Part shown: positions 1 through 64,000 of the stretch, one piece after another | Layout: every line of letters starts with the position of its first letter | Numbering within the stretch: the stretch's first letter is position 1 | Assembly (NCBI GenBank): GCA_963841735.1 | Contig: CAWJDT010000005.1 | Location: forward strand, 96,001-160,000 | Direction: 5' to 3' | Origin: an uncultured Actinomycetes bacterium | GTDB lineage: Bacteria; Actinomycetota; Thermoleophilia; RBG-16-64-13 | Length of the DNA stretch: 64,000 bases | The notes under the pieces: model-generated | Told to the model about the DNA's origin: nothing | The model's input: only the letters and a program-made list of their open reading frames with translations | Database searches by the model: none | Made by a program: the position numbers and the translations under genes

Positions 1-2325
1 TCCAGGGCATAGGCCAGCACGGCCTTGCCCATCGCTGTCGTCGCCACTCCCGCAACCTTGTCCGCCGCGCTTCCGGCCCGAACGGAACCGATGTCGTTGC
101 TCAGCTCCATGATGGCCGAAAGCGCCGTGTTAAAGCGAAAACGCTCACCCGTGTCCGCAGAGACCTTCTGGATCACCTGGTTGGCCTTCACCAGCAGGGC
201 AAGCTCCGCAGTCGACAGTATCGATGAGTCGAAGTCCGGCCCCGAGCCCGGACCCTCGCGCTCCGCCCAACAAGCCTTCGTCCAGCGCGTCGGTCACCTG
301 CCGCCACACCCGGCCCAAGAACCTGTACACGCCCTCGACGCCCTGGTCGTTCCACTCCGCGTCGCTCTCAGCCGGGCCCATGAAGAGCACGTAGCTGCGC
401 ACCGAGTCGGCCCCGTACTTGCTCACCATCTCATCAGGGCTCACCACGTTGCCCTTGCTCTTGGACATCTTGGCGCCCTTGTAGTAGATCATCCCCTGGG
501 TGAACAAGTTCTTGAACGGTTCCTCAAAACCCACCAGACCCAGATCGTAGAGCACCTTGGTGAAGAAGCGGGAGTACATCAAGTGCAGGATGGCGTGCTC
601 GACGCCCCCGATGTATTGGTCCACCGGCAGCCAGTAGTCCACGGCCTCCCGGTCGAAGGCCACGTCGTCCCGGTCGGCGGAAGCGTAGCGCAGGTAGTAC
701 CAGGACGAGTCCACGAAGGTGTCCATGGTGTCGCTCTCCCGCCGGGCGGTTCCGCCACAAGTGGGACAGGTGGTGCTCATCCACTGCTCGGCGGCGGCCA
801 GAGGCGACTTGCCCTTGGGAGCGTAGTCGGTGATCTCGGGAAGCAACACCGGAAGCTGGTCGTCGGGCACCGGCACCTCGCCGCACTTCTCGCAGTACAC
901 GATTGGTATTGGTGCGCCCCAGTAGCGCTGTCGCGACACCAGCCAGTCGCGCAGCTTGTAGTTGACGGCGAAGTCGGCCTTGCCCTGCTCCTTGAGCCAC
1001 TCGGTCACCTTGACGATGCCGTCGGCCTTAGCCAGCCCGTCGAACCGGCCGCTGTTGACCAACACCCCGTCGCCCGCATACGCGCCGGTCAGCCTGCCGG
1101 CGGCGTCCTTGAACTCGGCCGGAGTCTGGATGACCTCGATCACCTCCAGCCCGTACTTTGTGGCGAAGGCAAAGTCGCGCTCGTCGTGGCCGGGAACAGC
1201 CATGACAGCCCCTGTGCCGTAGTCCATGAGCACGTAGTCGGCCACGTAGACGGGGATCTTCCCGCCTGTGACCGGATTGACGGCGTGGCGCCCGGTGAAC
1301 ACCCCGGTCTTCTCTTTCTCGATGCTCGACCGCTCGATAGCCGAGGTCGACATGGCTTTGGCCACGTAGCGCTTGACCTCAGCCTCTCGGGGCAGCCCAC
1401 GTACCAACTCGTCCACCAAGGGGTGCTCCGGAGCCAGCAGAAAGAACGTCGCCCCGAACAGCGTGTCGGGCCGCGTGGTGAAAACGGTGACGTTGGTGGG
1501 CTCGCCATTCGTCGAGGCCGGAACGGCCGGGCCGGCCTCTGGGCCGCCACTGCCGATGACGCCCACTGCCCCGGACTCCACCGGTGCGATGGTGAAGACT
1601 ACGTCAGCGCCCACAGACTTGCCGATCCAGTTGCGCTGCATGGTGAGCACCCGCTCGGGCCACGACTCCAACTTGGTGATGTCGGTCAGCAGCCGCTCGG
1701 CGTAGTCGGTGATGCGGAAGAACCACTGCGTCAGCTTCTTGGCTTCCACCAAACTGTCACAGCGCTCGCACGCCCCTTCGATGACCTGCTCGTTCGCCAA
1801 GACGGTCTGGCACGATGGACACCAGTTGACCGGCGCTTCCTTCTTATACGCGAGACCCTTCTTGTAAAGCTGCAGAAAGAGCCACTGCGTCCATTTGTAA
1901 TACTCAGGCCGGCAGGTAACTACCTCCCGGGTCCAATCGATGGACACGCCCAGGCGACGGAGTTGCCTGTTGATGGTGGTGATAGCCTCTTCGGTGAACT
2001 TGGCCGGTGGCTCCCCGGTCTTGATGGCCATGTTCTCGGAGTTGAGCCCGAAGGCGTCGTAGCCCATGGGGTGCAGCACACGCTGGCCCTGGTGGCGCCG
2101 GAAGCGGGCGATGACGTCGCCCATGGTGTAGTTCTTGACGTGCCCCATGTGGGCGCTGCCCGATGGGTACGGGAACATCTCGAGAACGTAGGTGGCGTCG
2201 GACCCTTTGCCGCCCCCCGCGGGCGCCGACCCGCTGGGCGGGTTGGGAAAGACAAAGGTCTGTTGCTCATCCCAGACCTTCTGCCACTTAGTCTCGATCC
2301 GCTCGGGTTCGTACTTTGAAGCCAT
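1..2325 (-). CDS. leuS: Leucine--tRNA ligase (runs off the window start; frameshift near 200-260)
   Basis: MFPYPSG..HMGH (HIGH) and KMSKS motifs, CP1 editing TTRPDT; another frame below ~230 continues with FRFNTALSAIMEL. Confidence 0.97.
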
Positions 2326-2919
2326 CTACGGTCCTTCCGATGTGTCAGTCATGAGCGGAGCCACGCAAACGCTCGCCGGCAACACGACCTGCAGTCGCCA
2401 GCAAGGCCCCAATGGCACATTATTCCAGCCACACTCGTCTCGTGCCAATGGCAGGGCAAACGCGTCCCTCCCACCACTCAGCTTACTGACGCGCGCCGCC
2501 GCCTGGAGTGAGCGCCACCCGTTGCTTTGCGGAGTCCTGGCAAGAGCAAGTGCGGCTTCTCCCCGCCTATACGAGGCTCCGTCCAACATGCCTTTGAACA
2601 CGGAGGGCACGACGAATACCAGCCGGGCACTGGACGAGCGGCGGGTGCCCTTCTCCCAAGCCACGTGCATAAGCGGGGAGAAGATCTCCAGGATGTGGCC
2701 TTCTCCTTCACCTGTAACAGCATCCGCGCTATCGTAGGCGGGAGAAACCGCGCCGCCGACCTGCAAGAGAGAGACCTCCTGGGCGTCTTCTCCCTCCGCG
2801 GGGGAGCGAAAGCGAGAGGCACCACCTGTACTCCCGGCTCATGAGCCGAGGCAAGACGTAGGCTTTGCCGGCGCCCACGATCCACGACGACCTCGGCGCT
2901 CGGTCGCGAGCGGTCGGAT

Positions 2920-4278
2920 CTAGTCAGAGATATCCGCCTCCTCTAGCACCGGCTCGTCCTCCGCATCGGAGCCTGCTTCCACCAGGTCGAACAGTCCGCC
3001 CGCCGCCCCCGCCGGCACGCCCTCGACGCCTCTGAGCTTGCGCTCGATGGTGCGGCTCTTGCGGGCGGCGTCGTCGATGGTGGTGCTGGCCTGCTCCAAC
3101 TTCTTGTGCACTTTCTCGAGCAGACCGCCGAACTGCCCGAACTGCGTCTTCACCGCTCCGAGCAGCTGCCAGACCTCGCTGGACCGCTGTTCGATGGCAA
3201 GGGTGCGGAAGCCCATCTGCAGACTGTTGAGTAGCGCGGACAGCGTCGTGGGCCCGGCTACTATCACCCTGAAGTCGCGCTGCAGGGCTTCAGCCAGACC
3301 GGGCCGGCGAAGCACCTCGGCGTAGAGTCCTTCGGTGGGCAGGAACATGATGCCGAAGTCGGTGGTGTGAGGCGGGTCGAGGTACTTGCTCTGGATGTCG
3401 CGGGCCGACAGCTTGACCCTGGTCTCCAGGGCTTTGAGGGCCTGCTCCATGGCGCAGGTATCGCCGAGCCCCTGAGCCTCGAGCATGCGCTGATAGTCTT
3501 CCACCGGAAACTTCGCATCGATGGGCAGCCAGACCGGCCCGCCGCCGCCGTCCTGGCCCGGCAGCCGCACCGCGTACTCCACCCTCTCCCCGCTGCCCGC
3601 CTTGCAGGCCACGTTGGCCTCGTACTGGTCGGGAGACAGCACCTGCTCGAGGATCATGCTCAGTTGGACCTCGCCCCAGGTGCCCCGCGTCTTGACGTTG
3701 GTAAGCACCCGCTTGAGATCGCCGACTCCCGCTGCCAGGGTCTGCATCTCGCCCAAACCGCGATGCACCGCTTCCAGGCGCTCGCTCACCTGCTTGAAGG
3801 AGTCTCCCAGCCGCTGCTCCAAAGTGGCTGCCAGGCGCTCGTCGACCGTCTGCCGCATCTGGTCGAGCTTTGTGGAGTTGTCCTCCTGCAACAGGCGCAG
3901 CCGGGTGTCCACGGTGTCGCGCAATTGGATCATCCGCTGCTCGTTAGAGCTGGTGAGCACCATCAGCTGCTCTGAGAACGCCGCCAGTTGGGACTTCTGT
4001 TGCGTGCCGAGCTGCCCCAAGGCCGTCACGCTGGAATCGCCCCACCCTCTAACGGCCTCAGCCACCTCCTGCCGCAGCTGCTGTGCGCCGCGGGCGCTCT
4101 CCTCCCGCCCGCGCTCCATCTCTTCGCGGACCAGCCGCTCGGTGCGTTCCTGCCCGAGGCCAAGCTCGCGCAAAGGTCTACCCAGAGAGTCCCTCCCTTG
4201 CCGGGCCAGCACCGCAAGCAGCAGCCCCACTGCCGCCGCCGCAAGAACAACCAAAACAATGCTGAGTGCGTTCGACAT
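2920..4278 (-). CDS. rmuC: DNA recombination protein RmuC
   Basis: N-terminal TM and coiled coil, KTRGTWGEVQL, LPIDAKFP, FGIMFLPTEGLYAE motifs. Confidence 0.93.
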   Translation of the reverse strand: MSNALSIVLVVLAAAAVGLLLAVLARQGRDSLGRPLRELGLGQERTERLVREEMERGREESARGAQQLRQEVAEAVRGWGDSSVTALGQLGTQQKSQLAAFSEQLMVLTSSNEQRMIQLRDTVDTRLRLLQEDNSTKLDQMRQTVDERLAATLEQRLGDSFKQVSERLEAVHRGLGEMQTLAAGVGDLKRVLTNVKTRGTWGEVQLSMILEQVLSPDQYEANVACKAGSGERVEYAVRLPGQDGGGGPVWLPIDAKFPVEDYQRMLEAQGLGDTCAMEQALKALETRVKLSARDIQSKYLDPPHTTDFGIMFLPTEGLYAEVLRRPGLAEALQRDFRVIVAGPTTLSALLNSLQMGFRTLAIEQRSSEVWQLLGAVKTQFGQFGGLLEKVHKKLEQASTTIDDAARKSRTIERKLRGVEGVPAGAAGGLFDLVEAGSDAEDEPVLEEADISD

Positions 4279-4424
4279 CGCGTACCTCCCTCCCGGTCGT
4301 GCGACTCGCCCCCCCGCCGTGGGGGGCGAGTCACCTCAAAAGCCTAGCACGCGGGTCGGACGGCTCGGCGCGTCCGGCCGGGAACGCCGGACGCGCTCAC
4401 CGCAATCCCGAACGGGTGGCCGGC

Positions 4425-6197
4425 CTAGTTGCCGCCCCAAGATATGGCCGGGACGGGAGAGTCGGACGTGTAGACGACGTAGTTGTGATTCCTGGCCCAC
4501 TTCCGCCCGGCAGCGTCGAGGATGTCGTTGCCGGAGTTGAGGCAGTCCAGCCCCATCTGCTTCTTGCCGTGTTCAAGCAAGGCCTGGCTGATCACCTCTT
4601 CGCTTCCGGCCTGCCCGAGCGCGATGTAGTAGAGGTAGTTGACGGCGATGAATTCCAAATCCTCGTTGGTCAAAGCCGCCGTGAACGAGGCGACGGCCTC
4701 AGGAGCCCATTCCGCTATCACCGCCAGACACATCGCAGCCGACAGGGAGTCTTCGCGGTCCTTGCCGGTCATGGTGGCAGTGAGGGCTGGCGCCGCACTC
4801 GCCCCCATACCCTGGAGCACCCACCACTTGAACTCGTAGTCAGAGGCGAGAACAGGCGCGACCGCCGGCTCGCCAATCTCCATCAAAGCGAATTCGGCCC
4901 AAAGGCCATGCTCGAAGCTCTTGTACTCCTCGAACGAGGTCTTGCTCGTGAGGTCCGCCAGCAGCCGTGGCACCATGTCCGCGGTCAACAGCTGACTGTC
5001 CACCTCGGGCACCGAAGCCTCATACATCCGCAGTAGCACTCCGATTGCACGATGCCGAACGCTGTCGTCGGCACTGTCGAGTTGCTCGACGACCTTCGGG
5101 ATCGCCGCAGCGCCGATGGTGGCGAGCACACCTGCAGCGCACGGTTGCAAAACAAGCGCAGCCACCACGTCCGGGACCGCATCCGCACCCATGCGCACCA
5201 ACAGGCCTTCCGCCCAGTCGGTTCTCGGGACCACCGTCAGGAGCGGGCCCACCACCGGTTGCCCGATCTCCAGCAGCACGGTCTCGGCTATCGTGTCACG
5301 CGCGTCATCGTAGCCGGCTTCAGCCCTAGCTTCGATCAGCAGCGGCACCCTTTCCGCCTTGACCAACTCAGGAGCCACAGCCATGCTGTCCCAGTCGAAC
5401 ATAAGCAACAGGACTCCCAAAGCGTTGTAGCGGGCCGTGATGTCGGAGCTGGCGAGCTCCTCCACCAACCTGGGCACCGCCGGCGCTCCCATGAGCACCA
5501 GTACGTCGTCGGCCCACTCCTTGTCGGCCAAAGCGGCGACGAGTACGTCCAGGGCAGGCCCGCCGATGTCCTCCAAGTACACCGAAGCAACCGCGCTGAG
5601 CTCCAGGGCCTTCGCGCCGGTTACGAGTCCGCCGGCCACCTGCCCCAGCCAGAGTATCGCCACGTCGGTCTTGAGAGCTTTCAGCGCGCCAAGACACCGG
5701 AACTGCAGAGACGTGACGTCGGGGATAGTCCCGCTGGAAGCCGAGGCGAAGCCCCCCAGACAATCGACGGCCGCGGCATTGCCGATGCATTGCAGGCAGT
5801 CCACGGTCTCTTCGAGATCTCGAACAGTACCCTCGCCGAATTCCTTGCCGGCCTCGGCGGCCTTCTGCACACTCGCGCTCAGCACCGCCGCGTACTCGTT
5901 CACCAGAGAGTCGAGTCCCGAGGAGGCAATGGCGTCGGCCGCGGCAGCGGTCACCAGTTCTTGTGTGGCCACCAGGGAGTGTCGGCCCGCCAGGTCGGCG
6001 GCGGCCTTCTGCCTGAGGGTGGCGTCCTGCTCCGTCTGAAGCGTACGGGCCAGATCCTCCGCGGATGTACAACCCGCGACCATGCAGGCGCACAATGAAA
6101 GCACGAATGCCAGCGCAATGGTGATCGCTAGGGAACGGCCCCTCCGCCCCGCACTTCCGTCGCGCCCCAAGCGCGCGCCAAGCGTCCCTCTCGCCAT
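4425..6197 (-). CDS. Putative lipoprotein with HEAT/PBS-lyase-like helical repeats
   Basis: Signal peptide with lipobox-like VAGC; repeated GAPAVPRLVEEL / GAAAIPKVVEQL / GEPAVAPVL units. Confidence 0.6.
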   Translation of the reverse strand: MARGTLGARLGRDGSAGRRGRSLAITIALAFVLSLCACMVAGCTSAEDLARTLQTEQDATLRQKAAADLAGRHSLVATQELVTAAAADAIASSGLDSLVNEYAAVLSASVQKAAEAGKEFGEGTVRDLEETVDCLQCIGNAAAVDCLGGFASASSGTIPDVTSLQFRCLGALKALKTDVAILWLGQVAGGLVTGAKALELSAVASVYLEDIGGPALDVLVAALADKEWADDVLVLMGAPAVPRLVEELASSDITARYNALGVLLLMFDWDSMAVAPELVKAERVPLLIEARAEAGYDDARDTIAETVLLEIGQPVVGPLLTVVPRTDWAEGLLVRMGADAVPDVVAALVLQPCAAGVLATIGAAAIPKVVEQLDSADDSVRHRAIGVLLRMYEASVPEVDSQLLTADMVPRLLADLTSKTSFEEYKSFEHGLWAEFALMEIGEPAVAPVLASDYEFKWWVLQGMGASAAPALTATMTGKDREDSLSAAMCLAVIAEWAPEAVASFTAALTNEDLEFIAVNYLYYIALGQAGSEEVISQALLEHGKKQMGLDCLNSGNDILDAAGRKWARNHNYVVYTSDSPVPAISWGGN

Positions 6198-6241
6198 GAG
6201 ATACCCCCCCTTGCCTTGGTGTAGAGCCTGAAGCGACTTGC

Positions 6242-6271
6242 ATACTACGTGCTGTCGGCTCGGGCTGTCAA
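6242..6271 (-). promoter_or_regulatory. Sigma70-type promoter TTGACA-N18-TAGTAT for the HEAT-repeat lipoprotein
   Basis: Minus strand TTGACA (6271-6266), 18-nt spacer, TAGTAT (6247-6242), ~45 nt upstream of ATG 6197. Confidence 0.6.
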
Positions 6272-6415
6272 ACGCTGCTTCCCCGTTCCCGACTGCACAC
6301 TCTGCACCATGACCTCAGAATCCGGCAGCAAGGGCTCAAAGTCCGAGACATCCCCTCGCGCGGATCAGCGTTGCGCCCAAAAGGCCGGCACCTGGCAGGC
6401 GCAATGGCACCTCGG

Positions 6416-7018
6416 TCAGCTCGCCGCCACCGACCCGGAGAGCAGCGCCCGCTTGAGGAACTCCAAGAAATACTCACCCTGCTCCTGCTCGGCGCGACCA
6501 GGGTCGTCGGCCAAAGCCCAGAACTCGGCCTCAGTCGGAGCCAAACTGTACTGCTCGAGAGTCGTCGGCCTCCCGTGCTGGTCGATCCCCAGCAGCAGGA
6601 ACTCACGCATAGTGGTGACCAACACCTGCCGATATGCTCCGAGGTAGCCGTGCATCTGCGGCGACGCCGCGACTACCCGCACATCTCCGGCGGGCGGCTT
6701 GACCTCGATCGCCCCCCGTGCGGGCTTCTGACCGCCCAGGGTGCGCAATTCGAAGTCGCTCAACACCGGTCGTCCGTCGGCCCCGGCGGCCTCGGCGGCC
6801 CGCCTACCGCGAATCTGGTCGGCAGTGAACAAGCCGCCGTCAGGCAGACCGGCGCCGTGGTTCTTGAGATTCATGAGACAGCGGACCTTGGGTCTCAGCC
6901 CTGCGCCTACTTCCTCCAGGAGCTGCCGCAGCGCAGCGTAGTACGAAAGCTCGGTGGCACCCTGGCCCGAAAGCTTGACGTCCCGCAGATCGCTCAGATA
7001 GTTCTCAAGTATCCCCAA
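6416..7018 (-). pseudogene. N-terminal fragment of a type IIG/ISP-like restriction-modification enzyme
   Basis: YLSDLRDVK..TELSYYAAL..GAGLPDGGLF..GAIEVKP..VLVTTMREFLLL resembles the nuclease N-terminus of large N6-methylase/REase fusions; ends at 200 aa with no methylase motifs. Confidence 0.65.
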
Positions 7019-7351
7019 CTGCCACCCCTTGTTGTGCTTGGGTTACACACCATGATAGTACGAAACGCGCACGGCCGAATCCCGAAACGGCCAGACCCTG
7101 CTACCAAGGGCTGACGCCCTTCGCGAGATCAGAGAGAGCACCGCCGGGTTCAGGTAAAGATCAAGGAGATGGCGATAAGACCAGGCGAGGACGCATATGA
7201 TACCGTCCAACCGTTGCTCAAGCCTCCCCGAGAGCTGGACCAGACCAGGCTGACCGCTCTCCTCGTCGAACCGGAAGAAGTGGAGGCTGTCAGAGTCGAG
7301 CAGACGCCCATGGGCTATGCAGACTGTCGGGCCCTCACCCCAGAAATCATG

Positions 7352-7389
7352 GGGGAAGCCCCGCAAGGGGGGGTTCGCAGGGCTTCCCC
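7352..7389. terminator. GC-rich hairpin downstream of uvrB and the ald remnant
   Basis: GGGGAAGCCC (7352-7361) / GGGCTTCCCC (7380-7389) inverted repeat; no clear U-tract. Confidence 0.45.
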
Positions 7390-7427
7390 TCTGACGGCCG
7401 AAGAACCTCCGATGCGGAGTCTCGGGC

Positions 7428-7706
7428 CTAGTTGCGATCGAAGGTCGCGCATGCTGTTCCCTGGCTATCCGCGTCCGCTTTGAGAACCAGTTTGCCCTGG
7501 ACAACGTTCAAGCCCTCAGTCGGAGCGGGGTCGTCTTTCGACTCTGCTCTGTATCCCATGTTAGCGAGTTTCGCCACTTATGGAAACCTGATGTTGATAA
7601 AGACCAGCATCGATGTCCGGGGCACACATCCCGGCATTTCGGCAACACACGCCATCGACACGCGATACTTGTTCTTCTTTACTTCCTTGGGAACTCCGAC
7701 GATCAT
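7428..7706 (-). pseudogene. ald: Collapsed alanine dehydrogenase remnant (not in ORF track)
   Basis: Manual translation MIVGVPKEVKKNKYRVSM-ACVAEMPGCVPRTSMLVFINIRFP*VAKLANMGYRAESKDDPAPTEGLNVVQGKL: Ald N-terminus fused to Ald C-terminus, internal TAA at 7578-7580, GGAGG RBS. Confidence 0.8.
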
Positions 7707-7760
7707 CCCGAATGCCTCCCCCGTATGTCTGGTGCCCCATATACCCAAGATGGCCCGGCG

Positions 7761-9791
7761 TCATGCATCGTTTCGCAAGACGGCGCCTGCGCCTCCGCCC
7801 CCCCGCAAACGAGCCAACTCCCGAGCCAGGTCTTTGATCTCGTCACGAAGCTTGGCGGCATACTCGAAGCGCAACTCCTCAGCGGCGGCGAACATCTCTT
7901 CCTCGAGAGTGGCCATGAGCCGCTCCATCTCCTCCACCGACATCTCCTCGCCCCGGGCGGTCCTACGCCGTTCCTTGTAGGGCACGCTTCCGCTTATGCC
8001 GAGCAACTCGGCGATGTCGGACACGGCTTTCACGATAGTACGAGGCTCAATGCCGTGCTCCAGGTTGAAGGCCACTTGCACCGCTCGACGACGGTCGGTC
8101 TCAGATATGGCCTTGTCCATGGCGGCCGTGCGTTTGTCGGCATACATGATCACCATGCCCTCCACGTTGCGGGCCGCCCGGCCGATAGTCTGGACAAGCG
8201 CCGTCTCACCCCGCAGGAAGCCTTCCTTGTCTGCGTCGAGGATCGCGACCAGCGTCACCTCAGGCAGGTCCAGCCCTTCCCGCAGCAGGTTGATGCCCAC
8301 CAACACGTCTATCTCGCCCAAGCGCAACTCGCGCACCACCTTGATGCGCTCGATGGTATTCACCTCGGAGTGCAGGTAACGCACCCGGAAACCCATCTCC
8401 AGCAGGTAGTCGGTCAGGTCTTCGGCCATCTTCTTGGTTAGGGTGGTGACCAAAGCGCGCTGGCCCTTGTCCACCCGGGCGCGGATCTCGTTCATGAGAT
8501 CGTCGATCTGGTGCTTGGTCGGCCGAACCTCCACCCGGGGGTCCACCAAACCGGTGGGGCGGACCAACTGCTCCACCACCTGGGTAGACACCGAGGTCTC
8601 CCACCCACCCGGTGTGGCCGAAACGAACACCAGTTGAGGCGCCCGCTCGATGAACTCCTCAAAACGCAGAGGCCGGTTATCCATTGCCGAAGGCAGACGG
8701 AAACCGTGCTCCACAAGCATGGTCTTGCGGCTGCGGTCGCCCTCGTACATGCCGTGGATCTGCGGCACGGTCATATGTGACTCATCGATGAACACCACGA
8801 AGTCCTTGGGAAAGAAGTCCAGCAGGGTGTACGGCGGCGACCCCGGCTCGCGCCCCGCGAGGATGCGGGAGTAGTTCTCGATGCCGTTGCAGTAGCCCAG
8901 TTCCCGCAGCATCTCCATATCGTACTGGGTACGCTGGCGCAATCGGAAGGCCTCCAATTGCTTGCCACGTGCTTCCAGCTCGGCCACCCGTGTCTCGAGT
9001 TCAGCCGCGATCTCGGTGATAGAACGTTCGATGGCATCCTCGGAAGTGACAAAGTGGGTGGCTGGATAGATAGCCACAGCCGGCAAACGGTCAACGATCT
9101 CCTGGGTAAGCGGATCGACTTTGACGATCTCTTCCACCTGATCGCCCCATAGTCTCACCTGCACCGCATAGTCGTCGTAGGCGGGCCAGACCTCGAAGCT
9201 ATCGCCCCGCACCCGGAATTTGCCCCGCGCGAAGCCGATATCGTTGCGTTCGTAGTGGATCTTCACCAACTTGGCGAACACCTCGTCACGGCTGATCTCG
9301 TCGCCCTGCTTCAGCAGCACCACCTGGCCCAGGTATTCCTGGGGCGAGCCCAGGCCGTAGATGCACGAGACCGAGGCCACTATCACCACGTCGCCACGCA
9401 TGAGCAGATCGGACGTGGCCGCGTGACGGAGCCGGTCGATCTCCTGATTGATGGAAGAATCCTTCTCTATGTAGGTGTCGGTAGCCGGCAAATACGCCTC
9501 CGGCTGATAGTAGTCGTAATACGAGACGAAGTACTCCACTGCGTTGTCGGGAAGAAACTCGCGGAACTCGTTGCAGAGCTGCGCGGCCAGAGTCTTGTTG
9601 GGCGCCATCACCAGCGCCGGCTTGCCCACCTGGGCGATGATGTTGGCCATGGTGAAGGTCTTACCCGAACCGGTGACTCCCAGCAGGGTCTGATAATGAT
9701 CGCCCCGTTCGAGACCCTCCACTAGGCGCGCCACGGCCTGGGGTTGGTCTCCCTGCAACTGGTACTCAGCCTGCAGACGAAAAAGACTCAT
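7761..9791 (-). CDS. uvrB: Excinuclease ABC subunit B
   Basis: [34 protein letters not shown]-terminal UVR domain. Confidence 0.98.
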
Positions 9792-10660
9792 GCCCCGCCG
9801 GCGGCAGCGGCAGCCAGCCCCTCCTCGCCGGCGGCCCCGTCGACGGCCGCGAAGATCCCAGGATGGATGCGGGTGTACAGAAGCCAGTAGCGCTCCACCC
9901 GCTGCACAAACGCCCGGGTCTCTGGGAAATCGATGTCGCTCAAGTCGAATGTATCCGCTCCTCCGGCGGCTTCAATCCACCGGCCAACGTTTGTCGGACC
10001 CGCGTTGTAGGCGGCCAGCGCCGCGAGCAAGTGCTCTTCGCCGAACTTGGCAGTGAGATACTCAAGGTAGCAGGCACCCAATTCCAGGTTGTCGGCCGGG
10101 TCGGTGAGCTTGGGACTGCTATCGCCCCGCCAGATGTCGAGCCCGGACAACCACGCCGCGGTGTCGGGCATCAGCTGCATCAACCCCACGGCGCCCACCG
10201 GCGACACCGCCTGCGAGTCAAAACCGCTTTCCGTCTTGACCATGGCGGCGACCAGGTAGGGATCCAGACCATACTCTTCTGCAACGCGGGCGATGTCTTG
10301 CTGGTACTTGATAGGGAATAGGTTCTCGGACACCACAGGCACCACCGTCCGCCCGGTGACAATCAGAGCGACCGCGGTGGCAATCCCGCCGAGCACCACC
10401 AATAGTGCCACCAGGCGTAACAGCCGCCGTCGCTTCCGCCTGCCCCGAGCCCGGCCACCGCCAGTGGCGACTGAGCGCGCCCCCGACCCATCTGTATCGG
10501 TCGCCTGTACCAGTGCGTAGGTACCGGAGCCGCTCTCGCTCTCAGGGCTCGAGAACTGCTTGCCCGCCGAGGATGGACTGATCCAGTATCCCCGGTCTCG
10601 GCCGAGGCCGGGGCGACCAGAGGGGGCGGGCGGGAGCCGGGAGCCGGGATCCTCCGTCAT
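9788..10660 (-). CDS. Lytic transglycosylase (SLT domain), membrane anchored
   Basis: [36 protein letters not shown]; TM segment before the domain. Confidence 0.9.
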
Positions 10661-11293
10661 AGGTCCCCCTGCTGAAGCGCGCAGGCCCGCGCGTGTGCTT
10701 CTTCTACGAAGCGGGCCAGCTTGTCCAATCCACCATCATTAAAGAAGACCAGCTCACTGCCCTCCACCCTCCGCTGCTGCGAAGCCTGTAGTGCCTCCAG
10801 CTCCGCGAACTGCTCCAGGCCGAACCCGTGAACCGAACGTAGCCGTCGCACCTCGGCCCCGGCTTCCACCGTAACCACTAGGTCAAACAGCCTCTCGTAA
10901 CCGGACTCGAACAGCAGAGGGACCTCGCACACCACCACAGTCCCCGCCGGCGCCGTCTCGATGGTCCGCTCGATCTCGTCCGCCACCAAAGGATGCACAA
11001 GTTCCTCCAGCCAGCGTAGCTCCTCCGGCCGGCCTTGCACGGCTCCGGCAAGACGCCACCGCTCCACCGCGCCGCTCTCGCCACGCACCGCGGGCCCAAA
11101 GTGCTCCGCTATCCGTTCAGACACGACGGTCCGCCGGTAAAACTCATGCACCAGACCGTCCGCCGATAGGGTCATGGCACCAAGGTTCTTGAACATCTCA
11201 AGAGCGGTGCTCTTCCCGGCTCCGATCCCACCGGTAAGGCCCACGGCTACGACCTCATGCCCCTTCCGGCTATGACGTCGCTCCCGGTTCATC
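10657..11293 (-). CDS. coaE: Dephospho-CoA kinase (start uncertain)
   Basis: VGLTGGIGAGKST P-loop, LVHPLV, EVPLLFE; located between rpsA and uvrB. Confidence 0.92.
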
Positions 11294-11364
11294 AACCCTC
11301 CAGAAAGACGGCGAGCGCCCGGAGGCGCTCCCGTATCACAGACTATCGACGCACGCACAGTCTC

Positions 11365-12890
11365 CTACGCGCTGGCTTCCCCATCATCTTCGGCCGCGGC
11401 TTTGTCCTCGGTATTGTCGCCGGCCTCTTCCTTGACTTCCTCGGCGTCTTCAGCAGCCCCGTCAGCCTCAGCCGCATCTTCGGGTGCCTCAGCAACAGCG
11501 ACTTCCTCGCCCGGGGCCTCAGCGGCCTCAGCAACTGGAGCTTCCTCAACAGGTGCCTCAACAGCATCCTCGGCGGCCTCAGCAACTGGGGCTTCCGCCA
11601 CTTCCTGAGTCTCGGGCGCTTCCTCAGCAGCCGACTCCTCCTCTGTGGCCAGCGCTTCGTCAGTTGCCTGCTCTCCGGTGGCTTCCGTGTCTTCGGCAGC
11701 GAACTCGTCCTCTTCGCCTTCCAGCTCTTCGCCGTCCTCGCCAAGGGCATCCTCATGGATGCGATATTCCGGTTCGAGACGCTTCAGGCTGAGAGATAGA
11801 CGACGACGCTCGGGGTCGATCTCGATGATCTTGACGTTGACCTCTTGCCCCGGCCGCACGATCTCGGAGGGATCTTCCACGTGATGCTGGGCCAACTCGG
11901 AGATGTGAATGAGGCCTTCGACGCCTTCCTCAATCTCCACAAAAGCCCCGAAAGCGACCAGTTTGGTGACCGCACCGTGCACGATCTCGTTCACCTGGCG
12001 ATTCTCGAACACCTGCTGCCACGGGTCCTTCTGGGTCTGCTTGAGGCCCAGCGATATACGCTGCCGTTCGCGGTCGATATCGAGTACCCGCACTTCGACC
12101 TTCTGGCCGATGGTGAGCACTTCCGACGGATGATTGACATGGCTCCAAGAGAGCTCGGAGATGTGGATGAGACCGTCGATGCCGTCCAGATCGACAAAGG
12201 CACCGAAGTCGACGATGTTGGAGATAGTGCCTATCACCAGGTCGCCCACGTTCATGCGGTCGAGAATCTGCTCGCGCGCTCCGCGGCGCTCCTCTTCCAG
12301 GACAGCGCGCTACGACTGAGGACTACGTTGTTGCGGAAGCGGTTGAGCTCTATGACACGGCACTCGAGCGACTGACCCAGGAACTCGTCCAATTCGGCCA
12401 CCCGGCGGATATCGACCAAGGAAGCCGGCAGGAAGCCGCGCACACCTAGGTCGAGAATGAGACCGCCCTTGACCACTTCGATGACGTTGCCCGATACAGG
12501 AGTGCCATCTTCGGCGGCTTTCTCGATACGCTGCCAGGCACGCTCAAAGCGGGCCCTCTTGCGCGACAGGATGAGGCGACCGTCCGGGTCCTCTTTGGTG
12601 AGCACCAAAGCATCGACCACGTCGCCCACCGACACTTCTTCGGCTGGATCAACGGACTTACGGATGGAAAGCTCGTTCGCGGGTACGACGCCTTCACTCT
12701 TATAGCCGATGTCGACTAGGACTTCGTCCTTATCGACCCGGACCACGACCCCGGTGACGATATCCCCCTCTTCAAAAGTCATGATCGTTGCATCGTAGTT
12801 GGGAATCATCTTCCCATCCACCTCGATCATCAACTCTTGCCCGCCCGCTAGTGTTTCTTGTGCTTCGTCGCCGGTGTGTTCGTCTGTCAT
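11365..12890 (-). CDS. rpsA: 30S ribosomal protein S1 (frameshift near 12255-12315; long acidic C-tail)
   Basis: Four S1 domains (VDIGYKSEG, RGFLPASLVD, DGLIHISELSW, EGLIHISELA) split over ORFs 12252-12935 and 11365-12255. Confidence 0.95.
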
Positions 12891-13043
12891 GTAGTTTCTT
12901 TTTCCTTCCAAAAGGGATGCCAAAGCCGTGCACAAGCACGGCTCATGTGCCGGTAGTATACCGAGGCACTAGGGAAAAGCAAGCATGTATGCAGCCGCCC
13001 GGCCTCCGCGGCTCCACGGGCGTCCGCCGACGGTACGGCCGGC

Positions 13044-15796
13044 TCACTTGGCCGTCAGCCAATCTGGGCCTATTCCGGCATCCACGCCCAGCACCGGCTC
13101 CATGGGATAGGCCGCCGCCATCTCCCCCACCACGGCCTTCAGAACGGCGGCGGCCTCGTCCTCCGGAGTCTCGAACACCAGTTCGTCATGCACCTGCAGC
13201 ACAAGACGGGAGTCGGGGAAATCGCTCTCCAGACGGTCGTGGCAGCGAATCATGGCCACCTTGATGATGTCGGCCGCGCTCCCCTGGATCACCGAGTTCA
13301 CCGCCAGTCGCTCCCCCAGAGAGCGTTCCTGGAAGCTCCCTGAAGCCAGCTCGGGTATCGGTCTTCTCCGGCCGAACACCGTGGCCACGTACCCTTGACG
13401 CCTGGCCAAGGCGATGGTCTCCTCGATGAAGGCCTTCACCCGCGGCAGACGCTGGAAGTAGCGCTCGATGTAGGCGGCGGCCTCGTCACGCCCAATGCCC
13501 AGGTTCTGGCTGAGACCGAAGGCCGAGATGCCGTACATGATGCCGAAGTTCACGGCCTTGGCGTAGCGCCGGTGAGTCGCGTCCACCTGGTCTTCCGCCA
13601 GCCCGAACACCTCCGCCGCGGTGCGGGTGTGGATGTCCTCACCGCGCGCAAACGCCTCGATCAGGGTGGTCTCTCCCGAGAGATGAGCCATGATCCTGAG
13701 CTCGATCTGCGAGTAGTCGGCCACCACGAGGGAGTGACCGGGCTCCGCCGTGAAGCACTGCCGGATCTGAGCGCCCGCCGCTGTGCGCACGGGGATGTTC
13801 TGCAGGTTGGGATCGCTCGACGAGAGGCGGCCGGTGGCGGCCACGGTCTGATTGAAGGTGGTGTGAAGCCGTCCCGTTGCGGGGTCGACCACCTGGGGCA
13901 GAGCGAGCAGATAGGTGGACATCAGCTTCGATAGCTCGCGATGACTGAGAAGATGCGCCACGATAGGATGAGCGTCGCGCAAGGCCTCCAACGTCTTCGC
14001 GTCGGTGGAGTAGCCGGTCTTGATCTTCCGTTGCCGGGCCAAGCCAAGGCGATCGAACAACACGCTGCCCAGTTGCTGAGGCGAGCCCAGATTGAACTCT
14101 TCTCCGGCAAGTTCGAAGATGGTCTCCTCCAGGCCCTCCAACTGGTCCTGGACCTTGCCGGTGATCTCGCCCAGACGGTAGCAGTCCAAATGGATGCCCG
14201 ACCCTCTCCATGGCGATGAGCACTCTGGTGAGAGGCAACTCGATGTCGCGCAAGAGATCCCACATCCCCTGCTCTCGCAGCGACCGCTCCTGCCACCCGG
14301 CAACCGCGACGGCCACGGCCGCGGCCACTGGCCCCGACAGAGCGTCACCGGGAAGGGCGCCGGCGACGGCAACCGGCGTGTCGTGCGGGCCCGTCCCACC
14401 ATCGCCGTTCCCGCCGGCCCAACCCCCCCACGACGGCAAGGGGATCCCGGCCTCGCCGGAAAGTTCGGCCAGCTGGTATTCCCTGCGTCCCGGTGCCAGC
14501 AGATAGCCGGCCAAGTACGTGTCGTGGCCGGCCTGCCTCAACAGCGCCCGTAGGGTGCCGTCTGACTTTAGGTCGTGGCACACCGACCTACTCGGGTCCG
14601 GCCATGGCGCCGACGCCTCCGACCCCACCAAGGGGGAGTTCACTCTGACCACAGTGAAGGCCGCATATTCCACCGACTCCTCCGCTGAGGGCGCCTGGGC
14701 GAGCCACAGATCGCCGTGACCATCTGTCGCCAGCCCGACCGGACGGCTCCAGTCGACCAGATCGCCCAGCCCAGCGTCTGCCTCTGCCGCCCGGGCCGGA
14801 GCCAGCCTCGCACCGGCCGCGTTGTCCGGACCCGCAGCCGAGTCGTTTGCAGGAACCCCCGCTGTCGAGCCCACTCGGCCGGCCGCCGCGAGGAGCAACG
14901 GCTCCACCCGCTCCATCAACCTGTTGAACTCGAACCGAGAGAACAGCTCGGCCAGCTTGTCGCGCTGGGGACCACGAGGAGACATCTCCGCTTGGTCTAT
15001 ATTCACCGGAGCGTCGTGTTCCAGTTTCGCCAGTCTCTTGGACAGAAGCGCGATCTCCCGATGCTCCTTGAGCAGTTCCCTGCGCTTTACCCCGCTCACC
15101 TGATCGGCGTGGGCAAGGACCTCTTCCAACCCCCCGTACTCAGCCAACAGTAGGGCCGCCGTCTTCTCACCGATCCCCGGAATGCCTGGGATGTTGTCCG
15201 ACGTGTCTCCCTTCAGACCGATAAGATCCGGTATGAGCCTAGGAGGCACACCGAACCGCTCCTGCAACCGCCGCGGGATCGTAGATCTTTACCTCGGTCA
15301 TGCCCCGCGTGTTAGACATGATGCTCACGTGCTCGCTGGCCAGTTGCAGCGCGTCCCGGTCGCCGGTGACGATCACAGTCTCCCGACCTTGGGCATCCGC
15401 CTGCCGGGCCAAAGTGGCCAAGATGTCGTCGGCCTCGAAACCAGGCACCGCCAGATTGACAAACCCGAAGGCGGAGGAAAGCTCGGTGAAGTAAGGCCAC
15501 TGCTCCGACAGGAGATCGGGCATGGGTTTGCGCTGAGCCTTGTAGTCCTCGAACTCCTCGTGCCTGAAGGTCTTCTCCCGGGAGTCCCAGGCAACGATCA
15601 CCGCCCCGGGGCGATAGTCCGCCAGGACTTTGATGACCATAAGGCAGAAGCCGTAGAGAGCGTTGGTGGGAAAGCCACCCGAAGTCGCGATGTCCGGCGG
15701 CAGGGCGAAGAACGCCCGATAGGCCACGTTGTTGCCGTCGAGCAAGAACAGCGGACCTCGCTCATCCGCAGGCCGAGTGTCACCACGTGCGTTCAA
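13044..15796 (-). CDS. polA: DNA polymerase I (frameshifts near 15265 and 14190)
   Basis: 5'-3' exonuclease (LLDGNN..YRAFFA, EADD, TGDRD, GDTSDNIPG) and polymerase motifs (ATGRLSSSDPNLQNIP, DYSQIELR, QVHDEL) over three ORFs. Confidence 0.96.
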
Positions 15797-15823
15797 CCCA
15801 CCGCCCCGCCCGACCGTCTCGAT

Positions 15824-16183
15824 CTAGGGGGTCCTGTCTGTCTCGGCGGAGTCGGTCGGCGCGCTGACTGTCGCGCTGGGCGGTGCTGGGGCATCCTTCA
15901 GACTGACCGCATCGCGGATCTCTTTGACCGAGGCTTTCACTTCGTTCACGCCCGCCGCCTCACGGACTTCCGCGACGGTTGACTTGATCTCGTCCACCCC
16001 CGTCGCCTCACGCACTTCAGCAACAGTGCTGGCGATCTCGTCCTTGTTCTCCTTCAGGCCCTTCTTGAAGCCCCTGATGGATTTGCCCAGAGACGACCCC
16101 AGCTCAGGAAGTTTCTTGGGGCCGAAGATGATAAGGACCAGCACCACTACGATCACTATTTCCCAGCCGCCGATATTGGGCAT
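15824..16183 (-). CDS. tatA: Sec-independent translocase TatA/E with three 16-aa tandem repeats
   Basis: GGWEIVIV..IFGPKKLPELGSSLGKSIRGFKK signature. Confidence 0.92.
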   Translation of the reverse strand: MPNIGGWEIVIVVVLVLIIFGPKKLPELGSSLGKSIRGFKKGLKENKDEIASTVAEVREATGVDEIKSTVAEVREAAGVNEVKASVKEIRDAVSLKDAPAPPSATVSAPTDSAETDRTP

Positions 16184-16269
16184 CGTTCATTCCTCCTAAC
16201 GCCTGGACCGAATAGCACTGCTTCGACCCGGGCAGGCTGTGCACCTCGACTCCTCGGTATTTAACCACA

Positions 16270-17064
16270 TCACTCCGTCGCCGCTTCCCCTTCGCGGGGC
16301 CGGTAGCCCAGCTTGTCCTGACAGGTCGTTGCCCAGCTGCATCACCCGCCGCACCAGGTTGGGCAGTCGCTCGGCCGAGAAGCGTTCCAGAGATGCCCAG
16401 AATACTGACCGAGGCCACCACGGCACCACCGGCAGCACGAACCGGCGCCCCCAGACTGCAGGCCGAGAGGGCGCAGTCTTCCCAGCCCACCGCATACCCC
16501 CGCTCCCTTATCTCGTGCCGGTCACGGTCCAACTCCTCCCGCAAACCAGGGAGTACTTGGTAGCGCGGTGCGTGTGCCCCAGGACCACCTCTTCCCACTG
16601 TGAATCGGGCAAGTGGGCCAAGAAGGACCCGCCCAGCCGCGCCGCAGTTGAAGGAGATATGCTTACCGACTTCCATGACAAGCACCCGCACCGGTTGGTT
16701 GCCGTCGGCACGGCGCAGGCACAGCGCCTCCATGCCGTCGACCACAAGCAACAAAGAAGTCTCGTCGGTCTCCTCTGTGATGGCGCGACAGCAGCGGGTC
16801 GGCCTGCTTGACTAACTCCATGCTCTTGGAGGCCACGGAGCCCATGCTGAACAGCTTGAGACCCAACCGGTATCGAGTGGTCTTGCGGTCGAACTCGACC
16901 ATATCGACACCCTCCAGCGTACTGAGGAGCCGGTGAGTCGTGCTCTTGCTCAGACCGATACCGGTGCTTATCTCAGTAAGCGTGGCCTCCGGACGGGCGA
17001 GCGTGAACTGCTCCAGTATGGAGACGGCCCGAGCAACCGCCCGTACATTAAGATCGGAGGTCAT
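16270..17064 (-). CDS. IclR-family transcriptional regulator (several frameshifts; 3' end inferred)
   Basis: VRAVARAVSILEQF..LTEISTGIGLSKSTTHRLLSTL HTH; C-terminal IRERGYAV..LGAPVR effector domain in another frame. Confidence 0.85.
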
Positions 17065-18166
17065 GTCCCGCCTTTATACGGCCACCTCTCCACCATCGCC
17101 CGTGTTCGCGCCGTCCCCAACGATCGGGAACCGCCGCCCTGGCCCACGATCCTCAGCTTCCGCTGCAGCGGGAAGATGAAGAAGTTGGTCTTGCGCACCA
17201 CGAAACCATAGATGCCGCGCGGGCTCCAAACGGTGACTACGATCGCCAGCAGACCCAGCACTATGAAGTACCACTCGCCGTACCTACTGGTGGTCTCCTG
17301 CAGCGTGTAGAAGATGATGGTGCCGATTATCGGCCCCTCTATCGTACCGATGCCACCGATAACCGTGATAAAGATCAGGTACGCGGTCCAGTTGATGTTG
17401 AAGGCCGCGGCAGGCTGCACGCGGAGCAGATGGATGGCAACGATGGCGCCCACCACAGCACAACCCGCTCCGGCGATGAACGAACGTGTACAGCTTGGTA
17501 CGCCAAAGATTGACGCCGGAGCTCTCCGCGGCCAGATCGTTGTCTCGGATAGCCTTGAGAGCCAAGCCGGTGCGCGACCGCAGCAAAAAGTAGGTGACGG
17601 CGATGGATATGAGAGCAATGCCCAGTGCCCACCAGTACGTCCCAGCCACCCGAGTTTCGTTGCCCAAGGCACCAGCGGCTTGGATGGTGATACCCGAACC
17701 ACCACCGGCCGCCTTGATGTTGGCGACTATCAATCGCAGGACCTCTGCGATGACCCACGTGCCGATCGCCAGATACCCACCCCTGAGCTTGAAAACCAAG
17801 GCCGCGGACGGCAGAGCGATGATGGCTCCACAAACAGCTGCAAAGAGCACACCCACAAACGGATTGACATGCAACACGTCGGCGAACAGCCAGCACGCGT
17901 ACGCGCCAACGCCGATATAGCCCTGCTGTCCCACCGTGATGAGCCCGGCGTAGCCGAGCATGAGATTCCAGAACTGGGCGAGCGCCAGATACGCGAAGAA
18001 GAAGACCAGGCGCCGTGTCATGGCGGTGCCCCCTATGAGGGGGAAGATGGCGAGCACCACTATGATGGCGAGGCCGACCGCGAGGACTATCTGGTTGACC
18101 CGACTGGCGACGTAAACAGAGTACCGCTTGTCGCTGCTCGGAACCTGCGGAAGCGGTCGCCTTCAT
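17061..18166 (-). CDS. Branched-chain amino acid-type ABC permease (LivM-like; frameshifted)
   Basis: WNLMLGYAGLITVGQ, LRGGYLAIGT, GLALKAIRDN, IGGIGTIEGPIIG. Confidence 0.88.
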
Positions 18167-19034
18167 GACGTCACCGTCTTCGCTAGGAGTCCCTGTGGTC
18201 GGAAGGCGAGGATGATCACAAATACCACATGACCGGCCAGTATCTGCCAAGCCGGGCCGAAAGCCTGGGCACCCAGCGTCTGTGCCAGACCCAGGATTAT
18301 CCCTCCCAGCATCGTGCCCCAGTAGGAGCCCATGCCTCCGATGATCACCGCCTCGAACGCGTAGATGAGGCGCTGGCTACCAAGCAGCGGATCGAACGTG
18401 GTGTTGATGCCATCATCACCCCGCCGATAGTGACGATGAACAGCGCAACGCCCATAGCCATCGCCCAGATGTGCTTGGTGTTGATGCCCATGAGGTTGGC
18501 AGCCTCTTGATCGTCGGAGACCGCTCGGAAAGCCCGCCCCATCTTGGTGCGGTTCAAGTACAGCTGAAGGGAGGCGATAACAAGGAGCGACATCAGGAAG
18601 ATGACCAACGGCAGCCAGCCGATAGCCAGGCCCTCGTTGATGGTGATGCTCTTGTTCTCGATCACGCCGGCGTCAAGGCCCTGGGAGTTGGCAGTGAAGC
18701 CCAGCAGCAGGGCGTTCTGAATGACGATCGAGATACCGAACGTCACAATCACCCCCACCACGTCTCCCGACTTCACCACCAGGTTCAACAACCCCCGCTG
18801 TAACAGGTACCCGACGACGAACATGATCACCATGGTGATGGGGATCGAGTAGAACGGGTTGAACCTGAGGGCGTTGACGATGAGGAGGGCAACGTACGCC
18901 GGAAGAATCGTCAAGTCACCATGAGCCAAGTTGGTCAGGCGCATGGTCCCGAACACGAGGGCGAGCCCTACCGCGAAGAGAGCGTAGAGGCCGCCCAGGA
19001 GAATCCCTTGGACACCTGCATTTAGCCAATCCAT
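18163..19034 (-). CDS. Branched-chain amino acid-type ABC permease (LivH-like; frameshifted near 18400)
   Basis: GGLYALFAVGLALVFG..NLAHGD, GRAFRAVSDD; tail IIGGMGS..FRPQGL. Confidence 0.88.
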
Positions 19035-19036
19035 AT

Positions 19037-19735
19037 CTACACTCCGAAGTAGGCGGCGGTTATCTGTTCGGTCGTCAGCTCACCGGGCAAGCCCTGCAAG
19101 GCGATGCGGCCTTCCAGGAAGCAGGCCACGTGATTGGCCACGGTAAGCACGTGCTGAACGTCCTGCTCCACCACCAGGATCGTACAGCCTGAATCCAGCA
19201 GTGACTTGAAACCGTCGTAGATGCGCTTTATGACTACCGGGGCCAAGCCCAGCGAGACCTCGTCCATCAGGATGAGGCGAGGATTGGACATCAGCGACCG
19301 GCCGATAGCCAGAGCCTGCTGCTCCCCGCCCGACAGCCCCGACGCTTGACGCTTCCGCAAGGGCTGCAGTAGAGGAAACAACTCGTAGATCCCGTCGGTG
19401 GTCCACTTGCCCGGACGGCTCCGGTAGGCTCCCACCAGAAGATTCTCGTGCACGGTGAGGCTCGGGAACACCCGCCGCCCCTCCGGCACCAAGGAGATGC
19501 CCAACTCCACCCTGCGGTAGGCCGGCATGTGGTCGATGGGCTGGCCATCGAAGAGAATACGGCCCCGGCGCGGAACGAGCACGCCGGCAACGGTCTTCAG
19601 CATCGTAGATTTGCCCGCTCCGTTGGCGCCGATGCAGGCGAAGATCTCGCCCTCTTCGACCTTGAGGTCTATATCATATAGCGCCTGGAAATCCTCGTAG
19701 TAAACACTGGCTCCTTCGATCTCTAGCAAGCTCAT
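19037..19735 (-). CDS. ABC ATP-binding protein (LivF-like)
   Basis: GANGAGKST, VPEGRRVFP, LSGGEQQ, DEVSLGLAP. Confidence 0.92.
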   Translation of the reverse strand: MSLLEIEGASVYYEDFQALYDIDLKVEEGEIFACIGANGAGKSTMLKTVAGVLVPRRGRILFDGQPIDHMPAYRRVELGISLVPEGRRVFPSLTVHENLLVGAYRSRPGKWTTDGIYELFPLLQPLRKRQASGLSGGEQQALAIGRSLMSNPRLILMDEVSLGLAPVVIKRIYDGFKSLLDSGCTILVVEQDVQHVLTVANHVACFLEGRIALQGLPGELTTEQITAAYFGV

Positions 19736-20457
19736 GCCGGCGTCCCTCCCATGTAGCAGGCCTGGACTTCCTGGCTGTTCATGACCTCATGAGGGTCGCC
19801 CTCGCACAGCTTGCGGCCAAACTGGATGACGGTGATGCGATCGACTACGGCCAAAAGGGCATGCACGATGTGCTCTATCCAGACGATGGTGACGCCGGTA
19901 GCCCGGAGCTTCTTGATCTCTTCGATCAACTCCAGGACCTCTGCCTCGGTGAGGCCGCCGGCGATTTCGTCCAAGAGCAGCAGCGCAGGATCGGTGGCAA
20001 GAGCCCGAGCCAGCTCCAACCGTTTGCGGTCGAGCAGCGTGAGAGACCCCGCCAGCACATTCACCTTGTCGTACAGTCCAGTCCGCTCAAGGATGTCCAC
20101 GCAGTGCCCGTAGGACGCACGCTCTCCCATACCCCGTCCGTGCGTGGCGCCCACCAGCACGTTCTCAAATACGGTCATACCGCTGAAGGGCTTCGGTATC
20201 TGAAAGGTTCGACCTATGCCCTGACGACAACGTTCGTGTCGGGAAAGCCCGGTGATGTCCTTGCCCTGGAAGATCACTTGGCCACCGTCAGCATGCACGG
20301 CGCCGCTGATGAGGTTGAACCAAGTGGTCTTGCCCGCACCGTTGGGACCGACAATACCCAGCGCTTCACCCTCTTCGACGCTTATGCTGAGATCGTCGAT
20401 CACCAAGACCCCTCCGAACGACTTTCGGAGGCCCTGGGTCTCAAGCGCTTTCGTCAA
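19732..20457 (-). CDS. ABC ATP-binding protein (LivG-like)
   Basis: GPNGAGKTT, GIGRTFQIP, LLLDEIAGGL, IEH. Confidence 0.92.
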   Translation of the reverse strand: MTKALETQGLRKSFGGVLVIDDLSISVEEGEALGIVGPNGAGKTTWFNLISGAVHADGGQVIFQGKDITGLSRHERCRQGIGRTFQIPKPFSGMTVFENVLVGATHGRGMGERASYGHCVDILERTGLYDKVNVLAGSLTLLDRKRLELARALATDPALLLLDEIAGGLTEAEVLELIEEIKKLRATGVTIVWIEHIVHALLAVVDRITVIQFGRKLCEGDPHEVMNSQEVQACYMGGTPA

Positions 20458-20528
20458 CTGCGATCACCTCCACACTCTCCCAACCACGCATTCAGTGGAT
20501 CCTGCCGGCCGCGCCGTCTTGCACACGG

Positions 20529-20570
20529 ACCCGGTTGCTGCCCGCGGACTCCCGCGGGCAGCAACCGGGT
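20529..20570 (-). terminator. 19-bp perfect stem-loop between the SBP gene and the ABC ATPase (terminator or mRNA-stabilising hairpin)
   Basis: ACCCGGTTGCTGCCCGCGG-ACTC-CCGCGGGCAGCAACCGGGT. Confidence 0.65.
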
Positions 20571-20614
20571 TGACACTACTAGCCTACGCTCCTACTCGTC
20601 GCAACAACCTGACC

Positions 20615-22059
20615 CTACGTCAGTGGCTGCACCGCATCCTGAACCTTGATACTACCGTCCGGCATGCCCGCGTTGCTGCACACCGTCAATTCATAGTCCC
20701 ACTTGGTTCCCTTGCGCCACTGACCACCGACCTGTGGGGTCTTGTAGACGTTCTCGACGATGTGGCACGGACCCACCTTGAAGGGAGGCCCGGCCGGCTC
20801 CACAGGCGCCGTGAAGTCGATGTGACCACCAATGGTATCCAACTTAATGGTCTTGATGGCGGCCAAAATGGCCTCTTTGTCGTCGATGCTCGTGGCCCGC
20901 TTCAGCGTGTCCACCGCCATCTCGAACAGAATGAAGTGAAGCAGGGGCTGTGTCCACTGCCCGCTGGTGCGCTTGGTGAATTCATCCGCAAACTGCTGCG
21001 CCGTCTCGCCACCAAGCAGCCCGGAACTGTACGGGTGGGTCGGCATCCACCAGACTTCGGTGGTCAGACCAGCCCCGATATCTCCCAGAGCCTGAATCGA
21101 CTCGGGAAAGAGGAGCGCCTTGCCGAAGCTTCCCAGTTTGGGCCTCCAGCTCTGCTGGGCCGCCTGCTTCCAGAAGGTGGTGAAGTCTGTGGGCAAGAAC
21201 ACGCCCATGCCGATCTCGCAGCCCTCTGACTTGAACTGGCTGATCTGCGCGGTGAAGTCCTCGCTCTGGTTTTGGAACTGACCGGGTATGATCGCGTTCA
21301 GGTCGGTATTCGCCCAAACAGGATCCCAACCGGGCTTCCAGGCGTTGCCGTCAGCATCGTTGGGGAACATGGCCCCGACTTTGCCATTGTTGGGCACCTG
21401 GCTCCACATGTCCAGGAAGTTGGCCTGCACATCTTCCAGGCCCCAAAAAGTATGGTAGGTCCACTTGAAGACCTTGGTGAGATCTCCCGCGGCACGCCCG
21501 GCAACGTATGCCTGCCAAGGGCAGTCGTTGGTGATACAGGGCGTCCCGTTCGCCTCACACTGGTCGGCCACCGGGTTCACAGTGTCGGGGCTGGACGCCG
21601 AGACCACCAGGTCCACGTTGTCGTTACTGATTAGGTCGCCGGTAACCTGGGCGGCCCGGTTGGAGTCGGACTGACTGTCCCTGGTGATGATCTTGACCGG
21701 GTGCTTGATCCCGTCGACGCCGATGATGCCGTCTCCGATGGCTTCTTCAGCGCGCTCGACACAGTACTGGTCCGGCACACCGAAGGAGGCCAGACGGACC
21801 TGTGATCGGCGTGACGAAACCCGATCTTGATCTCGCGCCCATTTCGACGGCGCTGACGTTCGTGGGCTCGGAGCCCCGTGGTAACAGGACCACCCGTGGT
21901 AACAGGACCGGCCGTGGTGTCTCATCGCCACGCAGGCCGCAACCAGCCGCCCAGGCCGGCGCTCACGCCGATGGTCGCGCCGGCGATGCCGGCGATCTTG
22001 AGGAACTCGCGACGACTGACCTCTTTGCCTCCGAGAAGGCTTTTGTCCTTGTCTTCCAT
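20615..22059 (-). CDS. Tat-exported lipoprotein ABC substrate-binding protein, Liv/aromatic-binding family (frameshifts in the 5' part)
   Basis: N-terminus MEDKDK..SRREFLKIAG (twin-arginine) then VAAC; Thr-rich linker with 18-nt tandem repeats (~21876-21918); type I periplasmic binding fold DSQSDSNRAAQV. Confidence 0.85.
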
Positions 22060-22272
22060 GTCTCTCCTGTCCATGTCCGCCCTGCTGCTCCTCTCTCTGG
22101 CTGTGTGCATCGATCCTACCCCTAAGATCTACGAGTCTGCCCGCGACACCTCCTCTGCGACTGGCTCCCAACACCTACGCCTGCAGGTCGGGTCGTGAGT
22201 GACTCGGCACACGCGGCTCATACTAGCAACATGTGCACCCCACTTCTATGCCCGACGCGCGACTACCACCTA

Positions 22273-23070
22273 CTAGTCAACCGGTAGTTTAAAGAACTCC
22301 TTAGGATTCTTGATAGCACACCTGTTCGATGGTGGCCTTGTCGAGGCCGAAAAGCCTCATGGCCAGCACGACTCGCGGGCACCATGAAGTAGTCATTGCC
22401 CTCGCCACCCAGCTCCGAGTTGATGATGATTCTGTCCCGCTTGTCGGGATTATCTACCACGAAGCGGGCTGCAACCTCCGGAGGCATCTTGTCCCAGCAC
22501 ACCGAAAGACCCACCATCCCCCCGGTGCTCATCCGCAGGTCGATGGTGGCCTCGCCGGCGTGATCGAAGACGCACTTCTCCAGAGGAAAACCCTCTTCCT
22601 TGATGATCTGCGACTATCTGAGGAGTCACCGTCGCCCCCTGCGGAGCGAACCGGATGGGCGTGTGCAGGATGACCGGCAGATCGTGGGCCTTCGCGATGC
22701 GCAGGTGCTCGCGGAACAGGTCCTTCTCGTACTCGCTGCCGGTATCCAGCCCTATCTCGCCCATGGCGACCACGCGCTCGTGCTTCAGCAGACTGGGCAG
22801 CACGGCCAGCGCCTTCTCGGTGTCGGACTGTCCCAGCCCGATGAACGGCACCGAAAGCGAAGCGAAGCTCTCGTAGCCCAGCGTCTGGGCGGTCGTCACC
22901 TCCAGGGTGACGAACCGGTCCCAGATGCGAAACAGGGTGTCCACCGGAGGATTGCCCAGGAACATGTGCGGACTCGGCACTACGGCCGCTTCCATGCCCA
23001 TCATCACCAGTTTCTGCAACTGGACGTCCTCGACCATGTCGCTGTGCAGATGCGCGTCGATAAACCGCAT
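22273..23070 (-). CDS. TatD-like metal-dependent hydrolase (frameshifted 3' half)
   Basis: IDAHLH, AMGEIGLD, LPVILHTP; other frames give DHAGE and IIINSE. Confidence 0.8.
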
Positions 23071-23079
23071 TCGCAGCTC

Positions 23080-23917
23080 CTAACCCTTCCAGATGGCGAT
23101 GTCGCCCACATTCAGGTCTTTCGCCGTCACGTCCACCGGGCCGAACTTCTGGGTGAGATAGCCTGGCTTCTCGAGCAACAGCGTGTACACACCGTTCTTG
23201 AGACCGCGCAACCAGAAGTCACCGTAGCTGTCGGTGGTGGCCTTGGCCTTCTCGCCGGTCTCGTCGTTGGTGGCCGTAACGGTCACGCCTTCGGCACATA
23301 GATCGGCTTCCTGGTCGTACACCGCTCCCGCGATGAACTTCTTAGGCAGCCCTATGTAGTACACCCGCGGCTTCACGCGCGCCAGTTCCAGCTTAAGAGG
23401 CTCGGCCTTGAGGATGAGGGCCAGGATCTCGGGGTCATCCTCGTCGCCGAAGGTGAAGGCGCCGGTCGGGCAGGCGTCCACACACCGCGGCTCACTCCAA
23501 CCGTCGTCCAGCAGATGCGCGCAGAACGTGCACTTCTGGGCGATGTTGAGGGCGTCGTTGAAGTAGATGACGTTCTCGTACGGGCAGGCGGCCAGACACA
23601 TCTGGTTGCCGCGGCACTTGTCCGGGATCGATGATCACGATGCCGTCGTCGCGCTTGTAGATGGCGTGCGCGTTGCAGGACGCTATGCAAGGAGCATCGT
23701 CGCAGTGCTGGCAGATGCTGTGCTCATAGGTGACCATGACCTTGGGCACCTGGCCGCGCACGTTGTCGTACACCTTGTTCCAGAACTGGCCGGTGTCGGG
23801 CTGCGGCTTGGCGATGGGCGACCAGTCATTGGCCACGTGCTCGTCCTTGCATGCTACCTGGCAGTTGTAGCAGCCGTTACAGATGTCGTAGTTGATGACC
23901 AGTACTTTGCCCATCAT
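23080..23917 (-). CDS. Fe-S beta subunit, transhydroxylase BthL-like (copy 1; frameshift near 23620)
   Basis: CNGCYNCQVAC, CQHCDDAPC, CPY, CTFCAH..CVDACP plus C-terminal beta-sandwich (TDSYGDFWL). Confidence 0.88.
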
Positions 23918-26511
23918 TCACCTCCCATGAGGCAGGCCTCTAGACCGGGACCGGCACAGGGATGGAACGGCCGTTCAAAGGCTTCTGGATACTTGCGCTT
24001 GAGTGCCTCCAAGTCGGTCTTCTCGACTTCCGCCAGGAAGCCACTGACCGCGTGGCCCACGGCGTTCTTGGAGGTGGTGTGCCGCGGGACGATGGTGTTG
24101 ATGGCCCCGCCCCGGTCGATGACTCCGGGCTCGATGGGGTCCCACTTGGCCCCGTGGTCTATGTAGATGACTCCGGGCATGATGCGCTCGGTGACGTACG
24201 CGCCGCCCAGAACGGTGCCCCGCTCGTTGAAGATCGAGACCACGTCACCGTGCTTGATGTCGCGCTTCTCGGCTTCTGAGGGATGCAACCACACGGGCTG
24301 GTACATGTACCCGTCGGGGCCGGTGATCTTGCAGGTGGCGATCTCGCGCAACCAGGTGACGTCCTCGTGTTGCGAGTGGACGCTCCACCGCGGATGATTG
24401 GAGCACACCAGCATCGTGTACTTCTTGGACCGCTCGGTGCCGATCGTCTCTTCGTGGCTGATGCCTTGGGCTATCCACTTGGGCACCGCGGGCCGTTCCA
24501 GGTCGTTGGGGAAGTTCTTCTTGAGACCGGTGGACTCGAACTCCAGCAACCCGGTAGGCGTGGTCAGGGGATTCGCCTTTGGATCCTCGTAGAACCGCTG
24601 GAAGCCGGCCGGTTCGTTCTCCCAACCATCGGCGGTGGGGATCACGAGGTAGCCCTTCTCGTTGAGCTCTTCCCAGCTGATGAGGTCCGCGCAGCGGGAA
24701 GTCTCCCAGCCGTACTTGATGAGCTCGGGGATGGATTTGCCGTGCGTGTACTCCTCCAACAGACCAAGCTTGTCGGCCAGCTTGCAGACGATCTCGTAGT
24801 CGCTGAACGACTCACCCAGAGGCTCGATGCACTTGTGCTCGGGGAAGAGCAGGTTGTACTGGCCGCTGAAGATGTCGGCGGCGATGTCGTCTTCCTCGAG
24901 CTTGGTGTTCACCGGCAGGATGATATCGGCCAGCAGCGTGTCGTTCTCCAGCCACGGATGCTGGGCCCACATGAACTCGATGTCGGGATGCTGCATGGCC
25001 CGCACATAGTCGTTGCCGGCGTTCCAGCAGGTGATCCACGACGGCGAGTCGGTCCAGACCGCGTGGATCTTGGAGCAACCCTCTGCCGGATAGGAGCGGT
25101 GGACAAACTGGTCTTCACGCGGAGCGGTCTCCGATTCGCAACCCCACCAGTCGCACTTGCCCTCCAGGATGGCCTTGGGCACGAACGTCTTGGGTAGCGA
25201 AGGATGGTTGAGGTCCGACGGGTGCCCGCCCGTGTAGGCCGTGCGCAGGTTGGGCACGCGGAACGACTTGGGCTGAGCGTACTGATCGGGGAAGTCGAAG
25301 AGGCCCCACTCGATCATCTTGACCTGGTTGATGCCCGGTTTCCCCAGGCCTTGCATGGCCAAGCAGATATTCTGTAGCCGAGCGGCCTCGGTTGCGTATG
25401 GGCCGCGGATGCCGGGGCCCCCGTTGCCTATAACCACGCTGGTGCGCTTGGACGCCCACTCTTTCGCGAGGGCCTTTATGACCCGAGCCGACACCCCGCA
25501 GATGGGAGAAGCCCATTCCGGGGACTTGGGCACGCCGTCTTCGTCACCGACCACGTAGGCCTCGTAGGCCTCCACCCCTACCGCGTGGCTCTTGAGATAT
25601 TCCTTGTCATAGGTGCCGTCCTTGAACCACACGTACGTGATGGCCAGATATAGCGCTGCATCGGTGTTGGGAAGCACGGGGATCCAGCGGTCGCCGTGCA
25701 CCGCTGCCGCGTAGTTGACATCCGGGCACACATAGATCTGCTTGATGCCGAGTTCGGTGTACCAGTAGGAGAGCCGGCTGGGCAACTGACCCTGCCAGCC
25801 CCACGGGGTAGTCTCCTGATCGCATCCCCAGAACAGCAGCAGTTCGCAGTTCTTGGCCACATCGTAGAGCAGGTTGCTCTGCTTGCCCTGGCCTACCGGT
25901 TCGCAACCCCAGAAGTGCTTGCTGCCCCACCACCAGCCTTCCCAGCTGTCTGGCTGCCTGATCTGGAGGGTATAGCCGCCCCATAGCGGCAGCAGCTTGC
26001 GGCCGGCGCCGTGACAGGCCTGTACCACCTTGTTCTCACCGTGTTGGTCGCACTGATAGAGAAGGGCCGTAGGGCCGTACTTCTCCTTGATGCGGTCCAT
26101 CTCGCTGACGATGGTGTCGAGCGCCTCATCCCAGGAGATGCGGACATATTTGCTCTTGCCGCGGTTCTGTGGATTGCGCTCGCCGTTGGGATCCCAGTCG
26201 ACCCTCTTCATGGGGTAACGGATGCGGGCCGGCGAATAGACCCTCTTCTTATACGCGATGGAGTACGGTGGGATGAGGGTCTTCATGCTGGGCTCGAAGG
26301 TGCTCCCCCGGACTACCATCTTCCAGGGGTTCATGTGCTTCACGGGATCGTACTTCCAGTCGTAGTGCATCGGGCGGATACGGATGATCTTGCCATCCTT
26401 GACATCCACCATCGACGCGTTCGAGCCGTTTTCAGGAACCCCGCAGAAGCTGATGTCCCGCACCAGCGTCTTCTCACCCGACTTACCCTTCGGGGCTCGG
26501 TCCTCAGCCAT
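23914..26511 (-). CDS. Mo-bisPGD oxidoreductase, pyrogallol transhydroxylase-like paralogue (cytoplasmic)
   Basis: DGKIIRIRP, RIRYPMKRVDWDPNGERNPQNRG, PDSWEGW, ADIILP, HPRWSVHSQ; GGAGG RBS before ATG 26511; no Tat signal. Confidence 0.9.
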   Translation of the reverse strand: MAEDRAPKGKSGEKTLVRDISFCGVPENGSNASMVDVKDGKIIRIRPMHYDWKYDPVKHMNPWKMVVRGSTFEPSMKTLIPPYSIAYKKRVYSPARIRYPMKRVDWDPNGERNPQNRGKSKYVRISWDEALDTIVSEMDRIKEKYGPTALLYQCDQHGENKVVQACHGAGRKLLPLWGGYTLQIRQPDSWEGWWWGSKHFWGCEPVGQGKQSNLLYDVAKNCELLLFWGCDQETTPWGWQGQLPSRLSYWYTELGIKQIYVCPDVNYAAAVHGDRWIPVLPNTDAALYLAITYVWFKDGTYDKEYLKSHAVGVEAYEAYVVGDEDGVPKSPEWASPICGVSARVIKALAKEWASKRTSVVIGNGGPGIRGPYATEAARLQNICLAMQGLGKPGINQVKMIEWGLFDFPDQYAQPKSFRVPNLRTAYTGGHPSDLNHPSLPKTFVPKAILEGKCDWWGCESETAPREDQFVHRSYPAEGCSKIHAVWTDSPSWITCWNAGNDYVRAMQHPDIEFMWAQHPWLENDTLLADIILPVNTKLEEDDIAADIFSGQYNLLFPEHKCIEPLGESFSDYEIVCKLADKLGLLEEYTHGKSIPELIKYGWETSRCADLISWEELNEKGYLVIPTADGWENEPAGFQRFYEDPKANPLTTPTGLLEFESTGLKKNFPNDLERPAVPKWIAQGISHEETIGTERSKKYTMLVCSNHPRWSVHSQHEDVTWLREIATCKITGPDGYMYQPVWLHPSEAEKRDIKHGDVVSIFNERGTVLGGAYVTERIMPGVIYIDHGAKWDPIEPGVIDRGGAINTIVPRHTTSKNAVGHAVSGFLAEVEKTDLEALKRKYPEAFERPFHPCAGPGLEACLMGGE

Positions 26512-26535
26512 CCTGCCTCCTTCGCGCTCTGCCGA

Positions 26536-26564
26536 TATTCCGTGGTACGGAATAGCTATTCCGT
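26536..26564. promoter_or_regulatory. Operator made of three TATTCCGT half-sites (likely IclR box)
   Basis: TATTCCGT-GGT-ACGGAATA-GC-TATTCCGT: two overlapping inverted repeats with perfect arms, 25-53 nt upstream of the Mo-enzyme start. Confidence 0.65.
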
Positions 26565-26634
26565 TAGCCCTATAGCCCACACTATCCCACCACCCCGATC
26601 ACGCGTCAACCGTCAGCAAGCTATCGGCGACCTC

Positions 26635-27453
26635 CTAGCGACCCCTTTCCCCCAGGTACTTCGTAAGTTCGGCCGCCGCGCTCCTCAACGCCTCCGCCTT
26701 TTGCTTCCTCACCCGCGGGCCGAAGCGTTCGGCGGGAGCTACCACGGTGACCACGCCCTTCAAACTGCCGTCTCGCTCGAACACAGGCGCCGATACGGCG
26801 CACACTCCCCTGTCCTGCTCTTCAACATCCCAGGCCAGTCCCTCTTGTCGCTCGGCGGCCATGCGAAGGATGACCTCTTCGGGATCGGCTACCTGGTTTG
26901 ACGTTGGCGCGTGCTGGGCCGAGCGCACGATCTTCATTTGTTCGGAGACAGGTCTGAAGGCCGTGTGTAGGCGGAAGGACGAGTTGGATATGCTGCTCAG
27001 CATGCGGCCGGTAGGACGATTCAGCCGGAACGGGTGAGCGGTGGCGACCTCGTCGACCACGACGGCGCCTTCGGCACTGCCCACAGTGAACTCCACGGTC
27101 TCACCAGTAGTCTCGGCCAATCGCTCGAGGAACGGGTGTACGGGGCGGACGAAACCTACATAGGACATGGCGAGATAGGCTCCCGGGATAGTCGCTCCAC
27201 CCAGGTGGTACCGCTCGACGCCGGGATCGTAAACCAGATAGTTCCTGGCCTCAAGAGTCCTTACCATGCGATACACCGTGGTCTTGGACATGCCCGTACA
27301 TTCGCAGATCTCGTTCAGACCCCACTCGGGGTGTTCAATGTCGAACAAAGCCAGGATGGTGAGTCCGCGCGAAAGAGCCCGGACGAAGAACTCACTGTCT
27401 TCGTCCGCCAGTCCTTCGACAGATAACCTTTGCCGCCCTCCGGCCCTTGCCAT
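26635..27453 (-). CDS. IclR-family transcriptional regulator
   Basis: FVRALSRGLTILALF..GMSKTTVYRMVRTL, TGETV, GVCAVSAPVF. Confidence 0.92.
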   Translation of the reverse strand: MARAGGRQRLSVEGLADEDSEFFVRALSRGLTILALFDIEHPEWGLNEICECTGMSKTTVYRMVRTLEARNYLVYDPGVERYHLGGATIPGAYLAMSYVGFVRPVHPFLERLAETTGETVEFTVGSAEGAVVVDEVATAHPFRLNRPTGRMLSSISNSSFRLHTAFRPVSEQMKIVRSAQHAPTSNQVADPEEVILRMAAERQEGLAWDVEEQDRGVCAVSAPVFERDGSLKGVVTVVAPAERFGPRVRKQKAEALRSAAAELTKYLGERGR

Positions 27454-27498
27454 CTGCTCTCCCCGATCGGTCAGCCGGATGCGGTCTTCAGCGAAAAG

Positions 27499-28338
27499 CT
27501 AGGCCTTTTCGAGAACGACAAGGCCAAGATTCAGGCTTTTGTCCAGCTTCGCCTTGCCCGAATAGGGCTCATATCCGTCTGCTTCGATGACGACCTCGTA
27601 CTCGTTGCCCGGCTCCAGCCGGTCCACCGCAAACTCGCCGTAGTTGTTCACCACTGCTTCGCCCACCCTGGTCCCGCCGGCGCTCACCGTCACCTTGGCG
27701 CCGTCGGCGCATTCGTCGGTGTCCTTGAAGACAACGCTGGCAGAAACAAAAGCCTTGTCCCAGCGGTAAAGATTCTTGTACAAAACACGAGGCCTGGTGC
27801 CTAGTTCGGGCTTGTAGGCCTCCAGGCCCTCAGTGGCCACCCGCTCCGCCATCTCGACGTCGTCGGCCAGGACGAATGTCAGGGCTCCGGTAGGACACAC
27901 CTGTGAGCACCGAGTCTCTGCCCAACCATCGTCGAGCAGATGCGCGCAGCCCGTGCATTTCTGAGCGACTTGGGCTTGCTCGTTCCAGTAGATGGCGCCG
28001 TACGGACAGGTGTCGACGATCTCGGGATAGCCTTTGGCCTTCACCGGATCGATGATCACCAAGCCGTCTTCCCGCTTGTAGACCGCGCCGCTGGGCGATT
28101 CCTTGATACAGGGAGCGTCATCGCAATGCATGCAGGGCATCGGCAGATAGGCCACCTGCACAATCGGGTATTGCCCCCGCTCCTTGCGCTCGATGTTCAG
28201 CCAGCGGTGACCAGACCAAGGCTGGGCCACCGAGTAGGGAAGGAAATCGTTCTCGACGAACTCATCCTTGTCTGCCAAAAAACAGTCGTTGCAGTCGTGA
28301 CACAGGGCCACATCGACCACCAGATTCCACTTCTTCAT
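27499..28338 (-). CDS. Fe-S beta subunit, transhydroxylase BthL-like (copy 2, no adjacent alpha subunit)
   Basis: CHDCNDCFLADKDEF, PCMHCDDAPC, CPYGAIYWN, CTGCAH..CSQVCP, NNYGEF. Confidence 0.88.
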   Translation of the reverse strand: MKKWNLVVDVALCHDCNDCFLADKDEFVENDFLPYSVAQPWSGHRWLNIERKERGQYPIVQVAYLPMPCMHCDDAPCIKESPSGAVYKREDGLVIIDPVKAKGYPEIVDTCPYGAIYWNEQAQVAQKCTGCAHLLDDGWAETRCSQVCPTGALTFVLADDVEMAERVATEGLEAYKPELGTRPRVLYKNLYRWDKAFVSASVVFKDTDECADGAKVTVSAGGTRVGEAVVNNYGEFAVDRLEPGNEYEVVIEADGYEPYSGKAKLDKSLNLGLVVLEKA

Positions 28339-28383
28339 TTGGTCTCTCCCTCCCTTTTGTCGGGCGCCATGATGCTAACACTT

Positions 28384-28941
28384 CTAGCCGAGCGCCAAAG
28401 CCTTGCCCGCCTCATACGCGCGGATCAGGAGGTCCCTGTTGCGTTCTGCGCTCTCCGGGTCGTTTGCGTCGGTGCAGACGATGTTCTCCATCAGCTCGAA
28501 GCCCAGCGACGGGAACATTGCCGCGGTGTACTCGAAATAGGAGTCGAACAGGTGTGGATCGTCCATGCCTTGCGAGTACACGGTGACGATTTTCTTCGTC
28601 CCAAAGCGCGGCCTGGCCTGCGCATCCATCAACGGTAGGAAGCGGTCATATAGATTCTTGACAGGCCCGGTCATCTGCATCATGTAGATAGGCGAGCCGA
28701 TCACAACAGCATCGGCGGTCTTCACTTTCTGCAAGGCCTGGTTCAGCTCATCTTGAATGGCACACGCTTCCTTGGCCCGGCAGGCAAAACAGCTTTGGCA
28801 GGCCATGAACTTCATCTTGAAGAGCGTGTAGAAGTGGACCTCGGCTCCGTTGTCACGAGCGCCTTTGGCGATGTGGTTCAGTAGCGTGGAGGTGTTCCCG
28901 TCCATGCGGGGGCTTCCGTTGAAAATGACGATCTCTTTCAA
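28384..28941 (-). CDS. Iron-sulfur flavoprotein / flavodoxin-family protein
   Basis: NGSPRMDGNT, CxxCxxCx5C (CQSCFACRAKEAC), GSPIY. Confidence 0.85.
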   Translation of the reverse strand: MKEIVIFNGSPRMDGNTSTLLNHIAKGARDNGAEVHFYTLFKMKFMACQSCFACRAKEACAIQDELNQALQKVKTADAVVIGSPIYMMQMTGPVKNLYDRFLPLMDAQARPRFGTKKIVTVYSQGMDDPHLFDSYFEYTAAMFPSLGFELMENIVCTDANDPESAERNRDLLIRAYEAGKALALG

Positions 28942-28986
28942 TTATCTGCTTTCCTTCCAGGCATCCGCGAACCCGAACGCGAAAAC

Positions 28987-29019
28987 AAGGGAGGGCTTCG
29001 ATATTCAAAGCCCTCCCTT
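28987..29019 (-). terminator. Rho-independent terminator after bthL
   Basis: AAGGGAGGGCTT / AAGCCCTCCCTT 12-bp stem followed on the minus strand by GTTTT. Confidence 0.75.
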
Positions 29020-29044
29020 CGTCGTCACGTCCCGATGAACGATG

Positions 29045-29926
29045 CTACAACTTGATGAAGCCCAGGTTCATAGACTCGTCTTTGAGCGACACTTTGGTGT
29101 AGTACTTCTTCCCCGCCGCGTCCACTTCGAGACTGTATTCGCCGTTCTCCAGACCATCGAACTTGAACTCGCCGAAGCAGTTGGTCGATCGAGTGGCCAA
29201 GATCGAGGTGTCCTTGCAGTTGGCCACGCCGGCGCCTGACAAGTTACAGGCGATGCCGCCTTCTTCGGAGTGAAGCGTCACGGTTGCGTTCTCGAAGCAA
29301 TCACCATCGACCAGCACACCAGCCGTAATGAAATTCTTCGTGAACTTGTGCAGGTTCTTGTAGAGCGTGGTCGGCTTTGTGCCCAGCTCGGCCAGGTATG
29401 CCTCCAGGCCCTCCTCGGCGATCATCTTCTCCATCTCGGCCGGCTCGACGAAGTAGGTCTTCATGGCGTCGGTCGGGCAGATGTGCGCGCACCGAGTGGT
29501 ATGCGGTTTCCAGGTGGGATCGTCCAGCAGATGCGCACAGAAGATGCACTTCTGCGGCACGTTCGCCTCTTCGTTCCACCAGATGGCGCCGTAGGGGCAG
29601 GAGTCGAGCAGGGCCTTGTTGCCCTTGGCCTTCTGCATGTCGATCATCACGATGCCGTCGTCGCGCCGGGTGACCGCACCCTTGCCGGCGTCGATGCAGG
29701 GCGCGTTCTGGCAGTGCTGGCACGGCACCGGCAGATAGGCCACGTCGTTTCTGGCGTACTGCCCGCGCTCGCGGCGAAGGATATCCACCCAACGGTGCCC
29801 ATGGCGGGGCTGGGCGGCCGTGTAGCCGGGCCAATCGTTGCCGACGAACTCATCCTTGTCGGCCATAAAGCAGTTGTTGCAGTCGTGGCACAGCACCACA
29901 TCTATAACCTTATACCATTGCTTCAT
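29045..29926 (-). CDS. bthL: Pyrogallol hydroxytransferase (transhydroxylase) small subunit
   Basis: CHDCNNCFMADKDE, PCQHCQNAPC, CPYGAIWWNEE, CIFCAH..CAHICP, TNCFGEFKFD; directly downstream of athL. Confidence 0.85.
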   Translation of the reverse strand: MKQWYKVIDVVLCHDCNNCFMADKDEFVGNDWPGYTAAQPRHGHRWVDILRRERGQYARNDVAYLPVPCQHCQNAPCIDAGKGAVTRRDDGIVMIDMQKAKGNKALLDSCPYGAIWWNEEANVPQKCIFCAHLLDDPTWKPHTTRCAHICPTDAMKTYFVEPAEMEKMIAEEGLEAYLAELGTKPTTLYKNLHKFTKNFITAGVLVDGDCFENATVTLHSEEGGIACNLSGAGVANCKDTSILATRSTNCFGEFKFDGLENGEYSLEVDAAGKKYYTKVSLKDESMNLGFIKL

Positions 29927-29973
29927 TTTGCAGGCTCCTTATCTGTCAAATGAGATGAATCGAATCCTCTCGA

Positions 29974-32574
29974 TCACTGAACCTCGTAGATTCCACCGTC
30001 CCATTTCTCGACTTCTATCTGGGCGGAGTTAGGAGCCATGCCGCTGGAGTACTTGGACATATAGCGGTCAGGCGAAAGGATGTTCATGCACCCGCCGCGA
30101 TCGGCCGACTTGCCGGGAGTGCCCAGCGGGTTGTACTCGGCGCACGATTCGTACGTGTGCACCGTGCCGGGCTGCGTGCGCTCACCGATCTGGGCGCACA
30201 CGATGACGGAGCCGCGATCATTGTAGGCGCGAACCAAGTCGCCGGCCTTGATACCGCGGGCGGCAGCGTCGACACTGTTGATCCGGATGATCCAGTAGTA
30301 GTGTCCGTCCACCAGGATCCTGTGGTCCTTTATATCGTTCATGAAGCTGTCCTTGCCGTCACCCATGGTGTGAAAGGAGAACCGTGGATGCGGGGCCAGC
30401 ATGCCCAGGGGGTACTTCTTCGCAAGCTCGCAGCGCGGGCCTTCCCAAGCGGGCACATAGCTATGCATGGCCGGCCGGTGCTCGTCGACAAACCCCTGCT
30501 CCTCGAAGTTCTTGATGCTGGTGGCGATGAACTCCACCTTGCCGGTGCTCGTCTGCAGGCCTTTGCGACCCACCTGGTTGTTCAGACGCGGGCCCCAGTC
30601 GGGAGTGTCTTTCTCGCGGTCTTCGGCGAACCAGCGGAGGGCCGGCGTCTTCTTGCGCTTCGTGTTGTCGGGCACGATGAAGTAGCCCTTCTCCTTGAAC
30701 TGCGCGAAGGTCAGGTGCTTCGGCATGTCGGTGGCGTTGTAGTACTGCTCCACCCACTCAAGGTCGGTCTTGCCCTCCGAGAACATGGGCCCGATACCCA
30801 GTTTGTCCGCGATCATGCAGTAGATGTCGTAGTCCGACTTGGAGTCGCCCACCGGCTCGATGCACTTGGCCTGAAGCGAGATGACGCGATGGTTGCACTG
30901 CCCGTAGGTGTCGGGGATGTACCCAGAGCAGTTGGCGAACTCCGATATGTCCCAGCGCTCGAAGTTGGTGCAGGCCGGAAGGATAAGGTCGGCGAACTGG
31001 ACCTCACCCTCGAACCAGATGGACTGGCTTACGACGAACTCCAAGCTCGGGTGCGTGTACATCTGAGCGTAGCGGTTGGTGGCGGTCATGGTGCCGATCC
31101 AGGGACCACCGTACTTCCAAAGCATCTTGATCTTGGGATAGCCGGGAGCCGGGTACTGGTACTGATGCATCTGATGCGGGATGTCGCCGCCGCAGAAGCC
31201 CTTGCCCGACCACTCGAACTTGCCGTCCATGATGCATTCGGGCACCTTCAGGCGCGGAATGTGCTGACCGGCGGACGTGTTGATGTTGGAGGGCGACGGG
31301 AAGGTGGTCTTGCCGTCGAACATGCGCCAAGCGAACTTGAAACCCGCCGCCGAGTTCTCGCAGTCGCCGGAGATGCCGCCCTCGGCGTAGCCCGGGAAGT
31401 AGAAGTCGTAGTCAACAGGCGTACCCTGGGTGGTCGAGTAGATGTTGGAGCCCGGCTTGCCCATGCCCTGCATGGTGGCAAGCGCGATCATGCCGCGGGC
31501 CCATTCGATGCCGTGAGACGCCCGGCAGGCTCCACCCCAACCGCCAAGTCCGCCGGCAGCCAGCATGGTCTTCTTCTTGGCCCACTGACGGGCCAGAGCG
31601 CGGATCTCGCAGGCCGGTACGCCGGATTCGGCCTCGGCCCATTCGCACGTCTTGGGGACTCCGTCGGTCTTGCCAAGTACATACTCCGCCCACTCTTCAA
31701 AGCCGTGGGCGTGGGTGGCCACGTACTCCTTGTCATAGGTGCCCTCGCTCAGCCATGTGTACGCGATGGCGAAGGAGAGCGCGTGGTCGGTGCCGATCTT
31801 GGGCGACAGCCACTTGTCGCCGATGAGACCAGCCGTGTGGTTGTAGAACGGATCGATGAAGACCATCTCGATGCCCAGGTCCTTCATCCAAAAACGGCGA
31901 GGCGTGGACTCATGGGCCGCGTAGATGCCGGTGTTAACTTCGGGGTCAGACGACCAGAACACGATCATCTCAGTGTTCTGTAGGGTATCCTCAAGCAGGT
32001 CATACTGCTCGGGGTTGCCTAGACGCCAGCTGAAGCCCCACATGTGCATGCCGCCCCAGTGCCAGCCCTCCCAGCTGTCTGGGTTGTGGTCGGCATAGGT
32101 GAATCCCATCATGTTCATGAAGCGGAAATACGTGCTGTGCCTATAGCCTACGTTGCCCCACATGTGATGCGAACTCGGCGAGGAGAGGATGGCCGCGGGA
32201 CCGGACTCTCGCTTGACCCGATTGATCTCGTTCACCAGGAGATCCGTGGCCTCATCCCAGGAGATCTGCTCGTAACCGGAGACGCCCCTGTTCTGGATGT
32301 TGCGCTCGCCGTCGGGGTCGAAGTCCACGCGCTTCATGGGGTACGGGATGCGTTTGTCGGAGTAGATCATTGACTTGAATCCGGCCGTGTAAACCGAGAC
32401 GCTGGTCTTGCGCGGAGGCGCGAAGGTCCGGCCCCGGGCCTCGATCTTCCAAGACGGCGCATCCACCGCATCGTCCAGGTCCATCGGGGTCATTCTTATG
32501 ATCTTGCCGTCTTGAACGTAGACGAAGACCGGGCCGCCGGTTGATGAATTTGTCAGGCGGACTACTTTGCCCAT
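29974..32574 (-). CDS. athL: Pyrogallol hydroxytransferase (pyrogallol-phloroglucinol transhydroxylase) large Mo subunit
   Basis: Long stretches match Pelobacter acidigallici AthL as recalled (RLTNSSTGGPVFVYV, SSHHMWGNVGYRHSTYFRFMNMMGFTYADHNPDSWEGWHWGGMHMWG, FYFPGYAEGG, EFANCSGYIPD). Confidence 0.93.
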   Translation of the reverse strand: MGKVVRLTNSSTGGPVFVYVQDGKIIRMTPMDLDDAVDAPSWKIEARGRTFAPPRKTSVSVYTAGFKSMIYSDKRIPYPMKRVDFDPDGERNIQNRGVSGYEQISWDEATDLLVNEINRVKRESGPAAILSSPSSHHMWGNVGYRHSTYFRFMNMMGFTYADHNPDSWEGWHWGGMHMWGFSWRLGNPEQYDLLEDTLQNTEMIVFWSSDPEVNTGIYAAHESTPRRFWMKDLGIEMVFIDPFYNHTAGLIGDKWLSPKIGTDHALSFAIAYTWLSEGTYDKEYVATHAHGFEEWAEYVLGKTDGVPKTCEWAEAESGVPACEIRALARQWAKKKTMLAAGGLGGWGGACRASHGIEWARGMIALATMQGMGKPGSNIYSTTQGTPVDYDFYFPGYAEGGISGDCENSAAGFKFAWRMFDGKTTFPSPSNINTSAGQHIPRLKVPECIMDGKFEWSGKGFCGGDIPHQMHQYQYPAPGYPKIKMLWKYGGPWIGTMTATNRYAQMYTHPSLEFVVSQSIWFEGEVQFADLILPACTNFERWDISEFANCSGYIPDTYGQCNHRVISLQAKCIEPVGDSKSDYDIYCMIADKLGIGPMFSEGKTDLEWVEQYYNATDMPKHLTFAQFKEKGYFIVPDNTKRKKTPALRWFAEDREKDTPDWGPRLNNQVGRKGLQTSTGKVEFIATSIKNFEEQGFVDEHRPAMHSYVPAWEGPRCELAKKYPLGMLAPHPRFSFHTMGDGKDSFMNDIKDHRILVDGHYYWIIRINSVDAAARGIKAGDLVRAYNDRGSVIVCAQIGERTQPGTVHTYESCAEYNPLGTPGKSADRGGCMNILSPDRYMSKYSSGMAPNSAQIEVEKWDGGIYEVQ

Positions 32575-32875
32575 CTTGCCATCTCCTTGTTCTTTGCAGG
32601 CCTTGAACCCGCTGTCCCAACTGACTGACTACCTGGAGCTGCCTTCTTCCCCCGTGCCCCATAACCTCCGGTCGTCCGAGTGATCGTGGACTCTCTCATT
32701 CTACGACCACTGCATCAATAATCTACGCCGCGCCTCGCGCTGGGTAACGCCGCGTCTGCCCCTTTGACCACGGAATCCCACACTCCGGAACATGTCTCCG
32801 CAAAACAGCACATACCCCTCAGGACGAAATCTCTATCGGATCAGGGCCCAGTGCAACGACGCGCGCCCGGAAACA

Positions 32876-32909
32876 GTGGCCCCCGCCGGCAAATGCCGCC
32901 GGGGGCCAC
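32876..32909 (-). terminator. Rho-independent terminator after the cyclase gene
   Basis: GTGGCCCCC..GGGGGCCAC stem followed on the minus strand by TGTTT. Confidence 0.65.
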
Positions 32910-32963
32910 GCCACTCTCCGTGCCCGGCCAATCCCCTCCGAGCAAAACCGGACCGCCTGTCAC

Positions 32964-33929
32964 TTACTGGCGCTCTGCGGCCGGGCCGTACCCCGTACCG
33001 CAGTACGTGTAGGTCCTATCCGGAACGTCGTTGTTGACCTGATCTTCGTCGATCTCGGCTACGCAACGGACCATGGAGCCGTCACCCATGTACCAGCGGA
33101 TCGGGAAGCAGTAGAACCGAAAACGCTTACCGGACACCTTGTCCAAGTCGCCACCGAGGTTCTCGACGCCGACTATGCCGTGACCCAGCATCTGCTTGTG
33201 GCAGGGTTCCCAGGTCCCCTCATTGCCAAGCGCTTCCAGATCCCCGAATTTGGCATCATAAGCGGCCTGGCCATGCACCTTGATGTAAACCGCTTTCTCG
33301 AATTCGGCGTACGCTTCTTCACCGAACTGCTCGGCGTATTCGACCGTGATGGTCTTTCCAGAAGCTCCGGGCAGGTTCATCTGCGGCGGGCCGTTCTTGC
33401 CCATGGCCGTGTGGAGCGGATGATCCAGCGCCTGCATATCCATGGCTACGCACTTCACCTTATGCTTCACAAACCATTTTCCCGCTTCGACGCCGGTACC
33501 GCATGAGTAGTGGTAGTACTCTTTGGAGTCGTCGAACTTGCGGTGCATGCCGGTGTTCAAACACACGACCATGCCCTCGAGCTCCTCAGGCTTGATGCCC
33601 GCGCGCTTGCAGGCATCCTCGAGATGCTCGGGCAGGATCAGACCCCAGCGGCCGATCTTGATCTCAAGACAGATGGCGTCACCTGTGTAGGCGTCGACAG
33701 GCATCTCGTGCGTATAGCGGGCTCTCTTGCCGTCGAATTCGCGCTCCATGACGTGGCGAGGCGCGTCTGCGTGAGTGCCTGTGTGCTGGACACAATCGAT
33801 CCTCTGCGTGAGGACGCCGCCCTTCGCCAAGGTGTGCATCGAGTCGATCACCGGCTTTACGAAATACGGCCACCGAGGAATCTCCGCACTGAATGGATGG
33901 GTCAGGTCGACGAAAACTGTCTTGCCCAT
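32964..33929 (-). CDS. Cyclase (kynurenine formamidase-like) metallohydrolase; candidate dihydrophloroglucinol cyclohydrolase
   Basis: VDLTHP, HTGTHADAP (HxGTHxDxP), GVENL, GDGSMVR; pathway context. Confidence 0.8.
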   Translation of the reverse strand: MGKTVFVDLTHPFSAEIPRWPYFVKPVIDSMHTLAKGGVLTQRIDCVQHTGTHADAPRHVMEREFDGKRARYTHEMPVDAYTGDAICLEIKIGRWGLILPEHLEDACKRAGIKPEELEGMVVCLNTGMHRKFDDSKEYYHYSCGTGVEAGKWFVKHKVKCVAMDMQALDHPLHTAMGKNGPPQMNLPGASGKTITVEYAEQFGEEAYAEFEKAVYIKVHGQAAYDAKFGDLEALGNEGTWEPCHKQMLGHGIVGVENLGGDLDKVSGKRFRFYCFPIRWYMGDGSMVRCVAEIDEDQVNNDVPDRTYTYCGTGYGPAAERQ

Positions 33930-34026
33930 GTGAATCTTCCGCTCCTTTTTAATCTTGTTGCGACGCACGAGCGCGGAAACGCTCGAATACTCCTCCACCG
34001 ACTTGTGGGGCACCGAGTCGGTTACC

Positions 34027-34989
34027 CTACTTGGCTTCGCTCTCCTTCAGGCGCAGTACCGCCTTGGTCAAGTAGTCGAGCAGATTGGCCCGTAGCGCCT
34101 TCTGCCCTTCGGGTGTCCACTGCTGGAATCCTAAGCCACCGGACTTGAAGCCCAGCTCGCCTTTCTCCACCTTCTCTTTGAGCAGCGGCGAGGGCTCGTG
34201 CGAATCTTCCAGATGCTTGAGCACGTAGTTGTGGATGGATAGGGTGAGATCGAGCCCGACCATGTCCGCGTTCTCCAGAGGCGCGAGCACGGGAAGACGG
34301 AGCCCCGGCCCATACTTGAGACTCTCATCCACCGTAGCCGCGTCGGCGATGCCATGCTCGACGATGGAGATGGCTTCACGCCAGAGGGCGTGCTGCAGCC
34401 GGTTGGCGATGAACCCCGGCACGTCCTTCTTGGCATGCACAGGACGCTTGCCGATGACCCGATGAAGGTCCATGGTGGCGTCGATCACCCACTGGGGCGT
34501 GTCTTTGGTCTGAACAACCTCGACAAGCGGGATGAGGAACGGCGGATTCCACCAGTGAGTGCCCAGGATGCGCTCGCGCCCCTTCGAAGTGCTCGCGATC
34601 TCGGTGGGACTCATCACCGAGGTGTTGGTAGCCAGAATCGCGTCCGGGCCGCACATCTGGTCGAGTTTCTGGAACGTGTCTTGCTTAAGCCCCATATCCT
34701 CGGCCACGCACTCCAGCACGAAGTCGGCATCGGCGGCCGCTTCTTCCATGACCTGCGTTGTGGTCACACGGGCCAGCGTCGGTTCAACGTCTTCGAGTCT
34801 TCCCAGACCGCGCTCAGCCAGAAAAGTCAGGTCGGCCCGCATGCCTTCGACGGCCTTCTCCAACGTCTCGGCTTTCCGGCTGTAGAGCCCTACCGGGTAA
34901 CCGGCGCCGGCGAACACCATGGCGCAGCCATGGCCCATGTTGCCGCCGCCGATGATGGCGATCTTCTTGATGTCTTCGAGTCTTTTCAC
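34027..34989 (-). CDS. 3-hydroxyacyl-CoA dehydrogenase family; candidate 3-hydroxy-5-oxohexanoate dehydrogenase
   Basis: GGGNMG, ECVAEDMGLK, ATNTS, HWWNPP, PGFIANRLQ; GTG start overlaps the upstream stop. Confidence 0.82.
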   Translation of the reverse strand: MKRLEDIKKIAIIGGGNMGHGCAMVFAGAGYPVGLYSRKAETLEKAVEGMRADLTFLAERGLGRLEDVEPTLARVTTTQVMEEAAADADFVLECVAEDMGLKQDTFQKLDQMCGPDAILATNTSVMSPTEIASTSKGRERILGTHWWNPPFLIPLVEVVQTKDTPQWVIDATMDLHRVIGKRPVHAKKDVPGFIANRLQHALWREAISIVEHGIADAATVDESLKYGPGLRLPVLAPLENADMVGLDLTLSIHNYVLKHLEDSHEPSPLLKEKVEKGELGFKSGGLGFQQWTPEGQKALRANLLDYLTKAVLRLKESEAK

Positions 34990-35765
34990 GATGCCAGCCA
35001 GCCTCCGTCTACGTTTACGATTACGCCAGTCATGAAATCCGACGCGGCCGAAGCAAGAAAGACCGCCACTCCAACAAAGTCATCCGGTACTCCCGCGCGG
35101 CCCCACGGGATGCGAGACATGTGCAGATCATGAAGGGGTTTGTCCTCGAGAACCTGCTTCGTCAGCGGCGTCCAAAAGATGGCGGGGGCGATGCAGTTGA
35201 CGTTGATCTTGTGCTTCGCCCACTCGGTCGCCATCTGCTTGGTCAAAGCGTGGACGGCGCCCTTCGACGTGGTGTACCCGGAATAACCTCCCGGGCTCCC
35301 CTGAAATCCGCGGACCGAGCCGATGGTGATGATCTTGCCCTCTCCACGCTCGACCATTCGGGCACCCACCTTCTGGCAGCATAGGAAGGTGCCCCGCACG
35401 TTGACGTCCTGGATGCGCTGCCACTCTTCCACCGGCATGCGTTCCAGGGGGATACGATTGGCGGTCCCTGCTGTGGTGACCAGGATATCGATGGAGCCCA
35501 GCGCCTCGTTCACTTGGGCAACCATGGCCTCCACGCTCGCCTCGTCGGTCACGTCCGCCGCGATAGCCGCGCTTCTCCGGCCGACAGACTCGATCTCTTG
35601 TTTCACAGGCAGCATGGCCGCCGCCGCGGAGTCGGTCAGGGCCACATCGGCACCATGGACGGCCAGTCCCCTGGCGATCGCCCCGCCGAGCGCTCCGCCA
35701 CCCCCAGTCACGAGAGCGACCTTGCCGCCGAGTTTGAACAAGTCGGCGATCGCTTGAGTAGACAT
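34986..35765 (-). CDS. SDR oxidoreductase, phloroglucinol reductase-like paralogue B (start uncertain)
   Basis: TGGGGALG, YTTSKG, clearly paralogous to the upstream SDR (GSVRGF.G.PGGY, ATEWAK.KINVNCIAP.IFWTPLTKQVLED). Confidence 0.78.
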   Translation of the reverse strand: MSTQAIADLFKLGGKVALVTGGGGALGGAIARGLAVHGADVALTDSAAAAMLPVKQEIESVGRRSAAIAADVTDEASVEAMVAQVNEALGSIDILVTTAGTANRIPLERMPVEEWQRIQDVNVRGTFLCCQKVGARMVERGEGKIITIGSVRGFQGSPGGYSGYTTSKGAVHALTKQMATEWAKHKINVNCIAPAIFWTPLTKQVLEDKPLHDLHMSRIPWGRAGVPDDFVGVAVFLASAASDFMTGVIVNVDGGWLAS

Positions 35766-35858
35766 GCGTTCGGATGGCCCCACATCGCCTCTCTTAGTCA
35801 CAAAGGAACATTTCCCCGAGCGAGGACCTTGTGGCCCCCGCCCAGGGAAACAAGTCAA

Positions 35859-36665
35859 TCAACCGCCGACAGTCCCGCCGTCAACAGGCAGGATGGTGCC
35901 GGTGACGAAGTCGGAAGCGGGCGCCGAGAGGTAGAGAGCAGCGCCGATGACGTCGTCGGGGATAGCGGCGCGGCCCCACGGGATCCTCGAGAGGAATATC
36001 TGCTTGAGTTTCTCGTCTTCGAGAACCTGCTTCGTGAGCGGGGTCCAGAAGATGCAGGGGGCGATGCAGTTGACGTTGATCTTGTACTTCGCCCATTCGG
36101 TGGCCAACTGAAGGGTCATCAGATGGACGGCGCCCTTGGAGGTGCCGTACGCGCCGTAGCCCCCGGGATGGCCGGCGAAGCCACGGACCGAACCGACGGT
36201 GATGATCTTGCCAGGGCGTTCGTTCTCGATCATCCACTTGCCGGCCTTCTGGCAAGAGAGCCAGGTGCCGCGTACGTTGATGTCCATGACCTTCTGCCAG
36301 GCGTCAACCGGGAACTGCTCGGCCGGATACCGGTCGGCGATGCCGCCGACGGTGATCATGATGTCGATCTTGCCGAACTGTTCGACCGTCTTGGCGACCA
36401 GGTTGTCGACGCTCGCTTCATCGACCACGTCACAGGCTATGGCCACGGCCTTGCCGCCGCCGCCCAGGGCGTTGATCTCCGCGGCCGTGCTCTCGAGGGT
36501 CGCCATGGTGCGGCCGCTGAGGACCACGTCGGCTCCGTAGAGAGTCAGACCCTTCGCCAACGAATGCCCAAGGAAACCGGCACCGCCGGTGATGACGGCG
36601 GTCTTGCCGGTCAAGTCGAAAAGCTTCTTTACTTGTTCAGGGGAGAAGGGAACTGGATCAGCCAT
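35859..36665 (-). CDS. SDR oxidoreductase, candidate phloroglucinol reductase (paralogue A)
   Basis: TGGAGFLG, SGRT at the end of beta-2, YGTSKG; context next to transhydroxylase, cyclase and BKACE. Confidence 0.8.
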   Translation of the reverse strand: MADPVPFSPEQVKKLFDLTGKTAVITGGAGFLGHSLAKGLTLYGADVVLSGRTMATLESTAAEINALGGGGKAVAIACDVVDEASVDNLVAKTVEQFGKIDIMITVGGIADRYPAEQFPVDAWQKVMDINVRGTWLSCQKAGKWMIENERPGKIITVGSVRGFAGHPGGYGAYGTSKGAVHLMTLQLATEWAKYKINVNCIAPCIFWTPLTKQVLEDEKLKQIFLSRIPWGRAAIPDDVIGAALYLSAPASDFVTGTILPVDGGTVGG

Positions 36666-36700
36666 TATTCTTCCTCACACTCCTCGTGTCGCCACTGCGC

Positions 36701-37048
36701 TTAGGTGGTGGGGTAGCCCAGGACCACCATCATGCTTGCCGGGTACTGGGTCTTGTTCTTGATAGAACGGCCCTCCTCGGGGCCGATGAAAATGGAGTCG
36801 TTAGGCTTGAGGACGATGTCCTTGCCATCCTTGTCGGTGATGGTGATCTCACCCGCGATGCAGAAATACGTGGTGTCAAACGGGCGCTTGGGGCTGAACT
36901 CCGCACCGCCGCCGGGCAGGAAATGAGTGCAACCCAGGGAGTGCTGCGTGGTGCCCGTCTCGTCTTTGCCCTGCAGCCTGTAGCACTTGCAGTCAAAATG
37001 CCCCGCTGGTTCGTATTGGGGGGCCTCGCCGATCGATACCTTCTTCAT
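36701..37048 (-). CDS. Cupin-domain protein (115 aa)
   Basis: HFLPGGGAE..YFCIAGEITI..LKPNDSIFIGPEEGRSIKN cupin barrel; true start MKKVS at 37048. Confidence 0.8.
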   Translation of the reverse strand: MKKVSIGEAPQYEPAGHFDCKCYRLQGKDETGTTQHSLGCTHFLPGGGAEFSPKRPFDTTYFCIAGEITITDKDGKDIVLKPNDSIFIGPEEGRSIKNKTQYPASMMVVLGYPTT

Positions 37049-37116
37049 TCCTTCACTCCCGTCTCCTGCGACCTCGTCGCGACAGCAACACCAGTATTTC
37101 TTGGGCCGTTCGGCCC

Positions 37117-37944
37117 TTAGCTCTTGGCAGGTAATCCCAGGATCTGGCGAGCTTCCGCCACGGTGGCGACCGGCCGCTTGAACTCGGCCGCCAGCCGCTG
37201 CACCTTCTCTACAAACTCGAAATTGTGCTTCGCGAGTTCGCCCTTGCTCAAATAGACGTTGTCCTCCATGCCCACCCGCACGTGGCCGCCCATGTTCATG
37301 GCCATGGCCGTCATGAGGTTGGCCGTGGGGCCGCAGCCGAACGCCGACCAGGTGGAACCTTCGGGCAGCGACTCGACCAGATACGCCAGGTTCTTCGCGG
37401 TGCCCTCCATGCCGCCGAACACGTGCATGCAGCACTGGAAGTGGATGGGGGCCTTGAGGAACCCGTCCTTGAGGAGCCGCTTGGCGTTCCACACCATGCC
37501 CGCGTCAAAGACTTCCACTTCGGGCTTGATGCCGTTCTCGATGTAGGCCGTGCCGAGCTTCTCGAGGAAGGTGGGGGAATTCAGGAACACGCCCTGATAG
37601 AAGTTCATAGAACCGGCGTCGAAGGTGCCCATGTCAGGTTTGAGCACGGTGTGCGGAAGAATGCGTTCCTCGTCGCTGAAGCCGAGGCCGCCGGATGAGG
37701 TCATGTTGATGATGATGTCGGGGCACTTCTGGCGCACGAGGGTGACTGTCTTCTCGAACCTGTCCAAGGCCATGGTGGGCTTGCCCTCTTCGGTGCGCAC
37801 ATGGATGTGTGCGACAGCGGCACCGGCCTGATAGGCCCCGTAGACTTCTTCGGCGATCTCTTCGGGCTGTGTGGGGAGGTGCGGAGTGTTGTCCTTGGTG
37901 GTCATTGCCCCGGTCGTCGCCACGGTGATGATGAGCTTTTCCAT
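37117..37944 (-). CDS. Beta-keto acid cleavage enzyme (BKACE/DUF849); candidate triacetate acetoacetate-lyase
   Basis: IITVATTGA, AGAAVAHIHVR (HxH), KPEVEVFD, GGHVRVGMED. Confidence 0.88.
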   Translation of the reverse strand: MEKLIITVATTGAMTTKDNTPHLPTQPEEIAEEVYGAYQAGAAVAHIHVRTEEGKPTMALDRFEKTVTLVRQKCPDIIINMTSSGGLGFSDEERILPHTVLKPDMGTFDAGSMNFYQGVFLNSPTFLEKLGTAYIENGIKPEVEVFDAGMVWNAKRLLKDGFLKAPIHFQCCMHVFGGMEGTAKNLAYLVESLPEGSTWSAFGCGPTANLMTAMAMNMGGHVRVGMEDNVYLSKGELAKHNFEFVEKVQRLAAEFKRPVATVAEARQILGLPAKS

Positions 37945-38390
37945 TCACAAACCTCCACGTCTTTGTTGCGATTGCAGACCGGCCCGCTCTCTTCGAGCAT
38001 GACAAGCCGTGATGGCTGTGATGCACGGCATATGGAGATGCCGCGCCTCGGACCGCGACTTCATTCTGGGCGGTAAACGAAGTTGGTCTTCACTCTACAC
38101 CATTCCCTAACCCGGCTGAAAGAAACGCCCTTCACCGGCGGGCTCAGCCGACCCCTTTCTACTCACCGGAACCGGAGGCCACTCGACGGAACGCAGAATC
38201 AGCCGACAGACAGAATGCCCACGAGCACCCCCGCGGCGACCTCCACTGCCTCTGCCTCTGCCTTGTCGATCTTGGAGATCCTAAGCCGGCCCTCGCTGGC
38301 TCCGCTCACCGGCGCCGCCTCCTCTTCCCGTTTCACGCCCCACTCCAACCCGCTGGCATGATTATAATAGGACCCTGCATCATGGATCAG

Positions 38391-38476
38391 GCCGAAGTGG
38401 CGGAATTGGCAGACGCGCTGGACTCAAACTCCAGTGAGGCTCACACCTCGTGCGGGTTCGACCCCCGCCTTCGGCA
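38391..38476 (+). tRNA. tRNA-Leu (CAA), CCA not encoded
   Basis: GCCGAAG/CTTCGGC acceptor stem, D-loop AATTGGCAGA, anticodon arm CTGGA-CTCAAAC-TCCAG, long variable arm, GGTTCGA T-loop; TATAAT at 38363-38368. Confidence 0.95.
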
Positions 38477-38671
38477 TCGCCTCTCGCATCCCCGATTGAC
38501 CAACCTCGCTGGAAAGCAGGAATCCGCCGGAGGGCAGGAATCGGATGGAGCCCCGCGAATCCACACAGAGGCGAATGGTCAGACAAACCGCCGGATATCG
38601 TGCCGTATGGGTAGATTCCGACACTCTCTGCTGGTACATATATGGGTATAGAGGAGAAGAGAGGAAGTCTC

Positions 38672-39173
38672 ATGGATGAGAGACACGGAGCCAAAGAGAA
38701 GCGCTATGCGGAACTCGTTGGCGAGAAGCTCCGCAAGATGCGCCAAGAGCGCGGAATGAGCCTGCAAGAGGTGTGCTCACTCTCCGGCGGTTCTTTCGTC
38801 GTCTCGACTCTCAGCGCCTACGAGCGCGGCAAGCGCAGCCTCAGTCTCGAGCGTCTTCACGAGCTGGCCGGCATCTATGGCCAGTCACCCAACTCCCTCT
38901 TGGACATCGACAAACAGCCTGATTTCCAGCGCTCCATCGCCGGCAATACCCCACTCCGCATCAGGCTGGAAAGCCTGGCCAGGCTGAGCCCCGAGGAGCG
39001 GCGTCCGCTCGAGACCTACCTGGACTTCCTGCGTCAGTTGCGCAACGACCCCGCGCTGGACATGCTCACCATCCGCAAGGAAGACCTGACGTATCTGTCT
39101 TCGCTGTATGGCGTGCGGCCGCGAGGCCCTCAAGGACTACTTCGAAAAAGAGGGTGTACTCCTTACCGCGTAG
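38672..39173 (+). CDS. bldD: BldD-like XRE-family transcriptional regulator (frameshift near 39120)
   Basis: YAELVGEKLRKMRQERGMSL..SAYERGKRSLSLERLHELAGIYG HTH plus C-terminal domain with RNDPALDMLTIRKED (RxD-x8-RxxD); alternative frame ends EALKDYFEKEGVLLTA*. Confidence 0.8.
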
Positions 39174-39973
39174 AGGTACCGTTCGATCTCGGTCAAGGCG
39201 TCGGGCAGTCTCTCTTCGCGGGCAACGATGTCCACCAGCGCACTCCCTATGATGACGCCGTCTGCGTAGCCGGCCACTTCGTCCGCCTGCTCCGCGGTGC
39301 TCACCCCAAAGCCCACAGCAAGAGGCAGGTCGGTGTGGCGCCTGATCCGAGCGACGAACGCGGGAAGGTCCTTCCGCAATGACGACCTGGCTCCCGTGAC
39401 CCCGGTGGTCGACACACAGTAGATGAAGCCGGATGCCGCCGCGGCGATGCGGGCCAGGCGCGCATCGGTGCTCGTCGGAGCCGCCAAAAGGATGACGTCC
39501 ACCCCGTTGGCTCTGGCACAGGCCTGCAGCCCAGCGGCCTCTTCCACCGGCAGGTCCGGCACCACCACGCCCATGACCCCTTGCTCGCCGCACCGGGCGA
39601 AGAAACTCTCCGGCCCCCAAGCCAAGATGTTGTTGAGGTAGCTGAGCAGCACCACCCGGGCACCCTCGCCGGTCGCGGCGCCGGCCAAGTCAAGCACGTC
39701 GGCGGGCCGCACACCCTGCCGCAGAGCTACTTGCGACGCCCCCTGGATCACCGGTCCGTCGGCAAGGGGGTCCGAGAACGGTATGCCGATCTCAACCAGG
39801 TCGGCCCCGCCCTTAAGGTAAGTCCGAACGATCTCAAGACACGAGGCAGGGTCGGGATAACAGCCCACCGCGTAGGGCATGAGCAGAGGGCGCCCGGCCT
39901 CGCGGAACACGGCGGTGAGCGCCGTAGCCCCCGAGTCGCGCTTCGTGGAACCGGTGTCCGGAAGACCACCCAT
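39137..39973 (-). CDS. trpA: Tryptophan synthase alpha chain
   Basis: EIGIPFSDPLADGPVIQ, PDLPVEE, STTGVTG, VGFGVS, DGVIIGSA. Confidence 0.96.
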   Translation of the reverse strand: MGGLPDTGSTKRDSGATALTAVFREAGRPLLMPYAVGCYPDPASCLEIVRTYLKGGADLVEIGIPFSDPLADGPVIQGASQVALRQGVRPADVLDLAGAATGEGARVVLLSYLNNILAWGPESFFARCGEQGVMGVVVPDLPVEEAAGLQACARANGVDVILLAAPTSTDARLARIAAAASGFIYCVSTTGVTGARSSLRKDLPAFVARIRRHTDLPLAVGFGVSTAEQADEVAGYADGVIIGSALVDIVAREERLPDALTEIERYLYAVRSTPSFSK

Positions 39974-41150
39974 TACCTCATCCCCAGTGCGTCGGCGACG
40001 CTGTAGACATCCTTGTCACCACGGCCGGAGAGACTCACCACCACCACGTCGGAAGGCGAGAAACCGTGACCACCCCGCAAAAGATAGGCGATGGCATGAG
40101 CGCTCTCCAGGGCGGGGATGATGCCCTCGAGCCGCGAGAGCACCTGGAACGCGTCCAGGGCTTCGGCATCGGTGGCACTGGTGTACTCCACCCGGCCGAC
40201 ATCCTTGAGAAACGAGTGCTCGGGGCCCACCGAGGGGTAGTCCAGCCCGGCTGCCAGCGAGTGCGCTTCCTGGATCTGGCCGTCGGCGTCCTGCAGCACA
40301 TAGGAGAAGGAGCCGTGCAGGATGCCTCCCTTGCCCCGAGCCAAGGAGGCCCCATGCTTGCCCGAGTCCAAGCCCAAACCGGCCGCTTCCACTCCCACCA
40401 TGCGGATCGCGCGCGTCGCCGAGAAACTCGTGGAACATGCCGATGGCGTTGCTCCCGGCGCCGACGCACGCCACCAGCCCGTCCGGCAACCGTCCTTCTT
40501 TGGCCATGATCTGCTCCCGCGTCTCGAGTCCGATCACTGCCTGAAAATCGCGGACCATGGTGGGATACGGAGCCGGCCCGACCACCGAGCCGATGATGTA
40601 GTGAGTGGACTCCACGTTGGCCACCCAGTCGCGGATGGCCTCGTTGGTAGCGTCCTTCAGCGTGCCGCTCCCCGAGGTCACCGGCAGCACCTCCGCTCCC
40701 AGCAAACGCATGCGAAAGACGTTGAGCTCCTGGCGGCGGATGTCCTCCTCGCCCATGTACACATGGCACTCCAACCCGAACAGAGCCGCCACCGTGGCCG
40801 TAGCCACACCGTGTTGCCCGGCGCCGGTCTCGGCGATTATGCGCTTCTTGCCCATGCGCACCGCCAGGAGGATCTGACCGAGGGTGTTGTTGATCTTGTG
40901 AGCACCCGTGTGGGCGAGATCTTCTCGCTTGAGGTACGTGCGGCAACCCACCCGCTCCGAGAGCCGGGTCGCCAGAAACAGCGGAGTCGGCCGGCCGGCG
41001 TAGTCGGTCTGCAGCATGCTGCAGCTCGGCCAGGAAGCCTGGGTCGTCGCGGTAGGTCTCGTAGGCCTGCTCGAGTTCCTCGAGGGCCGAGACCAGAGTC
41101 TCGGGGACGTACCGCCCCCCATAGGGTCCGAAGCGTTGTGGCAGTGTCAC
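39973..41150 (-). CDS. trpB: Tryptophan synthase beta chain (frameshifted)
   Basis: [54 protein letters not shown] over three frames. Confidence 0.95.
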
Positions 41151-41875
41151 TTGAACGGTCCTTCCTGTCGCATCTGTCTAAAGAGCTCCCGCAGGAGCAA
41201 GTGATCCTTGATCCCTGGGGAGGTCTCCACCCCACTCGAGACGTCCACCCCCCAAGCGCCCGATTCGTCCAGGGCCGCCCGCACGTTGTCCGGGGTGATG
41301 CCTCCCGCGACGAGAAGCTGCAGATCCTCCCCCACTTCCACGGCCAGACCTCCAGGGGAAGGCAGTGCCGGTGCCTCCGAATCTCTCCGCTCGTCCCGGT
41401 GTCGAGTAGCACCAGGTCGGCCTGCCCGCGAGCCCTCGCGACCGCCCCCGCGAGCGCCTCTCTGCCGGCTGGACCCGAAACGTCCGTGTCCGGGTCGACC
41501 GGCACCGCCTGGATGATCAAAGCCGTATAGCCCCGTGCAGCGAGCGCGGCCCTTACGGCATCGGCATCCGGTCCCCCGAACCCATGAAGCTGCACTGCGT
41601 CGAGCCCCACCTCTTCCGCCACCTGCGCGATCTCGTCCGGCAGACGAGCCGGCGAAGACCCCTACGGTAAGCGGCACCGGAGCCCCAGCCAGGCCACCGA
41701 CGAGATCGCGGGCCGCCGCCGGCGTCACCCGGCGCGGGCTCGGAGCGAACACGAACCCAAGCGCCCACGCCCCCAGTTCACAGGCCAGCATGACATCCTC
41801 AGGCCTGGTAAGGCCGCAGATCTTCACCACCGGCCCAGGGGCAAGCACGTGCGCTTCGCGGCCCAGGTCACTCAT
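41147..41875 (-). CDS. trpF: Phosphoribosylanthranilate isomerase (frameshifted)
   Basis: [49 protein letters not shown]. Confidence 0.92.
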
Positions 41876-42711
41876 GGAACCAGAAGCACCGGGATCCGTA
41901 CCGAGCGCATGAGCTGCTCGGTGGTGCGCCCCACGATGAGATGCTGCAAGTGCCGAATGGCCCCGCATGCCCATGACCAGCAGGTCGGCCGGCTCCTTTG
42001 CCAACAGCGCGGCCGCGACCTTGGAGACCCGGCCGGGCAGCGTCGAATAGAACGGCGTCAGCCCCAGCGGATCCAGATAGGCCCGGGCAATGTCCAGAGT
42101 CGCCTCGCCCTGCTTGGAGTCATCGTCGACGGTCAGCACCCGCAGCTCGACGGAGGTCTGCGCGGCCAGGTCGGCGGCAAGACGCAGCCCGCGATCGGCC
42201 GGCTCGCTGCCGTCGAACAACACCAACACCGACTTGACCGCAGAGGCCTTGCTCCTCGGTCAGGAGCACCGGGACGGCCGACCGGCGGATCACAGCCTCC
42301 GCGGTGGAGCCCAGCAGATCGCGGCCCCACTTGGCGTGCTCTCCCCGCTTGCCCAAGACCACAAGATCGTGCTCCTCCGCGATGTCGGAGATGACCTGAC
42401 CGGGCACCCCTTCCTCGGTGCGGATCTCCACGTCCAGCACCGGCTTTCTCGACCAGAGCGCGCACCTCGCCCAGAACCCGCTCGGCCTTGGCCCGTGACT
42501 TATCCATCACGTCGAGAGGGGCCAGGATCGGAGGCACGGCCTCGAAGGCATACGAGTAGTCCAGGTACGGAGGCATCTCCAGGTAGCGGATGTCGAGCAC
42601 GTGCAGCCCGGTCACCCGCGCCTGGTACAGCCTGGCCAACTCCACCGCGTGCTCCAGCGCCGCCTGCGCATGGGCGGACGAGTCGACCGCCACCAACAAT
42701 GACTTGATCAT
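41872..42711 (-). CDS. Tandem-domain universal stress protein (frameshifted)
   Basis: LLVAVDSS, DLVVLGKRG..LLGSTAEAVIRRSAVPVLL, second domain LVLFDGS..DLLVMGMRG. Confidence 0.85.
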
Positions 42712-42733
42712 CAAGTCTCCCTTCACTGTCGTT

Positions 42734-43552
42734 TCAGCCGACCTGCCTCGCCCCCACCGGAGGGAGCGGTTGCATCAGGGCGCGTACGGCCACGCCCACG
42801 TCCGGTTCCCGCAAGAGACTCTCCCCCACCAGAACGCCATCGACACCCATGGAGCCAACTTGACCACGTCGGCATGGTCCCGGATGCCGCTCTCGCTCAC
42901 CAACAGCCGCCCCGCGGGCACCAGCCCCGCCAGCCGGTCCGTGGTTTCCAGCGAGACCGCGAAGGTGCGCAGATCGCGGTTGTTCACGCCTATCACTGCG
43001 CCCTCCACCGCAAGCGCCCTGGCCAACTCGGCCTCGTCGTGCACCTCCAAGAGTACGTCCAGACCAAGGCTCTGACGCCAGTGCCGACAGATCACGCAGC
43101 GCCCCGTCGTCGAGAAGCGCCGCGATGAGAAGCACGGCGGAAGCCCCCCAGACCCGAGCCTCATGGACTTGGTAGGCCTCGACGATGAAGTCCTTCCGCA
43201 GCACGGGAAGCGTGGTAGCCGCCACCGCGGCCTGCAGGTCGTCCAGACTGCCAAGAAAGTGGTCCTGCTCGGTGAGCACCGAGATCGCCCGGGCTCCGGC
43301 CTGCTCGTAGGCCTGCACCAGCGGTCGCGACCTCCAGGCCGGGCCGGATGGGACCTTTGCTCGGGGAGGCCCGCTTGACCTCTGCGATGAGCGACACGCC
43401 GGCAGCAGAGACGGCCGCCGCGAACGACGGTCGCCCGGCCGGGCCCGCTCATGGCCTTCAGCTTCGTCAGCGGCAGGCGGCTGCTGCGCTCGTAGACGCG
43501 GCGTCGCACCGCCGGCACAGATGCGGTCCAGATAGGTGCCCGCCTCGCTCAC
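42734..43552 (-). CDS. trpC: Indole-3-glycerol phosphate synthase (frameshifted)
   Basis: [50 protein letters not shown]. Confidence 0.93.
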
Positions 43553-44668
43553 GCCGCTCCCCGGCCAGCTCGTTGGTCACGGCCACCAACTGTTCGAGCA
43601 GACGGGCGGCGGCGCCCGAGTCTATGGAGTGCGCGGCCACTGTCGATGCCCTGGCGAGATCGACGGAGCGGCGCCCGCCACATACAGAGCGGCGGCGGCG
43701 TTGAGCAGCACCGCGTCGCGCGGCGCGCCCTCGGCGCCGGCCAGGACCGCCCGGGTGATGACCGCGTTCTCGGCGGGATCCCCGCCCAGCAGGGCCGCCA
43801 GATCGTGCACCCGCAGGCCGCACTCCTCGGGGTCAAGCGTGTAGGGCGCACCGACCTCCCCATCTCTCACCTCTATCACCGTGCTGGGCCCGGCCACCGA
43901 CAACTCGTCCATGCCCTCGGCCCCGTGCACCAGCAGGGCGTGTTCGCAGCCCACCCGGGCGAGCGCTCCCGCCAGCACTTCCAGATACTCGGCGGCGCCC
44001 ACACCCAACAGTTGCCTACGCACCCCCGCCGGGTTGGTCAGCGGCCCCAGGAAGTTGAAGACCGTGCGTACGCCCAGAGCCCGGCGCACGCCCGCGACCT
44101 TGCCCATGGCCGGATGGTGGAGCGAGGCCAGCATGAAACCCATGCCCACGCGCTCCAGACAGGCCGCCACCTCGGCCGGCGTGAGATCTACGCGCACGCC
44201 CAGCGCCTCCAGCAGATCGGCCGAGCCGCAGCGCGAACTGGCCGCGCGGTTGCCGTGCTTGGCCACCTTGACCCCGGCGCCGGCCACCACGAACGCCGCC
44301 GTGGTGGAGATGTTGAACGTGCCCAGTTGGTCTCCGCCCGTGCCGACGATGTCCACCAGAACGTCCCGGCCGGACGTCTCTACCGGGACGGCAAGCCGGC
44401 GCATGGTCTCGAGCAGCCCGGCGATCTCTTCGGCGGTCTCACCCTTGACCCGCAGGGCCATGAGAAACGCCGCCGCCTGCGCCTCGCCGGCCGTGCCGCT
44501 CGACGATCTGTTCGAGGGCCCAGCGCCGCCTCCTCCCGGGTGAGATCGCGCCCCTCGGCCAGCCGCTGAAGGACGTGCGGCGAAGCCCAGGCCGGAGGCG
44601 GTGCCGGCGGCGTCGCGGGACCCGCGCCGGCGCCGAGGCGGGCGCCCGGCGGCGCCTGGTCCGGCCAC

Positions 44669-44672
<4 letters not shown>
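43549..44672 (-). CDS. trpD: Anthranilate phosphoribosyltransferase (frameshifted)
   Basis: [48 protein letters not shown]. Confidence 0.94.
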
Positions 44673-45348
<676 letters not shown>

Positions 45349-45351
45349 GAC

Positions 45352-46929
<1,578 letters not shown>

Positions 46930-46935
46930 GGCGGC

Positions 46936-47323
46936 CTACCCTTCTCGGGCAGATGACTGCGCGAGAAACGGCGGCTGCTCTCCGGTGGGAGAGCTGAGCC
47001 ATCGGCCGTCGAAGCAGGAGTGAATCCCCTGTGTGGCAGGCTGCGCCGGTCTGCTCCACTAGGGCCAGCAGAGTGTCGGCGTCGCAGTCGTAGTGCAGTT
47101 CGCGCACCTTCTGAAAGTGGCCCGAGGTGGCCCCTTTGTTCCAGAATTCGTTGCGCGACCGGCTCCAGAACCAGGTGGTGCCCGTCTCTAGAGTGCGGCG
47201 CAGCGACTCCTCGTTCATGTAGGCGAGCATGAGCACCTCGCCGGTGTTCCATTCCTGCACTATGCACGGAATGAGTCCGTTGGAGTCGTACTTGATCTGT
47301 GGGTTGTCGGCCTGTTCTTGCAT
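46936..47323 (-). CDS. hisI: Phosphoribosyl-AMP cyclohydrolase (1-nt frameshift in a G run near 47027)
   Basis: [39 protein letters not shown] then HSCF in the shifted frame. Confidence 0.93.
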
Positions 47324-47346
47324 CTTAGTCCCTTCGTGATCGCTAA

Positions 47347-47437
47347 CCAGCCAGATGACGCATCACTGCGCCGGAACCGGCCACGATGACCAAAGTCATC
47401 CGGCCGCTGGAGGCGCCCCCCGCTCGAAGCGAGGGGC
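47347..47437 (-). promoter_or_regulatory. Mutually exclusive hairpins of a putative attenuator
   Basis: Hairpins at 47415-47437 and 47378-47406; segment 47395-47410 can instead pair with 47347-47359. Confidence 0.55.
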
Positions 47438-47562
47438 TAGAACCACAAGGGTTGCCAGCCGCGAAAAGAACCGGAGTGCTGATGATGCTGCCACACACCG
47501 GTCCCGGACGGGATCAAGGCACTGGGGTGCCGCTCGGTCGTATGTGTGGCTTTCTTGTCCAT
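47437..47562 (-). CDS. Putative His/Trp-rich leader peptide (41 aa)
   Basis: MDKKATHTTERHPSALIPSGTGVWQHHQHSGSFRGWQPLWF*; GGAG RBS; lies between the promoter and hisI. Confidence 0.6.
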   Translation of the reverse strand: MDKKATHTTERHPSALIPSGTGVWQHHQHSGSFRGWQPLWF

Positions 47563-47599
47563 TTTCCCCGCTCCGTCAGCAGTTCGGTAGCGAATGGGT

Positions 47600-47628
47600 A
47601 TGATACACGGCGGAGCGTTTCCTGTGAA
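47600..47628 (-). promoter_or_regulatory. Sigma70-type promoter TTCACA-N17-TATCAT of the hisI-trp operon
   Basis: Minus strand TTCACA (47628-47623), 17-nt spacer, TATCAT (47605-47600). Confidence 0.65.
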
Positions 47629-47653
47629 GTAACAGGGTAACCAGGGATGGAGC

Positions 47654-49072
47654 GTGGTGCGAGTGGGCGGTGCGGCATATGACGGCGACTTGGCGGGCGG
47701 CGGGCCCGCGGGCGCAAACGCCCGGACCGGCGGCGGCGCGGTCCCCGGCGATCCCCGAACCGGCGGCGCTTTGACCGGCGCCGATTCGACCGTTGGCGGT
47801 GCCGCCCGCGGCGCCGCCGCCGAGATGATCTTCAGCGGTGACGAGCTGCTGCGCGGCGACACACTCAACACCAACCAGACCTACTTGGGCGAGCGGTTGC
47901 TCGACCTCGGCATCTTCGCCACCCACGCGCTCTGCGTCACCGACGACCTGGCAGCCATGGTCGAGGCCATCCGAGCCAGCCTGGCCCGGCGCCCGCTGGT
48001 GCTGGTGCTTTCGGGCGGACTGGGCCCCACCGACGGACGATCTCACCCGCGAGGCCGTCGCGGAGGCCCTTGGCCGGCCGCTGGAGCAGCACGACGACCT
48101 GCTCGCAGCGATCACGGCGCGGTTCGCCTCTCGGGGCTTCGTCATGGGCGACATCAACCGCAAACAGGCCCTCATCCCCCGAGGCGCCTCCGCCATCCCC
48201 CTCGCCGGCACGGCGCCGGGTTTCCACGTCCAGCAGGGAGATACCCTGGTGGTCGCTCTGCCCGGCGTGCCCTGGGAGCTCAAGCAGATGTGGGAAGAGA
48301 GCGTGGAGCCGCTGCTGCGCGCGCGGGCGGCGGCGCTGGCCACCGGCGCCGGCGCGACCTTCCAGAGCCAAGACGGTCGGCGCATCCGCACCTTCGGCAT
48401 CGGTGAGTCGATGCTGGCCGAGATACTGGGCGAGTTCGACTGGCACGACCCCGCTGGCCGCCATCGGCACGAGAGCCAATCTGGACGGGGTCACCATCAT
48501 CCTGCGCGGGCAGGCGTCACCCGAGGGTGCGAGCCGGCTGGACGACGTGGAGCGGCGCGTGCTGGCCATCCTGGGAGAGCGCGTCTACAGCGTGACCGGC
48601 GAGGACCTCCAGGTGGTCGTAGGCGAGCTGCTCCGGCCGGCCGGCCTCACCGTGGCGGTGGCCGAGTCGTGCACCGGGGGTCTGGTGGGCAAGCACCTCA
48701 CCGACGTGCCGGGCAGCAGCGACTACTTCTTGGGCGGGGTGACCGCCTACGACAACCGCGTTAAGACCGAGGTGCTGGGAGTGCCGGCGGACATGCTGGC
48801 CGCGCACGGCGCCGTGAGCCCCGAGGTGGCCGCGGCGATGGCCGAAGGAGTATGCAGGCTGCTTGGTGCCGATTGCGCGCTCTCCACCACCGGGGTGGCG
48901 GGCCCCGACGGCGGCACGGCGACAAAGCCCGTCGGGCTCGTCTACATCGGCTAGCGTGGTGAACGGAGTCACCCAGGTGGAGCGCCTCCGCTCCCCCGGG
49001 CAACGCGAACATATCCGAGAGCGCGCCGCCTTCGCCGCGCTCGATCTGCTGCGCCGGCGACTACTGCGCTAG
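47654..49072 (+). CDS. cinA: CinA family protein (MoCF/ADP-ribose pyrophosphatase plus NMN deamidase); frameshifted, start uncertain
   Basis: GDELLRGDTLNTN, SGGLGPT, GTAPG, LPGVPWE, AESCTGG, GAVS, TGVAGPDGG..KPVGLVY. Confidence 0.9.
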
Positions 49073-49079
49073 ACCACAG

Positions 49080-50054
49080 CTACCACTTGTGATGCACCTG
49101 CGCGCGGATGTGACGGTCGTAGATCGCTCGCATCGTCGCCATGGCCGAGTCGGAGAGCGGAGGCAAGTCGGCCGCACGAACGTTGTCCTCGGCCTGCGCG
49201 GGGCCTCTGGCTCCGGGTATGGCGCACGTCACGTCCTCGAACATCAATATCCACCGCAAAGCCATCTGCGCCATGGTGGCTCCCGGCGGCACGAGCGGAC
49301 GTAGCTCCTCGACGGCCTGCAGTCCCGCCTCGAAATCCACTCCGGAGAACGTCTCTCCGCGATCGAACGATTGGCCCTCGCGGTTGTAGTTGCGATGGTC
49401 GTCAGCAGCAAAGGTAGTCTCGCGCGTCACCTTGCCGGTCAGCATGCCCGAAGCCAACGGCACCCGTGCGAGGATGCCCACGCGGCGGCGCTTGGCCTCC
49501 GGGAAGAAGTCGTCCGCGGGTCGCTGACGGAAGATGTTGAAGATGATCTGCACCGACTGCACGCCGGGGAACTCTATGGCCTTCAGCGCATCCTCGATAC
49601 GCTCCACGCTGACACCGTAGTGGCGCAGCTTGCCCTGTTTCACCAGCTCGTCCAGGATACCGAACGTCTCGGATTTGTAGACCTCTGGCGGCGGAACGTG
49701 CAGTTGCATAAGGTCGATGGTCTCGACGCCAAGATCGCGCAGGCTGCCATCGACGGCGGCCGTCATGTTCTCAAGCGTGAATGCCTTGGGATCATGATTG
49801 AGCCGCACGCCCAGCTTCGTGGCTATGTAGAACGGCTCGCTTCGCTCGCGGCGCAGCCGGCCGACCAGATGCTCGCTGCCGTACACGTCGGCGGTGTCGA
49901 AGAAGTTGACGCCCAGATCCAGAGCGCGGTGAAGAGCGGCAAGCGACTCGACGTCGTCCACCGGCCCCCATTGACTGCCCATCGCCCATGTGCCAAGACC
50001 GATGGTCGAGACATTCCAGCCTGTGCGTCCGAACTCGCGGTATTCCATGTTCAT
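49080..50054 (-). CDS. Aldo/keto reductase
   Basis: IGLGTWAMG, FFDTADVYG, IATK, IDLMQLH, PLASGML, AIPGA. Confidence 0.92.
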   Translation of the reverse strand: MNMEYREFGRTGWNVSTIGLGTWAMGSQWGPVDDVESLAALHRALDLGVNFFDTADVYGSEHLVGRLRRERSEPFYIATKLGVRLNHDPKAFTLENMTAAVDGSLRDLGVETIDLMQLHVPPPEVYKSETFGILDELVKQGKLRHYGVSVERIEDALKAIEFPGVQSVQIIFNIFRQRPADDFFPEAKRRRVGILARVPLASGMLTGKVTRETTFAADDHRNYNREGQSFDRGETFSGVDFEAGLQAVEELRPLVPPGATMAQMALRWILMFEDVTCAIPGARGPAQAEDNVRAADLPPLSDSAMATMRAIYDRHIRAQVHHKW

Positions 50055-50175
50055 TCTCCACCTAGGTAGACGTGCCTGATGTTGATGCGCGTGACCGGCG
50101 AACCGGCAGCGCATCGCCCGAGTGGAGCATACCTCACATCACCGCTTTGTCCGCGTCGAAGCGCGGGTTCCATGC

Positions 50176-50265
50176 ACCTCACGCTAGCGCGTCAGCCGCG
50201 CCCGTTGGCCATGGTACTCCATGCGATAGACGACTCAGGAAGTCGGTTGCACTCGCTTGTTGGGC
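50176..50265 (-). mobile_element. attC site (degenerate R' end) of the GNAT cassette
   Basis: Minus strand GCCCAACAAG..GCAACCGAC..GCGGCTGACGCGCTAG-CGTGAGG; near-identical to the attC at 52909-52999. Confidence 0.75.
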
Positions 50266-50302
50266 GTGCCCGAAACCATGCGCGCAGAAACAACGCCAAC
50301 GG

Positions 50303-50842
50303 CTACTCCCGCCAGTACTCGGGCCTGTTGATCGCATCGGCACACACCACCGCACCTCGCACAGATCCGATAGCTCCAGGAGTCAGAGCCTGAACCATCC
50401 ACGCACCGGCATCTTCTTCGGCAATCGGAAATGGAGCAGCGAAACCCAGATGTCCTGCTGGTTCGAATCCATGGCGCGGGTAGTACTCGGGGTGTCCGAG
50501 CACGAAGACCAAGTCGACTCCCGCTTCCGAAAGCACATGCAAACCTTGTTCAATCAACTTGCCACCAATCCCTCGCCGCTGAACATCGGGGACGACGGCC
50601 AGCGGGGCCAGCAGACTGACACTCACAGCCTCGGACGCCTCTGAGATCCGGGCGGCTGTAAACAGAATATGGCCCACGGCTCGCTCGCCCTCAAAGGCAA
50701 GCAGGGAGAGGAGCGGTGAAGCACTTGGATCGTTCAGTAGGTTGCTGACAAGATCAGCTTCGTCGTCCTCGCCGAAAGCCTCACGCTCGATCCGCAGCAC
50801 GTCCGACAGGTCTGACTCCGTAGCCGATGCGATTCTCACCAT
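50303..50842 (-). CDS. GNAT N-acetyltransferase (YhbS-like), gene cassette
   Basis: VGHILF, LAPLAVVPDVQRRGIGGKLI, VFVLGHPEYYPRHGF. Confidence 0.9.
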   Translation of the reverse strand: MVRIASATESDLSDVLRIEREAFGEDDEADLVSNLLNDPSASPLLSLLAFEGERAVGHILFTAARISEASEAVSVSLLAPLAVVPDVQRRGIGGKLIEQGLHVLSEAGVDLVFVLGHPEYYPRHGFEPAGHLGFAAPFPIAEEDAGAWMVQALTPGAIGSVRGAVVCADAINRPEYWRE

Positions 50843-50873
50843 TCCTCCGATCTTCGCAACCCTTTGAGGCTAC

Positions 50874-50932
50874 GCCTAACGTCTCTGCCGGTCAGCGGCA
50901 GCCGCAGGCTGACTACTACTGGCTTGTTAGGC
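50874..50932 (-). mobile_element. attC site (59 bp) of the hicBA cassette
   Basis: GCCTAAC...GTTAGGC termini with an internal imperfect palindrome, 7 nt after the hicA stop. Confidence 0.85.
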
Positions 50933-50939
50933 CGGACTT

Positions 50940-51164
50940 TCACAGAAGACTCAGGAACTCGTCAATGGTCAAATGGACATCGGCCGCAATCTTGCGCAAC
51001 AGCGTAGGAGAGATATCGCGACCTGCGTGGAAAGGAACAGTGGTGCAGCGACCATCAGGGTGTCGGAACTGCTTGTGCGAGCCGCGCTGCCTGACCTCGC
51101 CGAAACCGTGCGCCTCGAGTAGAGCGACGACCTGCCTAGGCTTGAGGACCGGCAGGGTACCCAA
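50940..51164 (-). CDS. hicA: HicA toxin
   Basis: LEAHGF.EVRQRGSHKQFRHPDGR.TTVPFH. Confidence 0.92.
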   Translation of the reverse strand: MGTLPVLKPRQVVALLEAHGFGEVRQRGSHKQFRHPDGRCTTVPFHAGRDISPTLLRKIAADVHLTIDEFLSLL

Positions 51165-51166
51165 GG

Positions 51167-51376
51167 TCAGGCAACCTGGACTGTCCGCACGTCGACGAAC
51201 TCCGACTCAAGCGTCGGCTGACCGTCTTCCAGCAGCATCTCGATTACCTCGCGCAGATTCTGCTGCAGTTCATCAATGTCGGAGCCTTGGGTGTGTGCGC
51301 CTGGCCACCCCGGAACATAACCGACGAAGACACCGGTCTCAGGGTCCCGTTCGACGACAAAACGATAGGAACGCAC
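51167..51376 (-). CDS. hicB: HicB antitoxin (short form without DNA-binding domain)
   Basis: VVERD..FVGYVPGWPGAHTQG..ELQQNLREVIEML; GGAGG RBS before GTG 51376. Confidence 0.9.
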   Translation of the reverse strand: MRSYRFVVERDPETGVFVGYVPGWPGAHTQGSDIDELQQNLREVIEMLLEDGQPTLESEFVDVRTVQVA

Positions 51377-51432
51377 GGGCTCACCTCCTCGATACAACCA
51401 TACGATAGCCTACATCGCCACGGACGGTATCG

Positions 51433-51493
51433 ACCTAACGTCGTAGCCGGTCAGCCGCAGCCGCAGGCTGACTGCTGCACTTCTAAGTTGAAG
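51433..51493 (-). mobile_element. attC site (R'' half atypical), similar to 50874-50932
   Basis: ACCTAAC-GTCGTAGCCGGTCAGCCGCAGCCGCAGGCTGACTGCTGCAC..GTTGAAG; shares its core with the downstream attC. Confidence 0.7.
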
Positions 51494-51770
51494 TCACACA
51501 TCACCGTACCACCTCAGAAATGAAACGCGGTCATCGAGCGCTGCCGAAGCCCACCACAGGATCGGCCCCGCATACGGCCCCGCCGGCCAGCCGACGATCA
51601 CGGAGCCTTGGCCCTAGACGAGGCTGCGACTGAGGCACGGCCTGGGCCATGTTATTCGGCCACCACAGCCGCTCGCTGGAATCGGCCGAGACGATGACCA
51701 CCACCCTGTAGAAGAGAACGTCCTACTCAGAGGAAACGTTGCACTTCAAACTTGAAGTCAGGCAGTGGCC

Positions 51771-52790
51771 TCACTTCTCTCGCCACACGTAGTTGCCATC
51801 TAGGTCGATGTAGGCCATCTTCCCGTTCTCCTCTTCGACACGAACCAGTCCACCCCGGAAGTCCTGTGTGACCCTGAACTGCGTGGGAATAACCAGGGTG
51901 CCCGACTCGTCCATGAAGCCCCATGATCCCTCGGAGGTCTCCGGATCTTCGCCTGCCTCCAGCGCGGCTATGATCCCTCCACGGAGTACGGCCGCTCGTC
52001 CTTCCTTCAAGCCCATCACCTGGTCGTAGTCCAGTGTCTTGAGCACCCGTCCCGTCGTGTCGATGAGTTCGTACTTGAAGAAGTCGTACTCGACCACGGC
52101 GAGACCGTTGCTGAAAGGTGTGGCGCCATCGAATTGAGGCTTGATGACGTAGCCACCCTGCCGGTTTATGTAACCGTAACCGCCACCTGTCCGAACAGCG
52201 GCCAGACCTTCGCTGAAGTCGCCCACTGTAGTAGCCCACCGTAGTCGAATGACTACCTCACCCGACGTGTCTATGAAGCCATAACCTTCCTCCAGAAGCA
52301 CCCCGGCCAGACCCTCATGGAACTCGTAGGCCCCCTCGAACTCCGGTGGGATCACCACTTCACCGGTCTTGTCGATGTAGCCTATTCCTGAATCGGTGAC
52401 AAGTTGTGCTCGGCCGTCGAAGAAGGGGCCAACGTCCGCGAACTGGGGAGCGATCAACATCTTCCCCGACTCGTCGATGAACCCCCAGTCATCTCCTACC
52501 CTGACGGCCGCCACCCCATCAGAGAAATCCCAGGCTTCCTCGTACTGGAAGCCAAGGACCAAGCGACCGGTCTTGTCGATGAACCCCCATTTGCTACCCT
52601 GTCTCACGGGGAAGAGCGTGGGAAGCGTTGGTGCCGGGCCGGACCATTCTTCGATCGTTGCGTTCGTTACGCCTTGGATGGTGGTGTCCGTGAGTCTGCT
52701 GTCGCTATTCACGTTGTCGCAGGCCCCTAGCAAGCCAGCTGCAACGACTGTGATAACGATGACGACAAGCCATAGCAGGCGACTCTGCAC
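51771..52790 (-). CDS. WG-repeat (KWG) lipoprotein, gene cassette
   Basis: Lipobox LGAC; repeated FSxGLAAV..WGFIDxxG units. Confidence 0.88.
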   Translation of the reverse strand: MQSRLLWLVVIVITVVAAGLLGACDNVNSDSRLTDTTIQGVTNATIEEWSGPAPTLPTLFPVRQGSKWGFIDKTGRLVLGFQYEEAWDFSDGVAAVRVGDDWGFIDESGKMLIAPQFADVGPFFDGRAQLVTDSGIGYIDKTGEVVIPPEFEGAYEFHEGLAGVLLEEGYGFIDTSGEVVIRLRWATTVGDFSEGLAAVRTGGGYGYINRQGGYVIKPQFDGATPFSNGLAVVEYDFFKYELIDTTGRVLKTLDYDQVMGLKEGRAAVLRGGIIAALEAGEDPETSEGSWGFMDESGTLVIPTQFRVTQDFRGGLVRVEEENGKMAYIDLDGNYVWREK

Positions 52791-52908
52791 TTGTTTCCCC
52801 CCTCTTCGGAGTGACGCCCAGCTCAAGCATCACCACGGACGCTGGCCCCTACGCTTGGGTTGCGACCAAACGCTATCCCGATGTTTGAAGTCCACGAAGC
52901 ACGCATCT

Positions 52909-52999
52909 GGCTAACGTTCTAGCGCGTCAGCCGCGCCCGTTGGCCATGGTACTCCATGCAACAGACAACGCCGGTGTCGGTTGCACGCACTTGTTAGAC
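52909..52999 (-). mobile_element. attC site (91 bp) of the first cassette
   Basis: Minus strand GTCTAACAAGTGCGTGCAACCGAC..GCGGCTGACGCGCTAGAACGTTAGCC; R'' GTCTAAC is complementary to the GTTAGAC at the cassette start. Confidence 0.88.
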
Positions 53000-53007
53000 A
53001 CGAAGCG

Positions 53008-53817
53008 TCAGCCACACAACTCACCAACCCTCACGACATCAAGCTGTGCTATCGACGAAAGCGCTCTCTTTGCCTTGCGAAAGACCTCTGCCTGGAACCT
53101 CTCCGTGACAACCGCCTCCATATAGGGCGCCGCCGCCATGATCCGAACGTCCGTAACGTCGCTTGCCTCATGAACCCGCCCCGGCTCACGAATACGATAG
53201 AACTGCGAATACAGCATAGCCTGCAGCGCAGGGAATCGGTTTATGTCCAGTGTGCTACCCGAGTTCAGGAGTCCCGCCGTCCAAGATTGGTGATTCTCGG
53301 CCAAGTGAACAACCACTGACTCGGCGACGTACTGGTCAGCTTTGCGACCGTCGTTCGAACGTGAGACCCACTCCCGGAGGGTGTCATTCTCATCGTCGCG
53401 CCACCCGGCCTCAAGCTCGATCATCCAGTCCTGCACAAAGAGCTTCTCTAGGAACGGCCGCAGGAAGTGCCTGTCTTCGGACCCAGCCAGAGTGAAGGCG
53501 TTGAGCAACGGAGGTCCAGCTGGATAGTGGTGATAGGCCGCCACCTCTGCCGCCACGATGCGCGAATATGGCTCAAGAAGGAAGCTCGGATACCTTGAGA
53601 AGAAGTCGAGCCAGGCATCGTATAGTCGTAGATGCTCTGGGGCACGACGCAATTCGATGACGTTGTAGATTGTCCAGCATGGCGCCCAATCACTTGGGGG
53701 AAACCGCTCGATGAAAGCGTGCCCAAAGGTGTCGCGATGCTCGACGATGTTGCTCAAGGCGTTTGTGTCGAGCAAGCACAGTCTGTACTCGGTGCCGCTG
53801 TCGCTCATCCACGACAT
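53008..53817 (-). CDS. Hypothetical protein with PIN-like motifs, first gene cassette
   Basis: LLDTNAL near the N-terminus, DVTDVRI and VVTER near the C-terminus; bounded by attI-like and attC sites. Confidence 0.55.
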   Translation of the reverse strand: MSWMSDSGTEYRLCLLDTNALSNIVEHRDTFGHAFIERFPPSDWAPCWTIYNVIELRRAPEHLRLYDAWLDFFSRYPSFLLEPYSRIVAAEVAAYHHYPAGPPLLNAFTLAGSEDRHFLRPFLEKLFVQDWMIELEAGWRDDENDTLREWVSRSNDGRKADQYVAESVVVHLAENHQSWTAGLLNSGSTLDINRFPALQAMLYSQFYRIREPGRVHEASDVTDVRIMAAAPYMEAVVTERFQAEVFRKAKRALSSIAQLDVVRVGELCG

Positions 53818-53844
53818 TCGCGCCGCGCGCCTCCCAGCGTCTGT

Positions 53845-53863
53845 GTCTAACAATGCTTATCCA
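53845..53863 (-). mobile_element. attI-like recombination site
   Basis: Minus strand TGGATAAGCATTGTTAGAC: GTTRRRY core with no attC palindrome upstream, at the intI-proximal end of the array. Confidence 0.6.
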
Positions 53864-53896
53864 GTCTGCCCAAATAGACCGACGAAGCACCAGGGT

Positions 53897-53999
53897 GTCT
53901 GCATAACTCCGGGTGCGAATCTCAAAACGGCCCCCCTGGTCGGCCTTCCGAGCGGTTTCTGAACCCAGGACGCCCGCTCGGTCTTGGGGTTATGCAGAC
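53897..53999. repeat. Inverted repeat GTCTGCATAAC / GTTATGCAGAC in the intI-attI spacer
   Basis: 11-bp perfect arms at 53897-53907 and 53989-53999. Confidence 0.7.
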
Positions 54000-54000
54000 T

Positions 54001-54367
54001 TCCATGAGAAGCCGGCCGGTGTCAAGAGCGATTCTTGGGTTGCTTCTTCCTCCTCTGCTCGGTTTCTATCATCCCTCTTCCGCCGCGAAGAGCCAAGACC
54101 ACGGCCACGCTTCCATTCGCACTTTTTGTCGGGAACCTATGGCGGGACCCGGTGCACGTTGGGGTCCGGCCGGGGGAAGCGCTGCTATCTGTATAGCGGC
54201 CTTGGGGACGGCACCGGGTTGGTGTCGTTCTGTACGGCCGAGTCTGTGTGCGCAGTCGCTTTCACCCTGGGCGGTTGGTCTTTTTGCTGGTCTCCTGCGA
54301 TGGGTTCACCCGCCGGTCTTCCTTGGTTATCGATCCTTCCCGTCGGCATCTCTCATCTTCACCGCTC
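54001..54367 (-). ncRNA. Putative bridge/seekRNA region of the IS1111-type element (exact ends unknown)
   Basis: Contains CAGACT, TATACAGAT and ATGGAAG segments matching the insertion flanks and the IS end. Confidence 0.6.
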
Positions 54368-55450
54368 CTAGGTGGTGGGCGCAGTCTCGCCGCGGAGCCG
54401 GACGTTGCGCAGTGGCTCGTAGACCTCACCGGTCCTCCAGAGGTGCAGGAGGAGCACCGAGAGCTTGCGGGCCACCGCCACTACCGCTCGCTTCTTGCCC
54501 CGCTTGCCGCCCTGCGCGGCCAAGGCAAGACCCCAACGCCTGAGATCCGAGTCCGGGCCGAAGGGCCCGAGGATGTAGTGGGCGGCGCTCACGAGGAGCC
54601 AGCGCAGGTGCTCGTCCCCGGCTTTGGTGATGCGCAGCTGAGGCTCCAGGGAACCGGAGCTTGCCTGCCGGGGCCTGAGGCCGAGATACGAGCCCACCGA
54701 GCGGCACTTGGGGAAGCGCTCGGGATCTTCCACGGTAAGGACATAGACTGTGGCCGTAAGCGTGCCCACGCCGGGCACCTGGGAGAGAAGCGCGGTCTCT
54801 GGGTAGCGCTCCTTGGCCATGTCTTCGATCTTCTGATCGAGAGCGCGGATCTCATCGGAGATGTTCTGGATGACGGTGAGGACCGGAGCCAGGGCGGGAG
54901 CAAGCTCCTCGGGGACACACGGCCCGGCCTTTTGGGCAAAGACGTCGCTCGCGCAGGTGGGCAGGCGGCTGCCCAAGGACTTCGTGCAGCCGCGGGCATG
55001 ACTGATCAGACGGGTGCGAGCCCTGACCAGGGCATTGCGACTGCGCACAAGCGCGAGGTCGGACTGGGTCTCGGCTCTCCGATGGGTGAGGGGGGCCAGC
55101 AGCTCCGGGTCCAGACGACCGACCCGGGCCAGGTACTCGGCGTCCACCCGGTCTGACTTCGAGTCGTTCTGGTAGATGAAGCGGAGCTTGCGGGGATTGG
55201 CCACGACAACGTCGTGTCCAAGTTCGGAAAGCAGACGGCTAACCCAGGGGGAGTGGGTGCCGGCCTCGATCACGATGCGTAGCGGATCCGCCCCGGAGAA
55301 GCGGCGACGCAAGGCTTCCGGCTTGGTCGTCACCCGGCCCTCCTCGGTCACCTCGCCCGCTTCGTCGAGCACACAGATCTGACAACAACGGTCGCTCAGA
55401 TCGAGACCCACGGTCACCTTCGCTTGCTCGGTGGTGCTAGCATCGCACAT
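54368..55450 (-). CDS. IS110-family transposase (DEDD recombinase)
   Basis: VGLDLS, IEAG, KSDRVDA, VPGVG, SYLGLRP..SSG, ITKAGD, AVVAVARKL. Confidence 0.95.
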   Translation of the reverse strand: MCDASTTEQAKVTVGLDLSDRCCQICVLDEAGEVTEEGRVTTKPEALRRRFSGADPLRIVIEAGTHSPWVSRLLSELGHDVVVANPRKLRFIYQNDSKSDRVDAEYLARVGRLDPELLAPLTHRRAETQSDLALVRSRNALVRARTRLISHARGCTKSLGSRLPTCASDVFAQKAGPCVPEELAPALAPVLTVIQNISDEIRALDQKIEDMAKERYPETALLSQVPGVGTLTATVYVLTVEDPERFPKCRSVGSYLGLRPRQASSGSLEPQLRITKAGDEHLRWLLVSAAHYILGPFGPDSDLRRWGLALAAQGGKRGKKRAVVAVARKLSVLLLHLWRTGEVYEPLRNVRLRGETAPTT

Positions 55451-55551
55451 GGCTGGCCTCCTTCATTTGGGCCCACGAGCCCGACTCTGATTGGGGACCT
55501 CACGGTACTCCGGGGGAGGTCGGCCTTCTCATCCCATCTGTATATGCAGCC

Positions 55552-55765
55552 CTACAGGTAGTCAAGCGGACTGCGCACTCCCTGGCCACCCCCCTGGCCA
55601 CCCGGGTTAGAACATGGACGTAGATCATGGTGGTGCGGATGTCGTACCCGGCCTCCAGCAGGTGGGTGGCGAAGGAATGCCGCAACGTGTGACAGCCGAC
55701 GTGCTTGACCACGCCGGCCCGGCTCACCGCCTCCTTCATCGCGCGCAGGTGATTTTGCGGCGGGA
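55552..55765 (-). pseudogene. intI: Integron integrase C-terminal remnant
   Basis: [46 protein letters not shown], then frameshift to GVRSPLDYL* (typical IntI end); the VQELLGH segment and the N-terminus are missing. Confidence 0.85.
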
Positions 55766-55783
55766 GAAGTCGAGGCCCTTTGG

Positions 55784-56152
55784 CTAGACCCCCCGCATCG
55801 ATTGCCGGTACAGCGCGACCTGCGATTCGGACATCTTCTCCACCCACATAACCAGCAGGGCCTTGAGGTCCTCGCTCTGGTCGGAGACCGGCCCGTCCCC
55901 AGCCTCAAGCCTATCCAGCACCTCGAACTCGAACGCTTCCGAGCCCAGCTCTGTCCAGTCCGCCTGAAGCTCCTTGTCTGGGTGTGAACCCAAATCGAGC
56001 TGGAACCTCTGGCGGTTCAGCATTCCTGGGAGATTGGGACTCGACCCGATCAGCGACTTCCCGGTCTGCGTGTTGCGCACGAGGTAGATGCCCGCGGGCT
56101 GCGGAGTCTCCTTGTACTCGCGGATGAGCGCTTTGCGGTCTATGCTTGTCAC
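55784..56152 (-). CDS. GIY-YIG nuclease family protein
   Basis: [42 protein letters not shown]. Confidence 0.8.
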
Positions 56153-56189
56153 CAGTTCAGCTCCTGCTCGGTTGTGTTGGCGAGTGACC

Positions 56190-57182
56190 TCATGTGGCCA
56201 CCCCGGCATATATGCTTAGAATGCTATCCATTTCCGCGTTCACAGCCGCGTCTACCACCCGCCGCTCCTCGTCGGCCGCAAACCAGTCAAGGGCCCGGCG
56301 GATGCCATCCCGGAAGGGGATGGTGGCCCGAAAGCCGGGCACGAACTCCTTGATCTTGCTGTTGTCGAAAGCGACGCTCCACGTCTTGTCGCCCAACAGG
56401 CTCCCAGCCAGTTCCGGCACCACCTTCGCGATGAAATCGGAGGGGATGTGCACGATCTTCGCCTCGACCCCCAGCGCCTCGGCGATGCCCTGGTATATCT
56501 GATTCCAGGTGAGCACCTCGTCGGTGGTGATGTGAAACGCCTCGCCCAGCGCCCGCTCGTTGCCCAGCAGCCCCAAAAGCCCCTGCGCCAAGTCGTCGGC
56601 GTGCGTCACCACCCAGAGCGACGAGCCATCGCCATGAACTATGACCGGCAGGCCCCGCAACAGCCGGTCGGCCAGCGTGTAGGTGCCCCACCCCCCGAGT
56701 GCGATGGGGAGGTTGGCGCCGTAGGTCATCGAGGGACGGACGATGGTGGCGGGAAAGCCCTCTTCGCGGTACGCCTGCATGAGTCTCCTCTCGCAGGCGA
56801 TCTTGCCGCGGGCGTAATCCCAGAACGGGTTGCTCAGCGGCGTCGACTCAGTGATGAGGTAGTGGTCGGGCGGCTTCTGGTAAGCGGAGGCCGAGCTGAT
56901 GAAGACGTACTGCTTCACCCGCCCTCGAAAGAGGCTGAGGTCGCGCTCGATATCATCCGCGGTATAGGCGACCCAATCGACCACAACGTCAAAGTCCAGA
57001 CCCTGAAGAGCGGCGCGGACCTCCTCGGGGCGGTGTATGTCGGCGACCATGCTATGGCTGCCGGGCATATCCGCGATGCGCGCTCCGCGATTGAGCAGAT
57101 AGAGGTCGAGCCCTCTGGAGATCGCCATCCTGCTGGCCGCGGCGCTGATCATCCCAGTGCCGCCGATAAACAGAACCCTCAT
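56190..57182 (-). CDS. NAD-dependent epimerase/dehydratase (atypical SDR)
   Basis: FIGGTGMIS, FISSASAY, YARGK, IVRPS. Confidence 0.88.
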   Translation of the reverse strand: MRVLFIGGTGMISAAASRMAISRGLDLYLLNRGARIADMPGSHSMVADIHRPEEVRAALQGLDFDVVVDWVAYTADDIERDLSLFRGRVKQYVFISSASAYQKPPDHYLITESTPLSNPFWDYARGKIACERRLMQAYREEGFPATIVRPSMTYGANLPIALGGWGTYTLADRLLRGLPVIVHGDGSSLWVVTHADDLAQGLLGLLGNERALGEAFHITTDEVLTWNQIYQGIAEALGVEAKIVHIPSDFIAKVVPELAGSLLGDKTWSVAFDNSKIKEFVPGFRATIPFRDGIRRALDWFAADEERRVVDAAVNAEMDSILSIYAGVAT

Positions 57183-57245
57183 GACCCGCGGCCCCTTTCG
57201 CTTGGCTGCCGAACAGGTAGGCTTCGCGCTCGTGTTGCGCCGCCG

Positions 57246-58121
57246 CTAGGCGGCGCCCAGCAACTCCACCATCGCCCGGATGTGGGCCGGGGACGTACCG
57301 CAGCAACCACCGAGCAGCCGCGCTCCTGCCTGCAGGCACTCACGCACCCCGGAGGCAAAATCGGCAGGCGACATTTCAAAGACCGTCTCACCGTCTACCA
57401 GCCTGGGCCTGCCCGCATTCGGCTGCGCTATGATCGGCAGAGAGGTGCCCTGCCGCATTTCGGTGACTATTCCGGCCATCTCCGCTGGGTCGAGGCTGCC
57501 GCAGTTGGTTCCCACCGCGCACGCTCCCGCTTCGGCGAGGGCCTGGGCACACTCCCGGGCTGTGTTGCCCATGACGGTCCGCCCCCCGTTCTTGAGCGTG
57601 CTGAAAGATATGCTTGCGATAACCGGCAGGTCGCAGGCTTCCTTGGAAGCTCGCACGGCACATAGGGCTTCGCGCAGATCGATCATGGTCTCGATGATCA
57701 GGCCGTCTACCCCACCCTCGGCCAGAATCGTGGCCTGCTGGACGAAGGTCGCGAAGGCTTCGTCCTCTGGAAGCTTGCCGTAAGGTTGCAGCATCTTGCC
57801 GGTGGAGCCCATGTCGCCCAGCACGTACTGGCCCTCGCCGGCCGCGGCCTTGGCGAGCCGGGCTCCGGCCAGATTGACCTCGCGCACCTCCACGCCCACT
57901 TTGTGGGAGCTGAGGTTGACGCCGTTCATGGTGAGGGTGTTGGTGATGAGCAGATGGATGCCGCAACCGGCGTACTGCTGGTGCACCGCCAGCACCGCAT
58001 CCGGATTGGTGACGTTGTTCTGGCCACCCATCTCCAGCCCGGCCTCTCCCAACTGGGTGCCCATGGCGCCGTCAAGAAAGATAGGCGTCTTGTCACTGGA
58101 AAGAAGCTCTAGCAGGTTCAT
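57246..58121 (-). CDS. Homocysteine S-methyltransferase domain protein (stand-alone MetH N-terminal module)
   Basis: LDGAMGTQL, IIETM, GTNC, QPNAG, GGCCGT. Confidence 0.9.
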   Translation of the reverse strand: MNLLELLSSDKTPIFLDGAMGTQLGEAGLEMGGQNNVTNPDAVLAVHQQYAGCGIHLLITNTLTMNGVNLSSHKVGVEVREVNLAGARLAKAAAGEGQYVLGDMGSTGKMLQPYGKLPEDEAFATFVQQATILAEGGVDGLIIETMIDLREALCAVRASKEACDLPVIASISFSTLKNGGRTVMGNTARECAQALAEAGACAVGTNCGSLDPAEMAGIVTEMRQGTSLPIIAQPNAGRPRLVDGETVFEMSPADFASGVRECLQAGARLLGGCCGTSPAHIRAMVELLGAA

Positions 58122-58168
58122 TCGCTCTCCTCGCTGCACACCGTTTTGGGGCCGTCGCCCCGACTATC

Positions 58169-58693
58169 CTATTGTACCGTGGGCCCGGCCGCCGTGGCCT
58201 CAGTCGAGCCGGACTCAGTCGCAGCGACCTTTTCAAGGTGAGCGAGACTGACGGCGTCTGAGAACCACTCCACCCCGGTGACAACGTAGCCGTGACGCTG
58301 GTAGAGCCGAAGGTTCGGCTCGCTCTTGCTCCCGGTGAAGAGCTCGTACTTGGCAACGCTGGGGAAGCGAGCTTCGACCTCCCGCAGGAGCTGCGAACCT
58401 ATCCCCCGCCCTTGGAGATCGGGGTGGACCATGAGCCGCCCGATGTAGCACACACCCGCCGTGACCTTGGCCTTCACCGAGCCGATCAGTCGTCCGTCCA
58501 CGGTCGCTTTGAGCACGAGAGTCGTCGCGAACTCCTCATGCAACTCGGCCAAAGTCTGGGTCAACGGCGAGATCGACCAGTCACCGTAGAGCCTCGCCTC
58601 CGCCTCATACGCCAACTTCTGAAGAGCAAGTATGGCCTCGGCGTCGTCAAGCGAGGCTACAGATATCGCCGCTAGGGCCGGTGCGGACGTCAA
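58169..58693 (-). CDS. GNAT N-acetyltransferase
   Basis: LQKLAY, IGSV, IGRLMVHPDLQGRGIGS, LFTGSKSEPNLRLY. Confidence 0.88.
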   Translation of the reverse strand: MTSAPALAAISVASLDDAEAILALQKLAYEAEARLYGDWSISPLTQTLAELHEEFATTLVLKATVDGRLIGSVKAKVTAGVCYIGRLMVHPDLQGRGIGSQLLREVEARFPSVAKYELFTGSKSEPNLRLYQRHGYVVTGVEWFSDAVSLAHLEKVAATESGSTEATAAGPTVQ

Positions 58694-58709
58694 AAACCGC
58701 CCCCGCCAA

Positions 58710-59147
58710 TCACTTGGCCAATCGCCCGAACCTCTTCCAAAGCCAACGGTGGAACGCGTGCACCGACTGCACCGGCTGCGCGTACATGAGCACGCAGGCT
58801 CCGGACACCACCGGCATGCCGTTGGCTTCGCACAGGTCGATGGCCGCCTGCGACTGACACCCGTTCTGGATCCACACCCGGGGTATCCCTGCCGCGATGG
58901 CTTCTTTGACCGCCTGCTCGGCGTATGGCTTGGAGACGGCGATGATGACCCCCTCCACCGGCTCCTTGAGAGTGCTCAGGCGCGGCTCGGTGACCGTATC
59001 GCTCAAGTACACGACGGTCACGTCGTATCCCTTGGGCTTGAGCTCCTCATCGATCTTCGCGCCGGCTACCGCTTTTGTCGGAGCCGACCGGACCAGCGCC
59101 AGCTTCTTGTGGCCTAGGAACTCGTCGATCATCGCTTGGGTAGCCAT
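58710..59147 (-). CDS. CoA-binding domain protein
   Basis: VEGVIIAV..VKEAIAAGIPRVWIQ..VVSGACVLMY. Confidence 0.75.
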   Translation of the reverse strand: MATQAMIDEFLGHKKLALVRSAPTKAVAGAKIDEELKPKGYDVTVVYLSDTVTEPRLSTLKEPVEGVIIAVSKPYAEQAVKEAIAAGIPRVWIQNGCQSQAAIDLCEANGMPVVSGACVLMYAQPVQSVHAFHRWLWKRFGRLAK

Positions 59148-59159
59148 TAGCTCACACTC

Positions 59160-60460
59160 CTATAGATAGTAGATGTCTATCGGCGTACCCGTGGGGATCT
59201 GGTAGTACAGCTCTTCGCACATCCACATGGGCACCCGCACGCATCCGTGGCTGGCCGGCCAAGGCGGCACACTCGGGTATCCGTGGATGGCCGTCTTGCT
59301 GACGACGTAGGAGGGGTAGTAGAAGTAGCCCTCCAGCGTGACCAGCTTGACCGTGCCCGGGATCTTGGTCCCGATCGTGAAGTGGCCGGTGCGCGTGCCC
59401 TTCTTGCCGGTGGACACATGCACGATCTTCCAGACCCTGTTGTTGTCTACGAGCATCAGCACCTGGCGGCTGAGGTCCACTTCGATGCGATAGCCGTCGG
59501 CGGTGATGTGAGGAGCTGGTGCTTGGGCGGTGAAGATGTGCTCCCACGCGCTCGCCCCCACCACTCCGTCCCTGGTCAGTCGTTCGACCTTCTGAAAGGC
59601 CATCACCGCGTCGCGGGTGGACTTGTCGTAGACCCCATCGATGGGACCGGGGCAGTAGCCAAGAGCCGTGCAGCCGGGATTCCACGTAGCTCACCAACGG
59701 CCCCTTCGAGTCGATGGACAGCCGGGGATAGCCGGACACCGCTTCCACCGCCACCGGCAGGGCGCCCTTTGGCTGGATGGGCTGCACGAAGGCACGGTAG
59801 AGCATCAGCGCCGCCTGCGCCCGGCTGAGAGGAAAGTCGGGGAAGAACCACCCGTCGGCTCCCCCGCTGGTTATGCCCAACCGGAAGGCGTTGGCGACGG
59901 CCCAGGCGTTCTTGGCATCGATCATGGTGCGATCACGGAAGCCAGCCAGGCAGGCAGCCTGCTCGACCTGCGGCAGGCGGTAGGGCAACGACGAAGTCGG
60001 GGTCATTGGCCACCCGGTATCCGAGCGCGGCCGCCACCCATGCGGCCGCATCCTCGCGGGTCACCGGCTCGTCAGGCGAGAAGGTGGCCGGGCCGGAGCC
60101 GGACAATAGCCCCGCCTGAGACATGGCCCCCACCGCCCCCGCATACCACTCGTCGGCGGCGACATCGGAGAAGACCTGGGAGGCCACCCCGGGCAGACCC
60201 AGAGCGCGAGCCAGATAGCCCGCCAACTGCCCCCGGGTTACGAGATCTTCGGGAATGAACGAGGCGGCGTCGCGGCCCGCCAAGATGCCCGCGTCGGCGA
60301 GCGCCTGCACTGCGGCAGTCACTTCGGAGTCGGGCCGAGCGGCCGCCGGCGTCTCGGCCAGCGCCGCCGCTGGAGAGACGGCGAAGACCAGGGCGGCCAG
60401 AAGCCCAGCGGCAAGAGCCGTCACCGATTCACGATAGCGAAACGACAAAAGTCCGTGCAT
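59160..60460 (-). CDS. SLH-domain + peptidoglycan-binding + L,D-transpeptidase protein (frameshifted)
   Basis: Signal peptide, SLH repeats (F.P...VTRGQLA, FSPDEPVTRE, FFPDFPLSRAQ), AFQKVERLTRDGVVG, YkuD HGYPSVPPWPASHGCVR. Confidence 0.8.
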
Positions 60461-60542
60461 AATCTCGCGTATCGTAGGGTACTTCCCTTGCCAAGTCAAC
60501 GAACCGGGCATCCTGCGCCCGGTGCAGTCGGAAGGGGACAGC

Positions 60543-60798
60543 ATGGATCAGCCTAAGGTCTTCGTATACGCACTCAGCACCTGCGGTCACTGCAGAAACG
60601 CCAAGAAGCTACTGGATGAGCACGGCGTGCAGCTACGACTTCGTCGACGTCGACCTTCTGCCCAGAGAAGAGCTCAAGACGGTCCTGGAAGAAGTCGCCA
60701 AATACAATCCGCAGCGGTCCTTCCCCACAATCCTCATCGGCGACACGGTCATCGTCGGCGATCGGGAACTCGAGATCTTGGAGGCATTGGGCCTATGA
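60543..60798 (+). CDS. Glutaredoxin-like protein (frameshift near 60630)
   Basis: YALSTCGHC, YDFVDVD, SFPTILIG. Confidence 0.85.
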
Positions 60799-61154
60799 GC
60801 GACGTGCAGGACATGTATGAACGCTTAAAGAGGGTCAACGAACCCAAGGGCTACTTCTTCAGCAACAACAACGATCTGGCGATGCAGCTCATCGCCGGAC
60901 TCCTCACTAACAAGGAACGATACGGCTACATGTGCTGCCCCTGCCGCTTGGCCTCGGGCGACCGCGATACCGACAAGGACATCATCTGCCCATGCGACTA
61001 TCGCGAAGCAGACGTCAAGGAATACGGCACCTGTTTCTGCAGCCTATACGCATCCAAAGAGTGGAACGAGGGCACCATCCCCCACGTCACGGTGCCCGAG
61101 CGCCGGCCACCCGAGAAGTCCGATTGGCTGACGTGGCCAAGCGAAGACGCGTAG
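60795..61154 (+). CDS. Ferredoxin:thioredoxin reductase catalytic-subunit-like protein
   Basis: GLLTNKERYG..CPCR..IICPCDY..GTCFCSLY; ATGA overlap with the glutaredoxin. Confidence 0.88.
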   Translation: MSDVQDMYERLKRVNEPKGYFFSNNNDLAMQLIAGLLTNKERYGYMCCPCRLASGDRDTDKDIICPCDYREADVKEYGTCFCSLYASKEWNEGTIPHVTVPERRPPEKSDWLTWPSEDA

Positions 61155-61322
61155 GGCGGCAGCCGACTAGCAGCCGGGGACCTCTTATGGAGGCCTTCAC
61201 CCGGCATTCGGCGGCAGCGTCCGCCGGTCATCCGATAGGAGCAGTCCCCGGCCGTATGCTAGCCTAGAAACCGGAACGAAAACGGGGTGCGCCGGCTGCG
61301 TGCCCGGGGTGACGGAGGCGAG

Positions 61323-62939
61323 TTGGAACTACCGGAGAGAGGCAAGGTCCTAGTTGCCGAGCTGATGGAGGACGAAGCCATCGCGCTGCTCGCCGCGGCC
61401 TGCGAAGTCGACGTCAAGTATCGCTTGAGCCGCGAGGAGATCCTCGCCATCATCCCTGAGTATCAGGGCATAATCGTGCGCAGCGAGACCATCATCGACA
61501 AGGATCTGCTCGACGCGGCCACCAACCTGCGCATCGTAGGTCGCGCGGGCTCCGGGCTCGACAACATAGACGTACCCTCCGCCACCCAAAAGGGCGTCAT
61601 CGTCTGCAACACCCCGGAGAGCAACGTGGTCTCGGCCGCGGAGCATACCGTGGGCCTCCTGCTTGCCAGCAGCCGCAACATCCCCTGGGCCGACCGCTTC
61701 ATCAAGAGCGGCCAGTGGGGCCGCAAGCAGTTCGAGGGCAGCGAGCTCTACGGCAAGACCTTGGGGATCATCGGGCTGGGCCGCATAGGCGGGTTGGTGT
61801 CGCAGCGCGCCCGTGGCTTCGCCATGCGGGTCATCGCCTACGACCCCTACATCACCGATTCCCGCTTCGCCAACCTGAGCGTCGAGAAGAGTGACACTCT
61901 GGAGGAACTGCTCAAGGAGTCGGACTTCATCACCATCCATACCCCCAGGACCAAAGAGACCTTGAACATGATCGACGACGCCCAGATCGCGCTCATGAAG
62001 CCGGGGGTCCGCTTGGTCAATTGCGCGCGCGGCGGGCTCTTCAACGAGGAGGCCTTGGCCCGCGGGCTCAAGTCGGGACATATCGCCTCTGTCGGCATCG
62101 ACACCTGGGTGAACGAGCCGCAGAGCGGCCACCCTCTCTATGAGTTCGACAACGTGGTGGGCACCCCCCACCTGGGCGCCTCCACCTTCGAGGCCTCGCG
62201 GCGGGTGGGCCACGAAGTGGTGGCTGAAGTGATCGCGGGGCTGCAGGGCGATATCGTCAAGAACGCCGTCAACATCCCCACCGTCTCGGAGGAAGTCGTT
62301 CGCGAAGCTGCAGATGTTCATCCGGCTGGCCGGGCAGATGGGCGCCCTCTACCGCCAGATCCGGCGCGGCAAGCGTCAAGCGGGTGGAGATCGTCTTTGC
62401 CGGCCGCGAGATCGACGACCCGGCCGATGCCAAGATCCTGTCTCTGGTCGCGCTAAAAGGCGTGCTGGAGGGAAGCATGGCCTCGGGAAGCGTCAACTTC
62501 GTCAACGCCGGCTTGGTGGCCGAGCAGATGGGCATCGAGGTATGCGAGACCATAAGCCTCGAGAGCGGCGACTACCGCAACCTCATCCGCCTGGTCGTCA
62601 CCGAAGGCGACGGTAACACCTTCGCGGTGGCCGGCACCGTGCTCGACCGCAAGCACCCGCGCATCGTGCAGATAGGGGAGTTCCCCATCAGCTTCACCCC
62701 GGAGGGCAAGCTGGCCTATGTGCCCCACAGGAACGTCCCCGGAGTCATCGGGCGCGTGTGCACCATACATGGGCGACTACGGGGTGAACATCTCCCGAAT
62801 GGCCACTTCGAGCGGGCTCAACAACGCCGCCAGAGACTCCATCATGATCCTCGGGCTCGACAACGACGTGCCCCAGGAAGCCATTGACCGCTGTTTGGAG
62901 ATGGAGCAGATCCACGAGATGATGGTCATCGACTTCTGA
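61323..62939 (+). CDS. serA: D-3-phosphoglycerate dehydrogenase (with ASB and ACT domains; frameshifted)
   Basis: VRSET, GRAGSGLDNID, SAAEHT, GLGRIG, NCARGG, TPHLGAST; ACT NVPGVIGRV. Confidence 0.9.
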
Positions 62940-63152
62940 CCTCCGGTCCCGGAGCAAGCCGCTGGAACACGGCGGCCTCAAGTGGTTAGAATGGCTTCAT
63001 GTTTGCAGGGTGAAACAGCCGCCCGCGGGCTTCGCAGCGCCGTGACGCCCGCGCGCCAGGTAGAGGGGAAAGGAGGTCCCACCGAGCGTTTGACGGCGAT
63101 CGCCCGCACGCTGGGGCTGCCAATCGACAAGAAGTGAGAGGTGCTTCGAATA

Positions 63153-64000
63153 ATGACCAAATCCCGTTCGCGCCGCGTCTTAATCAGCAGCGCACTCGTT
63201 GTCCTAGCTCGTTCTCATCGGTCTGTTCGCCGCCGCGTGCGGCGGCAGCGACGAGACCACCACCACAGCCGCACCCGGCACCGGTGACGACCACCGCCAC
63301 CACAGCCGCACCCGACACGGGCGGCTCTACCACCACCGCTGCCGTCACCGAGGAGTTCGTCTTCGGCATGGTGCTCGTCGGCCCCTACAACGACGGTGGC
63401 TGGAGCCAGGCCAACTATGATGGCGGCCTCTACGTCGCAGGACAACATGCCCGGCTCGAAGATGGTCTACATCGACAAAGCCAACTCCGCCGACCGTCCT
63501 GGCACCACCGTCGAGCAACTGGCCGAGGAACTGGTCGCCGAGGGCGCCAAGATGATCTTCTTCACCTCCGACGACATGAAGGACGGCGCTATCGCCTTCG
63601 CCGACCGCCCATCCGGAGATCCCGGTGGTGCATAGCTCCGGCGACGGCGCCTGGACGGACGGCAAGGACTTCAAGAACCTGCCCAACCTCAGCAACGTCA
63701 TGGGCAAGATGGAATACGGCAAGATGATCGCCGGCGTCGCCGCCGCCCTCACCACCAAGACCGGCAAGATCGGGTACCTCGGCCCGCTGATCAACGACGA
63801 GACCCGCCGCCTGGCCGCCTCCGTCTATCTGGGCGCCAGGTACGCCTGGACGGAATACCTGGGCAAAGACCCGGCCGACCTCAAGTTCACGGTCAACTGG
63901 ATCGGCTTCTGGTTCAACATCCCCGGAGTCACGTCCGACCCGACCCAGGTGGCCGACAACTTCTTCAACCAGGGCTGCGACGTGGTCATCTCGGGCATCG
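63153..64000 (+). CDS. BMP-family ABC transporter substrate-binding lipoprotein (frameshifted, runs off the window end)
   Basis: Signal plus AAC lipobox, Thr-rich linker, GPYNDGGWSQ, LVAEGAKMIF, TKTGKIGYLG, WIGFWF. Confidence 0.8.

Follow-up and report, generated by a model that had tools for sequence, protein, structure and literature searches.

An IS1111-family insertion sequence with predicted RNA guides that match a site between intI and attI of chromosomal integrons

An insertion sequence (IS) of the IS1111 family was located in the window (the whole stretch of 64,000 nucleotides that was analysed), between the end of an integron integrase gene (intI) and the attI site. It is very probably active, or was so until recently, and would choose its insertion site by means of its own non-coding RNA. 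The anatomy of the element, its site specificity, its empty sites and the covariation between its guides and targets were all established here. The mechanism is the published one of seekRNAs and bridge RNAs, and the integron target is the only new part.

The insertion sequence and its transposase

The IS and its parts occupy the following positions.

54001–55539, minus strand: insertion sequence, 1539 bp, with one AG core counted with the left end
54368–55450, minus strand: transposase gene, 360 aa, stop codon included
55521–55532, minus strand: left subterminal inverted repeat ATGAGAAGGCCG; 7-bp terminal extension AGATGGG at 55539–55533
54004–54015, minus strand: right subterminal inverted repeat CCGGCTTCTCAT; 3-bp terminal extension GGA at 54003–54001
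54020–54025, minus strand: outward-facing −35 hexamer TTGACA in the right IS end, as read from the sequence

On the minus strand, the IS starts with AG-ATGGG-ATGAGAAGGCCG and finishes with CCGGCTTCTCAT-GGA, and a second AG (54000–53999) is the core copy belonging to the target. An earlier note on this DNA had assigned 53999–55544 to the element; an IS is indeed present there, but that span includes junction bases, and the IS proper is 54001–55539. Five copies differing by 0–2 bases were found in the genome, the ends of which are fixed by the empty sites described below, and the same termini were observed in related IS lineages. The two subterminal repeats match at 10 of 12 positions when ATGAGAAGGCCG is compared with ATGAGAAGCCGG. 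The non-coding region is 367 nt long downstream of the transposase gene (54367–54001, in agreement with the earlier reading) and 89 nt long upstream.

The transposase contains an N-terminal DEDD/RuvC-like domain (PF01548, E = 2e-17) and a C-terminal PF02371 domain (E = 1.5e-18) in the Pfam search, and the NCBIfam model NF033542, "IS110 family RNA-guided transposase", gave 217.7 bits against a cut-off of 140. Distant homology to recombinases of solved structure was also detected (ISCro4, E = 1e-11; IS621, E = 3e-10). The available text of PMC11187229 gives the C-terminal motif of IS1111 as GL-P----S(T)G, and lists as marks of the family subterminal repeats of approximately 11–13 bp, extensions of 7 bp on the left and 3 bp on the right, and a 3' non-coding end. 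The present element combines a DEDD transposase and PF02371 with this motif, which reads GLRPRQASSG in the translation, subterminal repeats with extensions, and a long downstream non-coding region. Furthermore, it inserts site-specifically in a single orientation and with no target duplication, as found for all five copies and the empty sites, and its top-strand match, at the level of sequence, lies 5' of the bottom-strand match, with which it overlaps in the target. Every testable sequence feature hence agrees with the earlier assignment to the IS1111 type.

Joining of the right end to the left end would generate TTGACA-N17-GAAGAT as the earlier note proposed, and the 17-nt spacing was confirmed by counting in the sequence. 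Of 26 related right ends, 23 have TTGAC at a comparable distance. By analogy with ISEc11, for which such an arrangement is described in the available text of PMC11187229, TTGACA may serve a junction promoter, and the sequence has the potential for a circular IS intermediate that would carry it. A hybrid promoter directed outward into the cassettes was also considered; the −10 position after insertion reads GAAGTC, which is poor, and no claim is made for it.

Target site and integron platform

The region into which the IS inserted consists of the following elements.

55552–55745, minus strand: integron integrase gene remnant, C-terminal part (approximately residues 250–321) with an internal deletion
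55540–55547, minus strand: left target half GCATATAC, 4 nt past the intI stop codon (TAG, 55554–55552)
53897–53999, minus strand: right target half and platform palindrome GTCTGCATAAC...GTTATGCAGAC, an inverted repeat
53845–53851, minus strand: putative attI crossover G/TTAGAC (the slash marks the crossover), at the end of conserved CAGACTGGATAAGCATTG

The host element has an integron-type integrase and an attI followed by cassettes ending in attC. An intact intI paralogue in the same genome scored 486 bits with the integron integrase model TIGR02249 (cut-off 265), and a tblastn search with this paralogue matched the C-terminal remnant, which is all that the window holds, over residues 250–314 at 69%. 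The downstream cassettes possess attC ends of the GCCTAAC...GTTAGGC type, as read by eye, and intI and the cassettes point in the same direction. The six platforms of the genome and those of its relatives could be aligned from the intI stop, through a palindrome of about 100 nt, to ...ATTG/TTAGRC and were divergent beyond, which places the attI crossover approximately 150 nt beyond the insertion point. Five of these six platforms are occupied by the IS, including both that retain an intact intI gene, while intI is decayed in four of the six. Several platforms were also found in related genomes that do not have this IS.

All five copies share one orientation and one site, GCATATAC-AG-TCTGCATAAC, located 12 nt past the stop codon of intI or its remnant; insertions of other copies at unrelated sequences, for which the earlier note had asked one to look, were thus not encountered among them. 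An empty paralogous site with one mismatch is present in the same genome and reads GCACATAC-AG-TCTGCATAAA. The empty sites read as left flank, AG and right flank, by which the AG core and the rebuilt site of the earlier note were borne out. Its suggestion to seek empty alleles in related integrons was likewise productive: the exact 11-mer TATACAGTCTG is uninterrupted directly behind intI at 4 of the 16 intI loci of related genomes (G013, G017, G020 and G035). The own genome contains no unoccupied copy of the exact 11-mer and 15 sites with one mismatch, every one of which is unoccupied. We hold with considerable confidence, as part of the whole guide model, that the programmed address is TATAC-AG-TCTG(C/T), and the full target in this model is GCATATACAGTCTGCATAAC.

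The target differs from an ordinary cassette attC: it forms the edge, on the side of the integrase, of a platform element located between intI and the crossover point of attI. The palindrome has arms at 53999–53986 and 53910–53897 and an interior that differs among loci, it folds as single-stranded DNA with z-scores of −2.4 and −3.2, and within the genome it is restricted to the six platform loci. The earlier note had taken the attI-proximal palindrome to be the target. Its placement between the intI stop and attI holds, but the guides read approximately 11–13 bases that span the palindrome's outer edge and not the palindrome structure itself.

Such a palindrome could instead be a cassette attC, for example that of a first cassette without an ORF, in which case the element would be an ordinary attC-hunting IS1111 and its target not new. 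The ends of attC sites follow the consensus RYYYAAC/GTTRRRY. The palindrome ends GCATAAC ... GTTATGC deviate from it by one position, and its ends are conserved around a variable interior across loci, as in attC sites; members of IS1111 aimed at one attC end are also known from the available text of PMC11187229. However, the palindrome stays at a fixed place in the six platforms and in related genomes, before the end of homology at ATTG/TTAGRC, and is therefore a part of the platform and not a mobile cassette. In some relatives its arms keep only GTCTG/CAGAC, and the left target half TATAC lies outside it, in the spacer proximal to intI. Moreover, the canonical attC sites of the cassettes in this array are free of IS copies, and every copy lies past the intI stop and before the attI crossover, while members of the IS1111-attC group insert into cassette attC. 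In a plasmid collection of at least 5000 records, transposase identity was at most 37% among the best 25 listed, and below 60% in all records. We hence consider an attC target improbable.

The constant flanks would be uninformative on target choice if, in place of five separate insertions, a larger block of intI end, IS and palindrome had been duplicated. The window locus and that at C1:810583 do share the same first cassette, the right flanks of the window and C1:1356026 are 96% identical, and the decay of intI in four of six platforms would fit such a history. Duplication of a block should yield flanks as alike as the IS itself, but the pairwise identity of the IS copies was 99.87–100%, against 58–96% for the right flanks and 62–86% for the left flanks, and the palindrome interiors and cassettes differ as well. 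In addition, a relative of 89% identity occupies the same kind of site on an unrelated metagenome contig, and several platforms are likewise present in relatives' genomes that lack this IS. Block duplication is on these grounds very improbable, and separate insertions into the platform site are preferred.

Predicted guide RNA and guide/target covariation

An RNA scaffold with four guide positions, of which the left-end one is a candidate, was predicted in the downstream non-coding region.

54095–54282, minus strand: predicted seekRNA/bridge RNA of about 188 nt, from an alignment of 27 lineages
54241–54250, minus strand: T guide CACACAGACT, 5' side of the target loop, after near-invariant GCGACTGCG (54259–54251)
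54187–54195, minus strand: B guide TATACAGAT, 3' side of the target loop, before conserved AGCAGCGC (54186–54179)
54158–54164, minus strand: left-end donor guide candidate CCCCAAC, within GGACCCCAACGTGCACC, which is conserved in all 27 lineages
54110–54116, minus strand: donor guide ATGGAAG for the right IS end and core, within conserved AGTGCGAATGGAAGC

The predicted RNA consists of a closing stem (54282–54270 with 54106–54095), a target-binding arm and a donor-binding arm. This scaffold was common to 41 of the 59 loci examined and provided 27 distinct guide pairs; the other 18 loci failed the anchor patterns and were omitted from the counts, many being cut by contig ends or more diverged. 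Folding of the whole 370-nt end as a single sequence gave a z-score of −0.53, no better than shuffled sequences, so comparative structure was used instead. RNAalifold detected compensatory changes in 9 of 18 pairs, 92.6% of the cells were paired (24–45% in slid controls), and changes on both sides were seen for 13 of 22 pairs (5–7 in these controls). The compensatory changes back the stems that flank the guide loops. An Rfam scan of 52500–57000 with E up to 1 matched no family.

Contigs of one RNA library covered 54011–54285 at 97–99% identity, which cannot show transcription, and DNA was possibly present in the library. No sequencing run that was searched contained at least half of the sequence words (highest share 0.24), and the contigs from four runs represented relatives, among which neither a circle junction nor a clean joint of an empty site was seen. 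In one RNA-library contig, the right IS end was joined to sequence matching the attI-side region with 98 nt skipped, and in one soil contig the match ended at 54000 with unlike sequence beyond.

The strings CAGACT, TATACAGAT and ATGGAAG, which the earlier note had read as guides, were all found where it had placed them. The first two occupy the guide positions of the scaffold on both sides of one internal loop, in keeping with their proposed role as target guides. CAGACT (54246–54241) is the reverse complement of the core and right flank AG-TCTG, and the T guide has 6 contiguous matching bases in the window and 7 at one site (TCTGT, on contig C6), the clade median being 8. The B guide TATACAGAT is identical to the left junction 55544–55536 and is made up of the left flank TATAC, the core AG, and AT, the two bases with which the left IS end begins. 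This AT extension suggests a handshake-like guide; in lineage L022, the core is followed by GT in the B guide, and the left end likewise starts with GT.

ATGGAAG also lies at a conserved scaffold position and changes together with the right end, as the corresponding guide is ATGGCAG in lineage L031, in which the right end is CATGGC-AG. For the left end, the earlier note had put forward CCAT (54142–54139) and, alternatively, CCCATC (54304–54299), both of which it had marked as weak. The former was located in a variable hairpin and the latter upstream of the conserved scaffold, and they were rejected because neither is at a conserved scaffold position. CCCCAAC is probably the left-end donor guide, although the weakest of the four: it matches the reverse complement of AG+ATGGG at 5 of 7 positions, and partial covariation was seen by eye in the left-end loop, where L033 combines the left end ATGAG with CTCAACT and L031 varies as well.

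Covariation of guide and target, which had been proposed as a check, was observed across the 27 guide pairs, as T and B change with the flanks of each lineage. The T guide matched its own right flank over a mean of 7.04 nt versus 3.53 nt for mismatched pairs (n = 26), and the B guide matched its own left flank over 6.22 nt versus 3.53 nt (n = 23); neither value was reached in 5000 permutations. Among mismatched lineage pairs, T matches of at least 6 nt occurred in 3.8% of 634 and B matches of at least 7 nt in 1.0% of 498. T matches of only 3–4 nt were found in four lineages (L021, L037, L045 and L058), and B matches of only 4 nt in four others (L007, L014, L020 and L049).

Close relatives exhibit the same correspondence. 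L026, a metagenome lineage with an 89% identical transposase, adjoins the 3' end of intI at TTTATAC-AG-TCTGCC, which its T guide GGCAGACT matches over 8 nt. Relatives L027–L029, at 78–83% identity, have the guides AGCAGCCT and CTAAGAG and occupy the site CTAAG-AG-GCTG. IS relatives in related genomes (nucleotide identity of at most 84%) were found at other targets, for example TAGC-AG, with no further integron insertions among them. The seven copies of a sister lineage (L007–L013) are inserted in the loop of a REP-like palindrome.

Choice of the site by the transposase or a host protein (e.g., the adjacent IntI) through DNA sequence or shape, with the RNA-like matches arising by coincidence, is scarcely credible: the window matches alone are short (6 and 7–9 nt), probable IntI-binding boxes adjoin the site and the RNA here is predicted from sequence alone, but the matches sit at fixed scaffold positions and change together with the target in 27 lineages, transposases of 78–89% identity have differing guides with correspondingly differing targets, and experiments in the IS1111 family found the RNA to be required and reprogrammable, according to the available text of PMC11187229.

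Proposed mechanism and comparison with known systems

In the RNA-guided reading, an RNA of approximately 54282–54095 would be made from the minus strand, fold into a target-binding and a donor-binding arm, be bound by the transposase and direct recombination. CAGACT on one side of the target loop would pair with the top strand over the core and right flank, and TATACAG plus AT on the other side with the bottom strand over the left flank and core, the extra AT matching the two bases with which the incoming IS begins, in the fashion of a handshake guide. The donor arm would hold the joined IS ends through ATGGAAG and, probably, CCCCAAC. Strand exchange at the AG core would then be performed by the DEDD transposase, so that the IS enters without duplication.

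The integrons that are hit are chromosomal and of a little-studied kind, their integrase being co-directional with the cassettes. Natural retargeting has led an RNA-guided IS1111 element to a second kind of integron site, in the platform and not in the cassettes. The 27 guide/target pairs constitute a small natural data set on the reprogramming of one scaffold, including the two-base handshake-like extension, and, of relevance to integron biology, the target points to a block of conserved sequence that lies between intI and attI. The target box TATACAGTCTG is the inverted partner of a box beside the attI crossover, TATCCAGTCTG, which is on the other strand, and these two boxes may represent a binding site of the integrase or a host factor. 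The IS is invariably located between intI and attI and in the same direction as both. It is conceivable, but doubtful, that the IS is a specialised modifier of same-direction integrons rather than a passenger only. If so, its occupation of the platform could uncouple cassette capture or transcription from intI. The IS would then act as a switch of integron activity, and attI of these integrons would include the platform box as a functional part that had not been described before.

The following comparisons are with known systems as the available parts of the cited papers describe them. For 93% of IS1111 elements, a bridge RNA has been predicted within the right end (PMC11208160), and IS1111 seekRNAs have the order T then B with overlap at the core (PMC11187229). 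Like the window IS, ISKpn4, ISPst6 and ISPa25 of the IS1111-attC group dwell in integrons in one orientation and at one position of a repeated site, and they have a 3' seekRNA of which the top-strand match is 5' of the bottom-strand match (PMC11187229). These three hit one end of the cassette attC, whereas the window IS enters the spacer that separates the intI stop from the attI region, once per platform; this separation was made from published descriptions of the three.

IS621 also has target and donor loops that read both strands around a 2-nt core; once the strands have been exchanged, two additional handshake bases pair with the DNA of the partner (PMC11208160, PMC11208158), the handshake guides being described in PMC11208158. 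The window IS differs from it by its long subterminal repeats, the reverse order of its guides, an RNA located 3' of the gene and a core that reads AG in the orientation of the IS. Its handshake-like extension (AGAT) is seen only on the target loop, no counterpart being apparent in the donor loop. Like the window IS, ISPa11 and other REP-targeting IS1111/IS110 elements aim at a short non-coding site that is conserved, occurs repeatedly and is in part palindromic, whereas the targets of the window IS are limited to the number of integron platforms, six here.

ISEc11 and ISXne4 share with the window IS a 3' non-coding RNA, T and then B guides that overlap at the insertion point, guide loops that have diverged between relatives while the stems are conserved, and a right-end −35 that would form a junction promoter (PMC11187229). 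Their seekRNA has been demonstrated experimentally, while the window IS is known from sequence only and has another target and another transposase lineage. The natural retargeting between ISEc11 and ISXne4 is nevertheless of the same kind as that which separates the window IS and L026 from L027–L029.

Element, termini and empty target sites

54001-55539, minus strand: insertion sequence (IS) of the IS1111 type, 1539 bp

The 360-aa protein encoded by this IS contains both IS110/IS1111 transposase domains (PF01548 and PF02371), scored 217.7 bits against a cut-off of 140 with NCBIfam NF033542 (IS110 family RNA-guided transposase), and contains GLRPRQASSG, in agreement with the GL-P----SG motif described in PMC11187229 (section 6). 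The recombinases of ISCro4 and IS621, for which structures have been solved, are its distant homologues, and its lineage is far from the plasmid-borne ones. In transposase sense, the left end reads AG-ATGGG-ATGAGAAGGCCG and the right end CCGGCTTCTCAT-GGA, and a 367-nt non-coding end lies 3' of the gene. The subterminal inverted repeats agree at 10/12 positions with extensions of 7 bp (left) and 3 bp (right), which is the IS1111 geometry described in PMC11187229. The right end contains TTGACA (54025-54020), which in the joined ends would be followed 17 nt downstream by GAAGAT, the spacing that the earlier note had pointed out. Of 26 related right ends, 23 retain TTGAC at about this distance, and GAAGAT is a weak −10 element (3/6 consensus positions). 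By analogy with ISEc11 (PMC11187229, section 7), we infer that the joined ends may form a junction promoter.

Five IS copies differing by 0–2 bases were detected in the genome of the window (2.8 Mb, 8 contigs), while the identity among their flanks was 58–96% for the right 150 nt and 62–86% for the left 100 nt. This indicates that each copy inserted separately into a site that had already diverged. All five junctions are alike, ...GCATATAC-AG-[IS]-AG-TCTG(C/T)ATA..., and the genome also contains an empty paralogue of the site, GCACATAC-AG-TCTGCATAAA. A search for empty alleles in related integrons, as the earlier note had suggested, found the exact 11-mer TATACAGTCTG uninterrupted at the corresponding position of four out of 16 intI loci from related genomes (G013, G017, G020, and G035), and the full GCATATAC-AG-TCTGCATAAC in G013. 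The empty sites consist of left flank, AG, and right flank; together with the uniform junctions, they fix the IS ends and the proposed AG core, with no target duplication. No match to the window IS was found in G013, where the empty target is perfect. In the window's own genome no unoccupied copy of the exact 11-mer was found, and its one-mismatch versions, fifteen in number, are all empty.

Integron platform as the target

55552-55745, minus strand: C-terminal remnant of intI (last ~70 codons) with an internal deletion
50303-53853, minus strand: cassette array behind attI

All five copies and the empty paralogue directly follow the end of an integron integrase gene or of a remnant of one; at the copies keeping the intI stop codon, the target lies 12–13 nt from it. 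An intact intI is present at two of these six platform copies, and one of the two genes scored 486 bits with TIGR02249 (cut-off 265). Alignment of the six loci (window 53845-54000 plus 55540-55554; C1:810583, C1:1356026, C1:~403800, C1:~392030, and C6:~31550, C1 and C6 being contigs of the same genome) revealed a conserved order of intI end, target, and a ~100-nt palindrome whose ends (GTCTGCATAAC...GTTATGCAGAC) are conserved and whose interior varies. A conserved stretch then extends up to CAGACTGGATAAGCATTG|TTAGRC, where the loci diverge into different cassettes; this point has the G|TTRRRY form expected at an attI crossover. The cassettes of the window end in GCCTAAC...GTTAGGC-type sites, and integrase and cassettes run in the same direction. 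On the basis of the platform alignment and the end of homology, the target belongs to the platform rather than to a cassette attC. The intI-attI spacer was hence rightly named as the target, as the insertion lies between the intI stop and the homology-end point at all five occupied platforms. This layout recurs behind intI in related genomes, and the palindrome type was found in the window's own genome at platforms only.

The array encodes a 281-aa protein without Pfam match, a WG-repeat protein, a HicB-like/HicA toxin-antitoxin pair, and a GNAT acetyltransferase, with an attC-like site, identified by eye, after each cassette. Its first cassette is common to locus C1:810583. Unrelated genes, including an NAD-dependent epimerase (56190-57182), lie upstream of the intI remnant. 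Near-inverted boxes bracket the platform, TATACAGTCTG beside the intI end and, read on the opposite strand, TATCCAGTCTG beside the attI crossover, and the inner palindrome arm has an additional GCAGAC box; proteins could bind at these boxes. The one next to the attI crossover is one base off the IS target and is never occupied.

Predicted RNA scaffold and proposed guides

Transposase relatives (41–89% amino-acid identity) were collected from genomes (19 loci) and metagenomes (39 loci). Their termini are nearly alike where both ends are visible (AG-ATGGRATGAGAAG ... CTTCTCATGGA-AG), and the flanks differ. A conserved non-coding scaffold was recognized by anchor patterns in 41 of 59 loci (58 plus the window), representing 27 distinct guide pairs; the remaining 18 loci were excluded from scaffold counts, many of them being truncated at a contig end or too divergent to be recognized. 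The scaffold consists of a closing stem, GCGACUGCG, a variable stretch of 9–11 nt, a stem-loop, and a variable stretch ending in AGAU, followed by GCAGCGC, GGACCCCAACNUGCACC, a hairpin, AGUGCGAAUGGAAGC, and the closing stem. RNAalifold paired GCGACUGC with GCAGCGC and closed the inner stem-loop, which places the two variable stretches opposite each other across an internal loop. In this 22-pair structure, 92.6% of cells are paired versus 24–45% with slid partners, and both-side changes occur in 13 pairs versus 5–7. No Rfam family matched the predicted RNA. Contigs from one RNA library span 54011-54285 with few differences, such coverage being no proof of transcription, and the public sequencing runs contained relatives of the IS only.

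Of the two target guides proposed in the earlier note, CAGACT (54246-54241) concludes the first variable stretch and TATACAGAT (54195-54187) constitutes the second. In each lineage the first is the reverse complement of its own core and right flank (CTCCTCCCT, GGTCGCGGC, GCAGCGGACT, CGCTTCGCT, TGTCATGCT), and the second is its own left flank and core (CTAAGAG, AGGATAG, GGGAGAG, CGGAGAG). The longest common run of the first (T) guide averaged 7.04 nt for true pairs (n = 26) versus 3.53 nt for 634 mismatched pairs, and that of the second (B) guide 6.22 nt (n = 23) versus 3.53 nt for 498; none of 5000 permutations reached the observed mean for T, nor any of 5000 for B. The proposed covariation between guides and flanks was thereby borne out across lineages. 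Weak runs were obtained for T at L021, L037, L045, and L058 (3–4 nt) and for B at L007, L014, L020, and L049 (4 nt). The window itself gave 6 (T) and 7 (B), and runs of at least these lengths occur in 3.8% and 1.0% of mismatched pairs. A G>A change at 54248 in the T-guide loop (54247-54248) was seen in relatives' contigs from two DNA runs and one RNA-library run; the minus strand then reads CATACAGACT, with one more position matching the integron target than in the window guide.

The AT behind the 9/9 match, the same dinucleotide as at the start of the IS left end, is invariant in 27 lineages (AGAT), and at L022, where the left end begins with GT, the RNA reads AGGT. In IS621, handshake guides pair with the partner DNA once the strands have been exchanged (PMC11208158); judged from this one covarying case, the two extra bases appear to behave in the same way. 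ATGGAAG (54116-54110), proposed as the right-end guide, equals right end plus core and keeps a conserved scaffold position within AGUGCGAAUGGAAGC; a matching change at L031 (right end CATGGC-AG, guide AUGGCAG) agrees with this role. Neither of the proposed left-end guides was retained, as the hairpin containing CCAT is variable and CCCATC precedes the scaffold. The better candidate is CCCCAAC (54164-54158), a conserved loop that matches the left end at 5/7 positions in the window and at 6/7 with a matching change at L033.

Other addresses and known systems

The IS of L026, a 1.8-kb metagenome contig (89% identical transposase), likewise lies directly behind an intI 3' end, at TTTATAC-AG-TCTGCC, of which its T guide GGCAGACT matches 8 nt. 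L027-L029 (78–83% identical) carry the guides AGCAGCCT and CTAAGAG and lie at CTAAG-AG-GCTG outside integrons. Read from these sequences, the difference is natural retargeting, of the same kind as described for ISEc11 and ISXne4 (PMC11187229, section 10). Related genomes contain relatives of the window IS as well (≤84% nucleotide identity), at other sites. Seven copies of a sister IS in one Acidobacteriota MAG (L007-L013) lie in the loop of a REP-like palindrome (CGCGGCGCGAA...TTCGCGCCGCG), with a T guide matching 9 nt and a poor B guide (GTGAGAT versus GGGAGAT). One T guide and nearly the same target, AGCG-AG-TCCGCTGCA(G/A)CG, are common to L018, L036, L042, L057, L059, and L064, which stem from one Actinomycetes MAG and otherwise from different metagenomes; this suggests a widespread repeated target. 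At L037, L053, and L058, the right flank starts with GGTTAGGGTGAGGG or GGATTTGG and the T match is only 4–6 nt; a GTTAGGG word in this flank might belong to an attC-like site.

As in IS1111 seekRNAs (PMC11187229, abstract and section 9), the top-strand match of the window IS comes first, and its two guides overlap where insertion occurs; bridge RNAs are predicted in 93% of IS1111 elements (PMC11208160). The mechanism is probably this published one. The earlier observation holds, and its interpretation is supported with the left-end guide corrected. A limited literature search found no published description of an IS1111 target between intI and attI, which is a weak negative. IS1111 elements that live in integrons and target attC are already known. 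Their target is attC, whereas all five copies of the window IS occupy the platform site, a different integron target as had been proposed. The novelty of the window IS lies in its address, a conserved stretch of the platform located between intI and attI in same-direction chromosomal integrons.
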